Positions 1 through 64,000 of a stretch of 64,000 nucleotides of DNA are shown here, piece after piece. Each line of letters begins with the position of its first letter. Position 1 is the stretch's first letter. The position numbers and the translations under genes were made by a program. Below the pieces are notes generated by a model that saw only the letters and a program-made list of their open reading frames with translations, did no database searches and had not been told where the DNA came from. The stretch spans positions 64,790,001 to 64,854,000 of the forward strand of contig OZ260662.1 of NCBI GenBank assembly GCA_965285935.1. Reading direction: 5' to 3'. The DNA comes from Ophelia neglecta. Lineage: Eukaryota.

Positions 1-649
1 TTAAACTATGGTAGCAACTGCTTCCTGTAGTATGAAATACGAGATGCTAGAATGATAATAATTATTGATCTGTCCTCATTAGAATATGAGCTTTAATTGC
101 AAAAGCCGCGTCAATACTGAAGTCTTTAGAAGCCATCTGGGGAGAGTTTTGTTTCAGGCCATTTGTTTGTCCCTTCTCCGGTTGCTGAAAGCCTGTCCAA
201 AGATAATTTTGAGTGTCATATCGAAAACTGTAGTTGCCTATTTCTACAAACTGTGTTCCACTGGAATTCAACTTCTCTCAGATGTTATTTAATGCTCTTT
301 CCATTGACAAGTAGGCCTATACTTAATTATAGGGCCAATTTGGAGAGACTTGCTAGTTTGAAAACTTGTCAGAATATGTTACTGTAGCCTGCAATCCTGC
401 CTGCTTAAATATTGACAAAACGTAAGATTTTTACAATGGATTAGTTCAGCCACTTTGTTTCAAACAAAATGAATACCAAGTCATTCTTTGTGTGAATGTA
501 TCACAAAATAACATAATATTAAGGTCGGCATCATCAATGGGAGAGAACAATGAAAGATTTCCATACATATTGATACATTACTCCAAATGTTCAGGTTGGT
601 GGTAATTGTCAGTACGTAAGCCTTTGTAAACCATAAATCTTTATACTTG

Positions 650-718
650 GCTTTCAAATAATTAGCACATATTTTCTCCTTCGTCTTCGCTTTCAAATAA
701 TAAGCACATATTTTCTCC
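650..718. repeat. 39-bp period tandem duplication
   Basis: GCTTTCAAATAAT(T/A)AGCACATATTTTCTCC at 650 and 689. Confidence 0.85.
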
Positions 719-1520
719 CGGCTACACAATAACAAAGAAAGTCAACATTGCCTAAGGGCTTTTACTCCACGTCCTCCACATTTTAAAGAGTCATTTCTGC
801 TATAAGCCACGGTAAAGCCACAAAGAATTCAATTCTGTTGTGTAAAAATTCAAATAAAAAAGTAGATTGACGATAAAAAGAGTTCGTTTCTAAACTAGGC
901 CAGATGCATGCCATTTTGGAGAAGTTGAATTGGGTTTGAACTTGGATATCATGGTCAAAGCAACGATAGACAGCATGACGAATCGAACTCCAAATGCAAT
1001 CCCACTTCTATTGGCGAGGTGACAGTGTCGTTCATATGTCCATCATAGATATAATTGACTTCACAATCTTAAAAGGCAAAACATTATAGGTAAATATGCC
1101 GTATATTTATGTAGATCCAAGTATGCTATAATATAACGAGTTTTGATCGACATGAATAAATACACGGGATATTTACCTACCATCTTGTCATCTTGAGACA
1201 TATAGACCCATATCATAGGGTTATATGTGTCGGCGCGTTCTTTTCAAGATTAAAGCAATGGTTTATTTCTTTGTCAGAGCTCCCCTAGTTTATTAGGTCC
1301 ATATGTCTACTGCGATTTGATATGCAACACCCTTTGTAGGAACACTATTTATAAAGTGACATTTTAGTTGTACTGATTGGCCTGCTTTATTCAGGACGGC
1401 GTAGAGCTCTTCTGGGAAGATCATGCTATTTTCTCGATGTTTTAGTTTTATGAGCAGTGGTGATAATGGGGGAATGCAGGGCAAACATGACAAACAGGCG
1501 ATGTGTCGGTGTGATTTGTG

Positions 1521-1542
1521 CCCCCCCCCCCCCCCCCCCCCC
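1521..1542. repeat. Poly-C tract (similar tracts at about 2454-2471, 51659-51669, 63716-63733)
   Basis: Directly visible homopolymer runs. Confidence 0.9.
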
Positions 1543-2639
1543 AACTGGAAATACCAATCAACTACCGACGTAAGCCACCTTCACTATGTATAGGCAAACA
1601 ATGGTAAAAAACGTGCATGTTTGGACTATTTAAAGTATGGAGAGCACATGATAACGCTGAGATAAGAGCACATGTTAACGTTGGCAGCATTGGGAATATT
1701 ATGTGTCATTCCTTTATATTTGTTTTTATCGTGAGATTATGACTCCAAAGTGGGCAATTCTTATAATTCCAGAATCATGTTTTGTTCAAACTTTCAATTC
1801 GGATCTTTCGTACTTTTTAACTATGTAAGTTTATATATTGTTCTCAAGATGGCCCTTGATATCTTATAATCGTTCTCAAGGCCCGTTTTTGTAAATCGTT
1901 TGCGCCAAAATGGAAAATTACATGTTACTAACGCAATGGCAAGCGCTTGAAAACATTTCTATGATATTTTATTATCGCCCTGATGTTATTAATGGCATGA
2001 TAGGCCCTCAGATTACCAACAACGAATTCATCTATACTCTGCGAAAAAAATATTAAAGTTTCTGGCATAAAAGTCATGCCTACGCCTAATGTCAATTATA
2101 ATTCGTAGCATTAATTCAAATTACTGGTAACCATCAACTTATTGATCATCATGGCTGACTCAAGGAGAGTGACCTTCAAAAGTTTGTCCTGTTTTGCCCA
2201 TAGTATTGTTTGGCCCTCATAAGGAGATGTATATAAAGGAACATGTTTTGCAGCCTAATTAAGATGCCAATACATGAAAAATTTGTCCTGCAATGATACA
2301 GTCAGAGTTAGGGAAAAATCTATACAGATATGGCTGTTAAAAGTTTGATTGTCTATGTTCTCTTGTTGTTGCCTTAAAAATATCTCACTGTTCAAAGAGA
2401 AACATCGTGATTATTTCACCCTTAGGCGTCTGGTACCGGTCTTGCCCCGCCTTCCCCCCCCCCCCCCCCCCGAGCGGTTGTGGGTGGCCACTCAAGTACG
2501 ACCTTAGTGGGAGGAATGGTTCGTATAAGGCGTAATTGACTTTATGTCTTTGGCAAAGCAAATTCTGAATCGTGGAAATATTAAAGTAAGCAATGGAATT
2601 TTTTAAAGCAATAATAGGTAAATTGGTTTCTTATGAAGA

Positions 2640-4310
2640 AGAATTTGACAGATGGAGTAGGTATGATGACCGCTCAAAGACTGATTGATACTGTGTGATT
2701 ACGTGTGAACAAACCACAGTGTTGTCTGTCGTAACTGATGTCTCCATAGTCTACATATATCAGTACAAATATAAAAAGGTCGTCTCCTTTTCTCTCGCAA
2801 TGACCACTGTCTTGACGGACAAGTTAGTAACAGTTTACACTTTAGACGTCTGCGACGACAGATGTCAAAACGGAGAAAAGAAAATGAAATTGCATCATTG
2901 AAATAATCTTTAACATATGAACAGTTGAAAGAAGCATTATTATAAAAGATATTTGGCTTCCAACTGTCTGATGAGTTTTGGCCACAGTTACAAAGCCAGT
3001 TTGCGTGACTTGTTTTGAATACGGCTAACAAATCAAAGGCGTGGCGCCACTCTTCTGACAAGTTGATAAAATGGCACATCGTCACTGACATTTTGATCAA
3101 AATGGACAAACAAAAAATTATTGACCTTAAAAGAAGGCGCATTCGGTACCTTGCTAGACAAATATTTAAGCGTCAGCTAATGGACGGGACCAGCAGTCCA
3201 CCCGGTTCATTTCCAGTTTTCTCCTCTTCCTACAAAAGGACTCATGGCAAGATAATAAATTTAAAGGGTCGTTCTATACACTTAGGATAGGCCTGATAAT
3301 TATTTTCTTTCCTTTCACAAAGTTCAAACCTAGCTTGGAGGATTATGGTCATTATTTTCATTATCAGATTATTAGTTCTTTAAGAACTGTTTGACCCTAG
3401 TAGACCTAGCTTCATTTTGAGCTTAAATGATACATTGTGAATTGACAGAAAGCTATCAATAGCTTTTGTTTGGTGTCAGGATCCTTCAGTACCGAAGTGA
3501 CCGTATCGATGTGGTTTGGCTTCTAAATGAACCTCACTGCGATATCTACGGTCAGTGTTCATTGAAATTAAGATAGACATGAATTCATGCACACTGGCGA
3601 AGTCTTCATCGTCTATATGGACACTCAGTTGTTTGTGTGATTTTACAAACTTTAACAATGCTTGGCACTTAGCGTGAACCTCTGCTGGGGCCTGCTATTT
3701 TAATAACACAATGTTAACTATTAGCTCTTACAGTGCAGTGGTTGTGTGCATTCAAAACTTATTCTTGTCTCTTCGGGCAAATATTTATCCATCTAGCATG
3801 TTCAATTGTGGCTTTTAAATCAGCCTGGGTCTTGTTTTGGGGGCTGTCAGGATCGTGCGAGACGAGATGTGACCACCCAATGGTCGCAGCGTGCTGGTCA
3901 CTTCGCTATTCTTTTCCGGAGAATACGGTGTTGAACATGGGCCGGCCACCACCTGCAACAAGGGGCCCCTGCCACGATGATCAAAGAGAACATACAAGTA
4001 TACCTCAGAGAAACACAGCCATCGCTATTCTATTTTCAAGGGAACAAACAACGTCTAGTTGGAATAGAGCATATTTCATTGCCATTGTCAAAGGTGAATT
4101 TCAGCGAGTAGATGAAGAAATAACGAACTGCACACATATTTTCAAAGTGAATCCTGTGAATTAGTTGTTGATAATGGGCAAACCAGCCCGAGTAAACTTG
4201 ACAGGACACACCTGCGGGTTTGGGTCAATAGCAGAGAGTCGGGGAGGGATGGCCGAGAGAGGCGGGGACATTGAAAGCCGTAGGGTGTCCGAGGCCACCT
4301 GACTATCTCA
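2640..4310. pseudogene. Possible decayed coding sequence (transposon relic?) with two convergent stop-interrupted frames
   Basis: The + frame at about 2775-3185 reads ...RRQMSKRRKENEIASLK*SLTYEQLKEALL*KIFGFQLSDEFWPQLQSQFA*LVLNTANKSKAWRH...; - strand pieces at 4310-3476 also read protein-like with scattered stops. No family recognised. Confidence 0.25.
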
Positions 4311-6780
4311 AAAAAGATCACAGCCGTAGCAATAATTCCACAAGTTTGTTTTATAAAATATGTGCTAAGCTCCGATAACTCTCATTGGCAACCAATGCTT
4401 TATGCATTCATTGCTCATATCCATAATTGCAGCATTTGTGCCATTATTTTACCGAGCGAGTGTGATGATTACATATGTGAGTGTAGCAGTTGATGGCAAG
4501 TGACTAGATTTGAATTGTTCATCTTTGTTATAGGTGATTGAGTCATAAATAAGCTAGAAGTAATTCCCCCAGGTATCTGTCAGTCGGGCATTGTGATCTA
4601 TACCATCTTAGACGCCCAATATGAAATCTAATTTCCGACTACTGAACTACCCGTTGACACGTAGCGTCGTTTATAAAGCCATAGGTGTTGTTGCCAATGG
4701 ACAAGCTGGAGGGACTTAGGAGTGGGTGATTCAGAGGTCCGGGGGGTTGAGGACCCAGGGCGTGGGAATCCGGTCAACGCCGTCTCTCCTCCTGTCAGGT
4801 GACAGCAATGATGAGACCCAGATTGCCGTATTCTGTAAAAGGACATTATGAAATCTTGTAGAGTCTAATGGAAAGATAATGTCAGAGCCTCTGGCGACCA
4901 TCTTACATCCATTCAGCACCTGTGGGTCACCGTCTTTTATTGCCGGGGAACCACTTCAGACAGTAGGAGGCAATATGCCAATATGGCCATCTTTCATTGG
5001 GGGACACGTGGGGAGCTGGTTTACCTCTCAGGTGCTGCCATATCCGTATTGTAAACATCATTAAGGCGTCATTAGCATTCCAAATTAAGGTAAATTGGTT
5101 GGTTAAACTCGCCACCTTAATCGGCCCTCTTGTCTTTTTTGTGGCCATCCATTAAACCACCCATGGGAAAATCTAACTTCAATGATTACAGAAGGACGAA
5201 AGGTTACTTAGTATACGAAAACTAGCTGTTCCAGTTGATTCCTTCGCATTAATTTGCAATTTCACTGTAATGACTAGTAAATGATTATTAGTTTCTCAAT
5301 GCCCCATGCTGTCCACGAGAGAATGTTGTAAGGGAATTCTTGTGAGCACACTACTTGGTTATTCGCTTTGCAACGTCCCAAGATGATTAAAATACGAGTT
5401 AGCGGCATACATGAAAGACTGAAATTAAACTTTCGAAAGTAAACAATGGTCCTAGATTTGTTCTTGTTGTTAGTTATAAAAGACCTTGGTAAGTCGTTGC
5501 AATAAGCAACGCATATCTGAGAAGGTTTCATAAATCTATATTGTCATGTCTTAAGACCACACATCTCGTTGGCTGGCAGTGTCCATTGTAGTTTCAGATG
5601 ACAACTCGAGATTCAATATCTCGGGAGCCAATGGGGCAGTAAAACTTACTGCAATTACCTTTAGTATCAATAATTGGCTTTTTATAGGAGTTGAATAGTT
5701 TCTAATGTACGCTCTTAACTCCCCTTTACAAGAGACGTAATTCGAGATAAGAGATGTATTGCCCAGGTCTGTTAAGGATGCTGACAAGGCTATTGTTTGT
5801 GTGTCATAAGCTCACTTCACTGTGCCATAAAACATTTTATCAGTCAAGAGCATCAGTTATGATATTAAGAGACGGGAATAGTCTCGGACGCGCCCGTCTT
5901 AACAGTCCACTGCAAAAATGTTCTGCATTTTCAAGAACAATGAGTGTCATCTGATAGTGATTTCCTTTGCTTCAAAGTATTCGGTTGTCTACTCGAGTAT
6001 TGTTGTCACCCATTATCCACTTTTTATGTCGAACCTCCTAATTCCACGTGGGTGTCAACATAGTCTAGAAACCCGAGCCGCAAATAAAGCCAACTATAGT
6101 GCAATTTAAACAAACCGCCAACCATATGGTTACCAAGACAATTTTATACAATCTAGTGTCTTTTGGGGTAATGGGTACCATACGCACACGCTGTCTGAAT
6201 TTCAAAACGAAGCAACAAAATACCGAATAGTCCTGACCTTTTTTAGTACACTATTTTGGGGGAAGAACAAGGAAGCTATGATTCCAAACTTTTTTACTGC
6301 CTGGACTGCAACCTAGCCATACAGCAGTCTTAAAAGATTGTGCTGTAAGCCAGAAAGAATGGTCTAAAATACATATACAGTAACACATATATAATACATG
6401 GTCAACGAACATATCGATAGGCCTAATGTTAAAGATATACATTACTATTATAAACCTGTAATATAACAGATTCAAGGATACAATTATATGTCTCCCCTGT
6501 AACCCATATAAAGGGGCTAATAGATTTAAATTATAACTATGCAACGGTCTTTTTGGCGCGTACTGTAACCCCGATACAACGTTCTTTGTGGCGGTTAGTG
6601 TAAATTATAAAATCCGAGGTCTTATAGATTTGTACTGTAACCCAAACACAACGGTAGTATAGGCTTGTGCTGTTACCCAAATACAACAATCTTATAGTCT
6701 TGTTTTGTAACCGCAAGTGGGCCTACAATGGTACTATATGCTTCTAGGTCTACTGTAGTCCAGATACAGTAATCTTATAG

Positions 6781-7414
6781 ATCTGCACGGTACCCCATAT
6801 ACCAGGGAAACCTCTTTGGTCCAATGACATATCTGTACTGTAACCCAGATACCAGGGAAACCTCTTGGGTCCTTTGACCGATCTGTACTGTAAGCCAGAT
6901 AACAGAAAAACCTCTTTGGCCCTTTGACAGATCTGTAATGCAACCCAGATACCAGGGACACCTCTTGGGTCCTTTGACAGGTCTGTACTATTACCCAAAT
7001 CCCAGGGAAACATCTTGGGTCCTTTGACAGGTCTTTAATGTAACCCAGATACCAGGGAAACCTCTTGGGTCCTTTTACAGATCAGATCTCCATTGTACCC
7101 CAAATACCATGAAACCCTCTTGGGCCCTTTGACAGGTCTGTACTATAACCAAGATCCCAGGGAAACCTCTTGGTCTTTAAAAGATCTGTCCTGTAACCCG
7201 GATACCAGGGAAACCCCTTGGGTCCTTTTACAGATCTGTCCTGTAACCCATGGGTTGACAGATCTTTAATGTAACCCAGATACCAGGGAAACATCTTTGG
7301 TCCTTTGACAGATCTGTACTATAACCCATATCCCATGGAAACATCTTGGGTCCAATGACAGGTCTTTAATGCAACCCAGATACCAGAGAAACCTCTTGGG
7401 TCCTTTTACAGATC
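6781..7414. repeat. 50-bp minisatellite, about 12-13 diverged copies
   Basis: Unit ATCTGTACTGTAACCCAGATACCAGGGAAACCTCTTGGGTCCTTTGACAG recurs at 6781, 6831, 6881, 6931, 6981, 7031 and onward. Confidence 0.95.
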
Positions 7415-9209
7415 TTCAAAGAAATAATATTTTCAGTTACATTTACAATTTACTTATAAACATGTGAACGTATATATATTCATACATGTCGACATAAACC
7501 TGATCGGTACATATACATGCGTAATTGCATGTGTCCTTCGTTTCGCATTCCACAGCAGCCCACAGGTAATGTCATATTGTGCGCATGGTTTTCATCAGAA
7601 TTAGCCCTGTTTAATAATTTTTGCAAAGAGTGAAATATTTGCAAGGAATATTTGATTTTGTGGCCCAGTCAGATTTTGGATACGTTATATTTAAACATCA
7701 TTGACATAAGTCAGGGTGTGTACCAATGTGCTATGGTTTTAAAGATATGTCAGTCGCCCTATCTTCTTGCCGAATACACACATAAAACACCACGTGTCAA
7801 TAAATTTATAACAGACAGGGAGCATGTTTTTATATGGAAATGTCCGCTCACCGTGGGAAAAGTTACAAATTGAACAAGAGGAGGAAGTACAGCGAGCCCC
7901 TTATAGAGTATAAAAATGTTTAAACCATCATCAAACGGGTTTAATCCTTTATCAATCAGCTAGTGTTGAAAGGTCGGTGACCCTTAAACGAAATTTTATG
8001 GGAATATTCAACCTAGATGATGATAATGGAGCTCTCGGGTGGTAACTTAGCGGCTTGATACATGTCCTCTCGTCTCAAGGGTTAACTAATCTGCCATAAA
8101 GCCGGGGTGAGCCTTTTTACCCACCGATCGAGCTCTATCCTCCCTGTGGGAAAAATACACAAACTGGAGGGCCCAAGTCAGAGTTATCACCCTGGGTAAA
8201 TAGATGAGAGGACCTGGGTCAATGTGTCTGTCATGTGATTGACTGGGAATGAATGGGGATGTTAGCCTCAGGTATGTAATGAGGGTATATAATCCACTCC
8301 TTAGCCACTTAGACTTTGTTGGTCCCGGCAAATAACGCTTCTTCCTCTCTGTCAACATTTCTTTTCAAATAATATTATGTCATCACGCTGACATCTATAT
8401 CTACAAGGCACCTCTTGAATCAGCAAACTTTGGGGGAAATAGAGCCCAACTTATAGCTTAAATTACGACTTTCAATATTTTTATATGCGAAGTGTATTAT
8501 ATGATATTCCCATCATTCAAAATGTGTTATCATACGATAAATGAATTGCTCTTTGGTTCTCTAAGCGTTAAACCCTAAGTAAATCTGAATGAGTTTGAAA
8601 AATATGGTTCTTTGCAGGATAAGAGATGTTTAATTGCTCCAGCAAAGCTCACACTGAGTTTGGAAGCAACAATAAAGTCAAATCTTTACACAAAGGAACA
8701 AAATCAATAAAATGCATAAAAAACTGCGAGACTTGGCATAATTCTTGATTTGTAAAGTTGATAAACTTCTTAATGCAAAGGAAATCATGTATTTCAAATT
8801 CATGCCTTACTATCTAAAATGATTATAAAGCATGTACTGTAATGTAGGCGACCCCATATATGTTTGGCAATATGGCAACATTGGCTAAATAAAATATGAC
8901 CAGGAACATAACATATTAATCATGTTGAGCTATTTTTATGCCCTCTGATGCCCTAGCCGGGGAAGGGGGTGGAATGGGTGGGAATGAAGGCGGCCGCTGT
9001 GATTGTATCCTTTAAATACGTTCATGCATAACTCATACTGTGTAGTGACTCCAATGCCTCTATGTAAATTATGAGCTGTCTTCTTGGACTTTATACCACG
9101 ACCTAACTTTTTGCTCCAGACCAGCCCATACTTGCTGCTTTTAATATAGTGGCAATTGGTATCCATAGTTAATGGGGGAATATCGGAGACCGCTAATGTA
9201 AAGTAGTAT

Positions 9210-9272
9210 ACGTTACTGGTTCCATGTTTAGCTCCGTCACGACGTTACGGGTTCCATGTTTAGGTCCGTCAC
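9210..9272. repeat. 32-bp tandem duplication
   Basis: ACGTTACTGGTTCCATGTTTAGCTCCGTCACG followed by ACGTTACGGGTTCCATGTTTAGGTCCGTCAC. Confidence 0.9.
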
Positions 9273-11579
9273 AACACCAGGTGCTTTATATTGATGGGCC
9301 CCTTGGGAGGAGCAATGACTGCATGATTAACTGGATGAAAACTGATCGGTACTGTGTACTAGGATAACGACTTGGACACAGAATCGCTCAATGCGCTTTA
9401 TTTTAAATTTGGGAAATTGACTCTTTTACCTCAAGATCAAATAACATGACTATGTTCAGGCAATAAAATGATTGTTATTCTTTTGTTTACAGACAGTGCC
9501 TGTAGACTAGATATTTATGAATAATCAAGAACTTCGTGACAATGCCAAACAGGTAGGCGTTGAAAATAAAATAAGTGACTAATGTGCGATAAAAAAGCCC
9601 TGGTTCTCGTTACTGAAATTGGACATCTCGTGCTTTTTTCAATTTTACTCTGATGTTTAATGAGTTTGTTCGGGGCTTTCCACCTTAAACAATGCTCCCC
9701 CTTCACCACCAAACCCTTGCGTTTCATCCTATTATGACTCGGATGATGCACGCGAAATATGTTTTTTTCTAACAACAAAGAAGATTGCCTGGGGGAGTAA
9801 CAGACGCGGATGGTAGATTGGGTGAATTTAAAGAAGATTTATGTGAGAAAAGTTCTCAAGTCATATGTTAACAGCGTGCGGCCTGGTGGGCACGCGACGG
9901 GGAAGCTACATTCCTCTAAAATTGTCGTCTGTTTCTGCTGGGCTCCGTCACGGAATGAGACAAGCACAACCGCGCATCAATTACAGCGCCGTTTACCTCC
10001 CCATCTCTGCAATCAGATGATAATGGCCGGAGAAAATCACCGTCTTGTGTGACCTGGAGTCATTTTCCACGTAAGAGCAAGAACGGTGATGATGTGGACT
10101 TAGCGCCAACTCGGGCACTGAATAAAGCCAAATCGAAGTTACCCCAGGCAAAGAAAGACCCATTATGCAATTTTCTGCAACGAGGTTACAAATTACCACA
10201 AATCCCGTTCTGTTTGAGGCAAAACTGTGAAATTACGTGCCCGGGACCAATTTTGGGTTTGACGAAGGTGTCTGGTGGTGAAAAGAGTCAATGTTTCCCC
10301 AGGGTGGTAATTTGCGAGACATTACGGCCATTTTAGAAAGTATTTGGAGGCGGCGGGTTGGGTAAGGTCGAGGTTTGCGTGGCATGTTGATGGTTGCATG
10401 TCATCTGCTTTGATATGACTTGGGGTGACAAGACCATGGCGAACAATGGAGGAAATTATACTGTCAGCCACCGACCGTGGCTTGTTCTAGAAAAAGTGTC
10501 TCAGTCTTACAACTGTGTACGTATGATACACGTCTTTGCTGTGTTTAATTTGAGTGGTCAAACAGACAAGTTGGTCATCGCGAGCAATAAATTGCTTGCG
10601 CACATCCGGCACGCACCCATGCAGATGAGTATGCGTGCCAAACGTACTTCCGTACAAAATGGTTCAAATATGGGTGAATACCTTTTCTGGTAATTCAAAC
10701 ATAATGTACGCAACAGTTCGGGTTTTTTTTTTTGGAAGAACTTAATTCTCAGTTTACTTCCGCGGGCTAGCGTCGGGCTGTCAAATAAAAGACATTTTAT
10801 AAATCACAGAATGTAATTGCCCAAGTATAGGCCCATTGTAGAACCTCGTTACGCAATCAATCATTTTTGAAGCATCCCATCCCCCTCATCTGAGAAACAT
10901 TGTCAACCAATGTCTCTACTTCGTAACCCACCATTGTCCATTTACGCTGGCGAGGAGAAGGCCATATTGAGGTAATATCTCAGACCAGACCTTGATTTGT
11001 CACCGCAATAAATCATTTCACCTCAGTACAGGCAAACGGCCGGAAGCTAAGTGAAATTTGAGAATATCAAATTCATCATCAACGTATTAATCATATAGAT
11101 ATATGTGGCACGATGGGCAAATGCAGTTCTGAGACAGGCAAAATGATATCAACAAATCTCTCCGTCTGGAGCAATCAGAAGAAATCATCGCCCGCCGAGA
11201 GCTTATTGTCTACATTACAATGTTTACCTTAGCTAATGATGTAATTCTTCTGTCCTATAGAATAATATCTGATCATGATTTGTCCATTTAGGGTGATAGG
11301 TCTTAATTGACACCGATTGCAATTTCTGTTCTTTTAGTTCAATGGCCACTCAGTGGTTTGCTTAAGAAGAGGGCGCAATTGAGGTCTCGGGACAGGATAA
11401 TTGAAATTATGTTAGACTCTTGATTGACTATATGGAACTACGTTTATAGTCTTGACTTCCTGGTGATAACAGATTGCCTGTCGAGACAGTTTAAATGTTA
11501 AGTTATTGGTGGAAACTAAAATAGGAAAGACCGAAATGCAATCATGTATTATTAATAGGCTATTATGAACGCACTTAGT

Positions 11580-11966
11580 CTACATAGATGATTTAATGAG
11601 CTATGCACAGCCTTGCTAACAACATCGTGGCGTAGATATACAGTTAATTTGATTAAGGTGCGAGGACAAAAACACTCTTCTAAAAGTAAAACACGATTTG
11701 AAGACAGCAGAGTGGACATTGCACAAACAAAACCTCATACAACACAGAGCTTAAACATTTAATATATTCATTCTCTATGACCTACATAGATGATTTAATG
11801 AGGAATGCACTGCCTTGCTAACAATATCGTGGCGTAGGTAAACAGTTATTCTGATTTGGGTCCGGGGACATAAAAACTCGTCTAAAAGTAAAACACGAAT
11901 TGAGGACAGCAGAGTGGACATTGCACCAAACCTTATTCAACACAGAACTTAAACATTTAATTATAT
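11580..11966. repeat. Tandem duplication of an approximately 200-bp segment (2 diverged copies)
   Basis: CTACATAGATGATTTAATGAG...GACAGCAGAGTGGACATTGCAC...CTTAAACATTTAA starting at 11580 and at 11782. Confidence 0.93.
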
Positions 11967-14900
11967 ACCGTCATATGACTGCTAAGCACATAGCTATTAC
12001 TGAAACTAGTCAGAGACAAATATAGTATAAATGAATCTAATTTAGGATATGTAGACGGGTTCACAAAGGCACCCCTAAATGGTATTGATATAATATGTGG
12101 TCCTTTATGACGTGTCATGTCCAGAGAGGCTTCTTGGAGAACCAAGAACCCGGTCATTAAGATATTAATCCGAGGAGAACTAAGGCGCCAGCAAGATAAC
12201 CTTAAAGACTCATTGGTTCAGGCAGACAACAAAACGGAAACAACTTTAACGAAGGGGGTGTCATGCCGCACTGTTTACATACACTCACACCCCTCATTTA
12301 GGGATAACGTTTTAATCACCCATAATTAACAATGATAATTAATGGGCAGTAATGCAAACAGTGAATGGAAGTGCCACATAAATCCTTCAGGATAAATATC
12401 GGATTAGATACTGTAGACAGAGGGGAAGGTCACAATAAGAACTCACTTCAACATGGCGCCTTGTCTATTGCAATTCTTTTAAATGTCTTGGTCGGTTTCT
12501 AACTGAGATTTGCACGCATCATGACGAACGTGCTGCTGCATTAGCGGCAGACATCAGAAACGGACAATTCGCATATTTTACAACGATCGCGAGATTACCC
12601 TAAGATACTGTCAACAAATTATTATTCATCTTCATGGTTCAGCACTTGGAAGTGGGTATTTCCCTTAAAGATGACCATTTAGATTACTATTAGTCCCGGC
12701 TTCAAAGTTTCGGCAAACGGGGGCAAACAAAATACCACTGGTTACCTGTGTTTAGAATTAGAGGCCTCCCTGGGTCTCGCCCTGGGTCAGACAATCTGAA
12801 GATAGATGGCTAGGGTGATAAGAGGTGTGAGATAGTAATCTTGTCAGTAAACCTGAACGTGACAAACGCCCGTCAAGCTGGGTGTCAGGGAGTGTGCTGG
12901 TCACTTCCTGGCTACCACGGGCAACAGCAGACGACAACGGAGATTCGCGGGCATGTCGAGTGTATCTGCCTGGGTTCGAGTGTGGGTTCCAGACCCAGCG
13001 GCACCGAGCCTGGCACGAGTGACCCACGGTCGGGGAACGCCAGCACAGTAAAGGCAGTGCACTCAGCAATCGCTAGGGCAAGAAGCACCGACTTTTTCAG
13101 AAATAAACCTGAGAAGCCTTTCGCAAATAAGTAGCAAGAATGTTGACGGTAACAAATGGGCAAATTTGAAAGTCCAACATGCTTACAATGATAAATATAT
13201 TCTCAAGGTAAAATCAAGTTTATATAACGACTTCTTGTTAGAATAGTATATTCATGAATAAACTAATTTATAGCTGAGCTTTGAAAACTGAACTATTTTG
13301 TTGCATGGCCTGTTAATCGTGAAGCTTTTTGAACAAAAGACAACACCCGAAGACATACTTCACTTTCTAACGTTACTGTGTTGAAATTCTGCCCTCGGCA
13401 ACAAGTGTTCTTTTTGCACATGTCGCTGCACTGACACGGTGCTCTTTTCAAACGGCCAGTGGTAGACCAATATTTGCCAGAGAATGGAGAACATTATCTT
13501 TTTGTCCGGCAGGGCCAAATTTCAGGAGTCACCTTTCAGACCATAGAGGGGCGCCTTAAAGGCTTAGTGGTCACCGTTGTTAAGGCACGTTTCGAACTGC
13601 CACCAGAGACGCAAGGAGTGTCTTGCAGGGGCAGACGGATAAATGTCAGTCGACGACAGGTAGATGATCAGATTATCAGATAACAACAATAATAACACGG
13701 ATGATAGCTCCCCCTTATCTATCACACAAGTGGGCTGAGGATGGCAGCGAGTGATAACAAGATAAAAGACTTAAATCGGATAGGATTTACCTGCCAGGCC
13801 CTAGGACAATCGACGACAACTACTACCCAATGGCTGGACCACTACATAGTTCTAAATACCAAATTAGTGTCGTATGTTTAACAACCCTAGACATGTCATC
13901 CTATTTCTAAATGCTCCTTTTGCTTAGCAACTGTTCTGACATATTCCCTTCTTTTATAATAAAGGCCGACGATCCCCAATATATGTATACAAGACCGACA
14001 ATGGCCTTGCTACAGGGGTGTAACGAACATTTGAAAAACTAAATGGATATGATTTGTGTAAAAATTGTCTAATCAAGACAAAGCCTTGTTGTTTTCATTC
14101 CTTCTGGCCATAAATAGACAATTATAACCAATTATGATCAAAGATAAAGAGGAAAGTACATAGCAAAGAACTGCCGTAACCCCTTGCGGCCCTAGATAAA
14201 TTATGGCTTTCAGGCCGCGCCTCCCCACTTAGCGAATACATTAGCAACGACCACACTGAACAAATTATGCCTATGAATGCATTGCAGACAAATCATATTA
14301 CATTAATACTTGAGCTCTATTACAATATTTTCACCGCTTTGTCGGCAGCGTTCACAACGTGCGGTGTTCCGTGCTCAAATTTCGAAGATCGTCTTGAGAG
14401 TCTGTTCAAAATACAAAGGATGATTCTCATCTAGGGCGGTCGCCTTTGTCTGCGCATGACCATATCGTGTCCGTTACCTGTCGCTCTCCTTCAAGCAACC
14501 AGTAATATCAGTTAATTTTCATATTTGTCCTTTCATGCCATAGAATTGTGCTTCCTGCTTGTGTTGTTTGCCAAGGCACCTGTATGGGCTCGATCAGACT
14601 CGGTCAATACCACACCTGTTGAGCAGGGAGCTTTTAATATAGCGGTCAGTGCTAATCAAATCAACGGGACATTACCAAGCAGACGATGACAGTGCCTCAT
14701 GCTCATCCGCCATTGTTTGTCTTCATTAATATGGTCATAGAGAACATGATTTTAGAAATAGGACGCTGTGTCTCCGACGGTTTGTTGACAGGGGGTATTG
14801 AAGAGGCTGGCAGACTAGCTTTGATCGGGGCTGTTCCTTTCCCGCCGATGTATAGACAGTCACGTAGCATATATACAAACGACAAAACCGACTTGTTAGG

Positions 14901-17129
14901 GATGCGCTTCAAACCTATAGTGGAGCAACCGTCAAACCCTTCAACCGACAAACATGTTACCACCTCACCAACAACGTTCCCTTTGTGTGCGCCACGTTGA
15001 GATTTATAATAAGATACTCATGCATAGATGTAACTCTAGAAGGTTTTCGCAGATAGTGTTTTCTTGTTAAAGTCAAGATTTGCACGGGTTTGGGATGATG
15101 TGAATATGTTATTCGCTCATTTATTTTAAGCATGTCACTAGGTTCAAGGCAAATCTAAATTATAGCATACCGAAAGCAGGCTTAATTAGCCCCAAGTAAA
15201 CATAACATTTTCGTCATTAATATGAATGCAACCTTAAGTGTCTTGCCTAGCCTCCTGTTGGAAAGCTTTGTGAGAAATTTATAATTGGATGCCTTAAAAA
15301 CAGTTGGGTGTCATTCGATACTCATCAAGTTTGGCGACTTGAGAATGGACCAGGTTTGTCTGAGGAAAATGACTGATTAATTTATCAAAAAGAGTTGCTG
15401 TTACATGATATGTAACTATGCCAATTATGTAAAAGAAAATATCACCATCCCGGAGAAAAAATACATAGGTATGAGAGTTAACCTTACGGACTTAAACATA
15501 TTGTTTTTACCTATGTATCTATCCAAATGACTTACCTGCTGCAGGAACCAAAAATCAATTATAGGGGAGGGCATTCAACGTAATCGCCACATCAACTTGG
15601 CCATCGAGGAACGCAAGGTCAAGGTCAGATAACGTAATGCCCTAATTGGGAATTTCTGTAACAGAATATCGTCCAAAAATAACTGCCGTTGTCAAATATG
15701 CCCAGTTAAAGTTATTTAAATAAACAGTAGGCTATATTCAGAACAGGGCAAAAGATTGGATATGTTATCGATGATTTTCAGATTTTCTATAGTTAGAATA
15801 CTCCGACTTCCTTCTATTTTGTCCTCATTTATCTGCGCCTTCTGTAAACAAGACCCCCCTGAGGGCTTTGGACACCTCTAACAAGAGGCTACCCGAAGAT
15901 TAGGAAACGTTTGACGCCCCTTGCATTCCGCTGGCTTTATAGAAAACCGAAAAAGTGGTGGTCAGAAGAAATTTTTCAGCCCTCACACCTGTGTCCAAGT
16001 AAACGAGACCTAAGGTCAACTTCATTATTTTCTTCACAAATTTCGGAAATTGAATGAGGGTATTTGAAGTTTCCTTCTTCTCAAAGTCCGACAAAGGCTT
16101 GCTGAAGATGAGGGGTGTTTTGTACGGGTTTTGTGTGTCTATTGTAGACATTGTCATGGTGTGACAGTATGTTACGGAGGGGGTTGGTTTATTACCAAGT
16201 CTTATCCCTTTCATCGCCCAGGGGTCGGGACCCGTCCTTCAGTCGGCCACTGGCCACGACAGACGAAATCCTCACCGGGGGGTCTTCAACGTCTCCCAAA
16301 CGACATTACAAAGCCACCATAATAATTAATAACTTTACACGGCCATTGCTAAGCTTTTGCTAGGTCAGTTTGGGAGGTTTGACTGGCCGTTTTGTCCGGG
16401 GATGGTGATTGAGAGTGACGGGGGTTGGGTGACCTCTGTGGCCTGGTCTATGGGCCATTGCCCCGTGACAATCGCCGACAAAGGCTCGGGTGCGAGGAAA
16501 CAGGCCCGCTACTGACGCCCTTAATGTATGACCAGGCTCTAACATATGGTCAGGTGAGCAACATGTCTGGACGCCATTGTAAAAGTCAAGTTCCCATGAC
16601 CGTTAAAGAAATCCATGAGTTAGAAAACAAGCCGAAAGCAACCATTGCTTCGAGAACCTTTGACCTCGAGGGCATACGACAACGCCGGTCTCTTTGAATA
16701 AGACACCCTGACCAAACAGCGGGAAAAATGATCAGTCAAGGCGGACAAGGCATGAAACAGACAAAAAACATACCTCAAGGAATAGGTAACTGGGTTAGGC
16801 GAAAGTCAAACAACATGTAAGAAACATATATCAGCATAAGTGAAAGAGTAAAATGATACCCAAGTATATGCCTTAAGGCCATATGTGCATATACATAAAT
16901 TTATAATTATATTAAGCCTATAGGCCTGCGTAGGACCACGAATAGAAAAAGTTTTATCCGCTCAGTGTACTTTTGAAACAAGTAGAGTTTTATGTTCCGC
17001 ATAGGCCTAGGCCTACATTACAAGTTAAGGCATGACTGCGATATCGTATATTCTCCAATGCGGTTAACAGCTATAGGCCTTCATTCAAGTTACCTTGAAC
17101 TGATCAGCAAATATTTATTGTGTGTTCAA

Positions 17130-17871
17130 TGCGGCTGATTGGCGATGGGACAAGTTCGAGCCGATACGAGCCGAGCGATTATCAAATGCAGGTATTTATC
17201 GGTTCGAGATTTCATTGGCTCTTAGCTTGTGCAAGGCAATTATGGCATAGACTGAACCCGCGCTTGTTATATAGCGGCTTTGCCTCTTCAAAACCACCAT
17301 AAACTTCCTATACCTTGTACCCGTATACCTATATCATTCTTACATATCAGTATATATAGATTATTTGTTAGTGTAGGGCGCGTTGAATGGCAAGCTTCCA
17401 AGCCACGACACATTCGAGGCACACTCCCCGCCACCGCTGTACTGTGCTCGCCACGGTCGGCGGTTTTCCCACACTCCCGCTGACCTGCAGGGACCGTCCT
17501 CAGTGGCGCTGAGCACGGACGCCATTCAAACCAAACATTCCCACAACGGACCACAACGCAAATTGTTCAGCGGACAATCACAAGGTGACGTCAATATCAC
17601 TGTTACCCGGCCTTGATTTCTTGCTGTTCAAAACAAGCTCTCCTTAGAGGAAGGACAGCCGTTTAGTGACATCCAAAAGAAATCACTGTTTTTCAATTTA
17701 TCTCTTGAACCAGAGGCCCACACACTTAAAGCGGAATCGTACATTTACCAGGATCCAGAAGTCAGCTGTGAGAGCCAATCTTACCCGAACTGGGATCCTA
17801 CCCGCAGATCATCAGTATATTGACTGATCGCTGACAGACCGATCTGTCAGATCACCAGCTCGGAACCCGAC
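17130..17871 (+). promoter_or_regulatory. HES-A promoter and long 5' leader
   Basis: ATTGG boxes near 17138 and 17214; TATA-like TATATAG 17268 and TATATATA 17351; CSL sites TTCCCACA 17466 and 17538; N-box CACAAG 17579 next to a perfect CRE TGACGTCA 17586; no ATG between 17390 and 17871. The TSS is not determinable. Confidence 0.55.
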
Positions 17872-17931
17872 ATGGATGATAGTGTCAGCGGAACCCTGAA
17901 GAAGGAGAAGTCGGCTGCAGAGATCCGTAAG
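17872..17931 (+). CDS. HES-A coding exon 1 (MDDSVSGTLKKEKSAAEIRK)
   Basis: gacATGG context; ends AAG|gtaggt donor at the conserved RK| position in the basic region. Confidence 0.88.
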
Positions 17932-20900
17932 GTAGGTGAACACGACAGATGCTATCGTTATTATTAGCAGTGATTTCAACAGCGCCCATGCTGGGTCGAG
18001 CAACAGGTTGAACCAACAGGTGGAAACATGAGATGATTTTATTGACTTGTACAACACCGGGCCACCAATATAATGACATTTTATGCTACAAAACACCCGA
18101 CACCTTTCATCTAAAAAAGGGGTGTGAAAACATGCATCATGGCAATGGATCTATCACAGTTTGCTTGCATTTATCTTGGAGGCATTTAAATGCTGCCAGG
18201 TGGTTAGCCAGACCATATGGAAGTCGGGCCGTCACAGGTGCTTCCCCGGACCTCTGCACCTCACTGCACCTGGTGGACGACCTTAAAGGCTTAAGCAAAA
18301 CATCAGACGAGGGACATGAATAGACCTTTGATGCCTGTTGATGGCAGAGATTTAAAGAGAAGCCCCATATTTAATACATTACAAGAAGAATTCATGCAAT
18401 TGATTCCTCCATCACATGACAGATTCAACGGAATCTGTACAAGCCTTTTGTTTGTACCGGAAAGGCAATATTCGGCCTTTTTATGGACATTAGGAGGCCC
18501 TTGTGAGAGCCCTTGAGGCATTTTAGCACCATCCATTGTACTTATTACAGATTCATCCTTTCACTTGTTCCTAGCTTATGTGGTTTTCGGTGGCAATTTT
18601 CGACTTAGATGTATAATTTACATTGACTCAGCTCAGTTCAAATACCTGTCACGACCAATAGGAGTTTGGATCCTAGTCCTCCCACAGTCAACCGTTGGGC
18701 TGTTTCCAACACGCACGGCGCTGTCAAACTGCGGCGAGGAAACTTTTTGATATAGCTTTGTTTGTCATCAAACAAAACTGTCAGCGCTAGGGTTTGGTGT
18801 AATAACCTGAGTATATGTCTGGCCTGCACGACTTCTCTAGTTGCCATTATGTAAAGGGGACGCTAGACAAAGCACCCCTTGTCTCTAACACGATATGACA
18901 GGTCACAATTAGAATGCATTTATCAGACTTTGATTTCAGCATTATATAGTTTGTGTGGCGCCGAGACACTATCCCAATGCTTGTTATTTTCATAAGAAAA
19001 TTGAATGCCAAATTCTTTCTCGTCTCTCTAATGAAGTTACACAGTAAAATGCCCAAACATAAAGTCAATTTGACGTTCCAACAACATCAACAAATGAACA
19101 CTTCAAAGTGCAACTGGGATGCCACCATTTTCAAATTCCCTGTTTGAATACGACGAACTCCCCTGACGGTCTTAATGCAATTATTTACAACCCATCCTCA
19201 TTAAATGCAATACACTTCTGGGAGTTTGTTAAAAGCTTCGGTCCATTAATAGAACCTTAAATCAGGATAATTGACAATGTTTTGTACTCCATTCCCCCTG
19301 TGAATCAATCATATTGTAACCTGTATCACGATGGCCGACTGGAGCCAGTAGTGACTGAAACAGATTTTTCACTTCTTGGAGATTGCGAAATATATCAACT
19401 TTGACCTTAGATATTGTACGTAAAGATATAGAAGATAATAGAAGTAATATAATTAACTAAACTGCCGTTGTTTGTTGAAAAAAAGTCAAAGGCAACAACA
19501 ACGTAAGCAATGATGTAGGCCTTTCTCTATTTTACCTTTTCTTTTTAAGTTAAGCCTATTATCATTATTAAATATATAAATCACGCCTATGCTTTCGTCC
19601 TTCCAGTCCAACAAACCATTGATGGAAAAAAGGCGTCGAGAGCGGATCAACAATTGCTTAGACCAACTCAAGTCCATTCTGATGGAAGTCACCAAAAAGG
19701 AGGTAAATTGAGCAAATATTGATATAATGGGGGAATAAAGGGATTCTTCAACGGTCAAGTAAACTGGGTGTGTAGTTTCAGGGCTAATGACCAGGGGCTA
19801 GAAGGCCAGACATTGTTGGCAAGTTTACCGTTCAGTTTGCGACATGGTGGTCTTCACATACTAGAAGGCTAAGTCCTTCTTGACTTTGGGCTATTTTCTC
19901 TGCCCACCAGAGCTAATGTATGTGGGCACATTGACAAATTTGCTAACTACATTTCTGTAGTTAGGAAAGTAGGGCTGAACACACAGTAGGCGGCGTTGTG
20001 AAGAGATGGGAAGGGTGGAAAATAAATATTCAATGAAAAGAGGGAGGTGGTGGTCAGGAGGTTATTGAGATGCTGGTCTTATTATCCACTGTGATCCCAT
20101 GTCGGGATCCCATAAAACCCACCGACATTAAATGGTCAAACGGTGTGACACAATTCACCACTGATTTAGCGAGCCTCCGTTGAGGCTGTAAATTAAAATA
20201 TCCTATTTCCTTTGTGGCCAATTCAATGGGTTAGTATCATCTCAAAGGTATTCCCATCCCTTTCATAGAATTTAATTGGCTTCATAATTAGACCATTTGT
20301 CATTCCATCTTCTTTTTCCACATTCAAATTGCCTTATCTTTAAAGTTGAATCTATTATAGAGTCCACGGCGGTGTCATTGCATACTTTTTATCTTGTCAT
20401 CGGTTAAGATTTATTAGAATTTCTTCAATAATATATACTAAATGTAAGATGTGCTATCGACTACGTAGATGATTTAGTGATGTGCGGTGTGGGGTCGGTG
20501 GACCGAGAGAGAAGGGCAATTATAACCGTGAACCCCCTTCCTCCACCTCCTTCCATTTTATTTATCAACGATCTCCTCCAGTTACAAAGTTACACTGAAC
20601 TCACCAGCCGAAGTGAAAAAAACAAAGTTTCTCACTTAGGACCTTCTTACAGGCCCACACCCTATGTAAGACCTAATCATCACCTCTTTGTTGGACACAT
20701 AAAGTATGTGTTTTAGATCAATCCAACCAAGAAGGTTTCTACAGCAATTGTTATCCCTCTCACACCTATAGAGCCCACGTTACAATACTTCCTATCTTGA
20801 GATGACGTGTAGTATTTCCTCTTCGCCTGCGTGCCGCACATGCATTATACAGAGACGGGTTTTCCACTGATGAGATCACCATATACTAAAAAACGTCCAC

Positions 20901-23900
20901 TCCCAGCATAAGGAAAACACATTTGTGGTTTGCTTTATGCACGTTCCATAGCCACAAATACCACGGCGCACTCTAGCATTTAATTTCTTACACTATTGGC
21001 CAACTCTAGCGTAGGGCAACGTTAAGCACAATTTATCCCAAATCCTTCTTTTTTAAAGTTGCTCCAATTAAACCCATGCATGCCAACATTTGTTCATACA
21101 GATCTGTTGTGCCTTACCCCGCACCCAGACGACAACCAAGTCACGTTTACTTCTCATTTAAAGATCCCTCGCTATATCCATTCTTTAACGTAACTCTGAG
21201 CCAGGTAGTTGTGTGTTTAACGACCGTAATGATGGATCTACTTCTTTTGGCTGTATTTTGATGATCCCTCACATTATGCCAGGGGCAAAGTCATCTTTAA
21301 GTCAGCTCTAAGTAATTCAATGGTGGATTCTGGCATTTTTACAAGCTGATGTTTGTTTCAGACTCAGTACTTAAGTGTTTTATTATCTGTAAATGGTGAA
21401 TATGTAATGCATAGCAGGACACCTCTGGAGTTCACTTGACGACGACTTATAGTAGAATGTGACAGGTCCCTGTTTGTCAATTGACCCTCTAAATCCCCAC
21501 TCTCTTAGTCTCTGTTACTGCTCTGAATGCTATGTAAAGTAGGCATTGTTTCAGCATATTGTTCCAGGGTTGAACCATCATCGCGCAATATTTTTACAAC
21601 AAATGGACACTTACAATGCTGGTTAAGTGGAAAAGGAAGGAAATATAAATCTACCATTTTGTGTTTGACAGGAAATTCTTTTGTCAACTTGTACATTGTT
21701 AGCTCCGACAGCACGTAATACTTGCAGTTCCCGTAGCGACATTCTTTTCTTAGCTGGTACTTTTATTCAAATAATGTCTGAACAAGAACCATATTCATTA
21801 CATGCACGCATATGTTATTACGCTTTTGACTCGAAGTCAGAGAGGACAATGGTCTGACCAGTTGTGAACAAGCCCTCTCCCTGGGATGTTTACGTCATGC
21901 CGCATTGGGTTGCGTCAAACGATTGATCATTGCGTCAGAGGGTGTCAACAAGCCCGATTAGGAAACTGCGCCCCAACGGCAAAGATCGGCGGTTAATATA
22001 CTCGCACGCTGTCAGAGAGCAGACGAGAGATGACTAGAGTACAATGACCGCACTGGAAAGTGGGCATAACCAGTCACGGGATCAAGTATGGCATGATTTA
22101 TAATCCCCGAATTCAAACCGTCCCCCACCTCTCACTGCTACAATTGTAGTTGATTTATATGCCTGGGAAAATACCCGGTTGCAAGTAGTTATTGTTGCTC
22201 ATGCATGCGCAATGCCCTCTCGTCGATACCTCGGCCTAGCCGATGTGAGGACCGGTCCGTCAAATTAGAGGGTCGGAACTGCCTCGTTAAATGTCTTTTA
22301 TTTTCACAAAACTCAATGGTTTGTGGTGCTTTGAAGCATATCTTGCATTAATGAATATATTCACGGGATATCCCCTTTTATATTGGCCCCACATTTATTC
22401 CGTGTGAACCACAATTGCATTGAGATTTCAAACCTCATTCCGTCTCAAATTGGATTTTAAATGGCTAGATTTGGTATTGTTCGGTTTTAATGAAATGCGC
22501 CACCACAAGGGAGCTAAAGATGTTCTTTTTACGACAAGGACATTCATTAGCGTCCAATTAAAGGCATCCCAACGCCATATCTTGTGTGTGGGAATTCTCA
22601 CGGAAAATCGGGCAAATATTCGAACCATATGGTTTTATCCTTCTTGAACGTTTTTGTCGAAGCGGGTGTTGGCTAGGCCTGAACGTACTGGGAAGTTATT
22701 GCACATGACCCAAGTAAATATCTATAATGAGATACTTGTTTGGCACGTAATTATGGACAAAATGGTATAGAAAATCACCCTGAACGATATATGTTTATTT
22801 AATAGGCCTACGGGCCTAAAGAGGAAATCAGATTTTGGGTCTATTCTGTGTGGTTTTCGGAGGTTTAAGAACGCACCGGGCATGAAGATCAGCAGCATCG
22901 CTGAAGCCAATGTTCAAGGCCTGGGAGAAAGATAGAAATGGCCCGAGGCTGCTGTTCTGGCAACTGTTTTTGTATTATAGCGCATTTAGGCAGTTACGTG
23001 GTTTGGGTGATATAACCAGAGATGTTCTTTGTTAAGACCCATAGCAGAATGTAACATTTGGTGCTAAGTAACTGTTAGCCGTGGGCTGCCGATATATTCC
23101 TCTTTCTCGCGCGCTATCTCTCTGTCTCGTCTGGCTGAGCAACCGAAGTGTTTCTATTGTTGCAAACCACGATCGCATACCGATGTACTCGGTCCAATGC
23201 TTCTCTCGCGAACTTGGAGAAGTTTCCCACGCTCCGAGCTTCTTTGATTTGTGTACTTTTTATTTTAAGATCTCCATTACTTTTAGTAAACATTGCTTTG
23301 AATGGTATGGTAAATAAAAGATTTCTCATTGTATTTTTGTCTGTAAGGGTGGTGTGATAAGTCCTGTTTAGAGTTTGCTGACGTACTTGGCCTGCTACAA
23401 AGACATGCAGGATGGTTGTGAAAGTGGCCAAGACCGTTCATTTCTAACTCAATAAACTACCGGGTAAAGAACTTTAGCGAAATCAAATTAAAATGTTAGA
23501 TTTGAAACGGTATTAACGGTGTCCTATCATGGCCCATGTACGATTGGGCCTGTTAAAATAAAGCTAGATAGTTACCTAACCTATTATATGGCATTGCGAG
23601 GTAGCTTTGAAAATTGATGACGCCAGTAATAATGGTGTAGCTTTACAGAACCACTTCAGTCTCAGGTACAATTCAGTCTACAGGTATTCAGCAAATTTGA
23701 TTAAAACTCAAGTGGCAAGGATTGGATGTTGCGTTTGCTACGTATGAGTGGTGAGAAACAGGTTTTCAAGTCCAAGGGAACGATTGTTGCCCTTGGAAGT
23801 AGCTGATTGATGGTATTATTAAGACTAAACACCTTGGCTAGCTCTTAGGGATTCATTCACCCACACCAATGGTTTCAAATTGGACCATTAAACAATGATG

Positions 23901-26229
23901 TCCGATTCTGCAATTCCTGTTATGAAATGCGCTGCCGAGCTCTCGCCTTTCATGCACAAATATGTGTCGTTTCTATGGGCGGAAATGAGCTAAGGACTTA
24001 GTATTTACTTTAATGGACATTCATTTGGCAGCGCAGAGTTCTTCTCCCCACCAACCATTTTTTTCCAGTCGTCTGCCACTGAAGGCCAAGCGCCTTATTT
24101 CTGGTTGCTGACAAACATATGTCAGCCATCTCACGCTCCAAGCCATTACATCACAGACACTATTTCCTCCCGATTTATGCTATTTTGCGTTGAACAATAA
24201 GCCACTTAATCTATTTCAGCTCGGAGGTCGAGTAGTAAGGACCTTTACTTAATATGGAAGGTGTCTAAGATTTTTCAACTGGGAACGCTATCAATTCAGC
24301 TATTGTATTAAATAAGAGTATGCTTTCTTGCACATTTCTTTTCAAATACCAAAAAGAAGAGGGTGATTCGTATCTAAATAATGATCAACAAATTCGGTCT
24401 CAAGGCATGAATAATGTTTTATTCAAACGTTTACTTGTACCGTGAAACGCATTGCATTTTTTGACACATTCTATTTTATAAGTTATGCCTCTAAATCAGT
24501 TTTTTGGGTCAGATACTCCTGGAAAACATTGGACACATATCATTCTAATTTGTTACTTAAAAATGTTCCCTTACATTATATGTGTTTTCTCTTTCTTTTC
24601 AGAGTTCATACTACTCTAAGCTGGAGAAGGCTGATATTCTGGAAATGACCGTGAAATATCTCAAGAACATGAAAAGGCAGCAATTGGCGGGTAAGAAAAA
24701 TCAGAACAATTCTCCTTTAACATAATCACAGCCAGAAAACTCACCCAATTACTCTCAACCACTGACAATGTCACTACCATTAGGCTTCAAAGTTTGAAAG
24801 CCACAAATCAAACTTTTGGGGCGAATAGTAATATAAAGACGTGAAATTCATCAGCCACAGCCATTAAGGAAAGTTTATTACAAAATTACTGAAACTGTTG
24901 TGTCGGTTACAAAGGAGTGCTAGCAACTGAAGTTAACAAATGGTTTCCAGCACGCCAGAGCCTAGTAAATCGATCATTTTCATATCTTGCTCTTGTTCTC
25001 GTTTGTGTTGATGCCTGTTTTACGAGGAGATGATGGATATGGGACGTTGGCTTGGTTTTTCAATCCGTTTATGTTGACCAGCCGTTTCTCCACCAATTCC
25101 TCTGTTTAAATAGATAATTTTCTTTGAGGTGTCTGGTTTGATGCCCGTTTTAATCAATTTGCACGAAAATTATTCTAAGGAGGCGCTGCCAAATTCCTGC
25201 AAAATACAATTTGATCAAAATCTCATAAACTGTCAGCCAACTGAGCTTTTTTATCTACAAAGTGCAGCTCGTAACTGGTTTCCATGTTTTTACCAGGTGT
25301 TGGATAATTATCACATTTCATGATATATGTTCATATCTTTCTTTACAGTCGCCATGGCTAATGATCCGTCGGTGGTCAGCAAGTACATAGCTGGATTCAA
25401 CGAATGTACTACAGAAGTGACAAAGTATCTTGGAGGCATGGACGGCCTTACAACTGAGATGAGAAGTCGGTTGATGGGACACTTGGCCGACTGTCTCCAG
25501 AGACAGTTCACCCTTAATCAGCCGTCCAACTGCAACCAGAACCTGGCAAGCGGGCCTCAGAGCCTGGGTGTACAGCTACCCACTGCCACTCAGCTGAATA
25601 GCTTACCCGGCTCGGGCGGAGTTTGTCTCCTCAGCCCTGGTAATGGCAACCCCCAGATACAAACCATCCCAGCCTCACCCATGCAGCTGGTACCTGCCAA
25701 ACTACCAAACGGAGACCTAGTATTCCTGCTGACCAATCCTTCGCAGGTTCTGGCCAACTCCACTGCCAATGGCGTGTCGGTAGTCTCTGCCTTGCAGACT
25801 ACCAATTCATGCGCCCAGCCGATAATCAACCTGAGCTCGGCTCAACAGAGCAATGTTATAAATACTTCAGGGATGACTACCGTTTCTACTTTGGGGCTTT
25901 CCGCTCTCTCTCCTTCCCCTGCCATCGCGGTTGCTCCTAACAGACAACAGGAGCAGAACAACAACGTCCTGCCAGCCGTCCTCATCCAAGCCACCGAAAC
26001 TTCTACCCCCACCACACCAATCAAGGAGGAGCAGACAGAATCTGCCAGCTCTTCCCCAGTGTCGTCTGCTTCCTCAGAGAGGGTAACACCTCAATCGTCA
26101 TACTCTCATGTCTCAGCCCCGCGTCCCCGGGAAATGGAGGAGGAGGAACAAGACCGGCTTAACAACAATAACAACATCCTCCATAATGAGGTTGCTCCGG
26201 ATGAAGGTCCAATGTGGAGACCGTGGTAG
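17872..26229 (+). CDS. HES: HES-A: Hairy/E(spl)-family bHLH-Orange-WRPW transcriptional repressor, join(17872..17931,19607..19702,24603..24690,25349..26229), 374 aa
   Basis: Spliced translation MDDSVSGTLKKEKSAAEIRK|SNKPLMEKRRRERINNCLDQLKSILMEVTKKE|SSYYSKLEKADILEMTVKYLKNMKRQQLA|V... followed by an Orange domain (KYIAGFNECTTEVTKYL...RLMGHLADCL), a hairy-type MQLVPAKLPNGDLVFLL motif and terminal WRPW-stop. All introns are GT..AG, phases 0/0/1. The 96-nt and 88-nt internal exons match the typical HES1-like gene structure. The basic region has the diagnostic Pro (HES, not Hey). An in-frame stop at 17821 fixes the start ATG. Exact orthology cannot be assigned here. Confidence 0.95.
19607..19702 (+). 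CDS. HES-A coding exon 2 (basic region + helix 1)
   Basis: ttccag| acceptor, 96 nt, SNKPLMEKRRRERINNCLDQLKSILMEVTKKE, GAG|gtaaat donor. Confidence 0.95.
24603..24690 (+). CDS. HES-A coding exon 3 (loop + helix 2)
   Basis: ttttcag| acceptor after a polypyrimidine tract, 88 nt, SSYYSKLEKADILEMTVKYLKNMKRQQLA+G, |gtaaga donor. Confidence 0.95.
25349..26229 (+). CDS. HES-A coding exon 4 (Orange domain, S/T/P/Q/N-rich region, WRPW)
   Basis: tttacag| acceptor, phase 1 compatible with exon 3; corresponds to track ORF 25327..26229; ends ...GPMWRPW*. Confidence 0.96.
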
Positions 26230-26710
26230 AGGTCAACATGGCAAAGATGCTAAATAAACTGTGTTATGTTGACATTTCAGAACTTGTTATGTTCACTTGA
26301 CTGCGAGGTGTGATACAATGTGTGATAGCTATTATTTTTTATACACTGTTTTTAGTTAACTCGGTATTTATAGGACAAACACATATGAAAGGGTCTCGTC
26401 ATATATCTTTGATATTGAGATTGACATTCGGAGTCCAACACCAAATGATCATTTCCTATATTTAATCCAAACTATTATATTTTATTAAAATGAATCTGAA
26501 TACATGGCTAACTCGCAAAAAAACCCTAAATTTTTAAATCATTATCCTTTCTAATAAACACCCATGTATTTCTAATTTTATGCTTAGCTTTAAGTAGCTT
26601 TATTTTGACAAATCTTTTTTTGTGTCATATGATTATCGTAGGCCTATGTTCAATTAATCTCATTGCAAATAAAATGTGCCCATTTCATCTGCTTCAGGGA
26701 ATAAACTATG
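26230..26710 (+). promoter_or_regulatory. HES-A 3' UTR with 2 K boxes, 2 Brd boxes and several AATAAA signals
   Basis: TGTGATA 26309 and 26321; AGCTTTA 26586 and 26596; AATAAA 26253, 26553, 26668, 26700. Confidence 0.6.
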
Positions 26711-29700
26711 AATTTATTACTTAATCACAGTCGTTCAAGTTATTTTAATTTTGTAGAAGAAAAAGTAGTATTAATGTTGAGCCTGCTGGCCTATAACTCG
26801 CTCAACAATAAAATATATCAAAGAAATCTTGAAATAAACCAACGAATTCTTTCGATTTCCTCATATTTAAAAGTAGGAGGCACTTTGGCAGATTATTGGA
26901 AGTAAACGAAACAGAAAAAACACTAAATAAATAGACATATCCTGAAACAAATGTCTGAATTAAACATCAACCAGCTCGATCTCTCCGGTTAGTTTCCGAG
27001 TTCGTGCCATACTCACTTCACGCATGCGTACACCTTGCTGCTGTTTGGGGAGCTGACATTAACCGTCCATATTCCCGTTGGAAATCAGTGCAGTAAACCA
27101 TTACTGTCTGAAGTTTGTTTGCATAATTAGAAGGTTACCATGTTTAATGAATTCCAACGAGAGTTTGATGTCGTTTAATTGTGCAAATTAAATCTAAAAG
27201 TAGATATTTCAATTCCCCATGAGATTCCCCTATGTAGAGAAGGTACCATTTTGAGGTTGGTTGCTTTCACAAACGATTGTAAATAGAGATGGGGGTTGGC
27301 AAGTATGTTATCCAAATGTAATCTTGATTTGTTCAGACTTAATCAAAAGAGAGTTTAAACCGTTTGATTACAGTAAGGATTATATCAAGGGCCCTTTTGA
27401 ACATTTTAAATGGAATATACAAAAGGTTAAATGATTTTAATTAGATGACCCTTTATCGGACGCCAAATAATATGTTTGAACATTCGTAAGATACCAACAC
27501 AGATAGCATTTAACTAGTAAAGTCAATATATACTTGTTCGCTCTCTTCTGCACACCTGAATCTACCCTGGTATACAGTTCTAAACTGCTTGTGAAAAACT
27601 GCGCGTTCACATATTTGAAATTGCAAAACGTTAACAAACTTTAAGTAGAGCTTAAGTTAGGCAGTCATTTTCACAAAACATTCAACGCGTCAAAAGTAAA
27701 TTTAGATACATTTGTTTCCTTTGGGTGTTTTTGCTATTGTTGCAGGGCTGATGACTCTGTGAGTTAAAAATAAGGTTTTTATATTCATGCGTCAACCAGT
27801 TTATTTGGTAACAACACATTGTTCGCAGTTAATGTGTTTCTGAATCCAGGTATTGCAAAAAGAATCTACCAAGTGGGTAGTATTATTTCATTTTCATGAT
27901 GACAGAAGAGAAAGTGATTGTGTGATTAGCCCATATGGTAGACAGGTATGTCTCCAATATCACTTTTGCTTTCACAAACAAAGATCCCCTGATACCAGAT
28001 ATTTTATTGCCCACCATTCAAGAGCAGGTATACAGCTCAAGTTGAATTGCCACAAATTTGGTTTTTTTAATCAAGGTTTTTGGTGCATTGTGTTACAAAC
28101 ACTTTCCTTGGAGTACAAACAATGCTCCCTGGTTAACATTACCTTAAGAAAATATAAAAAATGATCAGAAATATAAATGTAAGCTGCGTGTAAACTGTTC
28201 GTTTCACAATCGACTTAGCCGCCCATTCCCAGGTGAGTTTTCAATGTGATGTTGGTGGGTAGCGCCTTGAGTTTATTGGAGGCGGGTATCACAGCTGTGT
28301 TTGTGGACGTCAGTGGCTAATAGGATTTATTCACCAGTATGTTTACTAACACCCTTTAGGAGACCAGGTAATTTTCCTTTACAATGTATTTATTGCCCGC
28401 AGAATGCTCTCCGCCAAGACATGGTTTACGCCAAAGTAGGGAATTCATAAACAGCAATGTATGGTCCAACTCGTTCATTCTTTATTGCATGTATGGTTCT
28501 TTAAGTGCTGCTAGTGATATCCCCTATAGAACTAAACTATTCCTCAAAAGCAACCAACACTTAAAAGGGAAATAAGATAATGCAATATTTTACTCAATCG
28601 TGGTCAAGTCTTTTTCCCACGACCGAAATGCTTATAATTTTATGGTATGTTCATTCGAAAATGTTTTATTATCTAAATGATGCTATATGAAAACTTCAAA
28701 CCCACCGCCAAAGTGACAAATTATGTGTGTGTGTGATGAGGATGGCCTGACAATGAGCGATGGAAGGCCACACGGAGGATGATGGACCAAGCCTGAAACC
28801 CATTTCAACCCTCTTCGTGTCTTTTCTTCACCATCTGTAAAGTGAAACGCACTTTGAAGTGAGAAGAATTATATCAGCCATCAGGGTCAACACGCCCCTA
28901 TTCTATGTACTTCTCACTTATTGGTGAGAAATGACACTGCCATTATCCGCTAAATGCCTCTTTTCTATGGTTCTTCTTTGCAATTAATTAAAATGGTTCC
29001 CCATATGTATTCTGGAAACGCCTTCGACATCGTAGCAAGGCGCCGAAATGTTGATACAGTTGACGCCATATCTGCGAAACTTATGGTAGGATGAATTGTA
29101 TCTGCCACCCTTGTAACACTCCAAACGTCCCGTACATCATACTTCTCTGTCAAAAGTCCTACCGAAGATAATGAAATTTGTCAGAGTCGTCCTTCTCGGA
29201 ATTGAATCCCGTCGCGTTTAAAATGATTTTCTTCAAATGTCGTCTGCAACGAGACCGAGTTGATCTAAAGTTAACAGCTTGGGGCCTGGGACACGCGGGG
29301 GTTCTCGGCCTTCTCCGACCGTCCACGTCCCATAAACTATGTTTCTCGGTTGAACCTACTTTGACACTTTAGAGTCTAAAACCACCTTATACCACATCGA
29401 AAAGACTGATACTATTAGATTTTAGGAGAGTTTTAAAATATTTACATTTTTCAGGCTCGTTTAGAATCTTTTTCACAATATGCACATTGTTCGATTGTTT
29501 TAGAAGTATAAGTTTTGTTCAATCATTATTAAATAAACTACCTCTAACAAAGGATGTTGCACATTCAGTTTGCTGCCAATGTATTTGACGGCTACTCACG
29601 TCATTCCCGTTGTACTTGCAGTGTATAGTAAATTAAAGCATATTCCCATTGATGTACACAAATATAGTGCCACTTTGCTTCGAAACGTATGAACATTCTT

Positions 29701-32700
29701 ATGCATTTTTACAATCATTCTCACGCCAATCGTTCAGTCGTGATAGTTAGCATGTCAATTAAAATTGTCTTGAAAGCTTAGCCGAATTCTCACATTAACA
29801 AAGCAGAATGCGAAATTTTTATTCCATATTACCAGGTTGTTTTGGGTTCCATTGATGCTCCGAACAATTACATAGATTTTGTGGCTATTGGACAGTACAT
29901 CATAGGTATGAATGCAAAGAAATTGGCATTGTCTTGAACATATCATCTTGACACACAGGTATATATATAAAATCAGATCATGTGTAGATCTAGACATGAG
30001 AGGGGTTTGTAACCTTGGTCATGAGGTGCACGGGCAAGACGCGAGCCAGAAGAACGCCTGTGTGCTTGTCGAGACCGCTACCTGAGGGGTCGGCGTCTTC
30101 AAAGGTTGGCGTGCATTAATACGTCCAATATACCTAGCTATTGTCCTAATCGCTACAAGCCTGATTCAATACGCTGCCTGCTTGAACCCAGTCCTTCTCA
30201 CCATTTTATACTCCAAGTCGCTAAGACCCCCACGCCTTGCCGTCTTAATACCCATAGGCACTTCTGGTCAGATCTCACGGAATGAGAAATCCCTAGCACA
30301 AATAAAGGAAAATACCAGTTTTGTTTGCGGCAAATAGGAGATTAGAAAGTCTTACGACTTTCACCCGTAACCACAGCCAAACCTGATCACGCCGAAATGT
30401 TTCGAATAAGTCAAAGCCTGCAGGCTTATTTCTAGTGAAAAGAACAAACAGAGTTCTAAGAGAAATCTTACCAAAGGTATGGCAGATCACACTTTGTTAA
30501 TCTGTCCGGGGTTAAATGGTATTGGTTCGTTGTGTATTATAATATCCCCCTAAGCTCGCGCCGAGCACGTGGGGGAATGGGAGTGTGGGGAATGCTTCTC
30601 ACAGCTTATCAAAATAAAGTATCTGTCCAGGGCTGTAAAAGAGGCGACAAAGAATAACATTGCGAAAAAATTACCAGTAGAAAGGTGTGCCAACATAGAA
30701 ATCGGTTGACCGCTCGAGTTTTCTAAGTGTTTGGCGCGGCCTTACGTTTTAAATAACAACACGTTGCGTAATTGTCCGTCAGTAACAGTCACAGTAATTT
30801 TAAAAATAAGTTAATCTAGGACCACTCGAATGAACCTGATTAAACAACATGTACATTTTGTCTGTTGGTTCTGAGTGTCGAGGCAAGTACCCTTAAATTA
30901 CACTTTCAAACGCACTGTTAAGAGTAATGAAATCTCAACCGTCTCTCGACCAGTGCAGAGGGCTTCATACCCTCATGATTACACCGCTGATGGTCGTGTT
31001 TTCAATGTGCAAAGGACAACTGCAAATAATATGGTAGAATAATGTTGATTTATAATTAAAAGCGTAAACTCATAAGGGACAACGAGCGTTTTCCTTGGGT
31101 GGAGTTAGACAAGGTTTGCTAATAGTGTTTTGGAAGGGGCAGTCAAAGGAAATCTTGAAAGACAACAGATGTTAGCGGCTCCTAACAAAAACTCGGCTAT
31201 ACAGCAGCTTGTTGTTTAGTCATCCTTAGACATTTTAAGGACAGATAATTACTCAGCTTCACGGTTACAATTGACCCTGATTTTGTTGCCGCTCACCATG
31301 CTCTCTGATCAGACAGGCTATCTAGGCACCAATAGAGGGGTTGGTATATAGACTGAGGGCAAAAATTACGTCTCGTCGGTTCGGACTGAACACAGCCCGC
31401 GGCATAAACCACCGTGTAATGGCCGCCGACATAGCAAGAATTAAAGAAATTAAAGAAGGACGGTTTGACTTCGGCGTTCCCCGCGGGCTCAAAAGGCGGT
31501 GAAATAATTTCTAGCGCCGTCATTATGGGGTGTAGACAGGGAAATAAGTAATTATATCCTAGGCACCCTACTGATAAAAGTGTTTTTCTGTATGGGGACG
31601 AGGTGCAGAGAAGGCAATCCAGATAAAGGAATCAATGGTGAAAGCGCTAACTATAGGACACAGTTGGAAATTATCTTTTCTTGTCCGACAAAGAGATTTC
31701 TGCCCCGTCTGTCCACACCTTTAGACGCCAGTCACCAGATCTCACTGCTGGTCAGCGAAAACCTTCAAGTTGACAGTCAAACTATCTGTTCCTGGCCAGA
31801 CGAAACCGACACTTTATTAGGGGAACAATGGCAAGTAAAGTGTCCTTGGTGCTGGCCTGTCATTGAGATCCGTCAGCAGTCAATCTGAGTCACTATCTGT
31901 GGGATAACCCTCAGTTAACCTTTGTTAACTCTCACACTTGGGGACGGGTCTCCCTGAAACCTTTGACGAACAGCATTCACCGAGAGAACAACACCCTCCA
32001 TTGACCTGTCCGGCCTGCCGCTAACTCCACATCTTTAATTGAATAGTTCAATGATGATACCCATTCAGACCTGATCAAACTGGAATTGGTGTGCCCAACA
32101 AAAATGTACAACACTGGTTTTCATTTCTAGAACTTCAAATAGCCATATTATTCTCTTGTCAGCTTGAGTCCCCTATATGGGAATTATCTGATGAAATTAC
32201 ATATGTTTTCGGCATCATAATGCCATGTTCGCCCTATAGGCTTCTATTTCAGGACATCTGCGCAATTTATATTCACTTATCAATCGTGCATATGAATCTT
32301 AGAAGATACTTGGACTCAGAATGCTTCAATTGCTCCACTGTTTCTCAATCGAGAATGGCTTTATATATTTTGTGCAATTGTATTTCTCTGTCACCTCAAC
32401 ACAAGTTCTGTCTTTGATAGCAAATGTCCATAGAACCATAGATATGTATAATGTATAAATGGATTCTCTATATCTATGCTAGAACACACACCCATCATCA
32501 ACATTTGACCAAGATCTAGACCAAGAGAAAATCAATTTCCCGGGAACAGGTTAACTGGCTCTCTGGCTTGCTGGCTATCAAAATGCGGATTGTACAGACA
32601 AATCATTTCATACAATGTAACTTGTCCGCATGATGATTGTCTATCTAGTCCCGTGCAGGCAGGCTATAAGAAATATTTACCATCTGTCTCCTTCTGCAAC

Positions 32701-35700
32701 TTGAGATCTCTCTTCTCCATCTTGTAGAGAGTATCTTACCACCTCGCCACAAACACCTCATTGAAAAATTTATTTCAACAGGTGGCCATTTGGCTATATC
32801 ATAAACCATCATGCATTAGGCCTATGTAGAACATTTCTGAGAAATCTCAGTCAACATCAATGTTCGTTTTAGTGCATGAAGTCATACCGCAATCGTGGTA
32901 TTCGTGGCGAATAGAATGGGTAGTTGAATTTGCCAAAAAAACCAACAATTCTAATTTGTTCGAAAGTTTTCATGTGTAAAGACGTTAGCAGTATACCATC
33001 CGATGATATCACCCTTTGTGCCAAAATAATCATGAATATTTTGATATCTCGCCCTGATTAGCTCACTTTTAATAGCTGATGTGTTTGTTAAGATGGCCCA
33101 AGGTTATAAGAGTCTCGATTCTGAATGTGTTTCATTCTTCTCAAACGCCAGGCAAGTTTTTATTCAATTTAACATCAGGAAAAAATGCATGGATCCATTG
33201 GTCGTGCGGGGAAAAATGCAAGAAAAGTGATTAAATAACATTCCACATCTGCAATTACAAGTTTTGTATCTATTTATTTGTAATAAAGGGTGGGGGAGAT
33301 TTCCATCACTTATGCATCATAAAAGGAGGGTTAATTTAATTATACCCCATTGATAATAATTTCATGGCCCTATATTTGGTTTTGATGCTCCCACCGGTAC
33401 ATTACTCTCAGTGCCATTAGAGAAACTGTGATCACCAGATCCAGGTATTAGAATGTCCCTTTGAAATGGAAAGTGGCCTCATTTAATGTTCATTTGCATC
33501 CATAGAGGGGTGATTCTCCGTGAAGATTCTCCACCGATATACAAGTTTCTCTCGCTCCGATGTGTAATATCGTCTGCGCATCCTTATCAATAGTTACCCG
33601 GCTATTGTGATATGACACAAAAATACCTTCTCTATCATTGAGGTTTGAAAAGAGGAGAAATGATGAATTCAGCTCTTGTCTGCGTTTGCCTCATCTTCAA
33701 CATGGTTACTTAACAAATTTTACACTACATTTACCCAAATGCTTTATATGCCAAGACCACTATTAGTGAGCTCAAAGCACTTAGCAATCTCGCATATGAT
33801 ATTAAACATTGACAATTCGAGGATTTTATGCCAAATTAGGGAGCCTATTTAAAGAGGAGAAATATGTGTCATTGACAGATGCTAAGCAGGAAAAGATGGG
33901 CCATGGTCTAATACATTTTAGAGACTTTTCGACCCCGCGTCTAGTTTCACCCCATTTATTCGAAGGACTCTGGTCAAAGGTTGTGGGCCTGGCAAACAGA
34001 AAGCCTCTTAGATACCACATCCAATGTCTGTAGACCACACCTGTGACACCATCAGGTTTCTCTTCTCATTTGCATCTTTTGAAACTTTGCCTAAAAATTG
34101 CAACAAGCTAACAAAAAATGTAATCGGGACTGTCTAAGTAATGATGCCAGCCATGTTCGACCCATCTGCCCAGTTTTATGAGAAATTCTGCAGAACAGCG
34201 GAGCTGTCACTTCGAGATCGGCCAGAACAATGTTGAGGGTGACAAGACACGACGAGGAGGAGGGGGCTTAGGGTGTTAACATTTAGGGTCTGGTTACCCC
34301 GCCCCTACCAGAAGACAAGTAGACACCCTAATCATTTACAACAGGAAACAATATGTTGGCCTCTTGTGCTCAAATTAGTAGAAAATGCCATTGGGGAGCG
34401 ACAAAGACCTGGGGTATTTATAATGCCATCATTTGCCGGTGAATGCCGTTGTATACGCTTGGACTACGTGGGAAGCCCACTTCTCTACCGGGCGGCTAGT
34501 TAAATCTCTGTTAAAGAGGGCAATTATACGGTGTATTTATCACCAGACGGCCCTCTGGCCATTCTTGTTCATCATATTCTATTTTGAACCAGCTTTCGGC
34601 TATTTAGCTTTAAATCATTTAGGATACGCTTCCTCACTTTCCACGTATTAACAAATTTAATTATTTTATCGATTTTACTTTCATAACTATTAGGTTCACT
34701 AATTGATATAAGAATATAATAAAAACATCAACGCTATATTCAAATATATAGGCGTTACAATCTGATTTTGTTCAACGCTCCTTGTTTGAGAGTAAATTGA
34801 GATTCACACACATTTAACATTTCATATGAGGTCCTCCCATATAAGTATGACAATCATGTACACTTCCTAAGTGAAGGGTTACAAACTTAATTCATTTATT
34901 GACAGAAAAGCCATTGGAAACCTTTAGTGATTTTACATTTTCGGTAAACACGGGAGAATAATGCAAGTCTATGCTTGCTTACTTTCTCACGATTATGATA
35001 TTTGATAAAGAAACATTCTCGTTTTACCTATAACCCCGAAATTCTAAGGTTTGATGATATCATATAGTTTTATGTAACTATGGATAATCAAATCGTAAAC
35101 CTTTTGAGAACAACCCACAATGATCTATTTTTCTTCAATTGAAAATGTCATACGTCTTAACAGGTAGGTCCTGTCAAAGAATACGACTGAGTCTATTGTT
35201 TGGCATCGTAATATGAATCAGTACATAATCAAAATCTACCCAAATAAGGCTTGAAGTTGACATTTGAGATTCTTTGGAGGAATTTCCACGTCTGTTGACA
35301 CAGCCGTATTTCAATTTGCTGCTTTAAGCGTACTTGTACTATGGCGATAATAGAGCCTGAAAATTCTGTCCATATCTTTCCTTTCCTGACCACTCTTTAC
35401 TAACTCCAGCCGTTATGCTAGAGGCCTACCAAAGGCGTCAACATTTACACCTTGAATACAACGCTACTGCTTCCCCTATTTTCTAATTGTCTCTCAAGTT
35501 TTATTAGTTGTCATGGAACACGCACTGCGAACAGCTACTGTTGGTACCAAGTGTGACACTACCAGCAAACCCGCTCCATAGAAAAAGTACGAGAATATTG
35601 TTGCCTTGTAAAATTGCGACATGACTAGTTACGCAATTCACCACAACCCTGCGTTTTTGTTCGTTGCCCTGGGGGTTCAAGCCGGGTCTTCTCCTCACAA

Positions 35701-38700
35701 AGCCATTTAAGACTGAGGTCGTGGGAATGAGGGCTGTTTATTGTAGAATCCAAACGTAAAAATATGCTCGTTCTTTAGACATGTTTTCTGTATCTTAGCA
35801 CATCTCCTGCCGCTTTATACCAATAAACACGTGCTCACGTTTCTTCTCGCGGCGTTTTCCATGTGCTTCAGATTAAGTCTTAGTTAATAGCACATTAAAA
35901 CTGCATTTCATTGTGTCTGACACGTAAATGTTGAAGGACGTGCATGGTATTCATTCTGACTATTAGGGGCCTGTGTATGGACTGGCAATCCCATGGTGCA
36001 CCAGGCATGCACTATAAATGCATGAAATGAATTCTGAATTACAGGCTGGCAGACCTATTTATGATATGACCGTCGTGGCTGAAAAAAGAACTTCACATCA
36101 TTATTAGCCTTATCGAAAATCAAAGTCACTTAGTTGCCTATCTGGATGGCAGAGTTGCCTAGAGGTGAAGGTAGAAATGATTACGACCAAACCTGATTTG
36201 GCTTCGATTTCCACCGATGAAAAGAACAAATCTCATATTGTTAATTTCGCTTTCATTTGTCCCATGAATGAGCTTTGTGGACTCTTAAAACACTTTCGAC
36301 CCGTGCGCATGTGCATGGGTATGTCTTCAACTCGTTTAAATTAGCAGTTATGAGCATTAATATAAACTAGAAATCTATATTTTTCACCAAAAAGTTAGAG
36401 AGGGTATTAAATGGTACTTTTGGACCTCGCCAGGGAGGAAAATAATTGACCAGATTTTTCTAATACAGGTGATAAAATTGCGTCGCAAAAGACTTATTAT
36501 CGCTCAGTCCAATTCGAGGATGATGACGTATTAATGCTAGCCGTTAAACAATGCTAGGCTATAATTATTTTTGCTCAGGCAAGCAAAGATAATGTGTTTA
36601 GTCGTTTCTTTGAACCTGTCATAAAGATAACTGAAAGGTACTGGTCCGATTTTTTGAATGTAGCCTAGGACCAAGCTCCCAAACGATTAACCTTTGTTTG
36701 ACACACTTTCAATATATAGGTCATGCCGCCATTTTGAAAATGTCAAATGCTCAGAGCTCAGCTGTTTATGTTCCGATTTCAAAAAGAAAGAAACAACACT
36801 TTATCCAGCAGTTCTTTTCGTTATAAAAAAATAACGTTGACCTACTTTCCAGATGTAACTCATGGATCAAGTTTGCACATTTCAAATGCTCATATGTCAG
36901 TTGTTTATCGTCTGATTTCAAAAAAAAAAGATACCAAATTATAGCCAGTCAAGGATAGTTTTTATCAAAAAGAATGGAGTCGTTCTCTTTATTCATTATT
37001 AATAAAAAGAGGAGCGGGCTGAGCAAAGCATGGTGTATCTGATTAGGTACACATTTCATTATGATTTTATCGACAATTCGGAACTATACGACAATAACAG
37101 TTGTTATCTCCATTCTCCACTTAAAAGACTTCATGTCCTTTTTTTTTACTTAACTCGGTGCATACTGCGCATGAGCTGGAAGCCTTGACTTAGAAATACT
37201 GAGTGCAAACTTTAAGGCTCTAACAAACTGTTAGTAGTAAACCGTAGCAGAAAATTTTTCAGTACTGAAATCAAATTTCAAGAAGACAGTTATACACGAT
37301 TTTATTACAGGTAAATTGCTGAAAAATAAGGTCGCAGGTCCATGCAAAGAATTCTTTTGCAGTGGAAATATTACCTGTTACCGGGAAACTAAACTGGCCC
37401 CTGACAGGTTGAAGGCGATCCGGGGCGGTTAAATGTGAAATTCTAATCAAGACGATATTTGTAGCAAATTTCTGGAAAACTGGAAACTAAAACCATCAAA
37501 AATGTTAGATATCTCTCTATCTCTCCATTGTATGATTCATGCAAGCAAAAAATGTTGATCGAGGCCTGATTGTTAGCAGTATAGGTAAATAATAAACAAT
37601 TGCCTCTTTGTTCCTTATTGCCATTGCTACTATCTGTCAGGAGCCGAGGACAAGATGTTTACAACAAAACATATGACACAACTTCACACGAATAGTGAAA
37701 TTAAATACTTTGGATAGCCTATCAAACCAAAAAGAAATAAAATATTGAAGAAACTTTTAAGCATATACAATAGCCGTATTTTATTGCTCTAAAATGATAA
37801 AATCAGATATCGCCTTTTGATTTTAAAGAAAAGGAGTTTTATTTAGTGGAGTTCGTGATAGATTGAGGTGAAATGCAATACATAAAAGAACGGAACTCTT
37901 TTAACAATAGTTTTCCCCGGGCAAACAATGATATATGGTGTTGGAATGTTTTAGACAGGGACTGCCTGGCAAAAAAAGTGTTAAGGTGTAACAATAAAAT
38001 AATAACAATGAGAAAACTTGAAAAAGTCTGGCAGGTAGATATAAGTTGATAACTGTTCCAAACAGGATTTGCTTTGTTTGCACCTGACATGCTGCACAAT
38101 TAAACAATATATCTTGCTAAAAATGGCAAAATAATCATGCGCTTGGGCCGGTACAGCAAAGTTTACTGTCATTATTCATATTTGGTGGCAGCTAGGTTTC
38201 TAGTGAAGAATGTGGTGAATTGCCTGAGTTTACTGGGAAAGTTTAATATGATTTTTTCATACACGCATACATACATACACACAAACAAACATGTTTGTGT
38301 GTGTTTGTATGACTAAAGATGACTTTATATGACCATATATGTGTCATATAAAAACGACAGCCTCGGATGGGTCTTGTATGGCGGTGAAGCACAGGCGAAC
38401 GAATTTTACTCTGGCCTTCATTATCTAATTGTATGAGTTAAAACCGGTTTATATTTGATTGGATGAGTCTCACAAGGCTTTTTAGCTTTATTTATAACCT
38501 GGACCGTTGAACTTTGTAGATATAGTCGCTTCCACCGCCCCAGCCCGAATTGCGAAGTAATGAATAACACCTGTTAATGCTTTTTTTCCTTGGGACAGTG
38601 CTGCTCTCCCTCAGAGGAACTGGAAAACCGACCATGAAATATAACATGGTTTAGTAGGGAGATGCATAAACATAAACCAAGCTATCATGCGCAATAGCTG

Positions 38701-41700
38701 TCCATGGTCTGCAGTTGCCGTAAAAAAAACACATCAATTTTCCTCTGAAGGCTTGCTGGGAAACCGACATGCTTGAAATAGGTGTACAATTGCCATAAAG
38801 CTCATCACATCTTCTCCCGAAATCGAGCCATCAGATCAAGATTTGTTCTGGCCATTAATGAGCAATAGATATCTTCAGAACCACAATGGACCACACAGAA
38901 GCAGAGGAAACAACTTCTCAGTTATCGTGCTAGCCCGTTACATGAGGTGCGGACTATTGGTGGGCGAATAAAGCTCTTATGGGCATATTATATTCTGTGG
39001 ATAAATGTTTTGTATCAATGTCAAACATAAGTAGGCAGAATATGAAGTCATGTGTAAACCGGTCGACCAGCAGTCTGAAATACACAAAAGATGGATATTT
39101 GAAACAATTTCTGTGATCCGGACAGGGAAGCAAACAATGACAATGTTTTCATATCAATAGCTGTAGGAGTTGAAATTTTCCACTCAACTGATTGACATTA
39201 GTGTTTTCGTGGTGCTCGGGTTAACGTAGGAAATTAGATATAGGTAATAAGCAGAAATAAGCGGGCCCCTTAGTATCCTTATGTTTGACTGAATCCGAGA
39301 TGGAATGTGTACAATGAGCATTCTGTATGAAAGGAACTCTGCGTGATATGCAACACGATTTCTTGCTGCTTTTCAAAGCACCTGACATCTTACAAAGATA
39401 AAAAAGTTGGAGAATTTTGTGGGATTTATCTATCACTGACACGCACACTAATGACCCTGTATAAGTTCGAGAGAAAAGATGCTGAGATATCGCCCATGAT
39501 AGCCATAAAATTGCCTAGTTTCCCCACAAATAACATTTTACCACAAATTAGTAGATGCCAAGATGTCTAGGTAGGTGGGGGATCGGTTTCAGTCCTACTG
39601 CGTGTGCTGGGTGTCTGTGCTTTGTTCGAACCACAGGCTTCTACAAGCCAGACAACCTCATCTACATTATTGGTGAAGCATGGCACAATTGATTTAAAAG
39701 TGAGTGCTTGGCAGCGTTTTTCACCTGAAGATTTCCGCAGTTTTCAATCCGGGGTTGACTACAGCAGTCTCAAATTTAGTCATTGGAATTTATGAAATCT
39801 CCAAATACAACTCCTGATACCACTTGTCCAAGACATAAAGCAAGTACAAAGGCAATCCGTTAGATACTTGTAATTTCACCTGACCGTCCAGTCAAGCATA
39901 TGGAATGCAAGGCCCTTATTCGTGTTTTCGCCTCTGTTCAAGGAGATTCCAGCATGGTCGGATTGCGTTTTTGTTTTCAAATCCCCAAAGAAGTTAATGG
40001 CCTAGCCACTTAAGAGTAAAATAGGAGGGGAGGATACAGCTATTTTCTTTTAATATGAGCCATTGTTGGCTTCAATTGGTCCCCGAATTGTGCCCTTAAC
40101 TTGTGTTAATCTCCAGAACAAAGCTGGCCGGTTCTGGTTCCATATTTATGTATGCCATGTTTGGAAACCCTCGAGGAGTTGGAACTGAACTCCCCGGGGA
40201 TGTTTTATTTTAAGATTTATATTACGGTAGCTAAGCAGGGCAATCATCTCACGATGACTGTGTACATAAAGCTTTTATCCTACCATCGGTAGTGACATCG
40301 CCGCACTTGACCGCTAATTGTCATTAATTATAATTTAGGTCAAAACTTTGAAAATACTTTAACCTGAAGACAATAGCAATTCGACAAACTCGTGCGCAGG
40401 AGTAAGCGCACGCGCAAACAAATCGAGAGTCAACAAGTGTCTTCGTGTGACAGGCATTGCCTAATACGTGTCACTGGTGCTGGGCAAACAAGCCGCAATC
40501 TGGCTGTTTGTTTCCAACGAAAGAAATGTATCTACGCTAAAAGTCTAGCAAAACGGCCAAATGCCAGACGATTTCAATAAAAGGCATGCCCCGAGTCTCC
40601 TCTATTTAACGATAAGTGTATACTCATCTATGTCACAATCTTAGGCCGTTTGCTAAGCCACTAGTCCTGGGCATCCCCCCCTTTGATTGGACATTTAATT
40701 GAACGTTGATTTACATTGTTGTGTTCTAAACACACACACACACAAACACACAAACAAGTTTGGATACTTGACACTTTTTAAAAACCAGAAATGTTCCCTG
40801 TTCTTGCTGTTTAGGCATAATAATTTATGCGGTTGGTTTTGACCAATAATGAATGAAATATTGTAAAGGGCTTAGGAATGCTTTCTTTTCTGTCCCACGA
40901 GTGTATTTAATTACATGTAGCTGCAAAAACAAAAGCATGAAGGCTATTATTGCCCATTGCTAATAATTAGTACCATCCTTTAATTTAAGGCCGTGCGTCA
41001 ATTATGCAAACCGAATGTTCGATTCGAAATTTTAATGTTTGTTTACCACCATCAACTCCGTAAAAATGTACTATTACCGGAAATTGTATATTATTTCAAA
41101 ACTCTTTTGCAGTTACAGCTGGTTAGAATGCTTCTATTTAAATTTCTATTTATCTGGTCAGTGGTTGCTGGAAGCAAAGTAATCAAATTTCATCTTATTG
41201 GTAATATATATGACGAACCAGTTGCTGGTGTAATTTCAAAAAGTAAGACAAGTAGCGGGACAGTGAGTACATGAAATAACGGATCAGGAAGAGCAGGGCT
41301 GCTACTCAAAGTAGGATTTCAAGTGTAAGGATTACTTTTGTTGTATGCTTATTGTATATATACCAGGCTTCTTAATCATTCGTATATAAGTAGTCTTTAC
41401 TATCTCCTAAGATGAAAGAGTATGTTTACAATACAGTTACATATTTAAAAGAAAATAATTTAAAACCCCACTTCCAAGCACATTTTAAAACGTCTATCTA
41501 TCCCCCAGGGAATGTTTCAGATTTTTAAACATGTTATTTGCTTGCACTTTTCATACTATTGTGTCTTGAATCTAAAGCGTGTCAACAAAACACTGGAAGC
41601 CTAGCCTATACTGAACAGTCGCCGTGTGTCAATGCCGCACGGCCCTAACCAAACATCACAGCGATGTGTTTACATCCATTTAGGCCTATAAGATAATTAT

Positions 41701-44700
41701 ATTTAATAGGTGATTGTAAGGGCATTGTAGTATAAGGCGATTTAAATAACATTTTGCTCGATTTGTGGGAAAAATAGATTGATTAACAAATTTATCATTG
41801 GTTCAAAGTAGCTAAAATATAACAGTTGAACCCTTGGCTTTATCCATGTATATACAAAGCGTGTGCTCGAAAAACATTTGACCAGTGCACTACAAATTAA
41901 TGTATCTATAGCTTACAGTACAGCTCTGTAGTGTAGGTCTATTTCACTAGCTTGCATACGTCACGTACGTTACTATGCATACATGTATTTGCAATTTGGC
42001 TAAGGCCTAGTCTATTTAGATAAAACAAATCTAGCACATTTTGGCGTCCAATTTATGCTTTACCGTTTAAGAAAAACAAATTTAAGTAAACTGCATGATT
42101 ATTGGCTAGGCTCTTTACCTCGATCTTGACATTTTCCGCCGAAATATAGAAAATCGATAGTTTTTCGTAATTTATCTAGTTTTATTTTTTACACTAAAAT
42201 AAGTTCAGGGTCATGCACTCAACTTGCTCAATATTTGAACGAGCGATTCACAGGTATAGATACTATAACCAAACATAACAGCACAACTTTGATAAAATAA
42301 TCACTAAGTATGCTTATCACTTAAAACCCTATACACAAATATTTCTATATAAATTAACATGCATGTGCCACTCACATCTTAATTTTAACGTTTTGTTCTG
42401 ATAAACAATTAACCTAGGTGAGTTAAATAAGAGGAAATAGTCCGGATAGGGCGTTGTGTCTCCAGTCAAGAAGGAGTCGGTCTCTTTTTCTTGTGCTTGT
42501 TTTGCCTCGTTCCAGATTGAACTTGGCTTGTGACTAGTCACGTGGCAGCAAGCGACTCCCGCCAAGCTCCTGCCGCTCGGGGTCGTACCGAGCGACTTAG
42601 TCGATAAGATTTACTACACGACATTGGACACGTCGTGTGTGGTAAGTGTTCAATGAAATCAATCGGATCGATCACTGAGCTAACACTACCACATGCAGCG
42701 TTATGACGCATTTATCTGGTGATAAATCTTCATTGTCTGGAGTAAACCACTCTTGAAGCCGAGTTAAAGAACTTGTCGACATGTCTTCTTGTCACCCGGG
42801 GGGAGGCAGTGTGTGTTCATGTTTAATTATTTAGGGTTATTGAATGCTTTACAGCTTTAAAAAGACATGCTTGAGTTCATCTGTTATCAAAATATCCACG
42901 AGTGTGCCATGGAACAGTAACTGATTGTTCAATAAAGTCCATGGCAAGCAACTAGAGGGAAAACCTTAAGGTTTTAAACCAAGCTCTTTTTTTACAGGGT
43001 TGAAAAGGTTACATTCTTACGTAAGTCAGGTGTTCCCTTAAATAAAGACAATTGTACATTAAGCTAGGGCCAACATGGTTTTGATATAAAACTAAGGTTG
43101 CTTACATGTTTTAAAACCTAGTTTCTTAGAATACGCGGTAAGCCTACAGGTCGGCTAATATGCCCAAATGCTGGGCAGGATTCTTGCTTCAAACCTTTTT
43201 GGTGCCATTTTGTTTTGCTGCCTTTATGTTTCTGTCAGAAAAACATCAAGTAAAACTCCACATATGAGATGAACACATCAATTCCGGTCGGTTGATACTT
43301 ATTGTAATGAAATATGTTTTAATGCATTATGCATGTTACTGATTTTTCAAACTTGGTTTTATTTTTTAAACATAGGTGGCCATATACAGTTCTGATTGGC
43401 ACATGGGTTCGATCCACAAATAGTAAAAGGCTACCACAGCTGATTTCCGAAAATGGGGATCAGAAAGGACTTAACTAATTTGGGTATTATGGGCCGGGAG
43501 TTAGATATAATCGTGCCACAAAAGTGTGAGGCACGGGCGTTTCAGGTTCATAGACGGTGCACAAGGTGTGTCGCCTGTTTAAAAGGTAATAATTTCCTTA
43601 CATGTGGCCTTCTCCAGCGTTGTTTTTTAAGCTATATTATGCTTTGATAGATATTGTCAGAAGTTTAAATGCAATACACGAGTATGGGCGTTTCCTTGAT
43701 ATTTGTTTAATATTCTAAGCGAGAGCTTTGAATTTAAAATTCCGCCATTTCTACTGACTCATCTCCGATTTGTCCTTAAGGCACCGCCACGAAATATTGA
43801 AAGGTGCTCGCTTCAGTTTATTTGTTGATAGAAGATTATCTATCAACAGAGGATTGCTCGTGTGGGTCTCATTATATGTCTACTTCAGTTGATAGTCATT
43901 GTCTACCCCCTCGAAGCGCCGAGTGGGGTAATCTACACGGTACTAACAAGCCCATTATTGAAATTTCACGTACCTTAATCCCGTTGAGATTATCGCAAAG
44001 ATATTAGTCAGTGGATTGTAGTAGTCGGTAAGGCACACTAAAATCATTCTTCGATCACTCATTCGTCTTTTTATGACACATCCGTGTCATTTTCTGTGTA
44101 CGTTTCTTAACTTACCTCGGGAAGGGGCAACTACCATGAACCTAATTTAGCCATGATGGCACTTGGACTGATGACAAATAGGTAGCCCTGAGATTGGCAA
44201 TCGCTTCGAAGGTCTAAATATAAACTAAGATTTGCCCAAGTCATTTTATAGCCATAAGTCTGCCTCTGAGTCAATCACAAATAGATCAACGAGATAAAGA
44301 TGACGAACACAGAATTTAACCCGGGATATTCACTTACCCACGAGAAGCACACTCAACTGACAACACCTTTTATATCAGTACAAATATAGAATTTCAAATG
44401 ATGAATAATTAGTTATTGTTTCTTGTTTGAAAAACACTGCTTCGATTGTATCAGAGTGCAATTTAATCAATTTCTTTTGGTTAAATTAGTAACAAACAGC
44501 TGACACATTTCTTTTTATAGCGACACTTGGAGTATATTAATAGTTAATGGTGTTTACACAGGACATACATGCTCTTGCTTGACACCTATTCTATCTATCT
44601 TCTTTGTTTTTATGCTGTATCTAGTCCAAAACTGATCCTACATTTCCATGTTTCATATTTCCCAACATCTGACCACCACATTGATGCACACAGTTGAAGA

Positions 44701-46341
44701 CATGGGTTTTTTATGTCGATGAATGTCAAATTAACACAATATTCAAATACATACTATAATTGTCCATATGAGCTACTTTTTTAATCAAGAATATCTGTGC
44801 AAGAAGCCCAATGAGTAATATTAAATTGTGTACCTCATCTATCGGCATACCATCGGGTTTAGGTATCAGTGTGAATGTCAACGGACATTAATTTGAGTGA
44901 AGTACATAACGCTAAAAATATTACAGCCTTAATTTTCCCAATTTTAGCAATATTTTCAGAGATGTACTTAAAATTTCGACTTCTTAGAAAAGTTGACAGA
45001 TCAGAATTTTGACCCAGAAGTCCACTGGATTACATTTAAGGTCGTCTATTCTTTATTGCTATAGACTTATATTTAAATTCTTTTATATTTAAATCTTCAG
45101 TGATTATAGACCCTCACAGGGTGTAGCCAATAATACATATACCGTTTGCCTGATTGCCTGTCAAACGATCAACATACATCATAAAATAGACATCTGTGAA
45201 ACCATTCGTCTTATAAACAGCCCTAAGCATTGAAGACTTATTACATATTATTGATGTTTTAACATCTTATTTATTTATTCTAAGTGCTTACCAGTAATGC
45301 AAAACTAGTAGATATTTTAGATATCGAGCATACTAGGCGACAGACGAACAACATGTTGATTTTCATTGGAAAGCATGTAAAACTGGAATCCCCCAAAAAA
45401 TTGACTTTAAAACTTCTAGGGAGAGCATGCATCCTACCCTCCCTGACAGCATGTATACTTATCATGTAAAATATAGAGCCTAGTGTATGGCTTACAGTAT
45501 TCGTAGTGTGCAAGAAATTTAGAAAGTTTATTGTATGCAGACAAATTAAGAAGGATATTTGTTTCGTGTGGCTGATCAGATATTAATCGCTTATTGTCAT
45601 TCTTAATTAGGATACCCTTTCACTTGCATGCCAGGCTAATAAAATGAACCAGTATGCACAGGCCTACACTTTTCAGCAAGGCAATTAATTGGTGAAAAAG
45701 ATTTTAAAGAGGGTGCCCTGAATGATGTTTTGAACTATTTGTTTGCATTTCTTATCAAATCTAGGAGATCCAAACAAAGATGGCTAGATAAAAGCAGGTG
45801 ACACCTTCCGAAGACTTAACTTTAATCTGTTAATCGCTCTTTTAAGTGATGCGCTATCGGATTGTGGGAGGACTATGCCTAGAAGACGTGAAATATACCA
45901 GGACATCATCAAAGTAACCGACGACAGTCTTGCAACTAAGTGGCAAAGCTAGAACATGGGTGAAAAGTTTGAACCCGGCGAGGGGTGGAGACAAATAATC
46001 AATGACACAAGCTCTTGCACTCTCTTGTCACATGAAAATCGTGAGAAAAAGAGGAAAACAATGTAGCACGTATCTGGGCGGGAGTACGTGTGGCACAAAC
46101 CGGCTCTTACATAAATAGGACCACAACTCGAAAGTGCCAAGTGTTTGATCCATGTGGTCCTAGGACTATGTAAGCCAGATGTCCATGGACGACATTTCGT
46201 ATACTTGTTACAAAGAGTACTTATATTAAGAAATGTCCGTTTGACGCACATGTTTGTTGTTTTGATTATTGATGAGTTTGACGGGGGTTTCGTCACTAGC
46301 TTAGTCAGAGTAAGGGTCTAAGTGTGGACAACCCATGTAGA

Positions 46342-47119
46342 CGGTATCCGGACATAGGTATCCGGACATATCGGTATCCGGACATATCGGTTTCCGGACA
46401 TATCGGTCCCGGTCTTAAGTTTTCTGAGTCCCCTGAGTGGAAGGTCTCCCGGACTACATTTACCAGCCCTAACCCCAAACCAGGAGTCTCCCGGCCTTGA
46501 GCCATTAGTATTTACAGACTTTCGGTCTATAAATCCTATATTAATAGTATATCAAGGATTCCGTCTGTACAACCTGGTTCATTACGTCCCCGGTCGCAAC
46601 ACACTGGTTTATTACGTTCACAATCTTTTTTCATCCCTGGGGTTGCGTTTTGGGACTTGTCAGCCAGGGAACCTAATAAACTTATACACCGGAAGCAATG
46701 GTCCCAAGTGGAAAAGCGGACATATTTGACCCGTTAGCAAAAAAAAATTATAGGCCTATATAGGCCTATATATAAATATTAAACTTAGAATTGTGTTGTT
46801 GGTTGCAATAAACATCCATACATTAGTCTGGAATCATTTTTACTTGTTTCTCACTTTAATTTTTGCGCCATTGAACAGATGCTATGTTGTGAACACATGG
46901 CAAATGAAGTAATTATGTTGGATTTTGCCTTCTTAGACAAATATAAGTAAAATAGTTCAAGTCAATATTGATAAATGATTAACAATCACATTTAATGTTC
47001 TCATTTCTTTTTAGTTTTACAGCATTTTGATTCGCAGACGGGACGTTTAAGTCCGCTTTCCATTTGGGACTATTTACACCCGGGACCATCATGCACGGGA
47101 CCAATTTGTCCCGGATTTC
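46342..47119. mobile_element. Putative non-autonomous foldback/MITE-like DNA element
   Basis: Left end has about 4 copies of a 16-mer CGGTATCCGGACATAT and then GGTTTCCGGACATATCGGTCCCGG. The right end CGGGACCAATTTGTCCCGGATTTC is an imperfect inverse of it. There is a second internal inverted pair, 46698-46734 versus 47038-47073. No ORF and no clear TSD. Confidence 0.5.
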
Positions 47120-48387
47120 TCATAGACGTGCTAGAACAAAGCAAGTCGATCACAATGTACGTAAATGTGGACTTCTACATCAGACATCATGCACCATGGC
47201 TCGTAAACTTTTAACTATATGGGCAAACATACAGCAACAACCCTCGAGCCATGTACACAAAGTCGAGTGTGGTCGAGGGAGGGCTTGTCGAGAGCCGGAT
47301 CAGATTAGTACCAGGTTACGCTGGTGTTAATCCCTCGCCGTGTGGCATATGGCATAATCAGGTAATCCTTGTAGCTCGGTGGGGGTCTGTGCGGAGGAAT
47401 GTGTAAGAACAACATTGCTGAGATAAGCGTGGTGTGGTTTAGACCGAGGTACTCGACGGCCCTGATACTTCTGATAGCACGATAGACGGTTATCTTGGCC
47501 ACTCGTCGTGTGGGAAAAGCAAACAGGGCGCCGGACGACCGCAAACCGCTAGCCAGATGTATCTTAAACAGCCTGTACCAAGCCTAAAGGCCTACCCCCA
47601 CATCGGCCTCGAGTGGATGTCAACTTCTAGGCCGCTCATATACCGCTACCGCATTTCAGTTAGAGAAGGAAAATAACAAGTTTGCCTTTGTGTTATTGGT
47701 ATTTCCAATATGTAGGCCTACGTTTATTATTGGTTTATTTGTGTGACATTTTAAACTGCTTGCCTCACTTCAAACTGTTGGGAATATTTTTTACTGTTGG
47801 CGGTCTCTCAGCAAAATAATATCCATTCTGCCATGCTATATAATATTATATGAAATTATGAAATTAATATGAAGTTTCAAGTTGTCTTGCCCTAATATAT
47901 CGTCGATCCCAAACCCTTCATCCCACTGACGTAACAATATATATATGTTTTATATAGGTTTTGTTTCTAAAGGCGGAACGGCATTGTCATCATTATACTT
48001 TTATAAGTCTCTAGAGTTCAAAACATGTATTTATACCTCATATTATATTGTTACGATTGATTCTAAACTTATATTATTCCAATAAAGAATTTGTAACGTT
48101 TAATGCAAAGTTTTAATAATTATGTACCATAAGTAGAAATTTGCCGTGAAGTAGGGTATGACTCACCTACAGATAACCTGACTTAATAAGCTGGTTAGGT
48201 TTCACAATATGTTAGTTAGTTAGTCCATAGGACTATATCGTCACTTTGTCGGTTATGTGAATTAATGGTTTATTAATTGGAATCCTTGTCTTAGTTACTT
48301 TAAAAACAAGAGTGGATTGATTCAAGGAAACGTATATATACGGGTATACTTCCTTTTAACTAGTTATTAGATGTAGCATGCGGAACT

Positions 48388-49276
48388 GTAAATGTAGATT
48401 TCTTAGCAGTTAATGTAGATTTCTTAGCAGTAAATGTAGATCTCGCAGCAGTAAATGTAGATTTCTTAGCAGTAAATGTTGATCTCGCAGAAGTAAATGT
48501 TGATCTCGCAGCAGGGGAGTTAGATCTCGCAGCCGTAGAGGTAACTATCGCAGCATCTGGGGAAGATCTCGCAGCTGTGGAGGTAATTCATACAGCAGTA
48601 AAGGTTGATCTTGTAGCAGTAGAGGAAACTCTCCGCGCAGTACAGAGTTCTAGATCTCGCAGAGGTAGAGGTTTATCTCGAAGCAGGAGAGGTAGATAGG
48701 TCTCGCAGCACTAGAGCTAGATAGATCGCGCAGCAGTAGAGCTAGATAGATCTCGCAGCAGTAGAGCTAGATAGATCTCGCAGCAGTAGAGCTAGATAGA
48801 ACTCGCAGCAGTAGAGCTATATAGATCGCGCAGCAGTAGAGCTAGATAGATCTCGCAGCAGTAGAGCTAGATAGATCTCGCAGCAGTAGAGCTAGATACA
48901 TCTCGCAGCAGTAGAGCTAGATAGAACTCGCAGCAGTAGAGCTAGATAGATCTTGCAGCAGTAGAGCTAGATAGATCTCGCAGCAGTTGAGCTAGATAGA
49001 TCTCGCAGCAGTAGAGCTAGATAGATCTCGCAGCAGTAGAGCTAGATAGATCTCGCAGCAGTAGAGCTAGATAGATCTCGCAGCAGTAGAGCTAGATAGA
49101 TCTCGCAGCAGTAGAGCTAGATAGGTCTCGCAGCAGTAGAGCTAGATAGATCTCGCAGCAGTAGAGCTAGATAGATCTCGCAGCAGTAGAGCTAGATAGA
49201 TCTCGCAGCAGTTGAGCTAGATAGATCTCGCAGCGGTAGAGCTAGATAGATCTCGCAGCAGTAGAGGGAGATCTCG
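48388..49276. repeat. Compound minisatellite: diverged 21-bp units followed by 22 near-identical 25-bp units
   Basis: GTAAATGTAGATTTCTTAGCA-type 21-mers from 48388; (GTAGAGCTAGATAGATCTCGCAGCA)x22 at 48711-49260. Confidence 0.97.
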
Positions 49277-52200
49277 TATCCATGGTAGTAAATAGATCGA
49301 TCTCCCAGCCGCAGGCGTATTACATGTATATTCACTGTTAAGTAGTCACCAGACCGAAATGCGTGCCACACACTTTTTTGTGGTTAAAATAATTGATGTA
49401 TGCATAAAGCTATAGGCATCGTTAAATAGTCTTATATAAGGGATACCAGTACAGGCTTATACTAGATTGCTAGAAATGGAATTCGATCTTTTGTCGAGTT
49501 ACAGCCAGCTCATTTTGTGCCGGATGTGATGCCATCCATATAGGTCAGACCGGTGTTTGAAGAAATCGAACAAAGGTCACTCGACGTATTACAGACAAAG
49601 CGTAAGATTGCCAGACATTTCTCAATATTTCTTTATAATGAAAATGTCATGCCCCATAACAGGTAGTGTTGAAGAAAAGGTAGTTAGGTCTTTATTTTAA
49701 AATGCACCTAAGAAATGTCAGACCTCCAGTGCTTGCCTCCCCAAGAAGGATGACTACGACATAATTGGTTTGCTCTTGGCACGCACTCGACTTTTTAAAA
49801 TCATCCTTTTCCTATATAGGCCTATTTATATAATTGGGCTTAGGTTGCAAGTGTACGGGATCAATTTTATTTTTGAAAAGATCTGACAAGATGTTTATTT
49901 AACTCGTCAAGCGATTGTAATGCAGTTTTTTGTTGTATAATTCTACATCTTACCAATAACCTATTTTTACAATTGGGTAACATTTCTATGTGAACTGAAC
50001 TCTAGTATAGGCCGTAGGCCTATGAACGATAAATATAATTTGTTTACGGTAAGTATAGTACGAGAAGGTAGATATCATAGCATTGTCCGTGACATCAACC
50101 CCGTGGACATATCAACGGAATCAGGAGAGACACCCCAAATAACCGGAACGTAACAGATAGCTTTCGCTGTAACTGTATCAGTTTATTGTTGGACTGTCTG
50201 GGAAAATATCGGGTTAATACCTGACATCGTGTTGCTGTGGTTATCTTTCGTCTTGCATTCAAGTCCCGGGACAGTCTCGGAATCAAATTGGAGTGTTTTA
50301 TATCCTTGAAGTTTATCAACCGCTTTTATTTTCCCCCAACTCCCTGACAACCTATAATTATGAACTCTAGTATGTGGCAGATAAGAAGCTCTCCACGCTA
50401 CGATATCTCGTGATATCTCGTGCGTTTGTCTTTTATATTGGCCAGCAGTCTTACGTAGCAATTTAGTATAGGATGGCTGTGGGTTTCAGTATCATATAAT
50501 TTCCAACTCGCGTAATGAATAGTCTTTACCGATTAAATTCGATTTTCTTTTTGTATGTAGCGGTGATAAGAATGTGTCACTGAGAAAGATGGTGACGCCT
50601 CAATGTCAGTCTTCCTATGACATTGTGCCACCTCGCCACCAAGCGTCACATTTGTCACCACAGATCCCAATAGCATTGTTTATCATATCAATCCAGTTTG
50701 ATCACTAGAGTTAGCTCATTCCATCCAAGTTTATCTGAAGAGCTGATTGCTAAACAGGAATCAACCATTTTATTATGGATTCAAGTGAGCTGAAGGTCAT
50801 GGTTCACTTAGCCACGCTCCCTCTCCATCAATCACGCTATGTATGAATCAAACAACTAATTCCTCGGCATATATTTTTATCCTCATCTAGCTAATTATAA
50901 CGCGGTTTCCGCTATAATTCATTTCTAAGCACTACTCAGTTAGCAAGGTTAAATAGACTGATAAGATTTCATAACAATTATCTTTGTTGATTGATCTGGA
51001 CGGAACGGCTTGGCTGGGGAGTTTTTACAGATCAAGTTACAGAAAAAGTTTGACGTTTTTAATAAAAACCTACAGAACGAGCATTTATAAAAAATCGACC
51101 GCATGGCAACATATATATCATTTACGCAAATAATATATAATGATTGACACGAAACAAAAGAAACGATGTGCCAGTTTATTAAACAGTGACATGTTGTGGG
51201 GTGTCACCTGTCTAAAACACAGACTCTTTGAATGACAGTTTTACTAAATGTCTGGTGTCATCGGTGTAGGTGAACCAGTTTACAGGCGTTCAGACGAACT
51301 GATTGTCCGATTTCTCTGTTAACAAAGAATTGACAGGCTGATTACAATTTTAGGTAATCAAGACTATGGATATTACATGTATAATGGAACTAACAGCATT
51401 TGAGTTAAGACACTGCATATCATATCACTTTATAGAATGAATGATGAATTATACCAGTGTTTTTACATGAAAATGATTTAGTAATTGTACTTAGATGTAT
51501 GTGTGTGTATAAATGTGTGTGCTTTTCTTAATTGCATTATCCCTATAAAAATTGTTAACTCTGGAATAATGAGGTGAAATGTAAAATCTGGTCATCGACA
51601 TTCAAGAGAACACAGGCGCATTATATGAAAAGAATGGGTATTCGAGGTTACTGACCCTCCCCCCCCCCCACCCCACCCTCCGCCACACACACACGGGTCA
51701 TTTTTCTTGCCCCCTCAGAAAATTGAAACAAAAGTCACGTTGAAAAGGAGAGCATATGCAAATAGTCTTATAGATTGCTTCCACCAGTGTCGAGGAGATA
51801 CCAGGAACGTGAAAAGGAAATGTACCATCTTTGGGGTCAGGGCACACCTGTAGGGGAGATTGTAGCCATTAAGTGATATCAAACGTGCTGAAAAGCCTGG
51901 GAAAGCAGGCGACTTGGTCGTAAAGTGTCCGTCTCTAGCAACCGTATCTCTTTATTTCCCCCTGCAGAGCTGAATTCCTATCTTCACGTGGCTTTGGTAT
52001 CTCGAGACGACTTAACACGTTTCCAGGTGTATTGTTAAAATCATACTGACTTTCCGGTGGAGAAACTTGTCCAGTGTTACCTCCACTGCATCAAGGGGTC
52101 TTACAGTATGATGTCTTGGGACAAGGCCTGGGGGCTGGGCCTATAATCCCTGTCAAGAAAGTCTCCCCCACGACGGTACCTCACTCCAGAGTTTTTACCC

Positions 52201-55200
52201 TACTCTTCACCGGCGAAGTCGACCAGCTCACTTGATACTGCCAATGGAAGGGGTTTCTGGCATAGAGGGACCACACCTAGGACTGCCTAGTGGACCCACT
52301 TCCTCTGCTACCCAGGAAAGGCAGGAGTGAGGAATCAAGGAGAGTTGTCACCGTGCCTTTTTTTTAGATACATTTCTTTAAATACGTCACTCCCTCATAC
52401 GATAGTTTGGACAAAACATCTGTTTAAACAGATAAGATAGAACGTGGTTAGCAACGAGAAACATCATTGGGACCGTTTACAAGATACCTCGCCGTTTAAA
52501 CAAAATGACTTATCTGTATTGATATGTTCAACAGCACTGTGTTGTTATATATGTTATTTATATCAACTTGCGTTAACCTTCAACTCACTTTTCCAAGTCT
52601 TCAAATTACACATGATAACATGGCTAATAGGATGGAAGAAGTTTACTTTTTCTTAAAATGAATTTCCTAACAATTGAATTAGTTGCTCCTGCTGTATGAA
52701 ACCACGGAACTGGTTTAACAAAAGATTTAAATTCTAGGGATTCTCAATTATATAATGATGCCCTATTTAACATTCTGAAGAGTTACACACTTTGTTTTTA
52801 ACGGGTGTGGTTTTTTGTTCCAGTCAGCACATACAGATCTTTCGCTCACCACTATTAGGTGTCTGCTGACTTACGTTATGATTGCTCATAAATATAGTCC
52901 CTTTCTTAGATCCGGTGTCAAAAAGTGCCACGGACAAAAGGCAAACAGCTACAAGACAGGAGCCATGTTGTTTACCTACTCTCCCCTATAAGTTGTCCTT
53001 CCCAAACATGACTTAAGTCTCCTGAACGAAAACAAGACTTAGCATGTCACCTTTGTTCTGAAAGTGTGAAATGGGTCCAATATTTCACCAAAACACAGGG
53101 GTTAGCTCTTTTTGGGACACTTGCATTGTGCTTTTGTTGGGCTACTGAAATCACCAATGAATCACTGAATTCCTTTTAAGAAATTGCATGGTAAATTTGG
53201 CACCTTTAACACGTGCTAGGCCATATGTTAGAATATGTTCTCCGAACATCGTGGTTTCTGACAGTGTAAACATATAACAAAAGTCACTGTGTGTTGCTTT
53301 ATAGAAATCATTACAGGGATTTAATTACACTTAATCACAGTGTACTGTTGAATCTTTCAAAGCCTTTCTTACCTATTCAGGTAGCACGTCTGTTAAATTC
53401 AACATAGCAATGAAATTCAATTTAATCATGAAGTCGTAACAAAAGTGGCTAACTCCAATGGGAAATGGATGTCTCTTTTGGAAAAACCGGCCAAGGGCAT
53501 ACGTTTGGAAAACCTAACAAATCGTGCTTACCACAATGCCAGAGGATTTCTATGGAAAGCCGCCGACTTTCTTGACTGAAAAGAAGGTGTTTGGTTGCAA
53601 AGCCATTTAATGTGAGAAAAATGGAAAATGTTATCTTAGGAAAATCAAATTATAGTTCAAACTTTCCTCCTGGATTTGTTTGCTGTTTGGGGCATAAAAA
53701 ATATTTGTATTTCATTTCACTTTGTAGCGAAGAAGGTCAAATTTGTCTCTAATGGAGTAAAATCACTAAGTAATCGGATTATTTTGTTATACTTTAAATT
53801 GAAATCTTCAAACATTTAGATTGATTTTTAAGCCTTTCATTTTGCATTAGACATACCGCAGTTATACAAAGTGAGAACCGGTACCAAAAAAAATGCATAT
53901 ATTTTTTTCAAGATGGAGAGCTAACAGGTGAGGATCCTTTAAATAACTGAAGGTATGCTAAGATAAATCGTCCCATCACATATAATGCTAATAATATAAC
54001 AACATAGAATAATGGTATAATCTTACATAACATCTTATGATTGTTTTTTTACTCCCTCGCCAATAAAAAGAAACATAAATAATTAACACTATTCAATGCT
54101 AGTTTCAACGGGCTGTGGTATAGGCCCCTTTAACAGAGGCTGCAATTGGTGGAAAACTGGCTCATGGACAGCTTAAACCAATTTGGGAGGCAATGATAGT
54201 CCATCTTTAGTTTGCTGGGTGCAAGTTGAAAGCTTTTGTTAGGCTGAAACCTATATTCAATTTGTATCCTTAGTTTCATACTTCTTTAACTGTAGCGAGG
54301 AACATGATTCAAGCGGCCGCTTGCTGCTGCGTTTGCAAGATGGTGCTGCCATCTCATGGAAAAGTTTCCTAGGCAACTTCCTTTGAATTTTCTTGTCTTC
54401 CCTATGTTTAAAGATTCTAAAAATGACAGCTACAAGTCCAAACTATACGAAAGACACGAGCTCCTTTTTAAAAAATGTCTTTTCCTGGGACTACGTTAGT
54501 TTTGTTAGCCTAATTAAAGATCACTAACGAGCACAGTGTAAAATAACAAAAGGGTATTGTGCATATGCAAACAATAGTCCTGAATTGTATGTAAGGATTT
54601 AAATTACGGCTAGACATTCTTTGTTCTTAATTATTACTTATTTCTTATTAATTTGACTGTTTTCGTGAAGTGAGATTATTTCGGTGTCTAAAATTTAAAA
54701 CATATTTGATGTTGGACCGGTACGCCTATATACGATGTACAACATTTAGTCACATCCATATTCTGGTAGAACTATTAATGTCAACACTTTACACTGCTTT
54801 TGTTTCTCTTTGCTCTTTGGGTGACGTAAATACATGGATTAGTTGTCAAACCGGCTCGTTTCAAGGAGCGATAAACGGCTGTGATCGCTATTCAGGATTG
54901 ACGAAGGTGATGGCTGAGAGAGGACTGGAATCCTCTTTGCACGTCGAGATGATGGTGTCATAGTGACGCTTTCTTCCCATCGAGAAACGCCCCCAAAGTC
55001 ATTGCTTTCTCTCAGAACAATGTCATGCTTTTCGCAGCATATTGTTGAACAGTTACAAAATGTCACTTGAACATGCTACCTCCCGCCGAGGGAGACAACA
55101 TATAGGCCCTTGTCATCATAACGGCGCTACGCAATCCGGCGGAGGAATTTCGAGGCATTGTTCACCGGAATTCCTACGGACAAAAGTGTGCGCATCGTGT

Positions 55201-56969
55201 GTGACTAGGCCGGTCAGAGGTCACACGTGCAGGCTGTGAGAACTCGTCACACACGCTCGGGTTCCGCGAAGCGACAAGTGCGTGGAAGCTGAATGTCCTT
55301 GTTTAGCGTGTCTACACCTGTGCCTGGGGAGACGAGATTTAATGACACAATTATGACATCTAAAATGGCTGAAAACACTTCCAATAGTCTGCCAGGAAGT
55401 TTGTTCTGTGGCCTATATGACTGCTGCCAGATTCGCAGACGACAGGTTGATTTTCATCGCGAACAATACATTGAACTATGAACAAATTTGCGCTCAAACA
55501 AGCACCTGTTGAATAAAGGCCATCTGATTTCCATGAATTAATATGCGAACAAGGTTATTATAATAGACTGTGTGTGCACAATGCCAGGTTGACACTTGAA
55601 CATGTAAATTATGAAGCGATGCTGTGAGACAAGAGTGACCCAGGAGACCTATTGAGGTGTCAATTATTGCACGTCCCTTGGCCTTGCATGCACAGTGCTT
55701 AAAAAGTGAACATGTAGCATCATGCCATTTTCTCTTTCACGCCAATTAAATAGGGGTGTATATTTTCTAACTAAACCGTCATAGGGGAGGTTGCTTTTGT
55801 AGCAGTGACTGAACCATTATAGACATGGAACATGTCATCTTTGAAAAATGAGGACGAATCATGCAGGGCTTTTGCATGGATTTTGAATCAAGTAAATTTA
55901 CGGTGTTCCTTTGTCATATGTATATAGGTCTAACTAAAGTTTAACGAATAACATTCGTTATTTTTTCAAATTTGAATTAAATGTCTTATGTCAGCAATAT
56001 TGTGTGGGTGTTGCGGGCAAATCGGTCGCCTGAACATAGTTGTGGTTTATTAAAATGCCACAAAAAATCCATAGTATGATAGGCCTATAGGAAAGAAGCA
56101 TTCCCTCGACCCACGCGGCTGACCGAGGACAGCTATGCGGGAAACTTTACACTTTTTCAAGACGATCACAGGCTAGTGCAATGAATCACAGGAAAGTGAT
56201 ATTACTTTCAGTTTGATTGTTTTCGTCAGCTGCGGTCGTTTTCTGATTATGATTATGTTGCCAATAAACACGCATCCAAAATGAAGATTAAAGAGGATTT
56301 CTGAAAGGCGGATATGGATATGAGCGTGTCTCGGGTCGTGTTGATCTCAGTTATCGACTGTTGCCGTGGGCTTGTGACGGAATTACACGAGAAATCCCGA
56401 CATGCAAAGGAATCTTGTGAAACGGAAACAATAGAGTTTGTCTCAGTGCGCAGCAGCGAGCTACTCATCAAAGAGGCCGCATGCTATCCAATCGTCTAGA
56501 TAACATACCCGTTTTGTCCGGTCTTCATTCTAGCCAATTTAACGGGATTTATGATACATGTAATTCGGAAACCCTACCGATATCTACCCCAGCAACTAAA
56601 TTCTCTTATCTCTCAATATTTCCAAGCGCTCGGGTAATTTCACGCTCATGATCACTGGCGATCACCGGAGCGCTTAGAACATCAAAGGGCTGGTGTTTAA
56701 TAATGGCATCATCTGTAAACATGCGAAGAAAAAGCAGACGAGATAATTGTATTTCCGCGAGGTCATACGACCGATATCAGAGGGGTGTCCGACTGGGTTC
56801 GGTCGCAGTTTGTTTCATAAGTGCTATGACTAATATTTGTTGTGGTCATCGCAGCTTTTGTCATGTAGCAGGCCCATATAGTAATAAGAAGTACTGGCCG
56901 GTGGTGTCCTGGCTGAAACTGGGCGACTTTGTGTACTTTCGCCATTTATCTCTGTGCGTTCAGCTCTGC

Positions 56970-58900
56970 AAGTAATGGGAAAATCAAACACGCGAGCAAA
57001 TATGCTTTAGCGATTAGACGTCAAACACTTATGACAAGGCCCGGGTGTACCTGTGGGTCCCCTGCTTTATTTTGGAGAGGTAGGCCTTTTGATAAACCTG
57101 AGACTCACTGTGGGAAAGCCAAATAAATGTGGTGAACCAGCGCCGTGGACTGGAGGTCCGGGCCAAACACTGGCCACGACTTTTTCTCGTGCGTGTGAAA
57201 ATCATTTGCTCTGTTGTCAGCTGGCACTTATCCAATATGTTTTACCTCCTATGAATTCCGGTGCACTAACTTTAATACTCGCCGACCGCCTGTTGCCAAA
57301 TTTCGCAGACGACACTCGAGGTTTGTGAACGCGCTCGACACAGCTCTGGCACGTTCGTTCACACGTCCTATAATACCCAATTGCATCAATATTGCAGTAA
57401 TGACAGAATATACATAATAAAAAGTAGACAAATAAACAACAACAATCGAGAGCTTTCGCTGTCACGGGTGTCACTAAATAGTGAGGTAAACATTAACGAA
57501 AAATGAATAAACAGATAAAATGCAGGAATCATTTTCCCACGATCGCTTGTAAATTAAACACCAAGGTAAATGCAGATATTTGATCTGTCCTAACTTATCA
57601 ACATTGCCTTTATTTACTTTTTCTGTATTAAGATGTGGCTTCCCCATTCTCTACAGGCCTACACGCTCACTGAAATACGGTGGCCTTGGGTTTATCTGAA
57701 TCGCTTGAAGCCAAAAATCGCCAGCGATGCCATTACTGTGGCGTGGTTTAATTTTAGGTTCAGTTAAAGAGTTAGTGACAGAGTTATAATGGTGGTGTTG
57801 TGTCCTGATCTCAGGATATAGCTCCGCCAAGCCCTCAAGCGTCAACTTTTACTTGTAATCAAAAGCCTACTTAAAAGATGTCCACCAATATGATGATTTA
57901 CGAAGTTAGCTTACATCAATGGATCAAGGACTTCACCAATAATTGTATTCCATAACTTTTCATTTATAACTCGCCTTTAGCTAAATGCTTTATGTGTTTA
58001 TAAGACACATCTGCATATGGTAATAGGCAAATGATTCTTGGGCATGGAAAAACTAAACTAACTCGTGTATGTCCCATGCACGAATGATGCAATAAAGTTT
58101 CTGGGAACAAAATTCGTTTGACCGGTTGATCTAATAAGGTAGATGACATTTTGCCAAAGATCCTTCTTGTCAAACATCCCTTGAAGGCTCGCATATGGTA
58201 GTCTAGCTTTAGGTGCCAGAGGACTGGCATTAGACTGTGTTCTATATAGGAAAACTCCCGGCAGGCGCACATAAGTTATTAAATTTTATGTGATTCAAAT
58301 AACCTGCACTATGCGTACATGCAGCAGTGTGGGAAAATTGCCGATGCGGTTGTAAGACTATGTATGTGGTAGATGAATTGCTGTGCTGTGTAAAAAGCTT
58401 TTGATAATATCTGCGAAATTGGATTGACTTTTCTCCTATAGAGCAAGCAGGATACTTATCGTACGGGCTTGTCTATTATGATATTGTTCCGTTTTGGTGA
58501 ACTGCGTAGAACCCCTTGTTATAAAAACAGGGCGGGTATGTTTGTTTGGTCTTAGAGACTTCCAGCTACACACCTGTTATAATGTCATGGATGGGCAACA
58601 AGTATCTTTTCTTGCTCTTTTTCATCCCCAAATGTCATTTAGGGGCTCTACACATGGGAAAATTGGAGGATTTTTACATAAGTGAATGATTTTCCCACGC
58701 GCATGGGCATTCCTGAGCAGTGATTCGTAACACGGTGAGCGTTAGTGAATACCTGTGCTTTGTGTGCCGGTATGTGCTATCGGGACTTCTATTTACCGAA
58801 AGGTCAAACTCGGGAACCCCTGAGGTGCTTTTGGTTGCAGGTGGGAGGAGTTTTCCCATACTCGACTCTGCACACCAGACAATGGGTCTGGCACGTGGAT
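56970..58900. promoter_or_regulatory. Candidate Notch-responsive upstream enhancer region of HES-B
   Basis: CSL-type sites at 57109 (TGTGGGAA), 57192 (CGTGTGAA), 57534 and 58692 (TTCCCACG), 58328 (TGTGGGAA); HES-type sites CACGCG 56989 and 58696, CTCGTG 57186, TGGCACGTG 58889; GCAGGTG 58837. Confidence 0.65.
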
Positions 58901-58989
58901 GCCATAAAAACACATACGTTGTGGGGTTTGATTGACGGCCGCAAACATACTGCCTACATATGTTACCTATAAGGTCACAATTGAACTGG

Positions 58990-59180
58990 AGTCTGTCGGC
59001 CCATTGGTGTGCGCCGATTGGCTGAGCTATTCAGGTGCTCTGCGTGTGCCGCACGCTGATTGGACACGCACTCTTGGACCGAAGCGTGGGAATATAGCTG
59101 CGAGCAATTGTTTGTTAAAGTGCCGCGCAGGTGGCCTGCGCTATAAAATCCCGTCTCCTACCTGCATGCCTTCAGTCGTG
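58990..59180 (+). promoter_or_regulatory. HES-B core/proximal promoter
   Basis: TATAAAA 59142-59148; TCAGT initiator with A at 59174 (32 nt from TATA start); three inverted CCAAT boxes (ATTGG near 59004, 59017, 59059); CSL site CGTGGGAA 59085-59092; E-box GCAGGTG 59127-59133. Confidence 0.8.
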
Positions 59181-59270
59181 TGGTCGGTGTGCAACAAGTG
59201 CAGTCCGTGTCAGGCGTATCACAATTCTATATACAACTCCTTGGATTATACAAACCCCAGCCAGTGTACA

Positions 59271-59324
59271 ATGACAGACAAAGTCGTAGAAGCAGCGAAA
59301 ATGTCTTCTCAGCAACTCAGAAAG
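59271..59324 (+). CDS. HES-B coding exon 1
   Basis: acaATGa start about 97 nt after the TATA/Inr-predicted TSS; ends AAG|gtaaac at RK|. Confidence 0.9.
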
Positions 59325-61735
59325 GTAAACAAAAATTTCTTATTTATTTTATAAGTTATATACACGGTGTTTCACCCGGGCGAGTGTTGATATTGATGGA
59401 GCCGTGAGGACACCGTGTACTCCGTGCCACAGGTGCATGGCAAACACTGATTTGAGAGGACCTTAATGATGACAGTGGACACTTTGACTGTGATCTCAAT
59501 GTCCATTTGGGGCGGTATATTACTGAGATGCAGGACAACTGCCACGACTTGGAATCTTACAGATTATAACCGTGTTATGGTTATTTATCACTGCTTTACA
59601 CTTGCTGCACTTGTCCACCTGTTGCTCGGGTGCTGACACCTGTTGTCGGTTGACACGTGCAGTGATTGACTATGGCGCGTCTATCCTACACACTGCTCCA
59701 TGTCACATGGCAAGTGCCAAGAGCGAAGGACCATCATGTCAACAACTGTCCCGGATCATCGTATTATCACCTGTGTTACCCTGATATCTGGAGACGAGAC
59801 ATTAACCCTCCGATGTGTTAATGATATATTAGCCGTCCCTTCCAATGTCAACCATTTACTAGGAAACATCAACTCTCCTGTCCCCCATGATTAGTATACA
59901 TAAACCGATCTCTGTAAACTTCAAGTTAACAAATGATCGATGAAAATTTTAATTCATTTCATTCTTGTGAGTCAACTAATAAATATACCAATTTGATTTA
60001 TTTATTTATTTAGCATTAAATGGAGACGGTAACCATTTACTTATGAATCTATATTTAAATTTACAGATCAAGAAACCCATGATTGAGCGTCGCCGTCGTG
60101 AACGAATCAACGATTCTCTCAATCAGCTGAAAGCCTTGGTCTTAGATGCGATGAACAAAGAGGTAAGTTGTCAACTCTGTGAACGATGTTGGTAAAGTTT
60201 TAATCTAGAACAAGTGCCTGGCACTAGGGGAAGGGTTTCACAATATACAAGTCAGCTTGTAAATACCCCAGAATATCACTAAACCAAGCGAGCAGTGATC
60301 TCTGGGAAAGCTTCACGACACGCGCCTCATCACGCTCTGTCTACGGCAAATAGTCTTGGTTATACTCCAGTGACCTCACATAAAGGCACTTCCTCTCTCA
60401 AACTGGTGGAATGATTTTCTCACGGCTTCTCCACCCTTTCAGCAACTGATGGTTAACGGTTGCAGGGTCTTGTCCTTTGCAGCAAAGGCACGTGGCCCAG
60501 CCACCCAAGCGAGGTACAAGGCAAAGGGCAAAGTTTTACTGCAAAATTTAAACTCCCGACTTCACCACTGGAATGAAGCGTGGGTTGGGAACCTTTTGAA
60601 AGTAAATCACACGTCTCTCGCTCAAATTAGACGGTGAATGTCTAATACATTCAAATCAAAGCCCTGGTGAGGGCCCACGTGATAATGAAGTGCCATCCCA
60701 TAGTGGGTAGCTGATAATTACAAGAACCTGAACGACCATCTATTATAAAGACATCCTGTAGAGTTTTCACTTTCTTTTGTGATTGGTATAGCATCGTCTG
60801 ATTTATAACAACAACCACCGTTAAATGTGCACATTTTAAATATATCTTTTCTTTCTTCTCAGGAATCTCGTTACTCGAAAATGGAGAAAGCGGACATCCT
60901 CGAGATGACTGTAAAGCACCTGAAGAGCGCTCAGCGCCAGTCCCTGCTGATGTCTCCCGATGGAAACGGGCAAAATATGCTAGGAAAATACCGCACAGGA
61001 TTTGCCGAGTGTGCCCATGAGGTCGGACGCTATCTAGGCTCCGTGGATGGTCTTACACCAGAAGTGCGCATGCGTCTGATGGGTCACCTCTCAGGCTGCA
61101 TGCAGAGCGCAGAAACCCGCATTCCTGGTGGCGCTTGCGCAACATCAACTCTCTCTGGGTCCCCGGAAGCGAGGTCTTCTCTGCCGGCGGCCACTCAACT
61201 ATCTTCCCTTCCTGGTGCCAATGTACAGATTTTGTCGGTGAACACGAGTGATGCTTCCCAGACGGCGCGCGTTCCCAGTGTGAGCCCGATGCTGCCTGCC
61301 AGTCCGGTCAGCTCCCCAGAACTAACAATCACCTCTCCTATGATCGTGGTCAGTCCAAACTCGAACCAACAACCAAATGGTCTTCTGAAGGATGCCATCC
61401 CACTGTACTTTGCTTCCAGCAGTGTGTCAGTTGGCTCCTCTCGACCGGCTAGCAGCGCCCCACCCTCTCCACAATACTCATGCTCCTCCACAGACAGCTT
61501 CGGCCACTCTCCTGTCCACAGGCAGAGCCCCGAGCTCGCCCAAGACGCTCCTCAGTTCTACCGGGCACATTTCACCGCCATCTCTTCATCTCAGAGTCCT
61601 CCTTACGTTAGAGAGTACAAGCCAACCATCATCAGAGCCGAGGAACACAACAAAGCCAAGCGAGCTTTTGAAACTGACTCTTTTCCCGCCATGCAGTGTA
61701 AAGCCTTCAACCTACCAGTGTGGAGGCCTTGGTGA
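59271..61735 (+). CDS. HES: HES-B: Hairy/E(spl)-family bHLH-Orange-WRPW transcriptional repressor, join(59271..59324,60067..60162,60863..61735), 340 aa
   Basis: Spliced translation MTDKVVEAAKMSSQQLRK|IKKPMIERRRRERINDSLNQLKALVLDAMNKE|ESRYSKMEKADILEMTVKHLK..., Orange domain (KYRTGFAECAHEVGRYL...RLMGHLSGCM), terminal WRPW-stop. Introns are GT..AG, both phase 0, at the same positions as HES-A introns 1 and 2. Confidence 0.95.
60067..60162 (+). CDS. HES-B coding exon 2 (basic region + helix 1)
   Basis: tttacag| acceptor, 96 nt, GAG|gtaagt donor. Confidence 0.95.
60863..61735 (+). CDS. HES-B coding exon 3 (helix 2, Orange, WRPW)
   Basis: cttttctttcttctcag| acceptor; open frame through to ...PVWRPW* (track ORF 60827..61735). 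Confidence 0.96.
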   Translation, partial: ESRYSKMEKADILEMTVKHLKSAQRQSLLMSPDGNGQNMLGKYRTGFAECAHEVGRYLGSVDGLTPEVRMRLMGHLSGCMQSAETRIPGGACATSTLSGSPEARSSLPAATQLSSLPGANVQILSVNTSDASQTARVPSVSPMLPASPVSSPELTITSPMIVVSPNSNQQPNGLLKDAIPLYFASSSVSVGSSRPASSAPPSPQYSCSSTDSFGHSPVHRQSPELAQDAPQFYRAHFTAISSSQSPPYVREYKPTIIRAEEHNKAKRAFETDSFPAMQCKAFNLPVWRPW

Positions 61736-62160
61736 CGTGTCTCATCAGAGGAACTTTACTCCCCCAAAAAACTCTGCCTGCCTTGTTCTCATGGTGCATA
61801 AAGACTGTGTCCATTTTAAATTTCTATGGACGACGTTCTCGGGCTAGAACATTCAATTCATCAAATACATTATATTACAATGTCCTTTTTTAATCATGTA
61901 TATATATTCCCGAATTGCATTCCAGTTAAGTTTAACACTTGCATTTACTTTGCATAATTATGGTACTTAGTTCAAAAAGTCTCCGCTGTGTGGAGTTTAA
62001 AGCATTCCATTTGATAATGTCTTCCAAAACGAGGCTTCCTCTTTCAGTGGTTTATCTAATAAATGGAGGACCTCATTCGACATTCTCAAAGATTAAGCAT
62101 TCTGTGATGAATATTTTTAATTTTATAATGACTTAATAAAGCATTCCATTGAAACTTATT
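61736..62160 (+). promoter_or_regulatory. HES-B 3' UTR with GY box, K box and miR-1-type seed sites
   Basis: GTCTTCCA 62019-62026; CTGTGAT 62102-62108; CATTCCA 62003 and 62142; AATAAA 62058 and 62135. Confidence 0.6.
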
Positions 62161-64000
62161 TCATGTGTTCATTGGTGATTACTTCTGAATAATTTATAAT
62201 TTCTATATACAATAATCAACCCACGACGAACAAACGTTTAGAATATTGATATAATCCTAAGAATTTAGCATCCCATTTTTATAAATAAATGCCATTCACT
62301 TATTATTAATTTATAATGACGAATTCTTTAAAACTATAATAGGGGCCTATTCTAAACCCAATTTAAAAAAAAATGCTGCCCTGACCAATTCCAAAATTCT
62401 AAATTCTACACGGTTTATATTTTTCCTTCCTAAGGATTCTTTGTTAAACAATGTGAATATCTCTGGCTGTATGTTGAAGTCAAAGTAGACCACGTGTTTC
62501 TTAGTGAAAGCAAAATAGTGTCTTGATTATACGTGCATTGGTTAAAAGTAAGGTACCAACAAAGAGGTGGCGACCTCTTCTGGCAAGCATTGATACTAAT
62601 CAGCACTTTCATTTTAACCTGGACGTTGAACTTCGGTTTCCAACTGGCAAACTTATTCAATGACTAGGCCTACGTAATAAAGAGATGGTGATAATCCATC
62701 AAATAACTTGAAAGTGCGATTGAGTTAATACATCTTAATTACTGTAGTTTGTGATTATATATCAATAAACTCATTGCCCAACAATTTCTTATAAATTTTA
62801 ATGTGAAAAGATATGTATACGCAAAGCCAGCATATTCATAAGCGAATGCATCGATGCTCTTTCAAATACTGCTTACATTCTTTGCCGTGACTGGACTAGC
62901 AATATTCTTATTAAGTCTTGATAGGATCAGCTGGATACAAAAGGCACAATGGCCAAATAACCAGTTCTCAGGTAGCATATAATTTTACCTAGGGTTAAGC
63001 TGTAAGGACCATAGGACAGGTATGTGACGTTTTGAGGCTCCTGCCCAATGGACGCTCCCCCAGGGCGTATTAAGTTTCCGCAAGGTATTTCTTTTTTCTG
63101 CCAATCAATGGATAAACCACCAATGCCCTTCCCAAAGTCTATTGAACACATTCCTTGGCATCTCGGATGCCACAATCAATGAATTATACTTAGAGAGGCG
63201 CCACAAAATTTACTCAGTGTCTAATTTGGATTAACGATTGGTTACAATTGCAACCGTGTATTGTTCACGTGGGCGAGATTACCTCGGTAATCTCACGGAA
63301 ATAATACACCACATTGCCTTCGGGCGGGATTTGCTGCATAATTGCTGGGCGTTTCACTTTGTTGTCTGCCAAAGAGATTAAACTTGTTGTTCTGGCTATC
63401 AGGCTTCCTATGAATATTTTTACTGGTATCACCCGCATTGCCTGAGGGCCTTAGTAAACCAGGGCCGCGTGCGCTGAAATAAAATATAGCGAGCTGGATG
63501 TAGGGCTTTCGAGAGGGGAGTGGGGGAGGGTCCGCCATTAAATTAAGATGAGGTTTTGTGATGGGTAACTTTCCAAGGGGTGGAGATGGGTGGGTTAGTT
63601 GAATGGCTAAGTTCATCTACCCTCTCTGGGAGCCGACACGTAGGTCATACACATGAAGCTGCTTGAGATAATTTGAGTAAAAATTGGGGCTCCTGTCCCC
63701 GTGCCTCCTCGGAAGCCCCCCCCCCCCCCCCCCATATAGACCCACAAATGATATACAAAGTGCTACAGATGAGAGTATATAAGCCCAAATCCCTTCAGAC
63801 CTATTACCTTTCAGGGCAAGCGAATTGCTTCGGATTGCAGTCCCCTGTTTATGACCGTCACGGTATAAAATAAAGCTTTGTTCTGGTCTTTTAAGTGACA
63901 AAGGCCGTATCTACAAATATTTAACTGGTACTTCAGGGGTGCAAAATTCGCCAGTTCCGCAGACAAGCCGATTGCAATGATACTGACACAGGCTTTGAAA

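Follow-up and report, generated by a model that had tools for sequence, protein, structure and literature searches.

Among microRNA seed sites, the K, Brd and GY boxes are the founding examples; the literature examined describes them on Notch targets in insects only. The closest described system is that of the Drosophila E(spl)-C and Bearded genes, where these motifs occur together with clustered bHLH-Orange-WRPW genes and upstream Su(H)-type sites; the bHLH genes of the arthropod E(spl) complex are intronless. The motifs read TGTGAT (K), AGCTTTA (Brd) and GTCTTCC (GY) (PMC3261227), and background on the K-box microRNA families is given in PMC4238352. MicroRNAs are known to target Hes genes in several lineages, since fly hairy carries a validated functional miR-7 site (PMC1043860) and vertebrate Hes1/her6 a miR-9-5p site (PMC3834235). 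In annelids, the genes to be compared are Platynereis Hes7 and Capitella 223641. The main text of the annelid Hes paper does not contain the term 'UTR' (PMC4172395), nor that of the Platynereis Notch paper the name 'Hes7' (PMC5356439), and a search of non-subscription literature gave no report of K or Brd boxes in lophotrochozoan Hes genes.

Here we describe HES-A, a bHLH-Orange-WRPW gene located in a window of 64,000 nucleotides (the whole stretch of DNA that was analysed; Table 1). Its four exons are joined by GT-AG boundaries into a predicted protein of 374 aa, which carries all the Hes-family marks tested (bHLH, Orange domain and terminal WRPW) and ends at a TAG stop codon (26227-26229). 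The end of exon 1 corresponds to the AAEIRK/SNKP junction of the full-length relative P0004, whose junction sequences are the same as those of HES-A. Two of the three introns lie within the bHLH and one before the Orange domain, the pattern described for Pdu-Hes1-10 (PMC4172395). An earlier, sequence-only reading of this DNA had taken HES-A for an intron-containing gene of the hairy type, which the in-frame model with three introns bears out. HES-A is the first of five genes forming a tandem Hes cluster over ~135 kb, and no Hes gene was found in the 40 kb upstream of the window. Its paralog HES-B is without the third intron that is typical of annelid Hes genes. The contigs from three sequencing runs are genomic and without joints, and none of the 40 differences listed (113 in total) falls inside the HES-A UTR.

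Table 1. Positions in the window of the HES-A and HES-B features, with putative regulatory and processing motifs.
Feature	Position	Strand	Remarks
Two Su(H)-type sites upstream of HES-A	17466..17545	-	Same orientation, 72 nt apart; consensus of PMC3261227
HES-A exon 1	17872..17931	+	Predicted coding; GT donor; in-frame join to the 374-aa ORF ending in WRPW
HES-A exon 2	19607..19702	+	Basic region and helix 1; HLH family match
HES-A exon 3	24603..24690	+	Loop and helix 2; AG/GT ends, in frame
HES-A exon 4, coding part	25349..26229	+	Orange domain, MQLVPAKLP motif, WRPW, stop
AATAAA	26253..26258	+	24 nt past the stop; putative signal
K box 1	26309..26315	+	TGTGATA; putative miR-2 family target, 7mer-A1; pair also present in ortholog L047
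K box 2	26321..26327	+	TGTGATA; putative miR-2 family target, 7mer-A1; 12 nt past box 1
AATAAA between K and Brd doublets	26553..26558	+	Putative signal
Brd box 1	26585..26592	+	TAGCTTTA then A; predicted 8mer site for miR-79 (miR-9-3p)
Brd box 2	26595..26602	+	TAGCTTTA; predicted miR-79 site; 10 nt past box 1
Two AATAAA (26668, 26700)	26668..26705	+	After all boxes; likely end region of the full UTR
Three further AATAAA (26807, 26833, 26926)	26807..26931	+	Missing from the sequence-only reading
HES-B, paralog of HES-A	59271..61736	+	Three coding exons, WRPW
GY box of HES-B	62019..62025	+	GTCTTCC; after the stop; predicted miR-7 site; miR-7 hairpins in genome
K box of HES-B	62102..62108	+	CTGTGAT, 7mer-m8; after the stop, past the first HES-B AATAAA (62058)

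Among the best 120 of 613 protein matches, the closest named relatives of HES-A are from Paralvinella, Capitella and Platynereis (Hes7). HES-A was also grouped with the orthogroup of Platynereis Hes7 and Capitella 223641 with a support of 97 in both of two quick trees, which were built without bootstrap from 32 and 27 hand-picked rows, E(spl) and Hey being absent. Because both the closest named relatives and this grouping are annelid, the host is likely an annelid. The same best 120 of 613 matches include hairy, deadpan, HES1 and HES4 but no named arthropod E(spl), so that HES-A looks hairy-like at the sequence level.

The genome of the host contains hairpins whose seeds match both kinds of box, as had been presumed for miR-2 and miR-79. 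A miR-71 hairpin followed by six miR-2-type hairpins lies on C5, and a seventh miR-2-type hairpin on C1; two of these seven are over the Rfam cut-off, and the first nine bases are common to all. The single miR-9/79 hairpin, on C8, is over the cut-off as well. The seeds pair with the K boxes at positions 1-7 and with the Brd boxes at positions 2-9 or further, the 3' arm of miR-9/79 pairing with both Brd boxes from either possible start, the A or the next U. Pairing beyond the seed was borderline or at chance level for the first K box and the first Brd box (0.045 and 0.125). The seed families of the Drosophila E(spl)-C/Bearded system are hence also present here. To our knowledge miR-2 is confined to protostomes, and the protostome host proposed earlier agrees with the miR-2 cluster as it does with the annelid relatives. 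There are also five miR-7-type hairpins, two of them over the Rfam cut-off; this family appears expanded, with a cluster of four hairpins that differ in their 3' halves (L160, G000:C2:25.019-25.020 Mb; L159) and one more on C8.

After the HES-A stop codon, the K and Brd motifs each form a close doublet, and on re-check the coordinates previously given for both K boxes, both Brd boxes and four AATAAA hexamers were all exact. AGCTTTA, at 26586 and 26596, lies inside TAGCTTTA at 26585 and 26595. Both K boxes read GTGTGATA, with matches at positions 2-7 and A1 but not at position 8; preceded by G instead of C, they are 7mer-A1 sites and not 8mers. The absent C is no objection, since the fly K-box microRNA miR-11 has almost identical affinities for 7mer-A1 and 7mer-m8 sites (PMC12905440). 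When the 476-nt region after the stop was shuffled 20,000 times with dinucleotides preserved, at least two K boxes arose in 0.0019 of the shuffles and at least two Brd boxes in 0.0005, and both doublets together in none. Apart from the HES-A pairs, the 908 kb of host strand sequence that flank the two Hes clusters contain no two copies of either 7-mer less than about 50 nt apart. TGTGATA-N5-TGTGATA has 77 genome-wide matches, those in tandem arrays counted, against 43 for the reversed control, and TAGCTTTA-N2-TAGCTTTA has three (control, 5). The UTR is somewhat repeat-rich (10 close-repeated 7-mers against 3.1 expected, P 0.013), and all four boxes have a predicted seed accessibility lower than the local median (percentiles 0.17, 0.07, 0.21 and 0.46). 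HES-A has no GY box, and no miR-9-5p seed match in 1,500 nt. Another word, TGACATT, occurs twice in the 476-nt region; it was dropped, being absent from 1,100 nt of the ortholog described below. Tandem arrays of the K-box word were observed at G000:C8:5563781-5564419 (15 doublet matches) and C12:65923018-65923072 (4); these are possibly simple repeats or, if transcribed, miR-2 sponge-like elements.

Scans of genome-contig and viral-contig collections gave no HES-A relatives, and a scan of metagenome contigs gave two loci from 50 candidate stretches. One of them (L048) ends without WRPW and yielded no UTR. The other (L047) has 40% protein identity to HES-A and was grouped with it at a support of 97. 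Its TGTGATA boxes lie at +950 (an 8mer with C; CTGTGATA at +949), +1049 and +1061, with TGTGAT 6-mers at +538 and +652, and a single Brd 8mer (AGCTTTAA at +934) stands upstream of the K doublet. Compared with HES-A, the L047 boxes are ~1 kb from the stop and in a different order, and the two UTRs gave no usable global alignment, their common 7-mers being at chance level (48 against 50.7 +/- 8.3 expected). Nevertheless, the L047 boxes at +1049 and +1061 have the same 12-nt spacing as in HES-A, around a different spacer sequence, and TGTGATA is the only 7-mer that occurs at least twice in both UTRs, among 25 words repeated in that of HES-A. A shared pair of the same spacing arose in 2/10,000 shuffles of the ortholog and 1/3,000 double shuffles, in a test that covers one ortholog and a 1,100-nt stretch set after inspection. 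As spacers and position-8 bases differ between the two genes, only the seed match has been kept. The expectation that the boxes would be conserved above neighbouring 7-mers thus holds for the K doublet in this one ortholog.

Boxes were also observed on other Hes/Hey genes of the host besides HES-B (Table 1). Hes-E carries a K box (twice as 6-mer) and a miR-7 7mer-A1 match; in the Hey ortholog (L040, ending in YRPW; G000:C12:41.416 Mb), a GY box, a Brd 8mer and a K 6-mer precede the first AATAAA; and L043 combines a K 8mer with a Brd box. We compared 13 Hes/Hey units with 44 Forkhead/bHLH control units, leaving out recent tandem duplicates (15/28 Hes loci and 16/60 control loci) and L046, which has an intron after Orange. 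The controls were drawn from the best 30 of 54 Forkhead and the best 30 of 86 HLH matches, and some of their flanks may be introns. With HES-A omitted, at least two box classes were present within 600 nt in 4/12 Hes/Hey units and 0/44 controls (P 0.0013; decoy seeds, P 0.0006). With the motifs of PMC3261227, again omitting HES-A, the proportions were 3/12 and 0/44 in 600 nt (P 0.008), 3/12 and 1/44 in 1000 nt (P 0.028), and 1/12 and 0/44 in 400 nt, where the difference was not significant (P 0.21). The K 6-mer alone never distinguished Hes/Hey units significantly from controls, and 6/13 Hes/Hey units are boxless. On the reverse strand, single matches were found in 5-6 of the 13 units, never two classes (600 nt). 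The family-wide signal is modest. A second Hes array (G000:C2:11.43-11.56 Mb; L139-L152) holds 19 copies that end in WRPW and fall into four types; a K box, ~43 nt past the stop, is present in just one type (the 7-mer in 3/4 copies).

Two Su(H)-type sites were found upstream of both HES-A and HES-B (0.16 expected each in 600 nt), which suggests Notch input to the two genes. Those of HES-A are on the same strand, and no inverted pair is present upstream of the gene. Within HES-A intron 2 (window 22587-22602), two Su(H)-type sites stand back to back in opposite orientation.

HES-A resembles the Drosophila E(spl)-C/Bearded system in its box motifs, clustering, protein type and upstream Su(H)-type sites. 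It differs from E(spl)-C in its three introns, hairy/Hes1-like character and likely annelid host, as well as in the very tight doublets, the lack of an inverted Su(H) pair and the putative function of the boxes. A search for Bearded-class proteins (PF15952) gave no match anywhere, controls included. The contrast with flies drawn by the sequence-only reading is weaker than stated, since fly hairy, with its miR-7 site, is already a hairy-type gene controlled via one of the same seed families (PMC1043860). HES-B, Hes-E and Hey have miR-7 seed matches, whereas HES-A, unlike fly hairy, has K and Brd boxes instead of GY. Vertebrate Hes1/her6 is, like HES-A, a Hes1-type gene with a match to the miR-9 hairpin (PMC3834235), but there the 5p arm is involved and here the 3p arm (miR-79).

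On the basis of these sequence features, we consider it quite probable that the boxes of the likely HES-A 3' UTR are seed sites through which the miR-2 family and miR-79 lower HES-A mRNA and protein. Repression by the two microRNAs is likely because K and Brd motifs are known from fly Notch targets and a distantly related gene shares the K doublet; the doublets are likely real miR-2 and miR-79 sites, new to this phylum. Both kinds of box would be carried in the HES-A mRNA, and the miR-2 family and miR-79, presumably co-expressed with HES-A, would bind them and repress the gene. The purpose would probably be to limit the lifetime of a Notch-responsive repressor and keep its domain sharp, as for the fly E(spl) genes, while the doublets may offer more chance of capture and a backup against mutation.

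According to one alternative, which we consider doubtful but worth weighing, only the K boxes are real miR-2 sites, and the Brd pair either is a local 10-nt micro-duplication or lies in the U-rich element past the 26553 cleavage site, outside the mRNA. The pair is indeed an 8-of-10 direct repeat, and L047 has no Brd doublet; yet the repeat match spans exactly the miR-79 seed complement, L047 does carry a Brd 8mer, and AGCTTTA, found in Hey and L043, occurs in 0/44 controls within 600 nt. As for the position of the pair, it starts 27 nt past the 26553 hexamer, from which cleavage is expected just upstream of the Brd boxes. With 26553 as the main signal, the mRNA would therefore end short of the Brd boxes, and truncation of HES-A at the nearest AATAAA that is 100 nt or more past the stop leaves only the K boxes. 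The main HES-A transcript likely ends past the Brd boxes.

The sequence-only reading had proposed that alternative polyadenylation yields three isoforms (no boxes, K only, K and Brd) of stepwise microRNA sensitivity, which now appears unlikely. That reading gave the signals and boxes in their correct order, and HES-A has five AATAAA in a fixed 600 nt, the highest number among 57 3' flanks (four in 476 nt against 0.67 expected, P 0.003, the region being drawn to end on AATAAA). Given this richness and the U- or GU-rich sequence downstream of 26253 and 26553, some use of these two signals is possible. However, the 700 nt of AT-rich DNA downstream of the stop contain seven AATAAA, not four, and a hexamer within ~30 nt of the stop is seen in 6/57 flanks. 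In L047, the first AATAAA is at +1093, after all boxes, with no AATAAA or ATTAAA earlier, and the Brd box precedes the K doublet. Since its boxes are neither preceded nor separated by a canonical signal, L047 does not share the stepwise layout, and a conserved three-step isoform switch is unlikely.

There is little to recommend the idea that the reader of TGTGATA-N5-TGTGATA is not miR-2 but another factor, such as an RNA-binding protein with two domains or a DNA-binding factor dependent on fixed spacing. The consensus core of GATA-type factors is WGATAR, which fits only one of the four doublet boxes. Moreover, the conserved 7-mer is exactly a miR-2 7mer-A1 site, L047 also has a separate full 8mer, and there is no clear genome-wide excess of the paired word after allowing for arrays (77 against 43 is the comparison before collapsing). 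Such a reader would nonetheless fit the unpaired position 8 in 4/4 doublet boxes, and a 12-nt spacing that is kept across species although spacings of 13 nt or less are disfavoured in human data (PMC1874663). Finally, single K 6-mers are common enough (11/44 controls) to raise the possibility that the four motifs all arose by chance in AT-rich DNA, but this is very improbable in view of the shuffles and the 908-kb survey, and is strongly disfavoured by the recurrence of the K doublet in L047.

If the doublets are microRNA sites, as we prefer, their spacing does not favour the cooperative repression for which they had been thought suited. In human data, the best spacing is 13-35 nt between seed starts, and sites 13 nt or less apart are under-represented and give similar or reduced knockdown (PMC1874663). 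Elsewhere, cooperative sites are said to have starts separated by about 15-100 nt (PMC9650897) or to lie 8 to about 60 nt from each other (PMC5101187), the latter figure counting the gap in our reading, so that the HES-A gaps would be 5 and 3 nt. As spacings of 12 and 10 nt fall short of the range reported as cooperative, we infer redundancy or better capture, and the HES-A doublets are most likely redundant overlapping landing sites and not cooperative pairs. K doublets are not unique to Hes genes. In a tandem Forkhead cluster (G000:C12:45.19-45.28 Mb; L099-L104, L107), K boxes lie 30-44 nt past the stop, as a doublet 10 nt apart in 3/7 copies and as one box in the other four. The presence of at least one box in 7/7 copies, with one lost in four, is consistent with redundancy.

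PMC4575448 reports E(spl) proteins only in myriapods, crustaceans and insects, and describes the arthropod bHLH-Orange families as all equally related to the HES of other animals. It has also been suggested, with doubt, that the bilaterian ancestor possessed a distinct E(spl)-like Hes (PMC4172395), in which case the K boxes of a hairy-like annelid gene and those of fly E(spl) would be parallel gains. The sequence-only reading had suggested that the box code may predate the insect E(spl) complex; parallel gain is possible because the UTRs are unalignable and HES-A looks hairy-like. More tentatively, the K/Brd/GY code could be an ancestral protostome feature of Hes/Hey Notch targets, kept via site turnover in annelids and arthropods, with the 12-nt K doublet as a conserved working unit that breaks the mammalian spacing rule; we regard this as rather unlikely, and likewise give deep homology of the box code only a minor chance.

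Boxes on annelid Hes/Hey genes, with one element conserved across unalignable UTRs, turn the choice between an inherited protostome circuit and repeated invention into a testable question, and what is at stake is the microRNA damping of Notch output. They also provide concrete candidate annelid targets of miR-2 and miR-79, and a natural setting in which to test how close together paired sites can lie. If miR-2 and miR-79 do repress HES-A, a fly regulatory code would be extended to worms.

What the first reader, a model, noticed from the sequence alone, without database searches (positions are those of the whole stretch)
57192..60424. Recurrent 15-bp composite element: CSL/Su(H) site fused to an AAT(C/G)ATT palindrome, four copies around HES-B
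Seen: CGTGTGAAAATCATT (57192-57206, +), AATCATTTTCCCACG (57527-57541), AATGATTTTCCCACG (58685-58699) and AATGATTTTCTCACG (60410-60424, intron 2). Read on the CSL strand, all four are CGTG[G/A/T]GAA-AAT[C/G]ATT. The flanks are unrelated, so this is not a repeat family. The variable position in the left half takes exactly the three known CSL variants (CGTGGGAA, CGTGAGAA, CGTGTGAA), and the right half varies only at the palindrome centre. A weaker relative, AATGGGAAAATCAAA, is at 56974. Established: HES genes are direct Notch/CSL targets, usually via single sites, Su(H) paired sites or Su(H)+proneural codes; I know of no described fixed-spacing CSL+AATSATT composite. Inference: a zero-spacer co-binding site for CSL and an unknown partner (homeodomain or Gfi/Senseless-like AATC binder), specific to HES-B. 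I found no intact copy near HES-A.
Basis: partly seen in the sequence, partly recalled or inferred. Interest (0 to 1): 0.85.

Follow-up and report, generated by a model that had tools for sequence, protein, structure and literature searches.

The report
Four identical extended CSL sites at HES-B
Four exact copies of a 15-base Notch-pathway (CSL) binding site with an unusual fixed tail surround one HES repressor gene far more often than chance allows. Most of the tail matches an already known extended CSL element, and whether a second protein reads the rest is untested.

Summary
CGTGDGAAAATSATT occurs exactly four times in the window (57192+, 57527-, 58685-, 60410-), all within 3.2 kb around HES-B. 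The flanks are unrelated, the DNA is single-copy, and the window holds no 1-mismatch copies.

The 762-Mb genome holds only 20 exact copies, about 14 of them independent. A simple overlap model expects about 13. So the motif is not a genome-wide code, but the local cluster is far beyond chance (P about 5e-13 given the six CGTGDGAA sites there).

The interpretation needs re-parsing. The first 11 bases are the published 'complete TP1' RBPJ/CSL element CGTGGGAAAAT. The palindrome centre is polymorphic between the two haplotypes (C or A). The new part is therefore only N-ATT(C/T), whose recurrence is moderately significant (about 1e-4 before post hoc correction).

The four tandem HES paralogs and about 85 HES loci from other animals lack the composite. 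A similar form, CGTGGGAAAACTATT, is perfectly conserved between two other species.

Conservation in the one close relative could not be tested.

Best reading (0.45): these are Notch/CSL response elements kept as a 15-16-bp unit because something also reads the A/T flank. This is a new variant of a known kind and of moderate interest.

The parts
57192..57206 (+). Site 1: CGTGTGAAAATCATT, about 2.0 kb upstream of the TATA box
57527..57541 (-). Site 2: CGTGGGAAAATGATT. The other haplotype has the centre changed (57530 C>A on the + strand)
58685..58699 (-). Site 3: CGTGGGAAAATCATT, about 0.45 kb upstream of the TATA box. It faces an inverted CATGGGAAAAT at 58653-58663 across a 31-nt gap
60410..60424 (-). 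Site 4: CGTGAGAAAATCATT, in intron 2
56974..56988 (+). Weaker relative AATGGGAAAATCAAA (RTGGGAA-type CSL core plus AAT)
58328..58338 (+). TP1-like CSL 11-mer TGTGGGAAAAT without the ATT tail
58653..58663 (+). CATGGGAAAAT, a TP1-like 11-mer inverted relative to site 3
59085..59092 (+). Promoter-proximal plain CSL site CGTGGGAA (followed by TAT), about 55 bp upstream of the TATA box
59142..59148 (+). TATAAAA box of HES-B
   Evidence: read directly
58837..58844 (+). Proneural-type E box GCAGGTGG (a second one is at 59127-59134)
59271..59324 (+). HES-B exon 1 coding part (ATG to the GT donor)
   Evidence: read directly; ORF
60067..60162 (+). HES-B exon 2 (basic region and helix 1; Pfam HLH)
60863..61735 (+). 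HES-B exon 3 (Orange domain, WRPW, stop)
60605..60862 (+). Conserved non-coding block at the 3' end of intron 2, about 80% identical to the related species' contig L021. That contig begins 180 bp downstream of site 4

Best explanation
The four 15-mers are functional Notch-response elements of HES-B. Each carries a canonical CSL/Su(H) core, CGTG[G/A/T]GAA, and varies only at the one core position that the YGTGDGAA working consensus leaves free. The next three bases (AAT) complete the known extended 'TP1' CSL element. The further N-ATT(C/T) is kept invariant because something besides the CSL core reads the A/T-rich flank directly next to CSL. The most likely reader is a second DNA-binding protein whose site abuts or overlaps the CSL footprint. 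Its core would be AATCA/TGATT, which fits TALE/Pbx-type or Gfi/Senseless-type binders, or a dimer on AAT-N-ATT. This would give HES-B a Notch response different from that of its four tandem paralogs, which have only plain CSL sites.

Shown here: the sequence pattern, its statistics, its restriction to HES-B and its single-copy status.

Inferred: CSL binding, Notch dependence, and the existence and identity of a partner.
For: Four exact copies and no intermediate forms. Given six CGTGDGAA sites at the locus and a genome-wide P(flank | core) of 4.2e-4, P is about 5e-13. Even given five TP1-like 11-mers, four with N-ATT gives p about 1.7e-4. The flanks are unrelated and the DNA is single-copy. 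All differences among copies and haplotypes fall on two positions: the D position, which YGTGDGAA leaves free, and the palindrome centre. The gene is a bHLH-Orange-WRPW HES gene in a locus rich in CSL sites (35 against 12.9 expected in the window). The zero-offset link between the CSL core and AATNATT is seen only at these four sites among all sequence sampled from this genome. In another lineage, a CSL site upstream of a HES-B-like gene is perfectly conserved together with 14 bp of its 3' flank (CGTGGGAAAACTATTTTACGAC) while the surroundings diverged. This shows that 3' flanks of CSL sites can be under constraint.
Against: There is no genome-wide enrichment of the composite (12.9 expected, about 14 independent seen). 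None of the other independent copies examined showed a Notch-related context. Eleven of the 15 bases are already explained by the known TP1 element, and AAT after CSL cores is enriched about 2.6-fold at HES loci of other animals, so the part that needs a partner is only 3-4 bp. No known factor's consensus fits AAT-N-ATT well. The composite is absent from about 85 HES loci of other animals. There are no conservation, binding or expression data.
Confidence: 0.45

Rival explanations
1. These are simply high-affinity, TP1-type extended CSL sites with no partner protein. The A/T tail reflects CSL's own flank or DNA-shape preference. Alternatively, the last 3-4 bases are shared through common descent or short-patch conversion among the locus's own sites.
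For: CGTGGGAAAAT is the published high-affinity 'complete TP1' RBPJ element. AAT follows CSL cores 12/125 times against a 3.7% background at HES loci of other animals. It also follows cores at HES-B (5 of 8) and at the paralog on L035 (3 of 7). The weak relative at 56974 and site 3 share 22 of 31 bases, which hints at old local duplication.
Against: The same paper states that the last three TP1 bases are not needed for RBPJ-DNA interaction. The ATT tail lies beyond the 11-nt TP1 element. Other TP1-like sites at this locus and in paralogs lack ATT. Four of five sharing N-ATT gives p about 1.7e-4.
Confidence: 0.25
2. The 15-mer is the long recognition sequence of a single factor unrelated to CSL, for example a multi-zinc-finger protein. 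The CSL resemblance would then be incidental.
For: Thirteen invariant positions with no degenerate copies is more typical of long-footprint factors than of ordinary enhancer sites. Sites lie both upstream and in an intron.
Against: The match to CSL is exact, beside a classic Notch target family, in a locus with many other CSL sites. The variable core position is exactly the one that the YGTGDGAA consensus leaves free. Genome-wide copies are at background frequency, whereas a dedicated factor would be expected to have more sites.
Confidence: 0.1
3. The copies are non-functional. They arose by a mutational process (templated short-patch copying) or by coincidence in a CSL-rich region.
For: The composite is found at only one locus. 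It is absent near paralogs and in other animals' HES loci. No functional data exist.
Against: Chance is excluded at P of 1e-8 or lower, even allowing any shared 7-mer flank (and the estimate in the full report). Substitutions among copies are confined to two positions, which argues for purifying selection rather than recent copying. The flanks show no trace of copied tracts.
Confidence: 0.12

Closest known systems
TP1-type extended RBPJ/CSL element (CGTGGGAAAAT, defined in Epstein-Barr virus EBNA2-responsive promoters and used in Notch reporters)
   Same: Sites 2 and 3 contain it exactly. Sites 1 and 4 contain it with T or A at the fifth position, the one that the YGTGDGAA working consensus leaves free.
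   Different: Here a further N-ATT(C/T) is invariant. The sites are in an invertebrate HES gene rather than a viral promoter. The AAT of TP1 is reported as dispensable for RBPJ binding.
Su(H)/CSL paired sites (SPS) of HES/E(spl) promoters
   Same: Several CSL sites serve one HES gene. The position 3' of GAA is where the SPS spacer lies.
   Different: There is no inverted CSL-like partner at a 15-17 bp spacer at any of the four sites (at least 3 mismatches of 8). Site 3 faces an inverted CATGGGAAAAT, but at 31 nt.
PTF1 bipartite element (E box plus TC box TTTCCCACG bound by Ptf1a, an E protein and RBPJ/RBPJL); recalled from memory
   Same: It is a fixed-geometry composite in which a CSL-type site is read together with a second DNA-binding protein.
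   Different: There is no E box at a common distance. Only site 1 has a CAGCTG (11 bp beyond the site's end), and sites 2-4 have none at a comparable offset. Here the second element abuts the CSL site.
Su(H) plus proneural ('S+A') code of E(spl)-type genes; recalled from memory
   Same: HES-B has GCAGGTGG E boxes at 58837 and 59127 together with CSL sites.
   Different: That code has no fixed spacing and does not involve an A/T tail on the CSL site.
Published CSL-containing composite elements such as KLF::RBPJ (PMC12338572)
   Same: They set a precedent for stereospecific composites that include an RBPJ motif.
   Different: The partner motif and geometry differ. Exact-sequence searches for the GTG[G/A]GAAAAT[C/G]ATT versions of the motif, both strands, found no paper.

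Membership tests
CSL/Su(H) binding site | Match to YGTGDGAA (core TGGGAA with tolerated G/A/T at the fifth position) | tested here: met
   All four sites match
CSL/Su(H) binding site | Bound by CSL and Notch-responsive | not testable with these tools
   Needs EMSA, ChIP or a reporter
TP1-type extended CSL element | 11-mer CGTGGGAAAAT | tested here: met
   Exact in sites 2 and 3; sites 1 and 4 differ only at position 5
Su(H) paired site (SPS) | Second CSL site in inverted orientation with a 15-17 bp spacer | tested here: not met
   The best inverted candidates have at least 3 of 8 mismatches
PTF1 bipartite site | E box one or two helical turns from the TC box | tested here: not met
   Only site 1 has a nearby CAGCTG; there is no common offset
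Dispersed repeat, MITE or transposon fragment | Many genomic copies sharing flanks or terminal repeats | tested here: not met
   The region is single-copy, the flanks are unrelated, and there are only 20 exact genomic copies
Genome-wide cis-regulatory code (CSL+AATSATT) | Composite more frequent than expected from its parts across the genome | tested here: not met
   12.9 expected against about 14 independent copies seen
HNF1-type palindrome GTTAATNATTAAC (consensus recalled from memory) | Both TTAAT half-sites | tested here: not met
   Only AAT-N-ATT matches; the outer positions are GAA and CNN
Gfi/Senseless site TAAATCAC(A/T)GCA (consensus recalled from memory) | AATC core plus the extended consensus, in a constant orientation | tested here: inconclusive
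   An AATC core is present in every copy, but on the opposite strand in site 2, and the bases after AATCA do not fit
HES/E(spl) bHLH-Orange repressor gene (the neighbouring gene) | HLH domain, Orange domain, C-terminal WRPW | tested here: met
   Pfam HLH 3e-07 and Hairy_orange 5e-15; WRPW before the stop

The most novel reading that the evidence does not exclude
CGTGDGAA-AAT-N-ATT is a true zero-spacer composite. CSL and a second, still unidentified A/T-reading factor bind side by side. That factor may be a Pbx/Exd-type or Gfi/Senseless-type binder of AATCA/TGATT, or a dimer on AAT-N-ATT. The pairing would form a locus-specific Notch response code that separates one HES paralog from its tandem neighbours. 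The conserved CGTGGGAAAACTATTTTACGAC of another lineage may be a diverged version of the same syntax.
Probability: 0.3. Interest if true: 0.7.

Novelty: new variant of a known kind. Interest (0 to 1): 0.45.

Why it matters
How tandemly duplicated HES/E(spl) genes that all carry CSL sites acquire different Notch responses is an old question. A fixed-geometry CSL-plus-partner element confined to one paralog would be a concrete and easily mutated handle on it. It would also add a new entry to the short list of CSL composite syntaxes (SPS, PTF1). If the tail only reflects flank preference, the finding is an unusually clean natural example of the TP1-type extended CSL element in an invertebrate Notch target.

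Tried and rejected
1. Cross-species test. The only close relative found is contig L021 from run ERR14113986. It is 78% identical over exon 3 and the end of intron 2, but it starts 180 bp downstream of site 4. I tried to reach its neighbouring contigs through ORF translations of exon 2 and of the promoter/exon 1 region. These returned only distant homologues or nothing.

2. The look-up of sequencing runs listed only the source organism.

3. Read laying on those runs gives contigs only. The lack of variants outside 57480-58049 is therefore not evidence of constraint.

4. Other clusters of near-matches in the genome were followed up. The three on C1 at 30.35-30.38 Mb share flanks and are a repeat. 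The pair on C1 at 56.31 Mb lies in a LINE-like element.

5. The distant HES loci L039-L044 and 80 metagenome-derived HES loci have no copy with 1 mismatch or fewer.

6. The MITE reading (sites 1 and 2 as terminal inverted repeats) is rejected. There is no family in the genome and no target-site duplication.

7. NFAT/Rel (GGAAAAT), TEAD (CATTCC), Onecut, HNF1 and ZNF143 readings were considered from memory. Each was rejected because the invariant and variable positions do not fit.

8. Literature searches for the exact sequences and for CSL composites found no precedent.

9. The organism's phylum could not be established. An annelid is possible, judged only from my recollection that some JGI accession series among the best exon 2 matches are gutless-worm metagenomes; the tools gave no host name.

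10. The spliced HES-B model was searched exon by exon only, and the joined protein was not built.
Full report
**Observation**

The pattern CGTGDGAAAATSATT matches the window exactly four times: 57192-57206 (+), 57527-57541 (-), 58685-58699 (-) and 60410-60424 (-). None appeared in 100 dinucleotide-preserving shuffles. The distribution is all-or-none. With up to three mismatches allowed, the 64 kb holds no 1-mismatch copy and one 2-mismatch copy. The 3-mismatch copies (16 in total against 12.2 expected) are at chance level. Aligned in CSL orientation with 40 bp on each side, the four sites and a fifth genomic copy share the 15-mer plus only two isolated single-base columns. The repeat finder shows that sites 2-4 share one more base, giving CGTGNGAAAATSATTC.

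**Gene context**

The neighbouring gene is a three-exon HES gene.
- Exon 1 is 59271-59324.
- Exon 2 is 60067-60162 (Pfam HLH, 3e-07).
- Exon 3 is 60863-61735 (Hairy_orange 5e-15, ending in WRPW).

A TATAAAA box lies at 59142-59148. Sites 1-3 are therefore about 2.0, 1.6 and 0.45 kb upstream of it, and site 4 is in intron 2.

The gene is the second of five tandem HES genes on contig C2. The window as a whole is rich in CSL-type octamers, with 35 against 12.9 expected. I searched the exons separately and did not build the joined protein.

**Is it a repeat?**

No. The stretch 56900-60500 is unique in the 762-Mb genome, apart from a weak repeat at window 57678-57868 that touches none of the sites.

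The genome holds 20 exact copies of the 15-mer, against 6 for the reversed control. Not all 20 are independent:
- Six belong to one repeat family on C7.
- Two are segmental duplicates on C1.
- One on C1 (30.38 Mb) belongs to a local repeat whose other members are near-matches with shared flanks.

About ten independent copies remain outside HES-B. None of those examined lay in a cluster of CSL sites, and the 3-kb stretches checked for long ORFs showed nothing Notch-related.

**Statistics**

Genome-wide there are 30,580 CGTGDGAA and 11,718 GAAAATSATT. GAA makes up 1.8% of positions in the sequence sampled. The overlap model therefore expects 12.9 composites, which is essentially what is seen. 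The composite is not a genome-wide code.

Locally the picture is the opposite. With P(flank | core) = 4.2e-4 and six CGTGDGAA cores in the interval, four hits have P of about 5e-13. I also made a post hoc-proof estimate: any four of the CSL sites at the locus (six to eight, depending on CGTG versus YGTG) sharing any 7-mer flank with one free position, on either side. My calculation from base composition gives about 1e-8. Chance is excluded.

**Re-parsing the element**

The first eleven bases, CGTGGGAAAAT, are the published 'complete TP1 consensus'. This is a high-affinity RBPJ site used in Notch reporters. The same source states that the last three bases are not needed for RBPJ-DNA contact (bioRxiv 10.1101/2020.05.20.106054).

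TP1-like 11-mers are themselves concentrated at this locus. TGGGAAAAT occurs five times in 3.7 kb, out of nine in the whole window. AAT follows the core in 5 of 8 CSL sites at HES-B and in 3 of 7 at the paralog on L035, against a 4% background.

About 85 HES loci of other animals were recovered from public contigs (L039-L044 and L046-L125, 410 kb). In these, AAT follows unique CSL cores 12 times in 125, against a 3.7% background (p = 0.0025). The AAT is therefore best seen as part of an extended CSL element.

What is really new is the following N-ATT(C/T). Given five TP1-like sites at HES-B, four carrying N-ATT has p of about 1.7e-4. That falls to about 1e-2 after allowing for the post hoc choice of triplet. 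This is real but much less dramatic than the 15-mer statistic suggests.

**Variation**

Contigs of the source individual show a second haplotype across 57480-58049 that differs at about 5% of positions. One of its differences, 57530 C>A, falls exactly on the palindrome centre of site 2, and no other difference lies inside any of the four sites. All differences among the four copies and the two haplotypes therefore sit on two positions: the core position that the YGTGDGAA consensus leaves free (G, A or T) and the palindrome centre. This argues for long-standing purifying selection on the other thirteen positions rather than recent copying. My rough estimate is p of about 0.03 for any two positions. 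Because contigs drop variants, the absence of differences elsewhere in the region is not evidence of constraint.

**Specificity of the arrangement**

I scanned all the sequence I could sample from this genome: the window, much of the rest of the HES cluster (seven 10-kb stretches), other HES genes and control stretches. The CSL core and AATNATT are joined at zero offset only at the four HES-B sites, and other offsets are sporadic. The paralogs have ordinary CSL sites.
- There is no inverted CSL partner at SPS spacing.
- There is no E box at a common distance.
- Site 3 faces an inverted CATGGGAAAAT across a 31-nt gap.

**Other species**

The close relative (L021, run ERR14113986) aligns at 78% through exon 3. 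The last 258 bp of intron 2 are about 80% identical in the pairwise alignment. Most of the 3' flank does not align, so neutral sequence has diverged beyond recognition and conservation there would be informative. Unfortunately the contig begins 180 bp downstream of site 4, and no other contig of that organism could be reached.

None of the roughly 85 distant HES loci has a copy with one mismatch or fewer.

One indirect point favours constrained CSL flanks. Two well-diverged species have a HES-B-like second exon (86% nucleotide identity there, about 71% in exon 3). They share an upstream module in which CGTGGGAAAACTATTTTACGAC is the longest perfectly conserved block, with divergent sequence on both sides. 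Its first 15 bases differ from the HES-B composite at two positions. They differ from the second haplotype of site 2 at one position.

**Mechanism**

The best-supported reading is that these are the Notch/CSL response elements of HES-B, maintained as a 15-16-bp unit. CSL accounts for the core, and the known TP1 extension accounts for AAT. The invariant ATT(C/T) needs another reader. I put 0.45 on a second DNA-binding protein abutting CSL.

Candidates recalled from memory are binders of AATCA/TGATT (Pbx/Exd-type, Gfi/Senseless-type) or a dimer on AAT-N-ATT. None fits cleanly, because the core flips strand in site 2 and the outer positions do not match HNF1.

The rivals are:
- TP1-type high-affinity sites with no partner (0.25).
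- A single long-footprint factor unrelated to CSL (0.10).
- Non-functional copies (0.12).

Nothing here shows binding, Notch dependence or expression.

**Comparison and novelty**

The element contains the TP1 element and meets the CSL site definition. It fails the definitions of SPS, PTF1 sites, dispersed repeats and a genome-wide code. I found no paper containing the GTG[G/A]GAAAAT[C/G]ATT versions of the sequence and none describing such a syntax. I rate it a new variant of a known kind. It is a clean and statistically robust single-locus pattern whose novelty shrinks once the TP1 overlap is recognised, and its functional meaning rests on tests I could not run.

Noticed in passing
window 22587-22602: In HES-A intron 2, two CSL octamers abut in inverted orientation with no spacer (TGTGGGAATTCTCACG). 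This is a palindromic pair, unlike the classical 15-17 bp SPS.
   Followed up: no
window 60605-60862 (and L021:1-276): The last 258 bp of HES-B intron 2 are about 80% identical to the related species, while most of the 3' flank does not align. This is a conserved non-coding element. It starts just inside a TAAATCACA (Gfi/Senseless-like) sequence at 60602-60610, of which the relative's contig covers only AATCACA onward.
   Followed up: partly
window 62079-62169: This is the only 3'-UTR block that aligns with the relative (77%). It includes a 32-nt identical run at 62079-62110 that contains TGTGAT.
   Followed up: partly
window 57480-58049: The two haplotypes differ at about 5% of positions here (28 SNPs). 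The contigs show almost no differences in 56900-57480 or 58050-60600. Contig data cannot tell whether this reflects constraint or bubble-popping in assembly.
   Followed up: partly
L040:1440-1650 and L073:1600-1810: Two diverged species with a HES-B-like gene share an upstream module with two CSL sites. One site is embedded in a perfectly conserved 22-mer, CGTGGGAAAACTATTTTACGAC, whose end resembles a posterior Hox/Cdx site (TTTTACGAC, recalled from memory).
   Followed up: partly
window 58837-58844 and 59127-59134: Two proneural-type E boxes GCAGGTGG flank the promoter-proximal CSL site, out of only four in the whole window. This suggests a Su(H)-plus-proneural architecture.
   Followed up: no
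G000:C7:104.47-104.85 Mb and C7:89.39 Mb (L013-L018): A repeat family of more than 2 kb, 90-99% identical between copies, happens to contain CGTGTGAAAATCATT. It accounts for six of the 20 genomic copies.
   Followed up: partly
L045 (G000:C1:56305001-56315000): Long ORFs of 509 and 1173 aa look like a LINE-type retroelement and carry two 1-mismatch copies of the motif. An ACE-like exon lies nearby at 2564-2908.
   Followed up: no
L085, L092, L094: A HES locus of another animal carries CGTGTGAAAATAATATTTTCAC, a near-perfect palindrome built on a TP1-like site.
   Followed up: no
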